DNA of 59,427 bases from Trichodelitschia bisporula (Eukaryota), in assembly GCA_010356995.1 (NCBI GenBank), contig ML996689.1, positions 1,816,691 through 1,876,117 of the forward strand. Reading direction: 5' to 3'. The position numbers and the translations under genes were made by a program. The notes under the pieces are model-generated. The model searched no databases, was not told the origin of the DNA, and saw only the letters and a list, made by a program, of their open reading frames with translations. Positions 1 to 59,427 of the stretch are shown here, piece after piece (the stretch's first letter is position 1; each line of letters opens with the position of its first letter).

Positions 1-1364
1 CCACAGAGTCTAATAACTGCACCATTAAGACCACGGATGGGCGTCGCGCTTAGGCCAGTGCTGGTTGCCGGAGACACCAAGTCAACAGCTGCGTCGCCAA
101 GTGCACGAAATTAAGAGCAGCAGCGACTCTGAGACGCAGAAAAACGCACCACCCGCTCTCAAATCCCATCGACCGAAATCGGATATTCCCATCAAGCATC
201 GGCATTGCCGCCACCACTGGGCGCGGCTGACAGCTCGGTCGCCTTCTGGAACCCTTCCTGAAGCGTGCGGGTGCAAAACGTGAAACACAAGGGGATGGGT
301 CGCATTGGCTTTTCATCTACTCGAAGCGTTTGCACCGCGAAGCCGGTCGGCCGTTGGAGATGATGGTGTGCGCAGCATGTAGGTGAAGGTGCTGCCGTGC
401 CAAGTGGCCGCGATGGACTCCAGGGCGGGTATCATCGACGTGCCAATGTGTGGGGAAATGGAGGGATACGAGAGGCTTCAATGGCAAATCACTAACATGG
501 CTGCTACCGATCAGAACGGTGGGCGTGGGAAAAGGTGGAGGTGCATCACTGCGAGTCGTCGGACGTTTGAGGAAGACTCCTGGGCCGGCCCATTGTTTTT
601 CCAGGGCCGCGACCACAACACCAAGGCCAACACCAAGACGAACTGCATCACGGGAATCGGCAGGGGGCCATCGGCACAGACCATCGCCCACCGCTTCTTG
701 CAGCCGAGGCGGGCCGTGTGCTCTGCGACGAGAAAGAGTTTCCTTATGCCTTGTCTATAGTGTTGTTCCTACCCGTGCTCTCTCAGCAAGGTGCCGAATT
801 CCGAGAACGTGACAGCCGACCCAGCGATCCAACTCAGCTCGTCAGAGTGCCAGGACTCGAGTAAGGCTCAGTTCAGTTACACTTTTGGCCCTGGCTCCTT
901 CATTTTTCCTCTAGAGTTTGGCTGTCCATTACTCTCACCTGTCAACCGCTAAGCTCAGTTCCTTGCCACAACCATCTCCAGCTAACCCAAGGCTCAGCCA
1001 TACACCCACCAAGCACCACAGTGTATCAGGTCACCTAACCCTCAAATGTCCACCGCAGACTCACATATACAGCGGCAAACTTCTAAATCGTAAAACGTGC
1101 AATCCATATTAACTCTCCCCGATTTTGGCTTCCCCATTCGCCGCCCCTGCCAGGCACCGTCCCAGCGCGCTGGTCGATCACGCACTCCCTTCCTACCGCC
1201 ACCCATCGCGCGGCGGGATATGGCTTGTGCTTCTCCCCCCGTCCCATGCCATCCGTTGCACCCCGCAATATGGCCTGTGCAGCCTCGCCCCTCCACGCCC
1301 GGAAGCTGCGCAACCGGCGACCAGGAACCGAAGTCCAGAAACCTATCTCCCATCTCCAGCGCTG

Positions 1365-1371
1365 TATATAA
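1365..1371 (+). promoter_or_regulatory. TATA box candidate of peroxidase gene
   Basis: TATATAA about 110 nt upstream of ATG 1477, followed by a CT-rich leader. Confidence 0.4.
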
Positions 1372-1476
1372 CACCATGCCCTCCCTCCCTCTCTCCACAT
1401 CCAGTCAAGCATCCCATTTAATCTTTCGTTTCTCTTACCCTCGTTACCAACCACATTCCATTCCATTCCATCCACC

Positions 1477-2867
1477 ATGCACCCCACTACCACCCTCCTC
1501 ATCCTCCTCTCCTCCACCGCGGTGCAGGCCATCGCCTCCCCCTCCGTCCCAGACACACACCTCGCCGCCCGCCAGAACCGCGACGGGCGCCGTCCCGGCG
1601 ACGGCGCCGGCGGCAACGGCCCCCGCCCCTCCGGCCCGTGGCCCAACCCCTCCGCCTTCCCCGGCGCCGGCTTCATCGGCCAAGGCCCGCCCGCACCTTC
1701 GGGTCGTCCCCAAGGCCAAAACCAGCAAGGCGGGCAACGCGACGGCGCCGCCGCGCCCAAGGGCCCGAACGGGCCACAGCCATCCCGCTCCCCGACCCCG
1801 TCTACCAAGCCCCCGACCGGCCCACCGCCCGGCGCCAGTTTCCCGGGCATGCCAAACTTTCCTGGCATGCCGGGTGGGTCGCCGAATATGCCTGGCGCGC
1901 CGAATATGCCTGGGGCTCCGCCGAAGGCGCCGGCGGGTGGATGTCCGGCTATTTGGTTCCAGATCAGTAAGGACTTGACGGGGGAGTTCAGTGATGGCGG
2001 GCAGTGCAATGATTTTGCGCGCGGGGCGATCAGGGCCGTGTTCCATGACTGCGGGGCGTGGAAGAAGAGTCTGGGGAATAATAACAATGCGGGGTGTGAC
2101 GGGTCGCTGTTTCTTGCGAAGGAGGAATTGAGCAGGCCTGAGAATGCGGGGTTGACGGATATTGTGCCTAAGCTGGGGGCACTGGCGCAGAAGTATAATG
2201 TTGGTGTTGCGGACTTCATCCAATTTGCAGGAGGTAAGTTTCTCCCTTCTCACGCAAGAGCTATTGAGCTAACCCCACCGCAGCCCATGCAGTCAAAACC
2301 TGCCCCCTCGGCCCAATCGTGCGCATCGGCGTCGGCCGCAAAGACAGCAGCGTCGCGAACCCACCCAACCTACTCCCCAACCCGAAAGCCTCCGGCGACT
2401 CCATCTTCCAGAACTTCCAGGACAAGGGGTTCAGCGCCGTAGAGCTGGCCGCGCTAATCGGCGCGCACACTTCCGCGAAGCAGTTCGTCCAGGACCCGAG
2501 CAAGGCAGGTACTCCGCTGGATACCACGCCGGGGACGTGGGACGTGGTATGCACATTCCACACTTCACACTTGCAGCTGGGGCATGGCTAACGGGGATAG
2601 GCGTTCTACGGCCAGGTGCTCGACAAGTCAGCGCCGTTCATCCTGGCCTCTGACCAGGCGCTCTCACAGCAGGCTCAGGTCGGCCCGGCGTTCAAGGCGT
2701 TCGTCAATCAGCAGGCGGGGTGGAATGCGGCGTTTGCGCCGGCGATGAATAAGCTCGGCCTGTCTGGGGTTGATCCCGCCAGCCTGGTTGACTGCACGGC
2801 TGCGCTGCCGGGGGGTGGACCGCGGAAGTATATGGCGCGTCGGCAGGAGGAGGGGTTGCTGCGGTAG
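1477..2867 (+). CDS. Secreted class II (fungal) heme peroxidase, generic type, with Pro/Gly/Met-rich N-terminal extension
   Basis: Signal peptide; distal motif AIRAVFHDC, CDGS, proximal ALIGAHT; introns 2234-2283 (GTAAGT..CTAAC..CAG) and 2547-2600 (GTATGC..CTAAC..TAG) join ORFs 1477, 2319 and 2616 in frame. Confidence 0.9.
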
Positions 2868-3878
2868 AGCGTGTCTCGGCCACAACGTCTAACGTCTAAA
2901 TTGTAATGGTTGCTTTTTGGGGGGGTGAAATGGATGGGAGGGATGGACTGGTGGTCTCTTTTTTTTTACTTAGGCAGTTTATTGAATGAATTGAATGATG
3001 CAGCGCATTTTGGCGAGCCTCGCGAAGTGGACTTGACGTTGGGAGGCGAGGCGTGCCCTACCGGAGCGGCGCATGAATGCGCGGGCCGCGCCGGGGCTGG
3101 GCAGGGGTGGGACGGGGAAGGTTTGGAGAAGGGTTTAGCGGGATCGGAGATCGGGGCGGGAGGTCGGTGCTGATACAGGGGCTGGGGTGCGATATGTTTC
3201 TTGTTAAGGATTACTTAATGGGTGTGGTATTAACTGTGGGGCATGGACTCCGCATGCTGGGTGGAGTCCGGAGCTCGTTCTGGGGCTGGAAGGCTGAGGC
3301 TGGCCGAGATCCACTTGGAATGGCGTGTTGTCGGCGTCGGCAAAAGTGACGTACGTTGGAGAGGTTCGAGGCTCGACATCTCCGCTTCGGGAACGGTAGG
3401 CCCAGACTTGGTGATGGGTTTAACGATGGCTTCATATCTTCGGTTTGAGTCGCAGATCGAACCGAGAGCTGACTATTGAACAGACAATTGTTATTCTCTT
3501 ATTTCGAACCGTTCTTCGCCTCCGCTAGCATATCCGGATTTATCAGATATGTTCAATTGATAATACCGTGTTCGTTCTCACGACTTCGGGCTCGCCTTTA
3601 GACTCTCACCAATACTACGGGCAGGCCTACTGTTGTCCACTCCACTCATCAGCTCCACCTCTGCTGCTCTCCACCTGCTAATCCGGAGCAGCATCCAGAC
3701 CTTCAAAAAAGCCGATCCGCCATGACACTGGGTCTCCGACAGCGTGCTAACCGGACAGATATAAGCCCGCATCCCCAATCCCCGATACCTCGCCAACTCC
3801 CTCCCCGACTCCAACTCGTGTCACTCACTTCCAACCCCGAACCATACCAAAGCCTTCCTCGTCAGCATCACGCCAGCC

Positions 3879-4484
3879 ATGCGCCCTCTCACCCTCCTCC
3901 TCACACTCCTCAGCACAACCTTAACACACGCCTCCTCCCTCGTCAAACCACATTCGTGCCCGGCACTGCCCAAGGGCCATCTATCACCTCACTCAACCCA
4001 CCAAATCTCCTACAACACCCCCTGGACCCCCTACGCCCCCAACAAATTTGCCCTCCTAACCCCCCACGACCACTGCACCCTCACAACCTTCTCCATCCCG
4101 CCCTCCGCATCCGGAAAAACCTGCACGTTACTCTTCTCCATACCTCCCCTCGCACCTGGTAAAATCGGCGGCTGCGGCGAAGCCACCTACCTTTTCAGCG
4201 GGGGGGGGACGTTCGAGTTCTACGCTTATGGCCCCGGGGTGGGGGAGGGGATTAAGGAAAAGGGCGTAAGTTACGTGGATCAGGCGGTGTGGCCCGGGGG
4301 TGTGGTTAAGGAAATGAGCGTTGTGCCGGGGAAAGTGTACACCGTGTGGGAGGGCGCGTGTCGTGTGGGCAAAGTCGCTGGGCGGATGTGTTCGCGGGAT
4401 ACGTATCTCGGGTATTCGCTTGGAAAGGGCAAGGAGGAAAAGGGGGCCTGTAAGGTGGGCATGTTTGTCGGGATCGGAAAATAG
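3879..4484 (+). CDS. Secreted But2 C-terminal-domain-like (cell wall) protein
   Basis: Signal peptide MRPLTLLLTLLSTTLTHA; FSIPPSASGKTCTLLFSIP...YLFSGGGTFEF resembles fungal But2-domain proteins; Cys-rich. Confidence 0.7.
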   Translation: MRPLTLLLTLLSTTLTHASSLVKPHSCPALPKGHLSPHSTHQISYNTPWTPYAPNKFALLTPHDHCTLTTFSIPPSASGKTCTLLFSIPPLAPGKIGGCGEATYLFSGGGTFEFYAYGPGVGEGIKEKGVSYVDQAVWPGGVVKEMSVVPGKVYTVWEGACRVGKVAGRMCSRDTYLGYSLGKGKEEKGACKVGMFVGIGK

Positions 4485-4546
4485 TCGGCAGCTTCCTCGG
4501 CTGCACCAAAAGTCTATTCATCAATGTACATAACCTATCACACTCT

Positions 4547-5521
4547 TCACTCATACGGACTGGGAATCTCAATCCTCACCCAATACACCACACCTCCCCT
4601 CCTGCCCCCCGCCTTCACACACACAGCATTACTCCCCCCATTCCCCATCCCCACATCGGCATGCGCATACCCCCCACCCAACCCCGCGGCCCTCCCCACC
4701 ACCCATCTTACAATAGCCTTCGCAATGCCCCTCCTCCTCCACTCCTCCTCAACACCAAGACTCGTCACCGACCCATCCAGCCCCACAAAACCCCACCCCA
4801 CCAACTGTTCTCCTTCATACACCCCTACCGACTCTAAACCGGCCATCGTGCCCTCCCCGCGCGGGACCTCCGTCCTTTCCAACACAGTCTTTAGATCCTG
4901 TCTCCGAACCGGACTTTCCATCCTCAACCCCGCCGGCAGCGCCGCCTCCCCCTCCCCCTCCTGCGGCTGGAAGATATACTTCCAATACCCCTCCTCCAAA
5001 CCCGGTAAATCCCTCGCCACCCACCCCCTCCCATCCAGCACCCTCGCCGGTCCCTCCGCCAAACTCCCAATAAGCAACGGCTCCCTCCCCTCAGGAGGAA
5101 AATACCGCCCCGTCCTCGCCGGCCGCGCCTCCACCGGAGGAAGAGGCAACCCCGTCATATACGCGACCAACTCCATCAACGCTTCCGCACACGCGGGGCA
5201 CACATCGCGCGGCTTCTCCTTCTCCCCCTCTGCCTTCTCGTGCACGGTCTCAGCGGCCGCAAATCCAGCGCAGCGTCCTGGTGCGGATCCGGAAACGAAG
5301 ATCCAGCTCTCTGTTTCGGGGCGGTGCGAGCGGTCGAGGTAGGCGGCGGCCCAGCATTGGGGGGGAGGGGAGGAGGGCGGGAAGGTTGCGAGGATGTGCG
5401 AGTGTGGGGTGGGGGTGGGGTGCGAGAGGCGGGCGGTGAGGGGGAGGGAGTGAGGGAGGAAGGCGTGGAGGGCGGGGAGGAGGGTTTGGCCGGAGGGGGG
5501 GTGCTCGTATATCTCGGTCAT
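4547..5521 (-). CDS. GNAT acetyltransferase, FR47-like
   Basis: 324-aa ORF; acetyl-CoA motif LGVEEEWRRRGIAK, GWGFVGLDGS, GNGGS. Confidence 0.85.
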   Translation of the reverse strand: MTEIYEHPPSGQTLLPALHAFLPHSLPLTARLSHPTPTPHSHILATFPPSSPPPQCWAAAYLDRSHRPETESWIFVSGSAPGRCAGFAAAETVHEKAEGEKEKPRDVCPACAEALMELVAYMTGLPLPPVEARPARTGRYFPPEGREPLLIGSLAEGPARVLDGRGWVARDLPGLEEGYWKYIFQPQEGEGEAALPAGLRMESPVRRQDLKTVLERTEVPRGEGTMAGLESVGVYEGEQLVGWGFVGLDGSVTSLGVEEEWRRRGIAKAIVRWVVGRAAGLGGGYAHADVGMGNGGSNAVCVKAGGRRGGVVYWVRIEIPSPYE

Positions 5522-5736
5522 CGTAACAAATGGTGGTGGGGAGAAAAGTTGGTGAGCGAGGGAAGTTGGTGACTTAACCTTGGTGGGGTGGAGATGTAGG
5601 CAGCACTTCCCCGCCGAGCAGCAGGGGATAAAAAGCGGGTGGCTTGCCTAGCGCGAACGCGGGGCAAGGCTGAGACGCATGAACAGGACTAACAATAACC
5701 ACGAACTCCACCTAGGAAGAAAAGAGAAAACTAGAA

Positions 5737-7010
5737 CTAAACCCCCCACACAACGCAGGTAGCCTGCTCCGCCCCCATCCGCATCTTCACCCGCGCAACC
5801 TCCTCATCAAAAAGATCACTCCACCCATTCCTCTTCAACACCACCACCGCCCCACTCTTCTGCAGCGCAACCGCCATGAAAACCCCATCAGCGGACACCG
5901 CGAACGAGCGCGGGAACGAGCCACCGGCGCGCTGGAGCGGTTGTTTGACGAGTAGCCCCGAGGGCAGGATGGCATATGTCATGAGGCTGTCGACGGACGG
6001 GTTGCGGCCGAAGGATGCGTCGTTGCGGTTGCTGACGATGAGGTTGGATTGGCCGAGGGTGTTGGTCTGCGTGGTCAGCTTCACGCTTTATTAACGAGAA
6101 GGGGGGGGGGGTGGGGAGGGAGTACCGTAATCGCAATCTCCGCCGGCGCAACCAGACTCGCCCCATCAGGCCCAACCAGCCTCTCCCTCCCCTCAGGCAA
6201 CGTATCCCACCGCCCAACCTCATAAAACGCAATCTCCCGCTCCGAGCGATGGCTCACCACATACCCCGCCACATCCCCCGCCAACTCCCCAACCAGGTAA
6301 AACATATAATCCCCATTCCCCATCGGCCCCGGCGAGAAAACACCATGCCTGGGCCCAGTACCCTTCGGCGTCTTCAGCGGCGCCAGCGGACTCAGCAGCC
6401 CATTCCCCTCCACGTAAAAAACGTGCACTTGATCGAATCCCAAATCCGGCACGAGCAGAAACCTGCCCGACGGATCCAGTAGCACCTGGTGCGGATGCGG
6501 CGCCTCCTGCCTCTGCGCAATCTTGCCCGTCTCAAACCCCCAGCCCTGCCGCTTGAAATCGAAGCTCTGCAACAACTCCAACTTCCCCTTCGCCCGGCGG
6601 TACGTCTGCAGTGCGCTCGCGCCGTAATGCGCGACCGCAACCGCACTCCCGTTGCCGAACACCACGGCCGAGACACCGCCCTGCAGCGCCTTGACCCGCG
6701 CTGTCTCTTCTAAGTTCCCGCCTGATTTGACGTCATAGGCGACGAGCGTGCCGTTCGGGCTCCCGCCGATGGCCTCGTCGACGAGGAACAGCGTATTGGA
6801 CGCTTTGTCCAGCGTAAGCCAGGACGGGGAGTTGGTGCTCGTATTCAGCGCGCCAGTCTGACGTAGCGCGTACCCGCCGCCGGCGGGCTTAGGGCCGAAC
6901 TCGAGGATGCTGATGTTGCCAGCCCAGTTACCAGAGCTGTAAGAAGAGACGTAGAGCGGCGTAGCCGAAGCCAACTGGGAAACGAGCATGAGGGGCGCTA
7001 CGAGCTGCAT
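5737..7010 (-). CDS. Secreted 7-bladed beta-propeller lactonase (6-phosphogluconolactonase / muconate cyclase family)
   Basis: Signal peptide from ATG 7010; QEAPHPHQ, VPDLGFD, GTGPRH, AEI, VSNR, FPRSF motifs; intron 6067-6125 (GTACTC..GCTGAC..CAG) joins the two ORFs in frame. Confidence 0.9.
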
Positions 7011-7407
7011 TGTGTTGATGTTTGTGGGGTGTGGTGGGAGCGGAGCGGCGGGCCGGGCCATTTTTGTAGAACTAAATTAGGCGGGGGCAACGTGGCCGTG
7101 GCTCTTTCATTCTCGTGTGGGGCAGGAAGGCTGGGCGGCATTTCAGCCGCTCACGTGAGGAGCCTTGTGTGTGGTATTTCGGACGACATCACGACAAACA
7201 CTGGCAATTGTCTGATATCTATAGAGTCAAGATGACCCGGAAAAATGTTCTCGGGGTTTCCACACTGAATGGCCGGCGCGTCATGTTGCTGTTGTCTTCA
7301 ACGCGTTTTCCTCAATGTCTTCCTCTTCTCCACAACAGCACAACCATCCCCATTCATCTCCACCCCCCCCCATTCCCACATCCATTTGACTTGCATTAGC
7401 CTTCACC

Positions 7408-10400
7408 ATGGCGTGGCACGCCGTAGAATTCACTTCGGTCCCACCCGAATATCCAAACACCCAATTCTACGACACCGCCGGCCCTCACCTCCCCCTCCCC
7501 GGTCTCGACCCTCCTCATCGCGGAGTCTTCGATCTCCCAGTCTCCTACCCTCCAGCTCCCGCCATAGCCTCCGGCTGTGACAAAAAGAACGCGACTCTGC
7601 ATGCCTTCCACGTAACCGCAGACCGAGGCTTCCTCCCGCGAGTAGACCCAGTCACCACCCTCCCCGCCGCCTTCTCGCCCCTAGAATCCCTCCTCCAGCG
7701 TCTCCCCATCCGCCGCGCCGACGGCACACCGGGACTCCTCGCCTCGCAGTCGCTCATCGACGCCGTCTTTTCGGAGTTGCCTGATCTGAGCGAAGAAATC
7801 GACACGCACGTAGCCGACTTGCCGCTGATGCTGGCGCTGTACCGCGACTACTCCTTCCTCGCGACTGCGTTCCTATTCGAGCCGTGCTTCACGCGGCGCC
7901 GCTCGAATCGGCACTATGGAGTCGCACGCATGATGCTCCCGCCCTGCATCGCGCGTCCACTGGTCAAGCTAGCGCCGTTCTACAGCGAGGGCCCGACGAG
8001 TCCGAAGCCGTTCATGGAGCACCTTGGTTCACTGGCTTTGTACAACTGGCTTTCGACCGGCGGGAAGAGCGTAGCACCGATTCGGTGGTTTGAGGACAAC
8101 CGGCCTGGGTCGTGGGAGGCGGAGTACACGTCGCTCTATGTGAACCTCTATCGGAAGAGCACGGGTCTTGTGGCGATGGCGGTGAAAACCATTACCGGTG
8201 CCGCGAATGCCAATGTGCTTGAGATGAAGTGGGCATTGGAGCGCCTCGAGGAGGTGCTCAAGGAGATTAACGGGCTCATGAAAGGTATGTCGCGCTCACC
8301 GAGGGGAGTGCACGCTAACGTTCCAGACATCTGGGTCTCCCGCATTGCCAAAGAGCGCCCCTCCTTCGCGACATTCCTCCTCAGCCTCGGCAGCCCGGGC
8401 ATGTTTCCCTGCGGCGTGAGCTACGAAGGCGTACGCGAGGAAGCATACTTCTTCACCGGCGAAAACGGCGCGCACGACATTCTGGTACGTCCTCCCCATA
8501 TCCCACTGAAGCTCCCCTGCTAACAGCCCAGTTTGCTACCGCCGCCGCGGTCCTGCAGATCCCTACACCCTCTTCCGCCGACCTCCCCGAGCTGACAGCA
8601 GATGCCGACTTCCATGCCTTCCGCCCAGGCACGCACGGCAAATTCCTATCCTGGCTCTCCGGCGCCGCGGCGGTATTCAACGTCCGCTCCACCGCCATCG
8701 CCGACCTCTGCGCCGCGGACGCCTACGCGCGCTGCGTGGACCAGGTTCGCTCATACCAGTGGCGCCTGTGGTCGGTGCAAAAGGAGGCCTCTAGCTCGCG
8801 CAGCGATGCAGTCTCAGAGACGACTGAGGCCAAAGACCTGAACGCTACGCTGGAAGTCCTGATTGCCCTGGATGATCAACATCTGCTGCTGGGCCACTGG
8901 GAGGATAAGATTTCCACCATCCGTGCGCAAAAGGCGGCTCTTGAGATAGAGCGCTTTGGGGCGCGCGAGGCGGCGTCGCGCATGTATGAGTACATGTCTG
9001 CACGCGAGAATCAAAACGCTAAATATGAGGCTGTTGTGGACGAACAGGTTGAGCAACTGGCGAGGTGGAAGCTTGGAGAGAACGAGTACCTGGCAAAGAG
9101 GCGCGCGTGGAAGGAGAACGCTCCGACTAGGGCCGAGAGGCAGGAGCGCGCAGAGGAGAAGAACGAGGAGTGCATGCACGAGTTGAAGACTAGGGAGGCA
9201 GCTTGGGCTGGTGACAAGGAAGCGGCGAGAGTGATCAAGAAATATGACGAGGGGCGGTTGAAAATTATCGCGCTGAGGTGGGAGGCCCGTGAGCGGAAGG
9301 CAAAGCAGCGGGAGTTGCAGATTAAGGGTGCATCGCAGAAGAAGAAAACGGAAGAGGAAAATCGCAAAAAGGAAGAGGCAGGCAAGGTCAAGACGGAAGA
9401 GGAGGGCATGGCCGAAAATGAGGAGGCGATGGCCGAGGACGAGGAGGAGATTCCCGAGGAAGAGGAGGCGATGTCCGAGGAAGAGGAGGACGATCACCGC
9501 ATGGAAGAGGAGTACGCCCTCCATATGGAAGAGGACGTTCTCCTCCGTATGGACGAGGAGGTGATGACCAAGGAAGAGTATAGCCGTCTCCGCCTGGAAG
9601 AGGCCATACGCGACGACCTGGCAGAATCGCTTGCCTTCCAACGCAAGCTCGAGGAGTGGATCCAGCGGGGGGACGCAAGCAATCACTCAGAGAAGTGCGA
9701 GGAGGCCGGAACTCAGTTGGAGGCCGCAACGGAGGCGAATGATGATGAGTTCATGCAGCCTTCACTCGAGGGTGCTGCGGGGGCGGTTCAGCATGCCGCA
9801 GGGCCTTTCCAGTCCCCAGGGCCGTCCCAAGACGACTGCGCGCTTTACATCGATGCCCAAGTTGACGAGGACGGCAATGAGGAATGGAGCGCCGCGGACC
9901 CTTTTCACGACTCCAAGCAGCTGCTCCCCACGCCTGCTGCGCACGACCAAGACGATTTCGCGCTTGAAAGCGATGACTCCCCGGGCCCGTCCCAAGACGA
10001 CTGCGTGCTTTACCGCAACCTTGAATCCGATGAGGAGAGTGATGACAGCGAGCATCTGTACTCCCCGGGGCCTTCGCAAGACAACTGTCGGCTTTACACT
10101 GGTGTTCAAGCTGATGAGGAGGGTGATGACGAGGATACCAACGCCGCAGGACCTGTCCAGAGCGACCTCGTTATGCCGCTCATCGTGCTCAACGGCGATG
10201 CCGAAGTAGATGCTGAAGGTGACAATGAGGATCAAAACGCCGCGGGCTCTTCCGCGGACGACGCTCAGCAGGCGCTCCCGGCGCCCGTTGAGGACGGGGA
10301 TGACGACTGGGCGGTTTCCAGCGACGATGAAGATGGTGCTTCTGTTAGCGTCAGCACTGAGGATAACGAAGAGGGCGGTGATGTTAGCCGCATCACTGAG

Positions 10401-10511
10401 GTTCATGAAGATGGTGACGGCATTGAGGATGACGAAGATGGTGATGATGTTAGCATCACCATTTCGGATTTTGAGGCGTGGTACGCTGGAGAGGGTGAAG
10501 ACTATTTTTAG
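7408..10511 (+). CDS. Degenerate indoleamine 2,3-dioxygenase (fungal IDO-gamma-like) domain fused to coiled-coil and acidic tail, ~1004 aa
   Basis: RGFLPRVDPV..LP, LYRDYSFLA..LFEPC, KPFME, MFPCGVSYEGV, GENGAHD match IDO-gamma; introns 8285-8326 and 8485-8531 splice into the frame of ORF 8736-10511. Confidence 0.8.
9813..10097 (+). repeat. Three dispersed ~36-bp coding repeats (SPGPSQD[DN]CxLY)
   Basis: Copies start at 9813, 9978 and 10062: TCCCCRGGSCCKTCSCAAGACRACTGY..GCTTTAC. Confidence 0.85.
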
Positions 10512-10998
10512 TCGGTCCTCAGTCGAGAGTTTGAAGATGGCTAGCGTGAGTGTGGCTCGTGGGTTCATTCTTGAGCCTTCAGCTATGCTTGAGCGTGAGC
10601 TGCATGCTTGATGACTCTCATGTTCACGGCGGGGCGTTGGGCGGTCTTTTCTAGCTTTGAGATACCCGAGATACCCTCAATGAAGTTAGCGGCTTGATAG
10701 CAATGTGTGTTTTAAACATTTTCCAAGGCAAAAGTGTGCTCGGGGCTTGTTGTAGTCGAACCATGGCCACAAGCCTGCTCCAAGGAGAGCCCATGCTGAG
10801 CAGAAGTCAGCTTTAGTCGCCCTCCTGATATAATTGGTGGAAAGGAACAGGAGGCGAACTCATCATATAATAGTAGTGCAAACCGTGACATAGACCTAGC
10901 TTGCGATAGACACCGTCTAAAGGCAGATAGTCACCCAGCGCACCAGCGACATGAAAGCATCAACGTCCGAAAATGTACAAGTATCCCATCTATGCCCC

Positions 10999-11710
10999 TC
11001 ACCCAACCGCCCATTCCTCCTTCCAAAAGGCCAACATCCCCTCCGCCTCCGCCTCGTCCATCCCAGTCATCTCCAACGTTGTCTTCGCCCGCGGGTCTGC
11101 ACCCATACAGGCCATATCAGCAAAGCTCGGATAAGCTTCTGTCAATCTCAGAAGCGCAGCATCGCTCATTGGTGGGGCCATTGTGCAACTCCGCACCAAG
11201 TCCAGCCTATCCAGTACCTGCGGCTTGGGTCCATTCTGTCGACGGCTTTCACGATACTGAGTCACTAAAGCTCCTAGCTTTTCCGGGCTGTCGAGGACCA
11301 CTGCCGGCACGTTCAGCGCGAGCATGCACAAGCGCAGCTGCAGGGCGGAGAGTGCATTGGCGGCCGGGGCACGAGCATGGACGTCGATTGCGGGGAACAG
11401 AAAGACTATGAGGGTGTGGGCACAGCCGGTGAGCGCGGCGAGGCGCTCGATGCGGATAATGGTGGAGGCTTCGCGCGAGGAACTCATGCCGTCCGGCGAT
11501 ACAATGAGAATGGAGAGATGGTCATTGCGGGAGAGAGGAATTTGCAAGTCGTGGGTTTGGAGGGAATTTTCTAGGGAATGAGCGAGTGTTGATGCCGGAT
11601 AAGGTTATGGGGAGGGTACCTTTAAGGCCCAGCCGAGATTCATCAGCAACTATGGCTGCCACGAGGCGGCCACATGACGGCCGACGCCGGAGACTGGAGC
11701 AGAATGTCAT
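10999..11710 (-). CDS. Conserved fungal protein, possible Spo16/ERCC1-like meiotic crossover factor
   Basis: ATG 11710; intron 11571-11619 (GTACCC..TAG) joins ORF 11522-11710 to ORF 10999-11547; alpha/beta core (SILIVS..IERLAALTG..LIVFLF) plus helical C-terminus ending AFWKEEW. Confidence 0.55.
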
Positions 11711-12711
11711 GCTGGCGGCAATGCTTACGAGTGGTGAGAGTGGACGTCATGGTGTTGAAGCTGTCAGTTGCTTGACTCGACATGGGAAGGGAAGGAGCGG
11801 GCCACAAAGCGAGACATGAGACATGACAACGGGAAGGGACGAAGAAGGATTGGGGAGGAAGGATCGATGGATGCATTCGAGACAAGATAAGGGAAATAAG
11901 GAAGGCGTGGCCGACGGCACGCGGCATGACGAAGTTGGTTGAAATGTTAGAAGAAGCGCCGAATGCGGAGAACAGCGCTTATGCATCGTTGTTTTTCACT
12001 GCAGCCGAAGTCATTTCAACTCCAGCAACCCCACGAACGAGCACCTGTATATTGTTGCATTTCACTACCAAACGCCCTATTATATACACTCCCCCTCCAT
12101 TAACACGCCCCCAAAAACTAGTAGCATCGAACTGGTGGCGCTTGTAGGGCGCCAGGCGCGTTTGCTGCAGGGCTGGTTGGGCTTGAAAGGTGTTGGTTGG
12201 TTGGCGCCAGTTCGACGTACCTGAGGTTTTCTGGAAGGCCGCGTTGGAGAAAGCCACCAGACTGCCCCCCAAGCTCCTCCCAAGACCCTCCCAACTTTCC
12301 ACAACACCCACCCCGTAGCTACCAATCCCGCCGGCACAGGCGTGAGATTCAATAGCTTCGCGAAGTGTCAATCTTCACCATCCATCAACTCTCCTCTACC
12401 CCCCGCCATCCTCTAACAAGTCACCGTCATTGAATAGAGGGCAACTTAGTCACTTCCGCTTCCTGGGCACCCACCACCACCCTGCATGCCCTGCTTCCCG
12501 ACCAACCCCACCCGTGAAGCGCTTCCGACCATCGACTGCATTGCCCCCGTCCTGTGACAACTGACGCCGGCAACATCAACCCTTCCACTCTCTCTGCCGT
12601 CCACCCGTCATCTCTGTCATCTTCTCCTCGCCACCTCCGCAAACCTCATCCATCAACACCCCCCTGCGTCTGCGTCAGTGGCTTCCCGTTGCCTTCTCTC
12701 CCCATCGCACC

Positions 12712-14715
12712 ATGTCATCCACTCGCCGCCAGAACATCCTGAGACGTCGTCGGCGCGTCGAAGACGAGGGCGAGGATGAAGGTTCCATCGCTGCCGACCT
12801 GATTGATGACTCGCAGAGCGACGCCTCGCTGCCGAGCGACCTTGACGACGATGCCGACGCAGACGACAGCGACCTCAGCGATACCGAGGGGCCCAATGCC
12901 GTCGACAGCAACATCAAGGCGAGCAAGCCGAACGGCGCTGCCAAGGTGCAGCTTCCTCAGGCGGCGCAGACGGCCGAGGTGCACGACATCACCTTTAGCT
13001 CGATACAGGACACAGAAGTCATGATGAACGGCCTGAAGCTTTCTGGATCGGAGGAGGCCATAGACTTTGACACACTGGAACAACCAAAGACAGAGGTCAA
13101 GGAGCGCAAGGCGCGACCCGAGGCGGAGGAACGGCCTAAGCGGGACCACGAAGAGTACAAGAAGAAGCGAGATGCCGACCCGGCCTTTGTGCCGAACCGG
13201 GGCGCCTTTTTCATGCATGACCACCGTACGGCCTCGCCGGGCCATAACGGCTTCAGACCGTTTGCTGGCCGAGGGCGCGGACGAGGACGGGGCGGTATCG
13301 GGGGACCCTATGCTCCCGCACCGTACGTTGACTCTCCCGTTCCTGTCTCCACTAACAGCCGCAGTCCTGCTGTACAGCCCGAGCCTGCAAGTGGCGTCTG
13401 GGCCCACGACCTGCACGACACGCTGCAGGAGCCGACCAAACCGGGTGCACAGCAGCCGAGGCAACAACAGAAGCCGGCACCCACGGCACCCGCAGCCGCA
13501 GGCCCAGACACACCGGCCCTCCCCGTGCGTCAGTTCTCAACGACAAAACTTCTCGGAAATATCCAAATCCGCGTCTCGCTCCCCGGCATGAAGGCGCCTA
13601 TAATATTCCAGGGCGTGCCCTACCACCAGCACACCAAGCTCCCGAACCACCGCCCGCCCCTTCGCCGCGATAAGCCGGTCCGCATATCCCTTCCCGACAA
13701 GCCGCCACGCTATATTTTCCCTGCGACAGAGCGTTCGTTTATCTTCATACCTCGTGCGTTGCGGCCCAACCAGCAGGGCTTCGGACGCGGAAAGGGCCGC
13801 GGCATGAGTTCATATGGCGGATTTTCGAGCCGCCGTACGAGTGCATACGGTGGCAGCGTATACTCTCCCAGCATCGCCGCCATGAGCCGGCGGTCATCAC
13901 TGGCGCGGGAGTTCAACCGGGACGGGCTTGGATCACCGACTGGCCCCGCGAGACCGGTGGTTCGCCTGCCGCCGGGCTCGCAACAGCACACGGCGGTCGG
14001 TACGCCGGTGCATCACCCAGCCACCATGTCGGGCCACAGCACGCCCATGACGCCGCACATGCAGTCACATGGGTACCCGATGCCACAAAAGCCGGTGTTC
14101 CGCGAAAACTGGGCACACCAGCTGCACCAGCCGCGGCCTCAAAAGACCATCTCGGTGGCGGGCATCGAGTCACCGGCATCGAACATGTACAGCCAAGACC
14201 ATCAGCCGTTCCAGCACCAGTTACCAGCTCACGTCAACGGTGAAGCTTTCTACCCCGGTCGCGGTCAGTATCCGACCCAAACGGCGGGCAGTACGCCACT
14301 GTCCAACATTCCCGAGCGCGCCATCCACGCGCAACCCTTCCAGCCCTTCCAGCAAGCCTACCCGCAGAGCTACTTCTACCCGGGTCAGCAGGCGTATGCC
14401 GGCGGACAGGTCATTGCACCGATGCTGGTGCAGAACGGACAGCAAGGATATCTTGTGCCGACGATTGCGCCCGCCGGGCCGCCCGCCGGGCCGCCCGCCG
14501 TGCAGCCGGTGCAAGGGACGGTTGCCGGGCAGCAAGCCATGGTGGCGTACGAGCAGAACGGCATGGTATACTACTACGATCCCCAGGCGTATGGGGCGGC
14601 CCCGGAGCAGGCGGAGAGTTTCACGCCGGCGCAGAACTACGCTGTGCCGGTGATGAATCCGAATGCGTACTACTACCCGCAAGTTCCGGGAGCAGTATAC
14701 TACCCGCAGCAGTGA
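12712..14715 (+). CDS. CASC3: CASC3/Barentsz (Btz domain) exon-junction-complex protein
   Basis: DPAFVPNRGAFFMHDHR and WAHDLH Btz motifs, RG repeats; probable in-frame intron 13323-13364. Confidence 0.85.
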   Translation: MSSTRRQNILRRRRRVEDEGEDEGSIAADLIDDSQSDASLPSDLDDDADADDSDLSDTEGPNAVDSNIKASKPNGAAKVQLPQAAQTAEVHDITFSSIQDTEVMMNGLKLSGSEEAIDFDTLEQPKTEVKERKARPEAEERPKRDHEEYKKKRDADPAFVPNRGAFFMHDHRTASPGHNGFRPFAGRGRGRGRGGIGGPYAPAPYVDSPVPVSTNSRSPAVQPEPASGVWAHDLHDTLQEPTKPGAQQPRQQQKPAPTAPAAAGPDTPALPVRQFSTTKLLGNIQIRVSLPGMKAPIIFQGVPYHQHTKLPNHRPPLRRDKPVRISLPDKPPRYIFPATERSFIFIPRALRPNQQGFGRGKGRGMSSYGGFSSRRTSAYGGSVYSPSIAAMSRRSSLAREFNRDGLGSPTGPARPVVRLPPGSQQHTAVGTPVHHPATMSGHSTPMTPHMQSHGYPMPQKPVFRENWAHQLHQPRPQKTISVAGIESPASNMYSQDHQPFQHQLPAHVNGEAFYPGRGQYPTQTAGSTPLSNIPERAIHAQPFQPFQQAYPQSYFYPGQQAYAGGQVIAPMLVQNGQQGYLVPTIAPAGPPAGPPAVQPVQGTVAGQQAMVAYEQNGMVYYYDPQAYGAAPEQAESFTPAQNYAVPVMNPNAYYYPQVPGAVYYPQQ

Positions 14716-15890
14716 TGCTTCTTTTCGGCGATGCTAGCGCGGTGAAGGGAGAAGTGGGTCTGGGGGACTGGGATTTGCAATTCATTGGGTGGTGCGGGAG
14801 TCTTTCTGCTCTCACGGGCTTTTTGTTGGCAGCTTTTCGGAGTTACTAGATACACCCTTTATTCTCTTCGAAGTCACTTTGGCGAGCTGGCAGCACAGCT
14901 TACGGGACACCTTCCTTTGTGCATGTGAGTGGGGAGAGATGGAGCGAGATGGTGTGGAAGGAAGATGAGAGTGGGTCGGAAGATATGGGGAGAAGCTGTG
15001 GGGAGAAAGCGACGAGTGGGGTGGAGGAGAGAGTGGAGTTTTTAAGAAAGTGGTCGACGGCGAAGAACGGACACACCCGCAACTCAATAACCATTTTTCA
15101 GTGGGAGGAAGTGGATGTCGTAGCGTGGGGGCGGGGGGGGCGCGCTGGGGATAGGAAGAGCTAGGGCAGAGGAGTAATCAAAGGTGCTATAGACCAGGCT
15201 GATTGATGAATCCCTTTCCATGCGGCTCTGTTGACGGGTGACTGTGGTCGACTAAAGGGCTAGAGGAGTCGGGACAATGCGAGGCGCGGCGCCGATGGCT
15301 GATAAGTATGGCTCTCCGACCGGACAACGGTCCAGCGTTTGCACATTTGAGGTGGCAGGGCCGCGGGGCGGTGATTAGGATGAGTTGGCTCTGGAGGAGG
15401 GAGGGATTTTGAGCGTTGTGGGGGATGGATTTCAAAGCCAATGGAGGGCGATGGAGGGTGAGAGATGCAGATAGAGGCTGATGGAGTGTGGCGATGGCAT
15501 GTTGGACAGATTGTGGTTGCCGTACCGTACCGTGCAGCAGGCGCTGGAGGTTGCGTGGACGTGCAGCCTGGCATACTGTGCACCGTAGTGGCCTAGTTCT
15601 AGCGACCGGCGATGGTGTTCCTACTGAGTTCGCCATTCTGTGGTACCGCATCGGTACCGCATGGCCCTATGGTACCTCCGAGTTCACCGACCGACACCGA
15701 CATCTCAACCTGGTGCAACACCTGACACCATTGGGGCCAAGCCATCGCGAAACACCGACTTTCCGACAGCTGCACGGCGGATGATTGGTTGGATGGGCGA
15801 AGCTCTAGAGCGGGGTGAACAGTGCAGGCTAGACCACAGTCGGTTAGACACTCGTCGTCACCTTGATCTCACATATGCGATGGTTAGGCT

Positions 15891-15965
15891 GTCAGGCAGC
15901 GGTCAGGCAGTGGTCAGGCAGTGGTCAGGCAGTGGTCAGGCAGTGGTCAGGCAAGTTGTCAGGCA
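15891..15965. repeat. 11-bp minisatellite (GGTCAGGCAGT) x ~6-7
   Basis: Directly visible tandem array, degenerate at both ends. Confidence 0.9.
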
Positions 15966-16615
15966 TACCTGAGCAGCTCCAGTCCCGTGCCATGTCGCTG
16001 TGTCGCTCCCTCCCCTCCGTCTCCCTCATCTCTCCCTCACTCCCTCACTCCCTCCCACCCCCTCCCCTCCCCTCCCCTCCCATCTCCATCATCAACCTCC
16101 CACCTCTCCACCTCTCCATCTCTCCATCTCTCCAACATCTCCTCTTCCGTGTCCACCTCCCATCTCTCCGTCTTTGCTGGTCTTTGTGATTCTGTCCATC
16201 CATTTCACCTGTGCTTCGTACTGTGAGAAAAGAGTGTCAAAAGAGGCAAACAACGCCCCCCCCCCCCTCCCCCCAACAGAGTCCCGTGCCAGAAGTCAAA
16301 TACCAGTCGCCCTCCCACCCTTGGTAAGCTTGCTCGCCTGCCTGCTGGATCCCGCCCTTGATCAACCTCCCCTCTTCCGCTCACCTCCACCTTACAATCT
16401 CACCACCTCCACCCTCCGTTTCCCTCCCACAATCCATCCACTTCAACCACTTCCATCACATCTCTCCTACTCCTTCTCCTTTACTGTGTCTGCTCGCTCG
16501 GACGTCGTTCACAACTCAAATTCGAATTTCTCTTTGTCCCTCCGCAGGGCTGAACACCCCGCTTGCGAGCTAGGCTACCATCCGCCAGTTCCCGTAGCAA
16601 TCAACTCTGCCCAAC

Positions 16616-19600
16616 ATGTCTACTCCAGCATCACAACCTCTGATGGTCGGTCCGGACACTCTCATCAGCGTCCGCATCTCGCTGCAGGGCATCACTCGTC
16701 GCTACAAGATGTCGCTGTCGGAGCTGACGCCTGACGTCCTCCCTGGCAAGGTGCGTCGCTAGCCGCCAGGCTGCAGCCTACCCCCGAAACTTGACCTCAC
16801 CCAAAAAACTAACTTCACCAGCTTCGCACCCTTTTGGGCATTCCTGCCGACCGCGAGGTGCTGTTTGAGCGCTACTCCGACTCCGCTGCCGCCTACGTGG
16901 CTCTCGACCCCAACGGCAGCTCGGCCAGCTACAAGACGTTGCACCGCGCCGCCAAGGCCAAGCTCAAGCTGCGCCTCAAGGCCACGGTTCCTGCGGGCGA
17001 TGGCGACAATGATGCCGTGCCCTTTGTGCTCAAGAAGCATGTCGAAGCACCGGCGCAGATTCCGCTCTTCGATTGCGTTCCTGCACCGGCTGCGCCTCCC
17101 CCCACTTCACCTTCCGCCTCAACTGCTGAGGCGGAGGCCGCCCCAGTCGGTGCCACCCCACCTGCTCTTGGCACGCCCGAGGCCGAAGTCCAGCAGCAGC
17201 AGGAGCCGACACCACCCAAGGAGCGTTCCGTCATGGAGCAGCTGCCGAACGGCGATGTGCGCATCGCGGTTGAGGACCTCCCCAAGGTAAACATGCACGT
17301 CCTCCGTAACCTGCTTCGGTCTCATTCGGAGCAGCTGCCCGTGCAGCTTCCACCGCGCGTGACGGCGCAGTCGACGTGGTCTGTCTTCTGCAACGTGTGC
17401 GATACACCCATGATCAATGACCACTTCCACTGCAACACGTGCGACAACGGCGACTACGACCTGTGCCTTGAGTGCGTCGCCAAAGGCAAGCACTGCCTTG
17501 TCGACTCGCACTGGCTCGTCAAGCGTCGCATCGTCGACGGCAAGGTCGTGTGGAACTTCTCGGAGAAGCTGCGCAGCCGCTCGCTGGTTCAGCACGAGAT
17601 GCCGGGCGCCTTCACGGAGGACAAGAAGCCGGAGCCGGAAGAGCAGCGCACGTGCAACTGCTGTGTCACTGGTATGCTTTTTCGTAAATTTCGTGTTACG
17701 GGCGGAGCTCTAATTACCATTTAGCCTACCCTGAGAGTCACATGTTCTTCTGCGCCGACTGCGCCGATTACGACCTCTGCACCCGCTGCTTCGAAGAGAA
17801 TGAGCATGGTCACCACCCAGGCCATACATTCCAGGCCGTCCGCATGGAGGGCGAGATGGCGGGCGCGCTCAAGAGCCTGTGCACCCCCGGTCGCGGTGTG
17901 CACCACCCGGCCACTTGCGACGGCTGTGACAAGACCATCTGCGGCGTGCGCCACAAGTGCCTCAACTGTCCCGACTGGGACTACTGCTCCAAGTGCATCA
18001 AGGATGCAGCGAAGACGCACCCGAAGCACCGCTTCGCGCCGCTGTATGAGGAGATTGCGGAGCCGCCGTACAACACAGTGCGCCACAACAACGTCTACTG
18101 CGACGGACCACTGTGCAAGACGGGTAACAAGACCATCCTCGGTGTCCGCTACCGCTGCGCCATCTGCCATGACACCGACTTCTGTGCCAACTGCGAGGCG
18201 AGCCCGCAGAACTTTCACAACCGCACGCACCCGCTCATCATGCTCAAGACACCAGTGGCCAACTTCAGCGTGACGACTATCGACGACACGAAGGAGCTGA
18301 TCCGCGAGATGCACCCGTACCGCTCGAATAACACCACGTCGCCGACGCGAACTATCGCTGAAATCCAGCCGACGGAGCCGAAGGCGGTGTCGGAGAAGAT
18401 CAGGGTGTCGGACCTGCTGCAGAAGCCGGCTTCGGAGAAGATCAAGATCAAAGACCTTGTCCACCCTGTCGACACACCAGTGCCAGGCTCTGAGGGTCTG
18501 CAGGCATCCTTTGTGCGCGACACCATCGCCGACGGCACAGCTATGACGGTCGGTCAGCAGTTTGTGCAAGTGTGGACGCTGCGCAACCCCGGCCCGCTAC
18601 CGTGGCCTGCCGGCTGCCGCGTGCGCTACATTGGCGGCGACAGCATGCTGAACATCGACATGAACCAAAACACCCATGCCGACATTTCTGCAGCGGCACA
18701 GAGCAACATCATCGAGCGCCCGGTCGAGGCCGGCGAGGAGATCTCGTTCCGCGTCGCCATGAAGGCCGACGGCCGTGAGGGCCTGCAGATTTCGTACTGG
18801 CGTCTCAAGACGCCGGACGGTGTGCCGTTTGGCCATCGTCTTTGGTGCCACATTACGGTGGCGAAGCCGGCCGCTGGCACCGCTCCTACGGCCGAGACGA
18901 CACCCGCCCCTGAGCTCCTCAACAACATGCTACATCGTCGCGAGCAGCTGGAGGATCGCATGGCACGCCTAAACCGCAACCTTGTCGATAACCATCGCCG
19001 CTGGTGCGAGCAGTCGACGGCGAAGCGCGAGGCGCGGTTGGCTGAGCGCACCGAGGCCATGGCGCGTGCGCGCATGCTGCACAACCTTCACTCAACGATG
19101 CCCCCTGAGCTTGTTTCGGAGCACACACGGCGCATGCAGGCCCATCGCAAGATGGCGCTGCGAGGCCACGCAAAGCCGACGGACGACCAAGAGTCTGAAG
19201 TTGGTTCCTCCTTTGTCCCCCCCAGCGGCTGTCAGCGCCGCCAAAACCACGGCGAACTCAGTAAGGCGCGCCATGCTTCAACCCTCGATGCCTTGGACTC
19301 GGCGCGCGAGAAGGCTTTGGCCGCGAGATCGGCGATGACGGCCACGATGGAGGCCGAGCAGCGTGAAGGGCGTGTGGCGGACATGCGTGAGATGCAGAAC
19401 CAGGTCCGTGAGAAGATGGCCGAGGCCCACATGCGTGAGGTTGCACGGGCAGCCCGCATGGAGGCTCTGCGCATGGCGGCGTCGCTGCCCACTCCCCCGA
19501 AGTGGGCGGCGAGGGAGCAGCAGAAAATGGACACCAAGGAAGCGGCGATCGCCCCGACTTTGGTTGGGTACCATCCGACGGAGATGGCCAACAATGCCCC

Positions 19601-19707
19601 TACCCAAGCTGAGGCTCCGCAGGTCGCAGAGGCTACGAATGAGGTTAAGCTGGTCGAGAAGGCGGCTGATGTTCCGGCTCCGGTTGTGGCTCCAGTTGCT
19701 GAACTGG

Positions 19708-19741
<34 letters not shown>

Positions 19742-20054
19742 TGCGATGGCGGCTGTGGCTGCTGCTGCGGCTGCGATTACGGCTGAGGCTGCTGCTGCGA
19801 TGGCGGCTGCGGCTGAGGCTGCGGTTGCGAATGCGGCTCCCGCTGCGGCTCCGGTTGCCGAGCTTGCGGCTCCGGCTGAGGAGATGAAGAACGAGGCAGA
19901 ACGCAGTGTTCCCCCCACCACGCCTCTTGTTGAGGACGTGTCTGACTCTGACACGTACGAGGAGCTCGACGCCGAGGACGAGACGTGGCAGACAGACGAG
20001 GAGTATGATATTCTGGACGCGAGCGACGAGGAGGCGCCTGTCGCGAAGAAGTAG
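16616..20054 (+). CDS. NBR1: NBR1-type selective autophagy receptor (PB1, 4 ZZ zinc fingers, FW domain, C-terminal AIM)
   Basis: ATG 16616; introns 16751-16821 and 17672-17724; four ZZ motifs (CxxC..CxxCxDYDLCxxC); FW domain WTLRNPG..WPAGC..SYWRL..FGHRLW; DEEYDIL. Confidence 0.9.
19709..19742 (+). repeat. Coding hexamer microsatellite (GGCTCC)x5.7, Ala-Pro repeat
   Basis: Direct observation inside NBR1. Confidence 0.9.
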
Positions 20055-21500
20055 GTTTGCAGAGGATTTTTGGGCGTGGGGATCAAATTGCCAGCTCTTT
20101 CACGGTTTCTTTGTCATGGCTCTCTACTTACCTGCTTAGTGTGGTTCGGCTCATGCGTTGCTGTTGTTGGGGGGACATACGTTTGCGCCGCCGCGGGGGA
20201 AATGCAAAAGGGGATATGAAATTGTAAACGCAAAAAACAAAAATCACGGGAAGGTGGTAGCGGTGAGCAAGTGGTCACTCATTGTGCTACCTGCGTGTTG
20301 TTTTGGCCTTTTGGCGGCGGGGCGATGTTAGTCACCTAGGTTCTGTAATGAGATTTATGGGTTTTTAAAAGAGTGAGTTGGTGATTTCGGGTCCTTGCGA
20401 GTGGGACTGTTCCTGCGAGACTTTTTGAGTTGGGGCCGGTTAGGCCTTGAGACTGGATGAGGTATCACGGTCGAGTTGTAGGGAGGCGGGGCTTCGTCGG
20501 AAGTATTCACGCACGCATGCTGACTTTAAGCCAGCAGCTCTCCATTTTATGCCCTATCCTACCGTACGGCCCGTCCGCGTCACGCGTCTACTACGTGGAA
20601 TATCAGTCTCGAAAATAAGTTCGTAATGTCATAAGCGGCACCGCCGCCCATCTCCGGCATACCATCCCTTTCACAGGAGATGGAACCGTCCATCCCATCC
20701 CCCGGAACCAGTGTACCATCCACCTCTCCCCATACTCCAATACTTTCCATCCGCAGCCGGTATGCAAAAAGTCCACGTAGACCATAACTCCTTCCTCCTC
20801 CACACAGCAATGCCCTCGAACAGCCGGCTCCCGCGAACCCGCGAACGAGCTCCGGCTCCGTCGCCGTCTCACATCCACCGACGACCCTTACCGAGTCCAG
20901 ACGGCCGCCTACACGCTGCCCGCATACTCGGACCGAAGTCCCGGCACAAAGGCTAGAACTAGGGAGACCCGATCCATGTGCTAGTTCCGGAATCCTGGCG
21001 TTGCACTATCCACTTTTTGCAATTATCCGGGTGTTTTGAGCGTTAAGGACGGGCGAGGTGCTTGGTTTCCTGTATGGACGGCTCTGGGTCGGGGATTGTG
21101 TACAGAGGCCTGGGGTCAGGGGGTTGAGCATTTTATGGGACGGAGGGTTTGGGAGTAGCTGCCATAGCGCCAGGTATCGTGGCCGTGGAAAACCAAGGAG
21201 GACCAAGTCCAAGGGGCAATGGGCAGTGAGTTATATCCAGAGTCCAAAGGTCAGGGGCCACACCACCTTGCAGTCATCGGCACTGCAGATCGGCAGAGTT
21301 TAAGTCATAAATTCATCCCGCACTGGTAACGCCTTGCAATCACGGCAGACCAATATCAGTCACGTCCTTTTATGCTACGTGACACAATTGAGCCCATTCC
21401 ACATGCCCTAGACACGAACGAGCCAAGCCACGTGTTCCCACATACGAATAAGCCCATCCATGCAACAACCACCGACACAAAGCAGTCAGAGGCGAGTTGC

Positions 21501-22377
21501 TTAACGGTAACGCCAGAGCGACAGGGTGTTGTGGCGCTTCCACGTCTTGCGGCGACCGGCCGTGGTCTTGTTGTAGCGATGGCCCTTGTTGAGACCACGC
21601 GACTTCTTTCCCGTGGCAGTAAGGCCGCGAGCCTCGCGGTGCTGCGGCCGTCAGCGCTCCCATTCTCCGAATCACTCTACTCCGAAAACAACGTACCTTG
21701 TGGACAGGGTTGCAGATCCAGTTGATCCGCGCATCGCGGCGGATGGCCTTGTGCTGGGGGTCGACCAGGATGACTTCGTAGTACTTGTACGTAGAGTCCT
21801 GGTTGATCCAGTACGAGTTGAGAACGCGCAAGTTGGGGCAACGGCGGCCGACACGCTCCTCGGCGGTGGAGCGAAGCGAGCGCTGGTACTTGAGCTGGTT
21901 CACACCCTGGTTCGTCGGCTTGCCTGCGGGAATCAGCATTACTCCACTACCGTTACTCAACAACCATAAGCTTACCGTAGGTGGCACCCTTGGGAACCGG
22001 GCGCTTGCGACCACCGCGGCGGACGCGCACGCGGTAGATCGCATAGCCCTGCTTGGCCTTGTACCCGAGACGGCGAGCCTTATCGGGGCGCGAGGGACGC
22101 GAAGCACGGTGGATAACATGCAACTGGCGGAGCTAGCGGTGATGCACTCTCAGCAAAGTTCAACGAGTACACCACAGCGCGAGAAGGTCCTCAAGCGCTG
22201 GCTAGATTTTCACTCACTTCCCAGCAGCGGACGCGCAGAAGGAAGCGCAGGACATCCGACTGCTTGCGCTTCTGCAGCTCCTCGACATACTTGAGGGCAC
22301 CCTGGGAGCGTTAGCTATTGCGTGCGGTGGAGGGATATGTTAGTGCGCCTGTGAGTCTGCGCATTGAGGCATACCAT
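21501..22377 (-). CDS. RPL15: 60S ribosomal protein L15 (eL15)
   Basis: Spliced [32 protein letters not shown]...[18 protein letters not shown]...LSLWRYR; four introns, the first directly after the ATG. Confidence 0.97.
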
Positions 22378-22674
22378 TTTGCTGTTGAACTAAACGTTAG
22401 CCGGCGACGGTCGTGGGTATGGTTGGGGACGGAGAAGAGGTGGTGAGAATTTCGGCTCGAGAAGTTCGTGTGTGGGATGACTAATCTGCGGGCCTGGGCT
22501 TGGCACGGAGGAAGTTCACCGAGCTCCGATCGCGCTTATCGCTTGTCGCTAATTGCCTCTATACGGCACCCGAGCGCTTCTTGTTGCACCACTCTCTCCG
22601 GCACAGTAGTCATATGCTCATGGACCACAGCACAGATTTCATAATCATTTCATCCGAAACATCCTCCTAGGTAT

Positions 22675-24012
22675 CTATGCGCGGTGATAAAGTGATTGAG
22701 ACGATGCGCTGCTCGCATGACTCCAATGCCTCTGCACTTCCACGCTGCTCCCCCGACTCGGTATCTCGCTCCTCTGGCTCTCGACATCCGCGATGCGTGA
22801 CGCCGCGTCGCCACTGATATCGCCAAAATGAAAGCTGCTTCCCTCCTCGGCGGCCGCCGTCTCCTCCATCCCCCCAGTGACAATGACCATCGACTTCGGC
22901 TCCTCTGGGCCCCTCCATGGCAGCTCCATCTTCTCTGTCGTCTTGTTGAGCGATCGTGAGTAAGTTCCCTTGCTGCCGAACTTGTTCCGCCAGCTCGAAG
23001 GTAAGCTTGCATTCGACTTCGACCTCGTCACCTCCAATAACTTCTTGAAGAAGATCTTAAGCGCTGGGGCCGATGCGCAGATGAGCGCCACGTGAGACTC
23101 AATTGTCAGCCACGTCCACCCGTTCCACGATTCCCACGTCATGTCGTACGTGGTAAAATATATGGGCATAGTGACCGTGATGCGGATAATGGCGCATATA
23201 CACAGACTACCCAATCAGCTTCGCTCATCGCACGGTAACCTACTCACAAGAAGCCAACGCCGAAAATGAGGACGAGGGCAAGTTTTTGACGCCGCGGGAT
23301 CCGCACGTTCCAGAACAGAACCATTGGTATGCCGCAGGCCAAGAAGTCTTGAATGGCGCTGGCGACAGCCGCGGCGATCAGGTCGGCGGGCTCGTCGATG
23401 CAATGGTACTCGTTTGTCGAGCGCCACACCAAGTCGGCGAGCATCCAGTACGCTTTGAATGGCCGGCAAGTCAAGAAGAGAACGGTGGAAAAGACGACAA
23501 AGTACAAAACGACGAAGATGATGGCGCCGTGTACGACTCGACGGAACGTCTTGGTAACAGTGCCGGCGGCCAGGCGGTGGTAAAAGAGGAGGATGGAGAT
23601 CTTTGTCGTCGACGTGGATAACATGTACAAGAACTCGATGACCATGGTGATTTTGCGGCTGTCGACGAGCACCTCCTGTGTGTTGTCCCACAAGTGGCGG
23701 TCGAAGCCATACTTTTTTGACGAAAGACACAGCGCGACAGCGAGGCCCGTCAGCGGCACCTGCGAGTGTTAGATCCAATCATCCGCAACTTCTTCATCCA
23801 CTGACCAGATTGAATATGATGAAGTAATCATCCAGGCCCGAATTCTTCGTCAGGATAAAGCGCGCATATAGGCGCAGGCCGACGACAATATACACCAGGC
23901 CGAGCAGCACACACACCAGAATCACCAGGCTCCATCCTCGCGTCTCCGGGTTGACGTAGTTAGGCGTCCACGAAAAGATGAGATCCAGCGGGGGGTACAA
24001 ACCACCGGGCAT
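22675..24012 (-). CDS. PTH11-like (fungal rhodopsin-domain) 7-TM membrane protein, no CFEM domain
   Basis: PNYVNPETRG, LRLYAR..GLDDY, YGFDRHLWD, KISILLFY.R, IESHVALICASAPALK; introns 23760-23805 and 23207-23247. Confidence 0.9.
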
Positions 24013-25767
24013 GCTGGGAGAACATGGACGTCGAAAATTGATCCGTGGTGAAGCTCTCCGACCGGGGCTGCGACGTGCTATGCATCTTAAACTCGAGCAC
24101 ACTGTCTGATCGCCCAATGTCCGTAGCTATGGGCGAGTCAGCGCCACGCAGCGCCACCTTGCCGGCTTCTGTTCTGGCGTATGCACATCGCAAGGGAAAA
24201 TTACAAGCTTTTTCTCATCACATGCGGAGTGCCGGCGCCCAGTGGCTGTTGTTGCGAGTTTGCGACGGGATCGCGGTCCGCATCCCGAGCTTATCATCTT
24301 CGTGGATACCCCCCTCCAGCCTCGTACAGTATCCTGCACGCCGCAGGAACCGTGATCAGTACCTCCAGTGGGTGCACGCTACCCCGTACTTTTTCAATTA
24401 GAATTGCATTGCGGGGAAGATGGGGCTTCGAGTCAACAGCTCTGTTTCGAGGGGAGCGGTTCACATGAGCCGAGAGCACAGTAAAGCGAGGAAGCGTCAT
24501 GCAGCTTCTTATTGGATACACACCTCAGCATGTGGGTCTTAGCGAACCTTGATTGAATTAAGCGGAAAACCTAAAGCCCAGCATCCAATGGGCGCATTTA
24601 CCCATCGTAGTCGGTCCAGCCATGAATGCCGCCTCAAGGCAAATTCCGGGAGGATGCCGAAGGGATTGGCACAAGCATGCGGGATTGTCAGACGTTCGGC
24701 ATGCAGGACTGTTTCTCCATCCTCACATTCTGCATTCGATCGGGAAATTCTGGTAATCGATCACCATTCATGCCTTTCTTTTACTTGGTTTGTGAGGAGA
24801 CTCGATTCTGGGCCGGTCCGCACCAGCTACCGTACTGAGGGGCCGAACGCCCTGAGCTGACCTCGGCTCCCCACAAACTTTAACTTTCTAGCGATAACAC
24901 GACCAACCTCCGGTGCGGAAGCCGTCCGTCCATCCGGCGCTACCGTATACTGGTACCGTTCGTGAACGTTCGGCCGCGCGTTCCTTCACCTTTTCCCAGG
25001 GGCGCGGAAATCCTCATAGCAGCAGAGAACATCGCGCCCTTCAACCCCAGATCCAAGCTGAATCCCTGAATCTGGCCCCGCGCACATCGATTTCTAGCTT
25101 TTAAACTTCGCGTTGGGACACCCGCAATTGTTTGAGTATTTCTTCGCAGCCCAATTAACCTTGCTGATGTGATTCTAGGACTGACCTTGCAGCCCGCATG
25201 GCGAATCCGAAACGTCGGCCCTCGCATTGCGCACACTGCGCGACTCGCGCTGCATGTGCGAGGCGAACCGCGCCTTGGCCTTCACGGGCCCCATCGTCAA
25301 GTTCGGGCCACATCGAGAAGTTGGAGCCGGTGACTTGAAGAACTGTCAGGCCACTCTTTCCGTTGGTGAGAACTCAGAGCTTGAGAGATCAACGCAACCA
25401 TGCGGAAGAAGAGTGCGACCTCGTTACACTTCTTCACCTAGCCGCGCCACCTTTTGATGGCATATTCCGATGCCGAGGTCGGCGCAACGGTAGCCTTAAC
25501 GGCCACCCGCTGGATGCGCATCCAAACTGCCAACCCCATCTCTAATGATCCTGCCGATGTTTACCGTACGGTCGAATGCGAAGGGGGGCGTTCGCCTAGC
25601 TCCAGACAGCACGTCCGCGACTTGGATTCTCACCAGGATTGGCAGCGCCTGCTTCGGACCCGGGTGTGAGGCTACATACCGTACCGTACGATAGATCGGG
25701 TGGAGCGCAAGGACCGGGTCTGCGGCTAGAACTGCGGGGATTAAGCTTCGCTTGGCTTTGCCGGGGT

Positions 25768-25795
25768 GGGGGGGGGGGGGGGGGGGGGGGGGGGG
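25768..25795. repeat. G28 homopolymer
   Basis: 28 consecutive G. Confidence 0.9.
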
Positions 25796-26816
25796 CTTGG
25801 GGTTCTTTCAGGATTCGGCTGCAGCGACGACGTTGAAACGGGGCTTGTGTCGAGTGTCATGTGTGATGGGCAACAGGGGCGAGGGAGTTCGAGTCCGCCT
25901 CCGCCTCCGCCGTTGATGCAGGAGGTGGGGAGGAGAGCTGAGTTTAGCGGCGCGTTTATGGCGTGTCAAGGCGTTAAACTTGCGCGTATGCGAGGAGCGA
26001 AGGCTTCGAGGTGTACGGCGGATGTTGATCAGTGGCCTGGATACTACCGGCCGGCATATTCCGGGATTTGGTTCTCGTGCCCCGGATTTTATCTCCACAG
26101 CCGGTGGCACTATGTAGCGCCAAAGGTGCGAGCCGTTTCGGTAAGGCCCAAGGCGTTTTCGGGCCGGTTCTTACTGTGCTAAGCGGGAGGGAAAGAGAAG
26201 GGTGTGGTGAGGCAAAGGATCGCCGTTTTTTGAGCGGTTTGGTATGGCATGGAGTGTATGCGGAGGAGTAGACACGCGACCTTCACTGCGGTATCCTCCG
26301 ATATGCAGGAGGCAGGTTCGCAGAAATCGCACTGCCAGTGGTGCTTGACATGCAGATTCGGTTTTGCAGGGGGTGGTATCAAGCAATGGGATCTGTCACA
26401 TCAAGCTTTTTTTCCATTGGCAGTTGAGGCATCTACGCCCTTTACGATATGGGGAGGTAGGGAGATCATTATTGCCCACCGGCTTTTCGTCATTCGGCCC
26501 TGTTCGATGGGGGCATTAACTTTGGGAGCCACTACATACGTAGTATGTCCCCCCAGAAGCCTATGTCCCCGGATTTACTGTACATCCGTAAGGTAGCGCT
26601 TCACCTTATGATTCCCCGCTCTACAGTAGTAGTGTTTCGATGATGCTCTCTATCAACGTCTATATGTACATTGGCGGCACTTGACGGGCGACCCTAAGGA
26701 ATTCCGTAGGACTCCAGTGATCGACTCCACGAGGCTGAAGAACTCGAGCCCTTGCCAACCTGCAGCGCTGATCAGGGTTCATAGTTCATTTCCTCCGAGG
26801 CTCGAAACCTCCCCGA

Positions 26817-27907
26817 CTATCCAACAGTCTTCTCCTTCACAATGTCAGCTTGCACCACCTTAACGTCCTCAGGTCCCTCCTGCCGTCCCACAAAACCACC
26901 ATCGAGCACCGCAATCAACTCGTCCAGCCGAGTAATAATCAAATCCGTGTGCACATGCTCAGCAAGGTGTTTGTTTGCCTCATTGACCAGCAACACCGTA
27001 GCCGCGCCCGCGCGGTACCCAGCCGTCATATCATCGATGCTGTCACCCACCATGATCAAGTTATGCGCCGAAGGGAGGCCCCACTGCGCCGCGATATGCA
27101 GGATCCCCGCCGGGTGTGGTTTAGGCGGACGAAACTCGCGGGTTCTATATCGTCAGTCACTGGCGCTCTCGGTAAGAGGGAAATAGAACATAAGCCACGC
27201 ACATAATCGGCTCAAACAGCGTACCCGGCATAAACGTCTCAATCAAATGCGCCACCGGCGTCCTGCACCACATCAGCATCCCATCAGACCAGCCCACGAG
27301 GCCACGCACTCAAAGTTCCGCGTACATATCCCCTTCCGCATCCCCCGCCCCTCAAGATAGCCCATCAACTCCAGCAATCCGATCTGCGGCCTCTGCACGG
27401 CCATCGCCTCGCTCTCAATCGTGCGCACCGCCGCCATGGCCGTTTCTTGTGCCTCGGGCGTAGGCAGCGCGTAGATGTGGTCTAGGATGTCGGTTGTGCG
27501 TGGGATGCCGAGGGCGGCGCGCATTTGCGCGAACATGTAGTTTTGCGGCTCGCCTAAGTGGGGTGCGTTAGCTGGCCAGTTTCCAATCTCGTCTGTAAAC
27601 TCTCCACGGCGTGGAGTGAAATATCAAGCTTACATAGCGTGCCGTCGACGTCGAATACCACCCCCGCTAGCTCCTCTCCCCCATCTTTCCCCGCGGTCCG
27701 CAGCGCCGGGTTTAGCGCTTTGAACCGCCGAGGTCGGGGGTGGCGGGTTGTCGGCTCGAGGAGGGTTGCGACGGTGGCGGTTGGGGTCGTGGTGGACATA
27801 CTTCGCTCTCTAGATAGTGAGTAATGGAAGAGCTTGCGGTACACGGTGGGAGTGATTGCTCGTGGAAGGCAGTGTAGTGTGCGGTGGAGGTGAATTGGAA
27901 GTGACAT
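26817..27907 (-). CDS. HAD-superfamily hydrolase (YOR131C-like)
   Basis: Motif I VFDVDGTLC, ICTRNF, FRPPKPHPAG, MVGDSIDD; multi-exon; alternative start ATG 27799. Confidence 0.88.
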
Positions 27908-28434
27908 TTCGATTGATAGTGGGCCTGCAGGGCTGAGGTGGGCTGGGCAGGGATGCATGGTGGGATGGTGGGGTATTTATGCCGGGGGTGGGGTGAGGTA
28001 AACGGCATCGAATGATATGGACATCATGGAGAGGTTGAATAGGAAGAGCTGATAAGATATTGGTCGTTGAGCTTGATAAGACGAGTACGGATGTAGACCG
28101 TGTGTAATTGATCGATATGTGCCTTGATTGCAACCTTGAGCACGTTATCTAAAGGTGAGGTGGAAATAAAACCAAAGGCTGGACCTCATGATGATGTACT
28201 GAGGCTCGTCTGGAGGGCACAACATGTACAGTACTGAAGGCACTAGCTTGTAGAAGTATCTGGATCATTGTAAGGCCATCTGGTCCACACCGTGCACAAA
28301 TACACTGCGCCGGCTGAAGTGCTGGTTCAGACATTTTGAACGCCTAGGCTTCGACCTCATGAGGCTGACGCCCCCGATGTTCCACAAGGCCAGCCTTCTG
28401 TCCCCTTCGTAGTATACCACAGTGGTATCTCCAT

Positions 28435-29835
28435 CTAATCGTCAAACACCACCTTCTTCCCTGTCCCTTGCACAACCGCTACACTAGCCCGCTGGGCATT
28501 CATCAACGCTGCGCCAGGTCTGATAGTCCGCGCATCAACCTTCTCATTCAACATCACATCCCTCTGCGCACGGCGCGCCTCCCGTCTCCGATCATGAGCC
28601 TTCTTTCTGTCCCCTCCTTCAGCCTCAGCGCCCTCTCCATCCCCAGCGGCACAGTCTGCTTCAGGTTTTCCTCCAAAGCGTTTCTTGTACCGCACGCTCG
28701 CATCCTCGGCGAATTCGACGCGGAGGGTGCGGCCATGAAGGCGGTTGACGAACCACTTGCGGGGCTTGGGAGCTTTCTTCGCCTTCTTGGTCGGCTTGCT
28801 CTTGGGTTTCGCATCCGAGTCAGAGCCAGAGGCCGAGCCGGCGTCGGAGGCGGCGTCGCTGCCCGCCTTTTTCTCCTCCGCCTCGTCATCTTCGGACGAA
28901 GACTCAGAGTCAGACTCCTCTACTGGCTTGTAGGTGTACCCGCGTACCGCATCCTCGCCCGCCGAGAGGTCCTTGAACGTCACCCAGGCAAAGCCCTTGC
29001 ACTTCCCCGTGTCCTCAAACGTGGCGAGATGCACATCAACCACCTCCCCACAGTGAGCATAATGCTCCTCCAGATCTTGCTTCGTGACGTCGAAGCCTAG
29101 ATTGCCCACAAACACACGCCTGCTAGGTGGTTTCTCCGGATTGCTCCGCCCTGTTGTCACCTTCCCGTCCTTCCCGGTTGTCTCCGTCCCCTCAGCAGGC
29201 TTCTCCGGCCGCCCAGCAAAGTTGTCCGCCCGCTTGATCAATACGGCGCGCCCGCCGAGCAGACTCTCGCTCAGCTCAAGGGCCGACTCCAATTGTTCCC
29301 GCTTCTCAAAGTCCACATATGCAAACCCCTTGTTCGTCGGCTTGACCGCCAGGCGAGGGCTGCGGCCTGCGGGTACCGGCATGTGGATACGCGTGATGGC
29401 CGAGGGAGGGATGGAGCCATGGGCCTCGAAAAAGGTCTTCAGTGAGTCCTTGGTGGTTGTCCATGGCAAATTGCCGATCCAGATACTGTGCGGGGAGCGC
29501 TTAGCGGGTTGCTTGTCGTCGGGGTTGGGCTGATCTTCGGCATCGTCGCCTTTCGTCTCGTCGTCAGAGTTGTCGGCGCCGTCAGCGCTTTTGCTCTTCC
29601 GTGCCTTCTTCTCGCTCTTATCCTTCTTCTCACTCTTCGATGGCTTGACCTTCTTCGCCCGTCGAGCCTCCTTCTTGGACGGCGGCTCCGGCAGCGTGAG
29701 ATCGATCTCTAGCTCCGGTTCGTCCTTCGCGGTGCGCTTGCGCTTCTTCGTCTTCTTCGCCGTGTCAGCGGCTCCGGAGTCGGAGGTATCCGCCGTAGCA
29801 AGAACCATGGGGTCCGGTTTGGGAGATGAGGACAT
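28435..29835 (-). CDS. NOP13: Nucleolar protein with two RRM domains (Nop13)
   Basis: Lys-rich N-terminus, RRM1 IWIGNL..NKGFAYVDF, RRM2 VFVGNL..CKGFAWVTF; first ATG at 29835. Confidence 0.85.
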   Translation of the reverse strand: MSSSPKPDPMVLATADTSDSGAADTAKKTKKRKRTAKDEPELEIDLTLPEPPSKKEARRAKKVKPSKSEKKDKSEKKARKSKSADGADNSDDETKGDDAEDQPNPDDKQPAKRSPHSIWIGNLPWTTTKDSLKTFFEAHGSIPPSAITRIHMPVPAGRSPRLAVKPTNKGFAYVDFEKREQLESALELSESLLGGRAVLIKRADNFAGRPEKPAEGTETTGKDGKVTTGRSNPEKPPSRRVFVGNLGFDVTKQDLEEHYAHCGEVVDVHLATFEDTGKCKGFAWVTFKDLSAGEDAVRGYTYKPVEESDSESSSEDDEAEEKKAGSDAASDAGSASGSDSDAKPKSKPTKKAKKAPKPRKWFVNRLHGRTLRVEFAEDASVRYKKRFGGKPEADCAAGDGEGAEAEGGDRKKAHDRRREARRAQRDVMLNEKVDARTIRPGAALMNAQRASVAVVQGTGKKVVFDD

Positions 29836-30740
29836 GATGTGCTTGTCGGGGGCGCGATGTGATGTGAGTGCCGGAGTGGTTGGTGGTCGGTGAGAGGGTG
29901 AGGCTGGACGAGCTTCGAAAAAAAAAATGCGAGGCCAACGCTTGGGCCTTTCTCCACAGGCTTGGCGCTTGGCAGCAAAGATCGGGGTGGAACGAACAGA
30001 ACTGATATTCATCAATTGCAGGTCCAGTTTTGAGGTTGACGGTTCATAAAGCTGTTGGTGTTTAGGATTCAATCTTGGGCATGTGCTGGCCGAATTTCAA
30101 ATGGATCAGGCCAGATGATGAATTTTGGCGCAATTTCTAGCAAGGCTGAAGGGGATACATAAAACTCCAGCCTTCAACCATGCGACACATCAAAGGTGGG
30201 AAGCACCACGAAAGAGGATCACAAAACCACCACCATAATACCGCTTCGGGAGGAGAAATGTTGGGCAGTGATAATTTTCTCATAACCAGACGGTCTTACA
30301 TTGCCGACTAAGTATTACAAATGAGATATCTACGATTCTGTATCATGAGGAATGGGGATGAACCAGGAATTGGTTAATCGCAAAGCTGGTGACAGCGTGG
30401 GAATGGTCCTAACAGAGCTGCCAACAACCTCGGACAGCTCTGCCAAAAGCTCAGATCGTGGATGGAGAGATGTCGTTGCAAGAGACGTCGTTGCGGCAAG
30501 CGTCAGATGCTCGCCGTGTTCCCCACACGCAGCTTTTGCGCCTGCCTCGGCAGGCTAGACGGCTGCGCTTCTGCGCTTACGACCTCCAACATTTTGTGCT
30601 TGTAGCATTCAGTCGCATATAAGAGTTGACATTGCACTTCCAGTGAGATTGAATTTGTACTTTTATAGTCAGGTCTACCTAGACAACCGTCCGCATCCGC
30701 TCCACCAAGCAAGGCCGTCCTTGCCTCCATCACCTTCACC

Positions 30741-31719
30741 ATGTCCACCGAAACCTTCGACTACAAGTACTTCAACGTCACCTTCCCAGCCGAACATGTC
30801 GCGGTTGTCGAAATCAACCGGCCGGAGAAGCTCAATGCCTTCGTAGAGGAGTACGTCTGAAGCCCACAAGCCTCGGAGGCATTTCGCCTCGAGTGCTAGA
30901 TTCCCGAATCTCGCTCGCATCTAACCCCCATAGGATGTGGCACAACCTCTCCAAAATTATAACCCGCCTCTCCCTCTCCCCCACCATCCGCTCCATCCTC
31001 CTCACGGGCGCGGGGCGCGCCTTCACCGCCGGCCTCGACGTACAAGCCGCCTCCCAAGGCCCCACCCTCAACACCGGCGCCAGCGCCAACAGCGACCCCG
31101 CCCGCCTCGCCCTGCACCACAAAGCCCACATCCTCGACTTCCAAGCCTGCATCACCAGCATCGAGCGCTGCGCCAAACCCGTCATAGTCCTCCTCCACGG
31201 GATAAGCTACGGCCTGGCCATCGACATCAGCGTGGCGTGCGACGTGCGGCTCGCGACGGCGGATGCGCGGCTGTGCATCAAGGAGGTTGATATCGGGATT
31301 GCGGCGGATATTGGCACGTTGACGCGCTTGCCCAAGGCGGGTGTGTCTATGTCGTGGGTTAAGGAGGTTGCGCTGACGGCGCGCGAGTTTGGTGCCGAGG
31401 AGGCACTGCGGGTCGGCCTTGTATCGGCTGTGCTGCCGGACAAGACGAAGGGCATCGAGGCGGCGCTTGATATTTGCCGCACTATTGCGAGCAAGAGCCC
31501 GATCGCGACGCTCGGCACCAAGGAGCTCATCAACTACAGCCGCGACCACACTGTCGAGGAGGGTGAGTTTGTTTTCTACGTGTTTACAAAGGCCCCGCTC
31601 ACACAGCAGGTCTCAACTACACGGCCGTGTGGAATGCAGCCATGCTGCAGACAGGCGACGTCAAAAGCGCGTTACTATCGGGTCTGCAGCGGAGGAAGCC
31701 GACTTTCGAGAAGTTGTAG
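30741..31719 (+). CDS. ECH1: Delta(3,5)-Delta(2,4)-dienoyl-CoA isomerase (crotonase superfamily)
   Basis: INRPEKLNAF, FTAGLD, KEVDIGIAADIGTLTRLPK; introns 30851-30933 and about 31563-31609; C-terminal PTFEKL (PTS1-like). Confidence 0.88.
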
Positions 31720-31839
31720 TCACATCACGCAATGTAGTTGTTTGAAGCCGCTTATTGACCGACGGAAAACTTATGCCAGATCACCGTGAACGCACTTCAC
31801 GCCGTCAATTCGTGCACCATAACCATCCCAACCCCGAAC

Positions 31840-33039
31840 CTAACCCCGCGACATAACGCCCCAGGCACGGATCTTGTTGTCCGTGTACCCGGCGAACAGC
31901 GTCTGGCCGTCCGCGCTCCACGCCAAGCTCACGCACTCCGGCTCCCGGCTCTTCTTGCCCACCTCGACATACTCCGGCTTCAGCTCATCAACCTTGCTCT
32001 TCTTCTCAAGGTCGAAGATGATGATGCTGCTGGCCGTCGCGGCGCAGAGCCAGTAGCGGTTGGGAGAGAAAACGAGAGCGTGGATCTCGTCACCGGCGGT
32101 CAGCGAGTAGAGGTGCTTCGACTCGTTGAGGTCCCACAGCATCGTGGTGCCGTCCTTACCGCCGGACGCGCAGAGCGAGCCATCGGGGGAGATGGTGACA
32201 GTGTTGATGTAGCCGGTGTGGCCAATGTGGTCGGTTTGGATCTTGCAGGTGGCCAGTTCCCAGACCTGGACCGTTAGCGGTGCCAACTGGTTTTGCGTGA
32301 AGATAAGACAGGAGGGATATTCAATCAGAAATTGGTGTTGTTGGTCTCATAGCAAAAGCTCTGAAGTAGCAAATACATGTGTAGCATCATTGAAGCAAGG
32401 GGATAAAAAAGAGTGCACGTACCTTGACGATCTTGTCCCAGCCAGCGCTGACAATCACCGGGTTCTGCGGGTTCGGGCTGAAGCGCACGCACGAGACCCA
32501 CTCCGAGTGGCCCTTGTCCGTGATGGTGTACTTGCAGTCACCGAGCGTGTTCCACAGCTTGATGGTGCGGTCGCGCGAGCCGGACACAATCTGGCGGTTG
32601 TCGGCGGAGAAGGAGACAGACAGCACGTCGTTGGTGTGGCCGACGAAGCGGCGCGTCGTGATGCCGGTCGACAGCTCCCACAGCCGGAGAGTCTTGTCCC
32701 ACGACGAGGAGAGGGCGTAAGCGCCGTCCGAGGAGATGACCTTTCTTCTCGTCAGCGAATTTTATGGCGCCATGAGGCGGTACGTACGCAGTCGGACACG
32801 ATGTGCGAGTGCCCGTGGAGGCTGCGCTTCGGGTAGCCGTAGGACGTCTCGTCGCGCGTGAGGTTCCAGATGATGAGCGTCTTGTCACGGCTGGCGGAGA
32901 GCAGCATGTTCGGGCTGGCTGGTTAGTCGTGAGGCTATCGCCGATGGGCAAAAACTCACTTCTCCAAGGACGTCGCGAGCGACGTGACCCAGCCGGAATG
33001 GCCCTCGAGGGTGCCGCGGAGAACCAGTTGCTCAGCCAT
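31840..33039 (-). CDS. ASC1: RACK1 / Asc1 / Cpc2 WD40 40S ribosomal protein
   Basis: [24 protein letters not shown]...[12 protein letters not shown]...[11 protein letters not shown]; three introns incl. 32266-32422. Confidence 0.97.
32320..32394 (-). ncRNA. snR24: Box C/D snoRNA U24 (snR24) in RACK1 intron
   Basis: Terminal stem TTCAA/TTGAA, box C ATGATG, guide TATTTGCTACT before D' CAGA, C' ATGAGA, box D CTGA; U24 is known to be hosted in ASC1/cpc2 introns. Confidence 0.9.
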
Positions 33040-33765
33040 ATTGGTGATGGACAACTGAGAATTGGCGGGTGAATTGGTGAGCGCGGATGGATGAGGAGGA
33101 GCTGCAGGTTGAATTCACTTTACGAGTGTGCGATTTTCCAACATCCCCTGCTCGCTTGCGCTAACCGTCTTGGGCTTGGCGCAGTCCATGACTGCCTGAG
33201 GCGGGAACAGCGGGGTTGGCGCTTTTGAGAGGCAGGATATTTTGGCATCGGTGATATTCGCCGTAGGAGTCCACGCGAGAAGAATCGAGGCAAAGGATTG
33301 AAATAGAGACGACGAGGCAACCGCTGCAGCTCTCAATGGGCAAGCTCTCCCTTTTATATGCGGACAGGATGCTGAACGGATGTCTATCTGGTGCCAAGTG
33401 TACGCTTGTCAAGACAAATCTCCGGGCGGACTGTTGCTCGCAAGTGGAGAGATATGATCAAAGCAGACGCCTTCGTGTCCACGGAGCGATCACATCGGTG
33501 TACAAGTGAATTAGATCAATTCCTTCTGCCATACTGACATCTAACTTAATTCATGGAAACCTTCTTGCCACCAACAATGCACCACGGCCAGATTGGCTTG
33601 CAAGGACAAATGTGGTCAATGTCGGCACAGTACTCCGCACATCGGTGGTACATGTGCTCACCGAGCAATGACATGGTCACGATACTCGATGATAGACGCG
33701 CAAGCAAGTATCAATCACAATCCTGAGATAAAAAGCAATATTCAGTGAATGGAAGATGCGGAGTA

Positions 33766-34072
33766 TCACTCGGACTCTGAATCCTCGGCCTCACGAACGG
33801 TCTCCTTCAGTTGCTGGCGGGATCAGCAAAATGTATTGGAGTCGAAGCGTGACGTACCTCCTTGAGCCGTCGTTTGAGCTCCGCCAGCTTCCCCTCCTTC
33901 ACTAAGCAGGTCCCGCTGTCGAGGTCCTCGATGATGAACTCGTTCCTGCCCTCGTCGATCTTGCGAATGATGGCCATGATGGATTCGTCACACTGGACAA
34001 GAACACCTGCGTTGCTTAGCATTGTCATGACTGGGAGAGGAAATGCGGACCCCGGGTAGCCTTGGGAGGCAT
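33766..34072 (-). CDS. TFB5: TFIIH subunit Tfb5 (p8/TTD-A)
   Basis: MPPKATRGVLVQCDESIMAIIRKID..FIIEDLD; introns 34007-34050 and 33814-33857. Confidence 0.92.
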
Positions 34073-35011
34073 GACGGTGGGTAGCAATGGGGTATGGAGT
34101 AGACAGAGACGTAGGGAAGCGTAATGTTTCGGGGCTGGATGGTGTGAATGTTGTGGCTAAATGGAGCGGTGGTTATCACGATATGCAGTACTTCGCTCCT
34201 TCAAGACGCCGGTAAACTCTTTCTGCTTTGGCACCGCTGGTGGAAGCTGCTCGATTGCTCGCCTTAAGTACCAGATATCAGGTTAAAAGGTACACGTACT
34301 GCGTACGTCAGCCAAACCTCTTCAGATCTGCCTCTCGAATCTCGACATCGACTCGGACCTTCACTCGCAAAGTCGTCGTCCAGAACCCAAGCAGATTCAC
34401 ACCAGCAAACAAGCTCATGCATCGTTAAAAAGCTTTCCCCGATACAGACGCGTGGCGGACAGAAAATCCACTTGAAGGCGACCAGGCCGTTTTCAGGCAC
34501 GTTATTACGGCTGCACGCGGATTGGCGCCTTCTCCTCTCCGCCAAGGCGTCACGACCAAAGCGACGGGGTTGTCGCAACTCAACTCAAAATCCAAGTCTC
34601 ATCAACTCCCCAACAACCCGTTCCACCGCTCCGTTTGGCTTCTCCATGAAACGTTGGTTGCTCGCTCGTTGGAAACCTTCCGCTTCAATTGCCTCTTCAC
34701 GGTGAATGCAGGCCGCTCTTCGGCCTCGTTCTTCTCAACATCTCTTGACGCCGGCCCTTGCGCCTTCCCCGCCAGCCGCCAGCCGCCAACCGCCCGCCAG
34801 CGCCAGTGGACAAGCTGAGCTCGAGGCTTATCTCCTGGCGCTAACCGCCACGCAGCCTCGCCGCAACCCCTCCGCGTTTCGACCTCCTGGGTGTGAAGAC
34901 GAGTTCATCGTGCCTACAAAGTGACACTCAACCTCCGCCTTCGGACGCACCCTGCGTTGACCTCAGACATCTGACACCATGCGCCGGCAGGGACACCCGA
35001 CGTGCGTCCGC

Positions 35012-35641
35012 ATGGTGTCGTTCACGGCACTGCTGTACAATCTCTTGCTGAGCGCTTTGGCACAGTTGACAACGCCTCTTTCGTCCGTTCCGTCCTCCTT
35101 TTCGACCGTCACTCGACCGACCTCCACAACATCCTCGGCCTTTGCCTCGAACACAACATTTGGGCTCAATGCCACCCTTCCCGTCGACATCCGCCCCGAG
35201 GCGACCGACAGCGGCCCCGATACATCACCAGGGGGAGATGATGACGATCCCATAACGGCCCGGCGGGCGACCATGCTGAACTACTACTTCGTCTTCGCCG
35301 CCCTGCTAGTGATGTTCATGTTCCTGGGGGCATACCTCCTGCACCTGCGCAAGAAAAAGATAAAGGAGCGCTCGCGGAACAGCGGACACAATGCGCTCGC
35401 GCGGGATCTCGACGGCTGGGTTGGCTCGCGGCGATGGATGTACGGGAACTGGCGCCAGGCTCCACCGCCACGGCAGGAAGGACTGAATGAGCTGGGCGAG
35501 GCCCCGCCGCCCTACAAGCCGGAGCCAGGCCAGGAGCTGCCGCAGATTCCGTTGCAGACTCTGGCCCGAGACCCACAGGACAGGGCGAGCCCGCCTGACT
35601 ACGAGGCAGTAGCTGGGCATCTCGACGAACCACGGCGGTGA
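35012..35641 (+). CDS. Type I single-pass membrane protein with cytosolic PPxY motifs
   Basis: Signal peptide, Ser/Thr-rich ectodomain, TM YYFVFAALLVMFMFLGAYLL followed by RKKK, EGLNELGEAPPPY and PPDY. Confidence 0.8.
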   Translation: MVSFTALLYNLLLSALAQLTTPLSSVPSSFSTVTRPTSTTSSAFASNTTFGLNATLPVDIRPEATDSGPDTSPGGDDDDPITARRATMLNYYFVFAALLVMFMFLGAYLLHLRKKKIKERSRNSGHNALARDLDGWVGSRRWMYGNWRQAPPPRQEGLNELGEAPPPYKPEPGQELPQIPLQTLARDPQDRASPPDYEAVAGHLDEPRR

Positions 35642-36076
35642 TGGACCACGACGACTGGCAGGCAATGGCTGACCGGACGGAAGGCCATGAGGTCGTGACA
35701 AACGAAGGGACCGAATCTATCGCAAGCCGCTGGCAGTCACTATATCATTTGCATCAAATGGCGTTACGACATGTTACGAAGGGCGGGTATGGCGTTAATA
35801 TGGGACCGGAGACTTGCTCCAGGATGGGATGGAGTCAGTGCGTCCAGTGAGACATGACGTATCGCTGGCGCAGGATTGTACTTAATGGATTGACATAGTG
35901 CACACAGTGCCATAGGAATATCAGACGTCTCTTGACGCATACTCCTACCCCATGCTTCCCATGTCTATTGTCTCCCAGGCAGCAATTCGGATCCAACCCT
36001 TGTATACACTGACCGTATTGTATAACTACACCGTGAACGCCGCCCGTGTACGCCATACCGCGCGCGAAAGCATCAA

Positions 36077-36760
36077 TCAATCGAGATAGCCTGACTCTTC
36101 ATCCAGTATGCCAACGAGGCCGCGGGCCCGGCGGTGGACGCCACTATTCACCGGCGGCCACTGCTGGTTCTTCTTGTGTAGAGTATCCACCGCCTCGAGG
36201 GCTCCTTCCAGGTTACTGCCCGGTTAGCCACCGTTCTGCTTATAGTGGGGTGTTACCTCAAGTCTGCGTGCACGACGTAGCCTTGCCCTTCCAGTGCCTC
36301 GGCCAGCTCGACCTGATGGTTGTCCAGTAGAGACGGGTTCGGCACGACGATGATCGGCGCGTTGACGCGGAGAGCTTCTAGGATGGAGCCGGAGCCTTAA
36401 ACATCAGTCCGTGCATACGAAAGTAATGACGAAAATACCGGCATGTGTAATGACAACGCCATCGGCGCGCCATTCGGGCTTCTGACGCGCCATCAACATG
36501 TCATCCTTGAGCGATTCCTTAAAGGCGAAGCCCACGACGTCCAGTTTGAGTTCGTCAACGAGGTCCTCATTTGCCTGCGCTAGCAGCTTCGTGAAGACAT
36601 CGTTGCTATTGCCGTACTGCACTCGAAGCGAAGTGAAGCCTGACTTCTGGAGCGCGCAGAGGAACGCGGGGTTTAGGACGGCGCGTACGAGATCGTCGAA
36701 TTGAGCGGTTGCCCCGATTGTAACGAAACAGCGCCGCTCGAGCGGAAACTCGCTTGTCAT
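36077..36760 (-). CDS. ALG13: UDP-N-acetylglucosamine transferase subunit ALG13
   Basis: [46 protein letters not shown] after removing two introns. Confidence 0.93.
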
Positions 36761-36964
36761 GGGTGAATTGGGCTCAAGCGTGGCAGAGTACTGATGGTGA
36801 ACGTGGGGTAGCAAACAGACAGGGCACCGGCTGTTTGACAGCTCTTGCGAATCATGTCGGCCGGAGGTTCGGCCCCACCGCACAGACCTCACCGCCCTGC
36901 CACGACCGGCAGAATTGTCTATCTACGAGTTTGCGTGAGCTTCGCGTCACCGTCACATCACATC

Positions 36965-38623
36965 ATGGCCTTTGCCGCAAGACGAATCTTGCGCAGTGCG
37001 CGACCGCTCACGCGCCTCACTCCCCAGTACCACGTCCGCCGGCCTTGTCCCGCCATCGCGCCCTCCCGCACGCTCTCCACTACCGTTCGCCGACCCGCTA
37101 AAAACCCGTTCGACAAGGACGAGGTTATCATACCGACACCCGAACAGGCCAAGCAGATTCAAGCATGGCAACGCGACCTCGGCCTCAGCGATGAGGAGCT
37201 CGTCTACTACACCGACAAGTATCCCGGCATTGACGCCGTTGTCATTGCGAACGTCAAGCAGGGCAACATCACCGAGGCGGACATCCCGGCAGCCATTGCC
37301 GCCCGACAAGGGGAACAGGCTACTGGGGATGGACTCGAGGAGCAGGAGGAGGATGTCGACCTGGATGACTTCATGAAGGACCTCAAAATTGACCCCGAGA
37401 AGCTGGAGCACCTGGGTATTAAGCAGGAGGACTTCGAGATGTTCGCGCAAGAAAAGGACGAGCCTGACTTTGACATGGACGAGATGGAGAAGGACCCCGC
37501 ACTGCGCGAGATGTTGGAGTCGTTCGAGAAGATGGACGAGGATCCCGTGACTATGAAGGCGATGATGGACAAGATTATGGGGGATGTGTCGGCCGAGGAC
37601 TTCCTCTCCGCCCTGTCGGAGGAGGAGCGCGCCGAGCTGGCTGACCCCGAAATCCAACAGGGCATCGAAGAGATGTTCAACGACGAATTCAAGGAGCTGC
37701 GCCGCGGTGCCGATGATACGTATGACCAGGTGGCGTCGGACGAGACGGGTGAGGTGCGCGTCTACAACCGCAGCCGCACCGAGGACGAGTTGTTCGGCGC
37801 AGACACGCCCGGGCGCTGGAAGCAAATCATGGGCATCATGGGCACGCCCGATAACGAGAAGGAGATCGAGCAACCGGGTTTTTGGAATTACGAAGAGGAG
37901 GAGGGAGCGGAAGAAGACGAGGAGTTCCAGGGCGACGACATCACGAGCATGGGCCATGGTGAACTGGACCAGCACCGCGAGATCCGTGAGTACCAGCGCA
38001 TGGCGGCGTGGGAGCTGCCGCTGCTGAATAGTAGGTGAGCCCGCCGCGGGGGAGGACGCGCTGACGATACAGGCCTCGCGAAGCCGTTTGAGCCGCCTGC
38101 CGCTACCCAGCCGCTGCGCTTCCGCTACACGACTTACATGGGCGAGCAACACCCTGCGGCTAAGAAAGTGGTCGTCGAGTTTGCGCCCAAGGACCTACCG
38201 GATTTGACCGATGTCCAGCGTGACAAACTGATCAAGCTGTGCGGTGTGCGGTACAACCCCGGCACGGAATCCGTAAAGATGAGCTGCGAGGCGTTTGAGA
38301 CCCAGGCGCAGAACAAGCGGTACCTCGGCGATTTGGTCGACACGCTGCTGGACGAGGCTCGCGACCCGAAGGACACGTTCGAGGATGTGCCCTTTGACTT
38401 CCGGCATCATCAGCCGAAGCCCTTCCACGCTTTTCCGGATGAGTGGCGCTTGACGCCGGAGCGGCGGGCGAAACTAGAGGCGAAGAGGAAGTTGGCGATT
38501 GAGGCAGATGCGCAGCGCGAGGCGGCGGGCCAGTTGGTAGATGGAACGGCGGTGATTACGGAGGGCTTGAAGATGCGCGGGGCGGCGGAACCGATGCTGG
38601 TGGGGGCGGGCCGGAGGTCATAA
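36965..38623 (+). CDS. RSM24: Mitochondrial small-subunit ribosomal protein mS35 (Rsm24)
   Basis: Arg-rich presequence; HREIREYQRMAAWELPLL, PLRFRYTTYMGEQHPAAKKVVV, FEDVPFDFRH; intron 38031-38072. Confidence 0.92.
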
Positions 38624-38767
38624 GGGTTGAGCAATGGATGCTGATGGGGACGTTGGTCATGTACATACGTGGCAACGGCGCAGCATTGGACGAACAGTGA
38701 ACAGCTTCATTGTACGTGTACTAGGCTAACTGTATTACCATAGGAATCGAGGTCGTGATCGTGAACC

Positions 38768-38802
38768 AAACATCAAGCATCAAACATCAAACATCAAACA
38801 TC
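38768..38802. repeat. 7-bp tandem repeat (AAACATC)x5
   Basis: Direct observation between the convergent RSM24 and protease 3' ends. Confidence 0.85.
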
Positions 38803-38934
38803 GTACAGGTCATCAAGCCAAACCGCTCAAAACGAGGACGACAGCTTCCCGAAAAAGTGCGCCAGCCTGTGATGGTGGGCGCTTTCGCCGCTATTTCCCA
38901 TCAGCATCTCGCAGCGATATGTACTCACGCCTCA

Positions 38935-40396
38935 CTAAGAGCCCTCGGCCGGCGGCACGGCAAGGTTCTGCTCCTTCTCGATGCGCTGAATAGCGCCGAA
39001 GCGCTTGTTGCCCATGTCGAAGATCTCTTCACGTCAGCGCGGGAAAGAGAAGGGTGTGAGGAAAGACATACCGCATAAACTCCCTTGAGGAACGTCCCGC
39101 CTAGGATATCAAAGTCGAGGTCGCCGCGCGACTGAATCCCACCATAAATCATGCCATTGCCAGCATCAGCAAAGCCGAGGTCCTCCTTCTGGACGTGGAA
39201 CAGCTTGTTGCCGACAGCAAACGCAACGTCGGGCAGCTGCGCCGCCTTGGTCTTCGCCGGGAAGACATAGCCCTGGTTCGTGCTATCGTACTTGGCCCCT
39301 GGAATGGCCTTGTAGATAGCGTCGACGACGCTGTCCTCGACGAGCGCGAGCGTGGTGCCCGTGTCCGCGATGGCGGTGTTACCCGAGCGCTGAATCGTCT
39401 TCCCGTTGATGCTGTAGCTCGCGCTGTTGAACTGCCAGAAGCCCTGCGACGTGTCCACGGGCGTGTATGACGGCTGGGCATTGCCATTCGCCTTCAGCGT
39501 GTCCTGGTCGATGTACCCGAACGTGTAGAAGGACTCGCCCTTGTCCGCCTCGTTGGCGTCGCGCCAGCTGCCGAGGTAGGCCGTGAACAGCGCCTGCGAG
39601 ATGCCTTTCTGCGCGACCATGTTCTCGACCGGCGTCTTCTGAGGTGTGGGCTTGATGGTGTTGAGCTGGCCCCACGCGAGGCCGAGAAGGCCATCGCCCG
39701 CGCTCTGCACGAACTGCGCCGACATCTGCTTCGCGAGCTCGACGGCCTGCCCTTCGACGCTGATGCCGCCGACGTTGAGCGTGTCGGTGCCCACGTCACC
39801 GGACGCGGACGAATTGTCGCCGTACTGGATCTTCCACGTGCTGCCCGTAAGCTTCTTCCAGGAGCTCGACTTGGCAGGGTTAAAGACGTTGTGCCCCTCC
39901 GAAGACTGCGAGAGCGTGTTCTTGGGCAGCTCCGTCGACCACACCCACAGGTCGCTCGAGCCGGTGTCGAAGTCGAGGTTCACAGTCTGCGCGGGCGTGC
40001 CGATGCCGACAGGGCAGAGCCACATGGAGTCGTTCTGCTGGTCGTCGGCCGTCACGTCCCCTACATTGCCTTCAGCATCAATCGTCTTCATGAGGGAGGG
40101 CTCAAAAGTGGCGCGACCTCCGATCGGCTGCTGCTGTTGCTGGTCTGGGACGTGCTCATGGTCGTGGAACTCGTGCAGCCCACCCTTGCCGTATTTGCCT
40201 TGCGTGTGGACGTGACCGCCGCTGAAGTAGGGGCCCTCCTTTGTGGGGTGGATGTTGTCTGGAATGGTTAGTGAGGAAGCGAGGGTGGGAGTGGTGCAGA
40301 CGTACACTTCCTCAACAGCCAAACGTAGGACTTGATGCCCGAACGCTTGTAGTTATGGTTGAAGCGGAGTGGAATGCGGGTGAGGTTGGACGCCAT
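38935..40396 (-). CDS. Pepsin-family (A1) aspartic protease without an evident signal peptide
   Basis: LDFDTGSSDLW and AIADTGTTL catalytic motifs, IQYGD flap, ILGGTFL, terminal exon IFDMGNKRFG; two introns. Confidence 0.92.
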
Positions 40397-41189
40397 GATG
40401 TCTGGATAACGGAAAAAGCAAGTGGTTGAGGTGCGCTTGAGGTAATGAGATAGTGGGTTTGAAAGCAACGAATCTGAGTTGCAGAGGATGGTTGGAGTAA
40501 ATTGAGGACGAAATCCCAAGTCAAACAGAGTTTATATGCTACGTTGGTACCTGCCATGACGAAACCAGGCAATCGCAATGCACACCCCAGCCTACACTTA
40601 CCAATCGGGGAGCATGTCCGAATCAGGGAAGCAGCGTCTCTAATTCGTGTCTAATGCGTGCCTGGAGAAAACGTGCGGTGCTAACAAGCTTTTTGCCCGC
40701 AACACAGCCGCGCGGGATCTCCACCAGCCAGGCGGGCAAGCCCCAAAGCGGCAGCTAATGCCAGGACAGGGCCGTGCCGATCCCCGCAGCCAACGTCGTC
40801 AATCGCTTACGTGGTGGTAGTGATGCGGGAGATGGCCCTGGGCGAGGCTTGACCTGTCAGTGTCATTGGCGCCTCGTTGTTCGGAAGCCAGAGCTCGGTA
40901 CGTCATCCGGGACTGTCCAGTTGGAAGCCGGGCCTGGCGATAGTCGCCCCTGCCAACCCTCTCATTCCGGCATTCTGATGGTCGAACCAAAGAAGACTGC
41001 AATTTCCCGAGCCCAGAGTGGATACGTGTATCAGTGAGAAGGCACATTTGGAACTTTATTGGCAGAGAATTAATTTATTCGCGCAAGACTTGCTTTTCCC
41101 CCACGTCACTAGCGTTTGCTGCACGGCGCCGGAAGTGATGGAGTTGTTTCGCGTCTTCTTGACCTTAAGAGCATGTCTGACGGAAGAGA

Positions 41190-41802
41190 TTACTGTGCAT
41201 CGCACTCCTGCAGGTCAGGAATATCGGCAGGGGAGTCGAGACTTTGAAGCCGACAAGGCTGGCCGAAAACTTTCCACCCACACATAAAAGCACTTGTCAT
41301 CGTCTTGGGATTAACGACAAACTTGGCCGCAATGCCTCCTATGATGATAGCACCGTTGATCCCCTCAATGAGCTTGATTTAGAACCCGTAGAGCAGTTTG
41401 TCCAGAGCAAGGGAGTTTGGCATCGCCTAGCATGATAGGTCAGTATCTCTGCTCCTATGGAAGACGACAAACACGCACCACCCAGATATTCGTTTTGACA
41501 ATTGTATAGAACGCAGCGTAGATCTGATCTATTACAATAAATTCGCCCGAGAGTGCGTAAAACTCCGCTTAAATGGATTCGACTTCTTCTACGTAAGATT
41601 TAGCGACCATGGGGATAAGTTAACATAGCGGCATTTGCCGGCGAGACGACTCGATGATATGGTAGACTTCATTGCGCTGAGGCTTCGAACCCTATCGTTC
41701 AACTTTTGCACCATTTACCGCAATAATAGGATGTCCAACGAGCAGCGCTGCATCTGGCCCTTTGAAGGTCTAACGGTTGCCGTTCAGCAAGACTGCAGTC
41801 AT
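41190..41802 (-). pseudogene. Possible decayed gene relic of unknown family
   Basis: One frame with five internal TAA/TAG stops and no TGA, kept in phase across a canonical intron 41427-41478 (GTGCGT..CTGAC..TAG). Confidence 0.3.
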
Positions 41803-41832
41803 GGAGCCAGTTCAGACATCATACTACATCAT

Positions 41833-42767
41833 TCACAAGCAATTGACGACACTGTCAGATATTTGGCCGCCTGTGATATTTCGCAAGGTTATTTCGAACG
41901 GGTTACAAGGTTGGTGGATGGGCTTCTCCCCTCTCTTCGCCCTGTTCATCAAGCCGCCTTCATGAGAATCAGAATCTCCGATCAACGAGTTCGCATCTTC
42001 CTCTTCGCTGCTGTCCTCCTCCTCCGAGTCATCGTCCGCCGCATAGGGATCCGGCGGTGGAGGGGCATCTCATTTGTTGATGAAATTCCTGTAGAAGTGG
42101 GGCTTGTTTTCGTCGTGCAACAGGTTCCCAACGCGGCGATGCTTTGATGGCAGGTCTTCTATGCACTTCCAGCCCGGACCGTTTTCCTTCCAGAAGTAGT
42201 TGCCTACAACATAGGCGGAACCGATGTACGCAAGGCCAAGGAGTGCAAGCTCGCGCGTGAAGGCCACTTCGGAATGCTCGCGGAGTGCGACAGGGAGAGA
42301 GCGGATCGTGTCGTAGCAAGATTCCAGGTATGCAAGAAGAGTGGGCACCGAAACGAACTCGGACAAGCACTTGATTTGGGTCGTGTGCTTCTTGTTCATC
42401 GGATCAAACATGACGAGGCTGCCGGGCATGATGATGACGCGGGGCGAGGTATCCTTCCCAACAACCGCACATTCCGGAAATTCCAGAGTGTAGCAAGAAG
42501 TGGGAATATTGCAGACCGGCGGTAGGCGCATGAAGGAGGGCTTGTCGGCTATGATGGCCTCTGCTGCAACGTCAAGCTGGTCGTGCACAATGACGAAGGC
42601 GATGATGTTGAAAGCCAAGGTGGGGGGACGCGAAATGCCGCGGCCCACAAGTGGTCTCCCCACACAACGTAAGGTATCGAGCGGCTGCTGAGTGACGAGG
42701 AATACTCGAGGATGCTGACGCCGCAGTCCTCAGCGCGTTGACGAGGAATGGGCCCGTGAGCGACCAT
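41833..42767 (-). pseudogene. Pseudogene of a fungal nucleotidyltransferase-like protein
   Basis: IPYVVWGD..FRVP(T)LAF..V motif split by a frameshift in a C6 run (42622-42627); in-frame TGA at 42070-42072 followed by an in-frame acidic tail DDDSEEEDSSEEED. Confidence 0.55.
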
Positions 42768-43400
42768 GGTGGCGAAAGATGAGGGTTTCGTTTGCTTTGT
42801 GGTTGAGGAAAGAAAGCAGGTGAAGTGTGGAGGTATCGAAGCAGTTGGAGTCAGCGACCAAGTATGGCGGAAGAGGACAGGTGGAGTGGTGACTGAAAGG
42901 GCGGCGGTCACCACGTCGGGGCACGGTACCAGTATGTGCGGTGGTTTGGTGAACGGGCCTGGCCCGATGGGGTCCCTCCTGCCATCACAACCGCCTTCCT
43001 GTACAGACTCAACTCATGTACTGTACTCCGTAGGTACTTCGTACAGCGGCCTCAGACAATCAGCTTGGAGTGTCACACAGCGGCATTACTACTGCAGGTC
43101 CCATGCATGCTCGGTCAAGGAGGATGCGCTGACGGTTAGCGGCATGAGGATGAAGGCATGTCTAAGGCACACATTGAGCTGCCATTTGTCCATACGCTGA
43201 CTACTTTCATCCGCTCATCATCAGGTCTTCACTATACATAGCTCCGCCAGCGCATAGCGTTGTCGGCCGGCGCGGTCCCAATTCGTCGCCTCTGTCGGTC
43301 GGTGATGTCAATGACGTCATCCCATGTCCATCCGTCTCAGATCCGCATTCATCATGCGAGAGCGATACCAAAGCGGCCAGTCAAACAAAGGCCACAGCGC

Positions 43401-44372
43401 TCAAGAATCAAAGCTCTTTATCGGGGGCATGAAGCCCAATCCGCCACCGCTCTTCGCCTTGTCATCCCCACCGGCGCTCCGATCCTTGACGTGCTGCCGA
43501 AGTAACGTCAAGATCTCGCTGTCCTTCCAGCGAGCGGGGACAGGACGGTACGCAGGCTTGAAGGTGCCCACAGTCTGCGCCCATTCTCCGGGTCTGGGGG
43601 ACTGTGGAGGAGGTGCCGCCTTGCCCTGTGCGGCGGGCGTGGCGGTCTCAGGACCGGAGCCCTCGGCCGCCTCCATTGACGTAGGCGTAGGCTCTTGCGT
43701 CGCCCAGTAGTAGATATCCCAGTCGTTTTCGTCCAGGAAGCGGTCATATTCTTGGAGCTGCTCCGGTGTCATGGCAGCGAGATTCTCGTCGGCGAAGGTG
43801 GAGAGAAGGAGGTCGCTCTCGAGGGTACCGCGCTTGCGGCTCTGATCTGGGGAAGTCAGTGGGGCAGTGGGGCGAGTGGGAGCGTGGAGGAGCTGCAAAA
43901 ATATTTGCGCAAGGAGTGAGAGTACAGCGAAAGAGTTGCGAGGACAGGACTTACAAAGGAGGCGGGCACGCATCGTGTTCGGGTCCTCACCTGAGCGATG
44001 CAGCGGCTCAATGCGAAAGGAACCACCCTCAATCTCGCCCACCTTGAGCTCGCCGCTCTGGGCCCCATCCGTCATGTGCTGCATTCGGGGGGGATCATGG
44101 TCTGCTGGCTCGAAGTTCGGGTCGGCGGCGGAGAGCAGCTCGGGCGGCGGATGGCCCTGGCCAACGCTCGGGAGGTCGTTGGCGATGGTTGAGGTAGTAT
44201 TTGTGAGATGCGGATTCAACGGCTTCTCGGCTTTGATGCGCCGGTACTCGGCGGCAGTATCTTGATGCCGGTCATTGTGCCCAGAGCGCACTGCGGTGAT
44301 ACTGAAAGCGCGGGACCTAGGGACGCGGGGTGCGGAGGTCTTAAGTGTGCGGAGCGCAAACTTGAAAGCCAT
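43401..44372 (-). CDS. SDH5: Succinate dehydrogenase assembly factor 2 (Sdh5/Emi5)
   Basis: [39 protein letters not shown] after removing intron 43847-43954; mitochondrial presequence. Confidence 0.95.
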
Positions 44373-46006
44373 GGAGAGCAATTGGAGTGGGGTCCGTGAA
44401 ATTGGCAGAAATCGACGTCCAATTGGCCAACGCGATTGCTGTGGGCAGTATTCGATACCGACGATGGGTTTGCGAAGCTCAGGTTGAGGTGTTCGGTGCG
44501 AGTTTTGGTGCTATCTCTGATAAATTTGCCCTGACATCACCCGGCGTCGGCGCCAGACGGGGGCTGCTCAAGTCCGATGGGCCAAGAGCGCCAGCCGCTT
44601 TTCTGGGGGCACCTCTCCAGCTTCACGATACAGTACATCTCCGCCCTCAGTGACTACGTCCATTGCAGGAGCAGCCGTTCTTGAGTCGAATTTGGTGCTA
44701 CTGCCTCAAAATATGACTTCTATAATCGTGTGTTCGATGAGAGTGCTCTTACCGCAGTCCCATTTGCGCCTCAGAGCTTTCAGGATGCCGCATAGCCGTT
44801 GACAGCGATTTCGCAGACGAGAGGAAGGGCAACCACCCGCGCTGTGTTCTCGCAAAGTTTTCAGGGAAAGATCCAATGCTACTTCGTGTGCTCGCTGGAG
44901 AGTGCCGTGTGAGTCTCTCTCGCTGCACGGGTTCCTGTCGAGCCTGACCAAAGTCCTAAGCAAAAGCGGCCTCATCAACATGGACATCTTTCAAAACCCT
45001 CCGATACTGGACATTCCCCGAAAGTGATGGTTGTTAGCGGAATACCCCCCACAAACGGCACATGGTGCTGTAGTCGGCCTCCGGGCCTGCAATCTAAACG
45101 GTTCCGCTCCCTTCCCAGCCCATCTCACAACTCGCCGGACTTGTTGGCGGTTCCGTTCCCTGGCCGAGCGAACACAGCATGTCCTAGATGGCATTATTAA
45201 GCCACTCCGAGCATACCTGCTTATACTCCGATGTAACGGCCCCCGGTCGTTCAGCTCCTACCGCGGACTCCGGCAAAGGCTGCGCCGGTTCGGCTGAGGA
45301 GCCGAGGATGAAGCCGAGGTCGTGCTTCGTCCTCAATGTGTGCCATGATGATCAGCACATTCGTCTGCCTCGTATTGCCCAGTCTCCCACTGCTTCTAAA
45401 TCCCATGTCCGACATAGTGACTTTACCGTACGTGTCGTAAACCGGAAGTCTCTCTCGCCCATGCCACCTCTCGCCGCCATCGCTGACGAAGATGTCCAGT
45501 TGTTGCGCCTCATCATGGCGTTGGTGGGATGGTAATGATATTGAACCTACTCGAAGGGTATTCTTACTCCCGCCGCCCACTGGTCCTACGTCCCTCCTCT
45601 TCATCAAAGGTGGTGGGCATAAAACTGTTGGTATAGTGGAAAACAAAGCACTGTTACGATGGAAGAAGCTACATGAGATATTTCTGCGCCGAGCGCGTGC
45701 CAACCTTCTCTCTGCAGTGCATACATCCATACCAGCAATGAGATCGACTTCGTTGTCTGGCACGATCCACTTCCTGTAGTATGAGTCTTCTCGGGGTGAC
45801 AAATCAAGACTGTGGCCCAATGCGCTCTAATTTTCTTCAGGTACGAAACAGCTTCAGCCGATGTAAAGGGTGAGCCAGCGTTAGTCTACTGCCGCCAGTA
45901 TCCTCTGCAGCGTTTTTGTCGCTGCCATCAAGATTGAGTATCGCTGCGGAGCCGCACTTAGTCAGCATAATTGCCTTGAAGCCTCAATCACTCGGCCGAC
46001 GAATGC

Positions 46007-46464
46007 GGAATGCCGGATGCAGCGTCGGAGCAACGAGCCGCTCATGCACGTCACAATGCCATTGAGCTCACCTTAAACCGAAGGCGCATTCCGCTAGCTG
46101 ACTGTCATGGCTGCTGAGCTCGAAGCTTGAGCTTGCCCCACCAATTGCATGGCTGTGACAACGAGCATGTCCATGACAATGCGACCAGGAGCATCAGGCT
46201 GAGGCTTGGGTTGCATGCACAGCCCTTGAAACAAGCTTGGTATCGCAGGCCATCGCATGACCTTCGCGGAGGCAGCCTGACGCTTCCCTCATGTTGCGGC
46301 TCAAAATCCTCCCACATGTGCAAAGTCACCACATACCGGCTCCCAAAGGCTTTGTCCACCCGCAACCGGAATGCCGCGATTCACGGCAACGGCGAAAATT
46401 CCCCAGCCTCCGAACTGCGCAGGTTTCCGGGGCAGCACATGGCTGCTATTTGGAGAATGGAATG
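46007..46464. promoter_or_regulatory. Cluster of CATTCY (AbaA/TEA response element) sites upstream of wetA
   Basis: GGAATG 46007, CATTCC 46087, GGAATG 46368, AGAATG 46454, GGAATG 46459; TATATA at 46496. Confidence 0.6.
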
Positions 46465-46565
46465 CTTCCGCCAGCCAGGAGTTGCCACGAAAAAGTATAT
46501 ATCGCACTTGCACAAGCCCTGTATCGTTGCTTTTGAGAGCCTGATCACCCTTGACCTCTGCAGCC

Positions 46566-47885
46566 ATGATTCGTCACCATCCGTCGTGCCCTCAGCCGAG
46601 CCTGTCCCAGTTGGGCGAGGACTTTACCGACTGGACACAGGAAAACATCGATGATCTATTCGAGTACTTCATCAATCCTGAGTCGACACGCGTCCCGTTC
46701 ACCGACGGCCTCGACCAACGGGACCAGAAACTAGCACAGGACCTGCTATCCTTCTTTGATGCAGACTGTGGCGAGGCTGACGACAAAGACTGGGATTCTA
46801 GGCTGGATCTGCTTCAAAGGCCAGCCTTGTGCGCGGATCATTCATCCGTAGATTACGACGCTCATAACCCGCCCTCGCCGTCGCCCCCGCAGCGCCATCC
46901 CGCGCGACTTCCGTCTTCTCCGTCAACATCCCGCGTGCGGGGCCCTCAGCTGTCGCTGACCATTCGCTCCAAACCCAACCACCGCAGCCGCGCCGTTTCC
47001 GCCCGTATCCAAAAGACGCGCAAAGCCTCGCACTCGGCGTCGCCCAAGATGTCCTCGCCACGGAAATCCGCGCCACGCACCCCGCTGGATCACGATTTTG
47101 CATTCCAACAGTACGGGTTCCCGCCCTACGACTACATGCCTATCCCGTCACCGGGCTTCGACCGCGCCCCTCTGGGGGTCGACCGCGATGACCTCGGCCC
47201 CGGCGGTCTCCAGCGTCCACTCGAGCGCCCGTTATACCTGACCCCACCACACACAAACCCTCTTCCACCGTCCGCTTGGGACACACCACGCTCCGACGAA
47301 GACAACTGGATGATGGGTGGCTCGAACCCCGCCGTTACCTGCGGCGCCGCGGCTGAAAACGTCGGCCTGGGCATCACGGCAAGCTTTCCGCCGATGTTCT
47401 CACCGTCGCCGACACACCCACGCTCAAGCCCGCGCGTGCTGCGGACTGCCAGTTGCGACGTGCTGCGAACCGCCAGCTGTGTCGCTGCATCACTCGGCGC
47501 CATGCCACCGCCGGGCGTTCCGGAAATGCAGCCCGCCTTCTACCGCGCCCACCCGCGCGACCGCTCCATCGCCGTGCCCATTGCGCAAGCCGAGTCACCG
47601 CCGCTTCCACGCACGCCACACCGCCGCACCAAATCAGGTTGCTACACACGACGCAAGTCTATGGGCGCCGTCGAGTTTTCGCAGGTGGGTTTCGTCAACT
47701 TCACACCGGAGGACAAGCGCAAAATTTTGAACGGCGTCGCGCCCAGTGGGAGCAGCAAAACGAAGGCGCGTCGCGAGAAGGAGGCGGCGGAGAAGCAGCG
47801 CAAGCTGAGCGAGGCCGCACGGAAGGCGGTCATTGAGGCAGGGGGGGATGTTTCATTGCTAGAGCGGAAGCTGGCCGCGGGGTGA
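46566..47885 (+). CDS. wetA: Developmental regulator WetA
   Basis: C-terminal ESC1/WetA domain GFVNFTPEDKRKILNGVAPSGSSKTKARREKEAAEKQRKLSEAA..AGGD; first ATG 46566. Confidence 0.92.
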   Translation: MIRHHPSCPQPSLSQLGEDFTDWTQENIDDLFEYFINPESTRVPFTDGLDQRDQKLAQDLLSFFDADCGEADDKDWDSRLDLLQRPALCADHSSVDYDAHNPPSPSPPQRHPARLPSSPSTSRVRGPQLSLTIRSKPNHRSRAVSARIQKTRKASHSASPKMSSPRKSAPRTPLDHDFAFQQYGFPPYDYMPIPSPGFDRAPLGVDRDDLGPGGLQRPLERPLYLTPPHTNPLPPSAWDTPRSDEDNWMMGGSNPAVTCGAAAENVGLGITASFPPMFSPSPTHPRSSPRVLRTASCDVLRTASCVAASLGAMPPPGVPEMQPAFYRAHPRDRSIAVPIAQAESPPLPRTPHRRTKSGCYTRRKSMGAVEFSQVGFVNFTPEDKRKILNGVAPSGSSKTKARREKEAAEKQRKLSEAARKAVIEAGGDVSLLERKLAAG

Positions 47886-48578
47886 TCATAAGGGGGCGTA
47901 ATGGGGCTGATGCACTCTTGGGCAAGGTTCAATGGAACTGAATCAATGGGACTGGAGGTGGAAGCTGTATTTCAATGAGCTATCTGGCAATGGATAGTCG
48001 AAAACGTATCTGGGACCGTTAGCATCTGAGGGCATGGAGCGCTGGTGCGGCAGGCGCATGGTGGGGACGTACTTCAGTCTGTAGGCGGACACTTTAAGAG
48101 ATGCGTTTGCAGTTGCACCATTCATCAATCGTGAAGACGCCGCTTGGAACCACATAAACCCAACTGAGCAAGTCAGGTCAACTAATCGGCGGTTGATGCA
48201 AATAACTCACCGCCAAAAACACAAGGAAGCCGTAAGCCTGACATGACTGTTATGGTCAGTACGTGGCGCTCGAGGGGCTATATTCTCACAGTCGTGAAGC
48301 GTGAACCACGTGTTGACTAAGGCGTTCTGTAAAAATCAGTACCAGTACTGGAGAGGAGCGGCAGTGCGGACTCAAGTGCTCTACAGCCTCCCGTGCGTCT
48401 AATGTACCCGGCCTGGACAGACAGCATGCAATACCAGATGGCGGGTGCAACTCCAGAAAGCAGGCAATCCCATATGGCAGATTCAAGAACAGATGGCAAA
48501 TGCAAACACAACCAGGAAACCTCGGTGATTCTTACAGAGGAGGGCTTGTACCAAATGCACTATGTGCAAGATACCAAG

Positions 48579-49645
48579 TCATACGGTCGAGTGCTCGGGG
48601 ATAAGAGTCAATGGGTCCTGGTTGTCCATGTGGTTTCCCTCCTGAAGCAGATCGGAAAGGAAAAATGGGAAAGAATAGCCAGTTTCCGGGGGACGGCCAC
48701 TTCCATCCGGGGTAACTCCGTTGGTCATGGTCCCCACGGCAGAGCGCCCGCTCGGAAGATACTGGTACGGTAGGTAGGCAAGGTTGGCAGACAGAAGACG
48801 TTCTGCAAAAGCTATGCCACCCCAATCCTCGGAAACCGGTTGGGGGATATGAGGGATGGATGTCGACGGCCCACTGCTGGTTGGCAGGTAACCCGACAGA
48901 TCAATCGCGGGTCCACTATCAAACCGGTCCAACGGGAGGTGGATATTCCCAGAAACATGGCCAAGTCTGGAGGACATGGGATCCAACGGCTCTCCAGAAC
49001 TGGGGACCAAAGCACTTCCAAAATAAACGTCCGGCTTGGTTACGGCTGTGGCTCTGACCGTCTTGGGAAATGAACTCAGCTGCGGGAGAAATCCACTTGA
49101 CTGGCTCTCCGGAGTGAAAATGGCATCCGGATATTCGTCCGGCACAGAGGAAGAACTGCAGCTCCGAAGGGTAGGTTCACCCGCCGGGGCCGACTCCGGG
49201 AGGCTTGTAGAGCATTGTATATTCGAAGGCCGGGACGACGTACGCGACTTTTTCACTCTGGCATCGCGCTGAGGCCCCAGAGGGTGGTTGCGGTTGCACT
49301 AAAGAGTTCAACTCGGCTTCAAGAGGGGTGGAACGAGCATACTCTTTTTTTTTGCCCTTTGCATCGCGTGCAGGCCCCCCGAGAACGCATCATTTTGGTA
49401 TCTCGCTTCTCCTCCTCCGTCATTGCGCGCCGGGCCGGGGGAGTTTTGGTCGGCTTCATCTTGGAATCAAATGTCATGACATACTCCTGTTTGACAGGCG
49501 CCGGACCGGGCTCCGAGGCGGTGGCATCGGCTGAAGTCGACCTAGACCGAGAGACACATTCCCGAACCAGCATTTCCAGATCGGCACGGGACATGGATCG
49601 TAGCTCAGCATCGGACAAAGTCCTCTTCCTCTCGTTGGGTAGCAT
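48579..49645 (-). CDS. Putative transcription factor with a truncated Zn-cluster-like motif (CxxC-x6-C-x3-H)
   Basis: RRAMTEEEKRDTKMMRSRGACTRCKGQKKR|CNRNH across intron 49299-49342 (GTATGC..TAG), in frame with ORF 48579-49256. Confidence 0.65.
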
Positions 49646-50169
49646 TGTAACAGTGGGGCGAGAATGATGGAGTCGAGGAAAAAGGTGAGGCGAGCTAAAG
49701 AGCTGGAGCTATATGTCATCCAACAGACTCCGCCACTGAAGGAAGTGGTCAGCATGCTATATGAGAGGACTCAGCCGCCTGGGGAATTCTTCGAGCCCCG
49801 ACGCCTACTTTGCTCACGGCGTTGTCAGCAGCGACATGGCTGGCCGAGAGTTTGGCCGCGCCACAAAGGGCATCGGCACTGAGGCCGCCTGGTGCATCGG
49901 AGCCCAAGCCGAATAAGAGATGTAGTGGGACTGCAATATGAGTGGAGGGCAGCATCAGGCTCAGCTAGGGGGAAGATACGAGCTGCGTCGAGATGCTTGT
50001 CATCTTGGTGTTGAGCCAAGTTGCCTCGAGTTTGCCTTGATAAACTACAGGGGGCATCCCTACCGTCCCTCACTGGCCAAGCCACACCCTTGGCGGCCAG
50101 CGTTGCAGGCCCCCTTTTGGGAACAGCCAAAGTGTTATTCTGTCCTCCAACTCCGAAAAGCCATCAACA

Positions 50170-50949
50170 ATGTCTTCTGCCTTGCGTTTGTGCAGCTTTC
50201 TGCTGCTGTGCGTCGTTGTCGCCGCCCTCAAGTTTGATGTTCCCGCCCACAGCGGCCACGAATCGGCCAAGCACGAGCGCTGCATCAGGAATTTTGTCGC
50301 GAAAGACCAGCTCGTTGTGGTGACCGCGATCACGGATGGATATAGAGGGGATGGCATGCAACTGAATCTCAATGTACGTCGCCGTCTGGCGGCCGACGAA
50401 AGCTGACGCCGCAGATCCACGACGCCGTCGGCAACCAATATGGGCGACCGAGGGACGTTGCGGGCGAGAACCGTTATGCCTTTACATCGCACGCCGACTC
50501 CGCCTTCGACGTGTGCTTTGAGAATATCATGACGAGTATGTTGGTTCCACCCTGTATGTGCCCCGCTAACCCTCACCAGAGCACATCTCCGGCAACCCCG
50601 CCCGGCACGTCGAGCTCGATGTGGACATTGGCGCAGACGCGAAGGACTGGAGCGAGGTGCAGGCTGGCGAGAAGCTGAAGCCCGTGGAGACGGAACTGCG
50701 CCGCATTGAGGAGGTCGTGGCCGAGATTGTGTCGGAGATGGAATACCTGCGCTCGCGCGAGCAGAAGCTGCGGGACACCAACGAGAGCACCAACGAGCGC
50801 GTCAAGTGGTTTGCGATAATGACAATGGGGATGCTGGTTGCGCTCGGCGTGTGGCAGGTTGTGTACCTGCGTGCCTACTTCCGGTTAGTGGCGGCGGCTG
50901 TGGCAAGCAAGACGAGGCTAACTTGTGCAGGTCGAAGCATCTTATCTAG
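50170..50949 (+). CDS. ERV25: p24 delta cargo receptor Erv25 (TMED10)
   Basis: Signal peptide, GOLD domain, [36 protein letters not shown]; three introns. Confidence 0.95.
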
Positions 50950-51789
50950 GTTCGGGCAGGGCATTGCAGGAGCGGATTGTGTAGATTCAATATTGACGAC
51001 TGGTGTGCATCAATGGGCGCGATGTGATGCGTAGGCGCATGCGTGCGAATACATGGTTTGGGGTCGAGGAGCTGGCAGCTCAACATTTGGCGTACTGCTA
51101 ACAGATTTCTGTGTTTGCGTCCGTGGTCGGGTCCATGGGCGGTTCCATGATCGCATACTAGCAAAGAGAGACGCCGCACTCGACATCAGCTTTTCACCTC
51201 GTGCCGCCTGGATTCCCATGTTCGGCGTCGCACTAGGGCACTCGCCCTTTAAGCAGATGTTCTGTGTCAAAAGCTCGACGAATGCCCGATGATTTCAATT
51301 CCGGGGACTCCATATTCTGATGTGCAGTCGCTTTGAATTGACTATTTGGCCCTGATCTAACTTACTGCTTCCCCACGATCGCCGGACCCGTTCGACAAAG
51401 CCGGCTAACCGCTAGCCAACGCCTGCCAAGGTGTAGAAAGGCGGGGCGGGCTGCTGTGCTATCCATGACCGGCATTTCGATGTAACCGTCGCGGACTTGC
51501 GTGCGCTGGTCTCGCTGACAAGCATGACCTCTGAATGTCAGGGTGTGCAGCTTCACATGCTGGTTGAAGCTTTGGGATCGTGGACGCGATTTTGCTGGGC
51601 AAGGGCCCTTGCTCGACTCCGCCGAACCCCATTCGGATGCCGCATAACAGGCCAGACGTTTGCGGCGCCGGTTTCCAAGCTGTAGATGCATCTCCTGCTG
51701 CTGCCTAGTGCCAGAGCCGCAGCACCGCCGCAAGTAGAGAAGGCCCGGGGGATTACTATCACAACGTGATGGCTAGCATTGGTGTTATC

Positions 51790-52022
51790 TGTCAGGGGCG
51801 TGCAAAAGTGTGGAAGTCACGATGGGTATGGTGCAGGCATGAACAAGTTACTTCCACAAAGATCTATCTGAAGAGCGAGCCGCCAGACTCTTGAGCAGAT
51901 CGCGCTGCCATCTGCCTAAGGCACGGCGGGGTGCGGGAAGGCTGGCGTGACGTGACAGCAGCCGCGGGGGAAGATCGCGGGGAGCCAATGAGGTTAAGGC
52001 CCGGCATTAGTCTCCCACGATA
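51790..52022 (-). repeat. Probable 3' LTR of Gypsy element 1
   Basis: Follows a minus-strand polypurine tract AAGGGGGGA-TCG (52023-52034), the same PPT-TCG arrangement as element 2; distal end TGACA at 51790 is uncertain. Confidence 0.45.
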
Positions 52023-54329
52023 CGATCCCCCCTTAAGGGGCGAGCTCCTGCGAGCCAGCCCTACACCTATTGCGCCGCCCTCAGGACCTCCAAATGCCCA
52101 CTCTAAGATCCCACTCCAAAATCCCATCAAACCTCCTTTTTTAACACCATCAGGGCCAATCTTGCTGCAATGTTGTCCTCCACATCCTTCTCCCAGGCAT
52201 CCCAAGTCTCGGAGGTATACTTTTTGAATGACTCATGTGGTCCCGGTTTGGATTGATATGTGCGGTGGAAAGCCGCTATCAACGCCGGGCATCCCACCAA
52301 GTCATCCCAGTCGTACCACTTCCGGTCATCAGGCCAGCCTCTCCACTTCACCATGTACTGCAAGTACTCTCTTTTGCCCGTCAACGGGTCTTTCTTCCCC
52401 TTGAACACCCGCGAATTCAAGACCTCTTCAACTTCCCACTCTGCTTCCCCCTCGTGCACTTCCAACGGGCCTGGCTCTTCCTCTTCTTGGCCCAAAACCG
52501 GGGGATCCGCGTGGTGCAGGAGCACCGGATGAAACCATGGGAAGATCTTGAACGAGGGAGGTAGCTCCAGCTTGACAGCGCTACCGTTCTTTCCAACGTC
52601 AATCACTTTGAACCGGCCCAGGTTGCGGTGGTCGAGCTTGCGGCTTGGACGGTTTGTTGCAACATTCCTTGCATCGAGCATAACCATGTCACCAACGCGG
52701 AACTCGGGCGCTGGGATGCGATGTCGATCCGCGTACTCCTTCTGCACAGCCTGAGCCCAGGCCATTTGATGCTTGAGTGTTTCGCGGACTTTGATGATGC
52801 GGCTGATGATGCGGTCAACTTGTTGTCGTGACAGCTTGTCCTTGAATGTCAAGTCCTGGTCGCCGGGCTCTGGCGGCTCAATTCCCCAACATGGCACGTA
52901 ACCCTTGGTGGCCTCGAACGGGGCAAAACCGGTTGTCGCGGATACACTGGCGTTGGCCTCAAACTCGGCAATGGGCAAGTACGCGACCCAGTCGTCCATG
53001 GCAAAGTTGACGTACGCCCTGAGGTAGGATTTCAACCAGCCGTTTGCCCTTTCCGTCTGACCATCGGTCTCGGGATAAAAGGCTGTCGACAGCTTTGGGG
53101 TTGTGCCAATCCTTTTGCAGAGGCGAGCCCAGAAGTGGGAGACGAACTGTGATCCGCGGTCGGAGATGATCGATCGGGGGTATCCTTCTTCTCGCCATAT
53201 CCATTCGAGGAAGCGTGCAACCACGTACTCGGTCTCCAAGTTCTCCATTGCGATGAAGCGCTTTCGTTTGGAGAGACGGTCTACGACCACGAGAATGTGC
53301 TCGTAACGGACGCCGAGAAAAGTGCACACCGGCAATGGTGTGATGAAGTCGAGGGTGATATCTGTCCAGTATTGCGCAGGAATGGGGAACGGCTTGAGTA
53401 GGCCTTGCTTGCCTTCGGAGTATGGCTTGCTCATCTTGCAGCGCTGGCAGCCCTTGACCCAGTTTTGCACCGAGGCGTGCAGTCCAGGCCAGTAGTAGTG
53501 TCGGGAGATCTTGCCGTAGGTTGCTTCTCGACCAGCATGGCCGCCGACAGGGGAAGCGTGAGCTTGACGGAGGATTTCGACACGGGCACCGAGGGGAGCG
53601 AAGAGCTTTCCTGCGTGGTATAGTAGGTCCTGCCCATTGTAGGGGATGATCTCACAGGCGGCGAGCTCAAGCTTCGTAGTACCAGCAATGAGATCGGAAG
53701 GGAGTCGACGCGTGCCGCTGCGCTCGGCGTCGATGATTCGCTGGAGGTTCCCGTCGTTTTCGTACTCGGCAAGGACAAGATCGTGGACCGATGGGGGAAG
53801 GGGCTCGCGTTCGTCGTCCTCGGCGGATAGGACCATGAGCAGCGCCGTTGCCTGAAGACTGGACATTTCCGGCTCCTGTTCCATCAGCAAAATGGAGGCG
53901 AGGCGGACCGCCGTGTGCGAGGATGTCGAAGCGTCCCTGTTGCGGGCTTGAATCATTTCCGGCTTGAGCACCGTCTGGCGCATGTACTGCGAGCGCGGGT
54001 CTTCTGGACCGGGAAGGAAGGTGGAGTGGCGGGTGAGGCTATCAGGCTTGGTGCTGAGCCTGCCCGGCCGATGGATGATTCGAAAGTTGAACTCCGATAG
54101 AAACTCTGCCCAGCGCGCTTGTCGCCTGGTGAGGTCCTTGGACGACATGAACCATTCGAGATTGCGGTGATCGGAGAGGATACGGATGGGATCCTCAGGG
54201 CGATTGCCGGACAGCTCAGGGCGCCATTCTTCAAAAGCGCGGATGATGGCCAGCAGTTCCTTGTCGTAGATTTCGTAGTTGCACTCCGCTGGGCTCATCT
54301 TTTTGCTCATGAACGCCACGGGGTGCAAT

Positions 54330-54503
54330 TGTTGGAAAGCGGTGGCTGTGTTCAGCCTTACCCAGGTTCAGCCACAGAGCTCGAGTACAAGTAGACTCGG
54401 GATCCCTATCTCTTTGACAATTAAGCAACTTGTTCATGGACAGACCCTTGGTCCAACTTATGATGCTGTGATGTCTTCATTGATCACTCATCCCCTTTCA
54501 ACA
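54330..54503. mobile_element. Solo LTR (174 bp) with 5-bp target-site duplication
   Basis: TGTTGGAAAG...CTTTCAACA termini flanked by GCAAT (54325-54329 and 54504-54508); removing it restores DDGVL-HPVAF. Confidence 0.9.
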
Positions 54504-54561
54504 GCAATACTCCATCGTCCCCTTTCTGCGAGAGAATGGCGGCCACAACATAGTCAGATGC

Positions 54562-54769
54562 TGTCACCGTCAACAATCACGCATGCACGATCAAGATGTG
54601 GGTAAGACGTAGATTGTAAAGCTACGGAGTAAAGGTGTCAGGGACTGCGGGTAAGTAGGCCTGGTGTACGAGTGTGAGTTTGGCGGCTTGGCACAGCGCC
54701 AAGCCCCATACAAACCCGGTGATGGTGCGAGCCCATGGAGCAACAGAAACCGGGTGTCATACCGTGACA
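54562..54769 (-). repeat. 3' LTR of Gypsy element 2 (208 bp)
   Basis: TGTCAC...GTGACA termini; preceded on the minus strand by PPT GAAGGGGGGGGG-TCG. Confidence 0.85.
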
Positions 54770-55714
54770 CGACCCCCCCCCTTCGAAAGAATGCCCCCCC
54801 CCCTCAGCTGTTATTGGAGAGACGATACATCTCATTGGCAATCTCCTCCCAACTTTCCTTGTTGCCAAAGCTCGGGTGTGGACCGGCCTTTGTCGGATTG
54901 GCACTGTGATAGGCTTCGAGCAAGCCCCGGCATCCGACTGTGTCCCAATACGGCTGCCATTGAGGGTTCTTGTTCCAATCAGGGAAGCCGGAGTACTTGA
55001 TCTTGTACTGTAGTAGCTTCCGGCGGTGCTTCCCGCGACGAGTGTCGGACGGATCAGCCTCCCGAGGAGCCCACCGACTGTCCGCAATCTCCTGAACGAT
55101 CCATTCGGGATCTCCATCTTCCGTGACAATTGGTTCCGGAGTCTTCTGTCGCTGCCCGGTGATTGGTTCCGCGTCTGCTAGCTCTAAGAACCAGTTGTGG
55201 AACACAGGGTGGATCTTCATTGTGTCTGGGAGCTCTAACTCGCAGGCGCTTCCATCGACTACTCGCAAGACCTTGAAGGGTCCCATGCGTTTGTGATCGA
55301 GGGAACGGCTCGGGCGTTCTGTCTTGATGTTTCGGGAGTCCAGGAATACGTAATCCCCAGGCATCAGCTCCGGGGCAGGGAGACGCTTCCTGTCGGCAAA
55401 CTCCTTCTGCCTAGCCTGACTCCACGCCAGGTTGTCCTTTAACATGCTCTGGAGGCAGCCGATGCGCTGCACTAGCTTATCCGCTTTATCAACTTCGAGC
55501 TTCACGTGCGCAGGTCCACGCGGTACAGGGGGAAATTCTGGTTGCAACCCCGCGTTCGGAATGTACCCTTTGGTGGCCAGGAACGGCGCGATGCCTGTCG
55601 ACTCGCTAGGTGCCGCATTGGCCTCAAACTCGGCGAACGGCAGTAGATCTACCCAATCACTCTGTACGTAATTGGTGAAGCAGCGTAAATACTGCTTTAG
55701 ACCTGCGTTTGCAC
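54562..55714 (-). mobile_element. Ty3/Gypsy chromovirus element 2 (integrase C-terminus, chromodomain, PPT, LTR); 5' part lies in the gap
   Basis: ANAGLKQYLRCF..WVDLLPFAEF, RMGPFKV, IHPVFH, chromodomain EWIVQEIADSR..LQYKIKY; stop at 54804. Confidence 0.92.
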
Positions 55715-56364
55715 NNNNNNNNNNNNNNNNNNNNNNNNNNNNNNNNNNNNNNNNNNNNNNNNNNNNNNNNNNNNNNNNNNNNNNNNNNNNNNNNNNNNNN
55801 NNNNNNNNNNNNNNNNNNNNNNNNNNNNNNNNNNNNNNNNNNNNNNNNNNNNNNNNNNNNNNNNNNNNNNNNNNNNNNNNNNNNNNNNNNNNNNNNNNNN
55901 NNNNNNNNNNNNNNNNNNNNNNNNNNNNNNNNNNNNNNNNNNNNNNNNNNNNNNNNNNNNNNNNNNNNNNNNNNNNNNNNNNNNNNNNNNNNNNNNNNNN
56001 NNNNNNNNNNNNNNNNNNNNNNNNNNNNNNNNNNNNNNNNNNNNNNNNNNNNNNNNNNNNNNNNNNNNNNNNNNNNNNNNNNNNNNNNNNNNNNNNNNNN
56101 NNNNNNNNNNNNNNNNNNNNNNNNNNNNNNNNNNNNNNNNNNNNNNNNNNNNNNNNNNNNNNNNNNNNNNNNNNNNNNNNNNNNNNNNNNNNNNNNNNNN
56201 NNNNNNNNNNNNNNNNNNNNNNNNNNNNNNNNNNNNNNNNNNNNNNNNNNNNNNNNNNNNNNNNNNNNNNNNNNNNNNNNNNNNNNNNNNNNNNNNNNNN
56301 NNNNNNNNNNNNNNNNNNNNNNNNNNNNNNNNNNNNNNNNNNNNNNNNNNNNNNNNNNNNNNNN
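55715..56364. other. Assembly gap (650 N)
   Basis: Run of N. Confidence 1.
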
Positions 56365-56620
56365 CAAGTCCCCGGCCCAGTCGCTGTCCGTGTAGCCGAC
56401 AAGGGGTTTGAGGCTTCCCTTGTACACGAGAGCCAAGTCGATGGTGCCTCTGAGGTATCGCATGATCCGCTTCACGGCCTTGATGTGTGCTTCGGTTGGG
56501 TTTGACGCGTACCGGCTGCATGCGGACACAGCAAAGGCGATGTCGGGTCTGGTACCGAGCATGGCGTACATCAGTGAGCCGATGGCTTTGGCATACCAGG
56601 TCTTCGCAACCTCCGTAGAC
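56365..56620 (-). mobile_element. Ty1/Copia retrotransposon fragment (RT end / RNase H start)
   Basis: YAKAIGSLMYAMLGTRPDIAFAVS..KRIMRYLRGT..GYTDSDWAGD. Confidence 0.93.
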
Positions 56621-59427
56621 CAGAGCTTTCAATAATTGATACGATATCAAGTATCAGTGATATATATTATTGATATATCGGTGATACTGATACTGATACG
56701 CCGAAGTATGTATTCATGTATTACTGATACTAAAGGATATTGAAGCTCAAATGCGTTCATATACGCTCAAAAGTTTGCCTATCGTGCTCTCCGTACTATA
56801 TTCTATCAATTGCCACTGGTTCCTATACATATGTTGCAAAAATGGATTTATAGTCAAAAAATTCGTGCGTTTGAAATGTCGATCTCTCTCTCGCCATAAG
56901 GATTTCTAGGCAACTACCTTAAAACCACCCTCAGCCAACTCTGGCATGCTACATTGCTAGTATCGCGTCCGATATACGCGTCAAACACGGAGGTAAGCTA
57001 GCTCCGAGGCATACCGAAGTTCTCCGAGCTCTTCAGCATATATTTCCGCGTAGTGATTTATGTGTGCTCTGATGCGTCGTGTGGTGGATGGAAGTCAAAT
57101 TGGCCTAGCGTGGGCCAATAGGAGGCCGAGGACGTGGGCTGCAACCACGGGGTTGACATCTCTCACATCTTTCACATCTCTATCTCCGTCACCTAAATCA
57201 CCCACGCACGTACGCACCTCATCTCTCGTCTCTCACATCACATCTTGTCTCTGACATCACTTCGCCACCACACATATACCAGCCAATCATAACTTGCGGC
57301 GGAGGACTCGAGATGGCAGACAGTCTGCTCTTCGTACCAGAGAGCTCGCCTCTCTCTGAGCCGCAGTCATCTTCGGACTCTCTCGCCTCTGAAGTTCCAT
57401 CTATCGCGTCATCAGAGGCAGAAGCATCGGGATACGAGCTGGTCGACGGTACACGGAAGCGCAAGGCAACATCGGCTGTCTGGAAATACTTCAGAGATCC
57501 ACGCGATACGGAGCAGAAGCGGCGCGACGGCTACCGTGTGTACTACTGCCCGCGCTGCCCTGGCAAGCCGAAGCCATACACCGTCAGCACTAACGCCAAG
57601 AAACATCTTCTCAGTGAACACGGCATCGACGTGGATGCATTGGAGAACCCGAAGGCCGGAAAGCGGCAACAAACACTACACGAGGCAATCCAGCGAGGAG
57701 CTTTGGAGGGCAAGCTCAATCATTCAACGTTTCGAGAAGCTCAGCTTCGCCTCATCGCCACACGCCGTCTACCGTTCAACACGGTCACCTGGCCTGAGTA
57801 CAAGGATCTGCTCATTCTCCTCAACCCTCGGATCTCGTCAATGCTCACCCTCTCGCCTGCCACGGTGGCCACCGACTTGGAAAGGAGTTTTGCTGTTCAC
57901 AAGGCAACAATTCGCGATAAGCTCTCAAAAGCGCGATCTAAGCTGCACTTTGGCATTGACCTCTGGACGTCAACCCATCGCAAGGCGTACATGTCGATCA
58001 CTGGCCAGTACGTTGACGAGGCATTTATCTTGCGTACAATTCTCCTGGGTCTACCCCGCATCATTCATGACCACACTGGCGAGAACATGGCTAATCTCCT
58101 CTTCTCAACCCTCAAAGGCCTCGATGTTATTCACAACCTCGGCTTCTGCGTAGCAGATAATCATGGCGCAAACGACAAGTGCCTCCGATTTCTGTCCGTC
58201 AAGCTCAAGCATGAGAACATCTCCTTCGACCCTGTCCACCAGCGCATCCGTTGCATCGGGCACATCATTAACCTTGCGGTACAGAGTTTTCTCTTCGCAA
58301 CAAACAAAAAGGCAATGGAGGAGGCGCTGGCATGGGCATGGGAACGGGACGATGAGGACGAAGTTGAAGGCTTTTCGGACCGCCTACACGCCCACCTCCT
58401 TGAGGCCCAAGATCCGTCACTACCGGTCAGTTTTCGTCGCGAAGCAGGCTGGAGGAGCACCGGAACTCTAGGAAAAGTGCATAATTTGGCCGTTTTTATA
58501 CGGTCTTCTCCCCAGATTAGCGATGCATGGGGAGAGCTGGCTCATGAATCTCTAGGAATCGACAATGAGACGCGCTGGAACTCATGGTTCTATCTCCTCG
58601 AGAAGGTCCAGAAGCACCAAGGTCACCTCTTCACTTTCTGTCGAGAGTACTCCAGCAATCAGACAGTTAAAGCTAATACGCTTACCGACGACGACTGGGA
58701 CGTCATCGCTGAGACAGTTCGCTTCCTGAGCTTCTTCAAACGGGCAACTTTGGATAATGAAGGAGCATTCGTGTCGCTTGACCGAGCACTGGTAACGCTT
58801 GATGCTGTCATGACGTTTTGCGAGCGCGAAGTTGTGGGCTCTCCCATCCCCCCAGTTCCACGCATCTGCTAACTTGGCCGTAGGAGAAGCCATCATACCC
58901 GCGCAAATTTCAAAATTCTGTCAACATGTGCTGGCTTGTGCTCAAAAAGTACTACGGCTTGACCGATAAATCGCCTATCAATGCTGCTGCATTGCTTCTA
59001 CACCCAGCCCGGCGCCTGGCATACCTGCAGAAGAACTGGAACAAATCATGGGTGAAACCAGCCATCGCCAAAGTGCGGCAAATGTGGGAGGAGTATAGGG
59101 ATTTGCCAGCCATCATTCACACAACTCAGAACGCTGCTAATCCGCCTCAGAGGGATATGGACCAGTACGATGACATAATGGCCTCAATGAGCGTCTGTGA
59201 CTCGGATATCCCGCAACAGGGTGACGAATTTGATGCCTTCATCAACTCTCAGCCGTATCAAATCCCGTGCTCAGCGTTGGAGTGGTGGTGCCAGGATGTT
59301 CAGCGTCGCAGCTATCCTCATCTCGCGCGCATGGCGATCAATGTGCTCTCGGCACCTTCCTCGGCAGACGAGAACGAGCGGGTGTTTTCAGGTAGCAGGC
59401 GAACGATCTCATGGGAGAGAGCTAGCA
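56621..59427 (+). mobile_element. hAT-family DNA transposon, left end at 56621, continues beyond the window
   Basis: Copia frame stops abruptly at 56620; CAGAG terminus followed by an AT-rich subterminal region with six TGATAC/GTATCA repeats; transposase downstream. Confidence 0.85.
57313..59427 (+). CDS. hAT transposase (BED finger, DDE, C-terminal dimerisation domain), 3' incomplete
   Basis: SAVWKYF..CPRC..HLLSEH BED finger; IDLWTS, ADN, RCIGH, ETRWNS; intron ending 58883; LLHP..WW..YPHLARMAINVLSAPSSADENERVFS. Confidence 0.92.

Follow-up and report, generated by a model that had tools for sequence, protein, structure and literature searches.

Gene Model and Features of the Locus

The DNA analyzed here, which we call the window, is a stretch of 59,427 nt from Trichodelitschia bisporula (GCA_010356995.1, contig ML996689.1, 1,816,691-1,876,117 of the forward strand), and all gene coordinates are window positions, with position 1 being the first letter of the stretch. 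A predicted gene model at 7408-10511 (+) gives a single frame of 1004 aa once two short introns are removed, and its features are listed in Table 1. The start ATG at 7408 sits in a CACCATGG context. Both introns have complete fungal signals, their removal yields gap-free junctions with the alignment of the IDO family, and all indels relative to the family preserve the reading frame. The spliced frame of about 1004 aa proposed in an earlier, sequence-only reading of this DNA was reproduced, its length being exactly 1004 aa after the two introns are taken out. Retention of intron 1 would lengthen the product to 1018 aa, while retention of intron 2 leads to a stop at 8524-8526, upstream of the proximal helix and the tail, where the frame 7390..8523 ends. 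The IDO-homologous part of exon 3 includes what is left of the family’s last helix.

Table 1. Predicted features of the IDO-like gene, in window coordinates.
Feature	Position	Strand	Description
Exon 1	7408-8284	+	Residues 1-292 and base 1 of codon 293; Pfam IDO match, conserved columns
Exon 1 content		+	Pro-rich N-terminal extension (~1-59), then IDO small domain
Predicted intron 1	8285-8326	+	42 nt, in frame, stop-free; GTATGT..GCTAAC..CAG
Exon 2	8327-8484	+	Contains FATF (Ala307, 8368-8370) and an altered DE-loop-like motif
Predicted intron 2	8485-8531	+	47 nt; GTACGT..GCTAAC..CAG
Exon 3	8532-10508	+	Followed by stop TAG at 10509-10511
Exon 3, IDO-homologous part	8532-8963	+	Residues 346-489; Ala350, Leu424, deleted TATGG/JK-loop block
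Mixed-charge, Pro-poor, helix-prone stretch	8964-9416	+	Residues 490-640; by composition
Glu-rich stretch	9417-9731	+	Residues 641-745; partly 21-24-nt tandem units
Asp/Glu-rich, Lys/Arg-poor tail	9732-10511	+	Residues 746-1004; repeat units, TAG

The neighboring genes, which include a lactonase, Btz/CASC3, an NBR1-like protein and RPL15e among others, are ordinary housekeeping genes, and a biosynthetic gene cluster context was ruled out by them. No second IDO-like locus was found within the 59,427-nt window, and no Rfam family was found in 6900-11100.

Relationship to Fungal IDO-gamma

Residues ~60-493 are homologous to fungal proteins of the “IDO gamma type”. The Pfam IDO family (PF01231) matched residues 64-296 of the unspliced read with 35.5 bits (cut-off 26, E 6.6e-9), and the best of 22 matches of similar length, named “IDO gamma type”, were 38-42% identical. 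At the start of exon 3, 114 residues align to family columns 312-424 (hhalign probability 98%, E 2.6e-13). A tree built from 49 rows placed the protein within a starred (96) set of 18 IDO-gamma rows, and also within a 22-row set with a support of 99. Pfam, hhalign and the tree placement therefore bear out the IDO-gamma origin that had been proposed for the first ~430 aa. The terminal branch has 1.99 changes per column, compared with a median of 0.65 and with 0.07-0.45 for the sister rows, and the exact position inside the IDO-gamma clade is unsure because this branch is long. The protein is changed at 53 of the 107 family-invariant columns; this number and the long branch are compatible with relaxed constraint, too. 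RIP was rejected as the source of the rapid divergence, with a TpA/ApT ratio of 0.33-0.69, a (CpA+TpG)/(ApC+GpT) ratio of 1.10-1.37 and no signature.

No orthologue was found in the protein or metagenome searches, which gave nothing closer than ~42% over the domain. The search of representatives gave 282 matches, the best being 37% identical and none an orthologue, and nothing was found by the first metagenome scan for an orthologue. A profile scan of metagenomes gave 80 loci with identities of up to 58%, which lie on the conserved N-terminal segment only, and no match to the tail was found among these 80 loci. When longer proteins were searched for the same architecture, two matches were obtained, both of them IDO-gamma joined to a GTP-binding protein. 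The architecture had not been recognized by the sequence-only reading, and it has no counterpart in any collection that we searched.

Loss of Heme and Substrate Residues

The residues were surveyed by alignment to 56 relatives with lengths of 380-800 aa. At the proximal site, YQWRLW has Leu424 (CTG, 8766-8768) in place of the His in the family’s FRWRHW; the relatives have His in 50 cases, a gap in four, Gln in one and Ala in one. Of the 80 metagenome loci, 57 include this position and all of them have the proximal His, while the remaining 23 do not cover it. The Arg of FRTF, which is Arg in 55 of the 56 relatives and a gap in the other, is replaced by Ala307 (GCG, 8368-8370), and the protein reads FATF. 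The distal His of the family’s V-H, found in 56/56 relatives, is Tyr244 (TAT, 8137-8139). The family’s invariant Asp (the Asp274-equivalent; Asp in 54/56 relatives) is replaced by Ala350 (8544-8546), a loss absent from the sequence-only reading. The HPTATGGSPIVTWLPNQL block, which holds the TATGG motif of a flexible loop over the active site, is deleted in the family alignment, and the loop was not seen in the other reading frames of the region. The changes that the sequence-only reading had named, namely Leu for the proximal His, FATF for FRTF, an altered distal His and an absent GTGG/TATGG loop, were all confirmed by this alignment to the IDO family, in which the protein has Leu and not His at the heme site.

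Comparison of the family profile with human IDO1 chains matched the proximal, FRTF Arg, distal and Asp columns to His (in SYHLQ), Arg (in LRIYLSG), Ser (in FLVS) and Asp (in FDV), respectively. The proximal His column corresponds to His346 of human IDO1, the FRTF Arg column to its substrate-binding Arg231, and the fungal distal His column to the position of Ser167. A DE-loop-like motif in exon 2 reads FTGENGAHDI against FRGESGANDS of the family, and its G-E-x-G-A core is retained. According to the portion of PMC9786828 consulted, the DE and JK loops lie over the IDO active site.

Conservation is uneven along the domain. The N-terminal small domain is the best conserved part, with 65% identity to the family consensus (reference positions 20-125). 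Highly conserved family columns are kept in 26 of 29 cases in the N-terminal part, while the region of the proximal helix keeps 4 of 12 and the TATGG loop 1 of 15, and the C-terminal family helix, at 7% identity to the consensus, is almost unrecognizable. Judged by alignment, conservation of the small domain far exceeds that of the heme-binding half, and the predicted protein no longer has the residues for ligating heme and binding substrate. With neither the iron ligand nor the Arg for the substrate carboxylate, the protein would be unable to act as a tryptophan dioxygenase, and it is therefore probably not an enzyme any more.

Binding of heme or another cofactor through a new ligand, either Tyr420 or Tyr244, is hardly credible. 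Tyr420 (F to Y, i-4 of the proximal site) precedes the lost His by one turn of the helix, and Tyr244 stands at the distal site, with the G-E-x-G-A loop core over the heme retained; however, the Asp and Arg equivalents and the entire TATGG loop have been lost as well, and such ligation is seen in no relative.

C-Terminal Extension

The frame runs ~510 aa past the usual end of the family, whose C-terminus falls near residue 493. The content of D/E is 21% in residues 463-640 (with 23% K/R), 38% in residues 641-745 and 30% in residues 746-1004, where K/R is 1.5% and the net charge is -74; for the repeat-built acidic tail overall, the net charge is near -100. Only two Pro residues occur in residues 463-745. 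A 21/24-nt unit is present in seven copies at 9395-9603, and 36-nt and 42-nt repeats are found at 9813-10097 and 10323-10469, respectively. Residues 746-1004 include repeated units of the SPGPSQDDCxLY and DDEDGxxVS types, and the tail is of low complexity, with a lower GC3 (0.62).

The D/E-rich tail described in the sequence-only reading is thus evident from the composition of residues 641-745 and 746-1004. For the K/E/R coiled-coil that it placed before the tail, the mixed-charge composition held, and the coiled-coil label was not confirmed: the heptad signal in residues 490-745 is only mildly above that of shuffled sequences (the mean register score, 0.293, was matched by 9/300 shuffles and the maximum by 195/300), and part of the 7-residue period stems from the 21-nt DNA repeats. 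A coiled-coil in residues 490-745 is only weakly suggested.

No homologue of the extension was found among proteins of 362-1154 aa, no Pfam family was matched by the 659-aa product of exon 3, and no look-alike of the extension was found in the atlas. As far as sequence comparison goes, the extension is an orphan in the collections searched. Membership of a known acidic histone-chaperone family was also considered and was not borne out; the Pfam, homologue and atlas searches gave no chaperone fold or domain beside the tail, and the acidic composition alone is in common.

Contigs Presumed to Derive from RNA

Two contig sets, X3 and X4, are presumed to be RNA runs. This presumption rests on one joint in record 8 of X3, which skips a 64-nt GT..AG intron (10796-10859) of the neighboring gene. 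The contigs are from one sample, without strand assignment and with rare forms dropped. The same record of X3 covers 7679-10795 continuously with both predicted introns of the IDO-like gene unspliced, and record 11 of X4 extends 15 nt into intron 1. No contig with either spliced junction of the gene was seen in X3 or X4; for the junction 8484/8532, which had been given as the place to look in RNA, intron 2 is bridged unspliced by record 8 of X3. The contigs share a start near 7280-7287, an observation from one study only. Contig depths were left out of the evidence, as were stretches lacking coverage, such as the DNA upstream of ~7280 and gaps in X4.

The unspliced introns in the bridging contig favor the possibility that the 1004-aa chain is an artefact of the gene model, with translation ending early (at ~358-372 aa with intron 2 retained) or the acidic part coming from a transcript of its own. 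The tail has no homologue and is absent from the IDO family members searched, and an in-frame Met occurs close to where the extension begins, all of which point the same way. Against this, exon 3 resumes the family alignment right after the splice (hhalign 98%), and a translation stop at 8524 is therefore unlikely, because the match would not be expected to persist beyond it. Furthermore, there is no stop in the 660 codons leading from the IDO part into the tail, and record 8 of X3 is continuous over the region, although a contig is not proof of a single transcript. We consider an artefact improbable.

Coding Status of the Open Frame

The 536-codon open run of the extension was reached by none of 1000 dinucleotide-preserving shuffles of 8901-10511, in which the maximum was 315. 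When unconstrained substitution of the coding sequence was simulated, 9/300 replicates were stop-free at 80% aa identity, and 0/300 were stop-free at either 60% or 42% aa identity. The codon scores and GC3 of the gene frame match those of the neighboring genes, and antisense coding was ruled out on codon scores. By these measures, the open frame is attributable neither to chance nor to plain decay, and the view of the gene as a decaying duplicate is weakened because the frame is open, the codon use is coding-like and the N-terminal domain is conserved.

A dying gene would be a redundant IDO-gamma duplicate that lost constraint and recently became useless, the frame being a remnant and the RNA unproductive. 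The very long branch with half of the invariant columns changed, the failure to find an orthologue in the searched collections, the bridging RNA-like contig that keeps both introns and the poor match of the C-terminal family helix all agree with such a fate, which we nevertheless regard as somewhat unlikely. Neutral drift over most of the branch is very improbable given that no simulated replicate stayed open at 60% identity, the indels are frame-preserving, the intron signals and start context are intact, codon bias is coding-like throughout, and the highly conserved N-terminal columns are nearly all kept. In a variant of this explanation, a recent death may have followed a long functional history.

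Interpretation

The sequence-only reading had proposed a heme-less IDO paralogue; its IDO-gamma descent and residue losses are upheld by the 56 relatives and the human IDO1 columns, and the heme-free state itself is kept as the most likely one. We put at about even the chance that the gene is a lineage-specific, very fast-evolved fungal IDO-gamma paralogue that is now non-catalytic and most likely encodes a heme-free protein of the IDO fold. Its predicted product is probably an IDO pseudoenzyme, specific to the lineage, to which an orphan acidic extension is attached.

For such a pseudoenzyme, what survives, namely the small domain and a remodeled pocket, would serve to bind a protein or a small aromatic ligand. 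The added C-terminal part may have grown through local repeat expansion; its charged, helical portion would act as a spacer, and its disordered, polyanionic tail might bind basic partners or maintain the solubility of the protein. A specific role as a scaffold or as an acidic chaperone-like protein is a guess, and the scaffold, ligand-sensor and histone-chaperone-like functions offered by the sequence-only reading are likewise conjectural. It seems quite unlikely that this is a naturally heme-free IDO-fold protein under selection, in which the conserved small domain and a remodeled pocket lined by Tyr act as a ligand sensor or a partner-binding site and are coupled to a newly grown polyanionic tail that handles basic proteins.

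Comparison with Known Systems

The closest family is fungal IDO-gamma (Pezizomycotina; idoC of Aspergillus), a low-efficiency paralogue with which the protein has the small domain and the domain order in common. Members of this family are 430-500 aa long and have the His, Arg, Asp, distal His and TATGG loop, whereas the present protein has lost all of these, reaches 1004 aa and evolves at several times their rate. PMC4191572 and PMC5786828 report that the catalytic activity of fungal IDO-gamma is very low and that its role is unclear.

Other natural variants without the proximal His are Coemansia P0049 and P0175 (Gln) and eukprot P0104 (Ala). In these, the iron ligand has been replaced, too, and the protein is otherwise recognizable as IDO-like; however, they belong to a distant region of the tree, still have the FRTx Arg together with the distal His, and are tailless proteins of 490-530 aa. 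On sequence comparison, their His losses are independent of that in the present gene.

In mammalian IDO2, seen as a “pseudoenzyme”, and in heme-free (apo) IDO1, seen as a signaling scaffold, the IDO fold serves a purpose apart from the turnover of tryptophan. In the mouse, an IDO1 mutant that fails to bind heme still signals (PMC9786828), and IDO2 is termed a sort of pseudoenzyme in the available portion of PMC8097162. This likeness is an analogy only: IDO2 and IDO1 retain the heme ligand and are able to bind heme, they signal through phosphotyrosine motifs, and they have no acidic extension. In Aspergillus terreus, a duplicated fungal IDO has also taken a new role, being repurposed in a biosynthetic gene cluster, but it is still an enzyme and located in the cluster, as far as the consulted part of PMC7448278 describes it, whereas the present gene has housekeeping neighbors and its catalytic residues are gone.

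Significance

IDO paralogues with low or no activity, such as fungal IDO-gamma and mammalian IDO2, are a standing puzzle, and heme-free IDO1 is now held to signal without catalysis. Since we describe a single gene from one genome, with a product that is predicted only, the finding carries moderate weight. If the gene does encode an IDO-fold protein that is unable to ligate heme while its small domain and an open frame of 1004 codons are maintained, it would provide a clean test case for a non-chemical role of the IDO fold, and would show how an enzyme can acquire a new disordered tail when its frame runs through the former stop and repeats expand. If the heme-free protein is in fact under selection, it would be a genome-fixed fungal counterpart of the non-enzymatic role of apo-IDO1 in mammals.

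Relationship to IDO-gamma and gene structure

The IDO-gamma origin proposed in the sequence-only reading was borne out by domain search, relatives and phylogeny. Residues 64-296 of the first piece matched IDO in Pfam (PF01231; 35.5 bits, cut-off 26), and no Pfam family matched the 659-aa exon 3 product. Since residues 1-114 of exon 3 align to family columns 312-424 (98% probability), the IDO domain runs on across intron 2. A search among near-length proteins gave 22 matches, the best 13 of which (457-485 aa, 38-42% identity) come from Ascomycota and Basidiomycota and include several labelled "indoleamine 2,3-dioxygenase gamma type". An exhaustive search of representatives (E <= 0.001) gave 282 matches, the best being 493 aa long and 37% identical; just 4 of the 150 representative matches listed exceed 600 aa, and none of these four has a comparable extension. 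In a quick maximum-likelihood tree, built from 49 rows (the IDO-like protein and 48 relatives of 400-600 aa, leaving out rows outside this range and five rows without the C-terminal part or with large gaps), the IDO-like protein fell within the starred 18-row IDO-gamma set. Its terminal branch measures 1.99 changes per column; the median is 0.65, and the surrounding rows range from 0.07 to 0.45.

Ascomycota and Basidiomycota are intermixed in the IDO-gamma clade. Canonical proteins of Phyllosticta (Ascomycota) are 75-77% identical to those of Lentinula (Basidiomycota) and form a joint group with them (support 100; homologues P0006, P0008, P0009 and P0011), which suggests very strong constraint or gene transfer. 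For Alternaria and Stemphylium (P0001, P0002), IDO-gamma is annotated in one ~1060-aa protein with a GTP-binding protein (PF00009, PF03144), which is probably a product of merged adjacent gene models and no true fusion.

The ~1004-aa spliced frame was recovered by removal of two predicted introns, both with the complete set of fungal intron signals. The product has 1004 aa with both introns removed and 1018 aa with intron 2 alone removed, and stops at 8524-8526 if intron 2 is retained. The two-intron model was preferred chiefly because the spliced protein aligns gap-free with its relatives at both predicted junctions.

Coordinates and properties of the features
Feature	Position	Strand	Details
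Start codon ATG	7408	+	CACCATGG context
First open frame	7408 (ATG) to 8523	+	
Second open frame	8319 to 10509-10511 (stop TAG)	+	
Predicted intron 1	8285-8326	+	42 nt, in frame; GTATGT..GCTAAC..CAG
Predicted intron 2	8485-8531	+	47 nt; GTACGT..GCTAAC..CAG
Distal His, Tyr244	8137-8139	+	Relatives: His 56/56
Arg of FRTF, Ala307	8368-8370	+	Relatives: Arg 55, gap 1
Conserved Asp, Ala350	8544-8546	+	Relatives: Asp 54/56
Proximal His, Leu424	8766-8768	+	Relatives: His 50, gap 4, Gln 1, Ala 1
End of IDO part and start of extension	Residues 463-640		D/E 21%, K/R 23%
Extension, second part	Residues 641-745		D/E 38%, K/R 9.5%
Extension, third part	Residues 746-1004		D/E 30%, K/R 1.5%, net charge -74
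Decayed tandem units	9395-9603		Seven of 21/24 nt
Decayed tandem units	9813-10097		Three to four of 36 nt, SPGPSQDDCxLY-type
Decayed tandem units	10323-10469		Three of 42 nt
Convergent neighbour gene	10597-11604	-	64-nt GT..AG intron 10796-10859
Btz/CASC3 exon-junction-complex gene	12565-14712	+	Few kb downstream
NBR1-like gene	16813-20051	+	ZZ fingers, N_BRCA1_IG domain; few kb downstream
Ty3/gypsy-type pol ORF	Within 52130-56471	-	RNase H, integrase, chromo, Tf2-1 SH3 domains
ORF with hAT dimerisation domain	58884-59426	+	Continues past window end

Two sequencing runs, X3 and X4, derive from a single sample and bear on splicing; no run is catalogued as RNA. Their contig skips the intron of the convergent neighbour (with a CTGAC branch site on the minus strand), and the same segment is present in two DNA runs; we therefore take X3 and X4 to contain spliced RNA. 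The skipping contig (X3 record 8) is unbroken over 7679-10795 and includes both predicted introns of the IDO-like gene, while X4 record 11 ends 15 nt into intron 1. Spliced junctions of either intron, including the one that had been placed at 8484/8532, were found in no X3 or X4 contig of this sample. The intron-bearing contig speaks weakly against a spliced product, because it represents one sample of unknown strand and the dominant path only, and enters neighbouring genes.

Loss of heme and substrate residues

The IDO-like protein was compared with 56 relatives of 380-800 aa. The replacements of the proximal His, the Arg of FRTF and the distal His noticed from sequence alone are real, and the missing TATGG loop appears in the alignment as a deletion of the family block HPTATGGSPIVTWLPNQL. 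The change of Asp to Ala350 is a further loss that had escaped that list, and the family motif FRGESGANDS reads FTGENGAHDI. When a profile from 18 family members was aligned to human IDO1 chains, the family columns corresponded to the His of SYHLQ (at the proximal His), the Arg of LRIYLSG, the Ser of FLVS and the Asp of FDV, which we take to be His346, Arg231, Ser167 and Asp274; the best-scoring chain is one with His at the Ser position. The substituted sites are positions hardly varying across the family, and the predicted heme-less state is well supported at the sequence level.

The proximal His is also missing in Coemansia proteins P0049 and P0175 (Gln in two of three cluster members, the third being partial) and is Ala in the eukprot "Clim" protein P0104. 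These variants are independent. They are distant from the IDO-like protein, have retained both the Arg and the distal His, and lack a tail.

Acidic extension

The usual family C-terminus lies near residue 493, and the frame then runs ~510 residues further; residues 463-745 contain two Pro in all. Since tandem units are found in the DNA, the tail grew, in part at least, by local duplication. The D/E-rich tail of the sequence-only reading was retained. For its K/E/R coiled-coil, a simple heptad test put residues 490-745 slightly above shuffles (mean reached in 9/300, maximum in 195/300), and "charged, helix-prone" would be a safer label. No homologues of the extension were found among proteins of 362-1154 aa, no look-alikes in the atlas, and no match across 80 metagenome IDO loci. 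At the DNA level, the IDO domain is indeed joined to an acidic extension built from repeats, a combination unmatched in the collections searched.

Selection or decay

In every segment, the gene frame matches eight neighbouring genes in codon scores and in GC content at each codon position (GC3: exon 1, 0.75; IDO part of exon 3, 0.76; middle stretch, 0.72; tail, 0.62), and scores in the five other frames are lower. In a simulation of unconstrained drift by substitutions only, with the present coding sequence as a stand-in for the ancestor, 9/300 replicates were stop-free at 80% amino-acid identity and 0/300 at both 60% and 42%. The open run of 536 codons in 8901-10511 was reached in 0/1000 dinucleotide-preserving shuffles (maximum 315). 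RIP was ruled out as the source of divergence by its indices. Of the 107 columns that do not vary among 18 family members, the IDO-like protein keeps 54 and has lost 53; losses are strongly uneven along the chain, with highly conserved columns kept at 26/29, 16/23, 5/11, 23/43, 4/12, 1/15 and 1/5 from the N- to the C-terminus. These results jointly argue for selection on the frame through most of its history, and for a present constraint that would lie on the N-terminal small domain rather than the heme half. The gene may instead have died recently, after a long period of selection.

Genomic neighbourhood

The neighbours are ordinary genes, among them those for a lactonase, GNAT, Btz/CASC3, NBR1-like protein, RPL15e, RRM protein, enoyl-CoA hydratase, mS35, aspartyl protease and Sdh5. 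The NBR1-like and Btz/CASC3 genes look like ordinary conserved genes. Among solved structures, RPL15e and mS35 match best to 7olc, 7r81 and 6yw5, presumably Chaetomium and Neurospora ribosomes, which would be a hint of Sordariomycete affinity. Neither a biosynthetic cluster around the IDO-like gene nor a second IDO locus was found within the window. An AT-rich block (54807-56471; GC 0.34, RIP indices not RIP-like) adjoins the gypsy-type pol ORF. The convergent neighbour's ORF 11002-11604 matched no Pfam family. Since its contig end is ~86 nt from the IDO-like stop, the two genes probably overlap at their 3' ends.

Implications

Pezizomycotina IDO-gamma is described as a low-efficiency IDO of poorly understood role (PMC4191572; PMC5786828), IDO2 is termed a sort of pseudoenzyme (PMC8097162), and signalling persists in an IDO1 mutant without heme (PMC9786828). 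Neither a fungal IDO without heme ligand nor an IDO with a long acidic tail was found in the literature covered, which includes few subscription journals. The original observation on this gene was right, and we rate the IDO-like protein as a predicted enzyme-derived pseudoenzyme.
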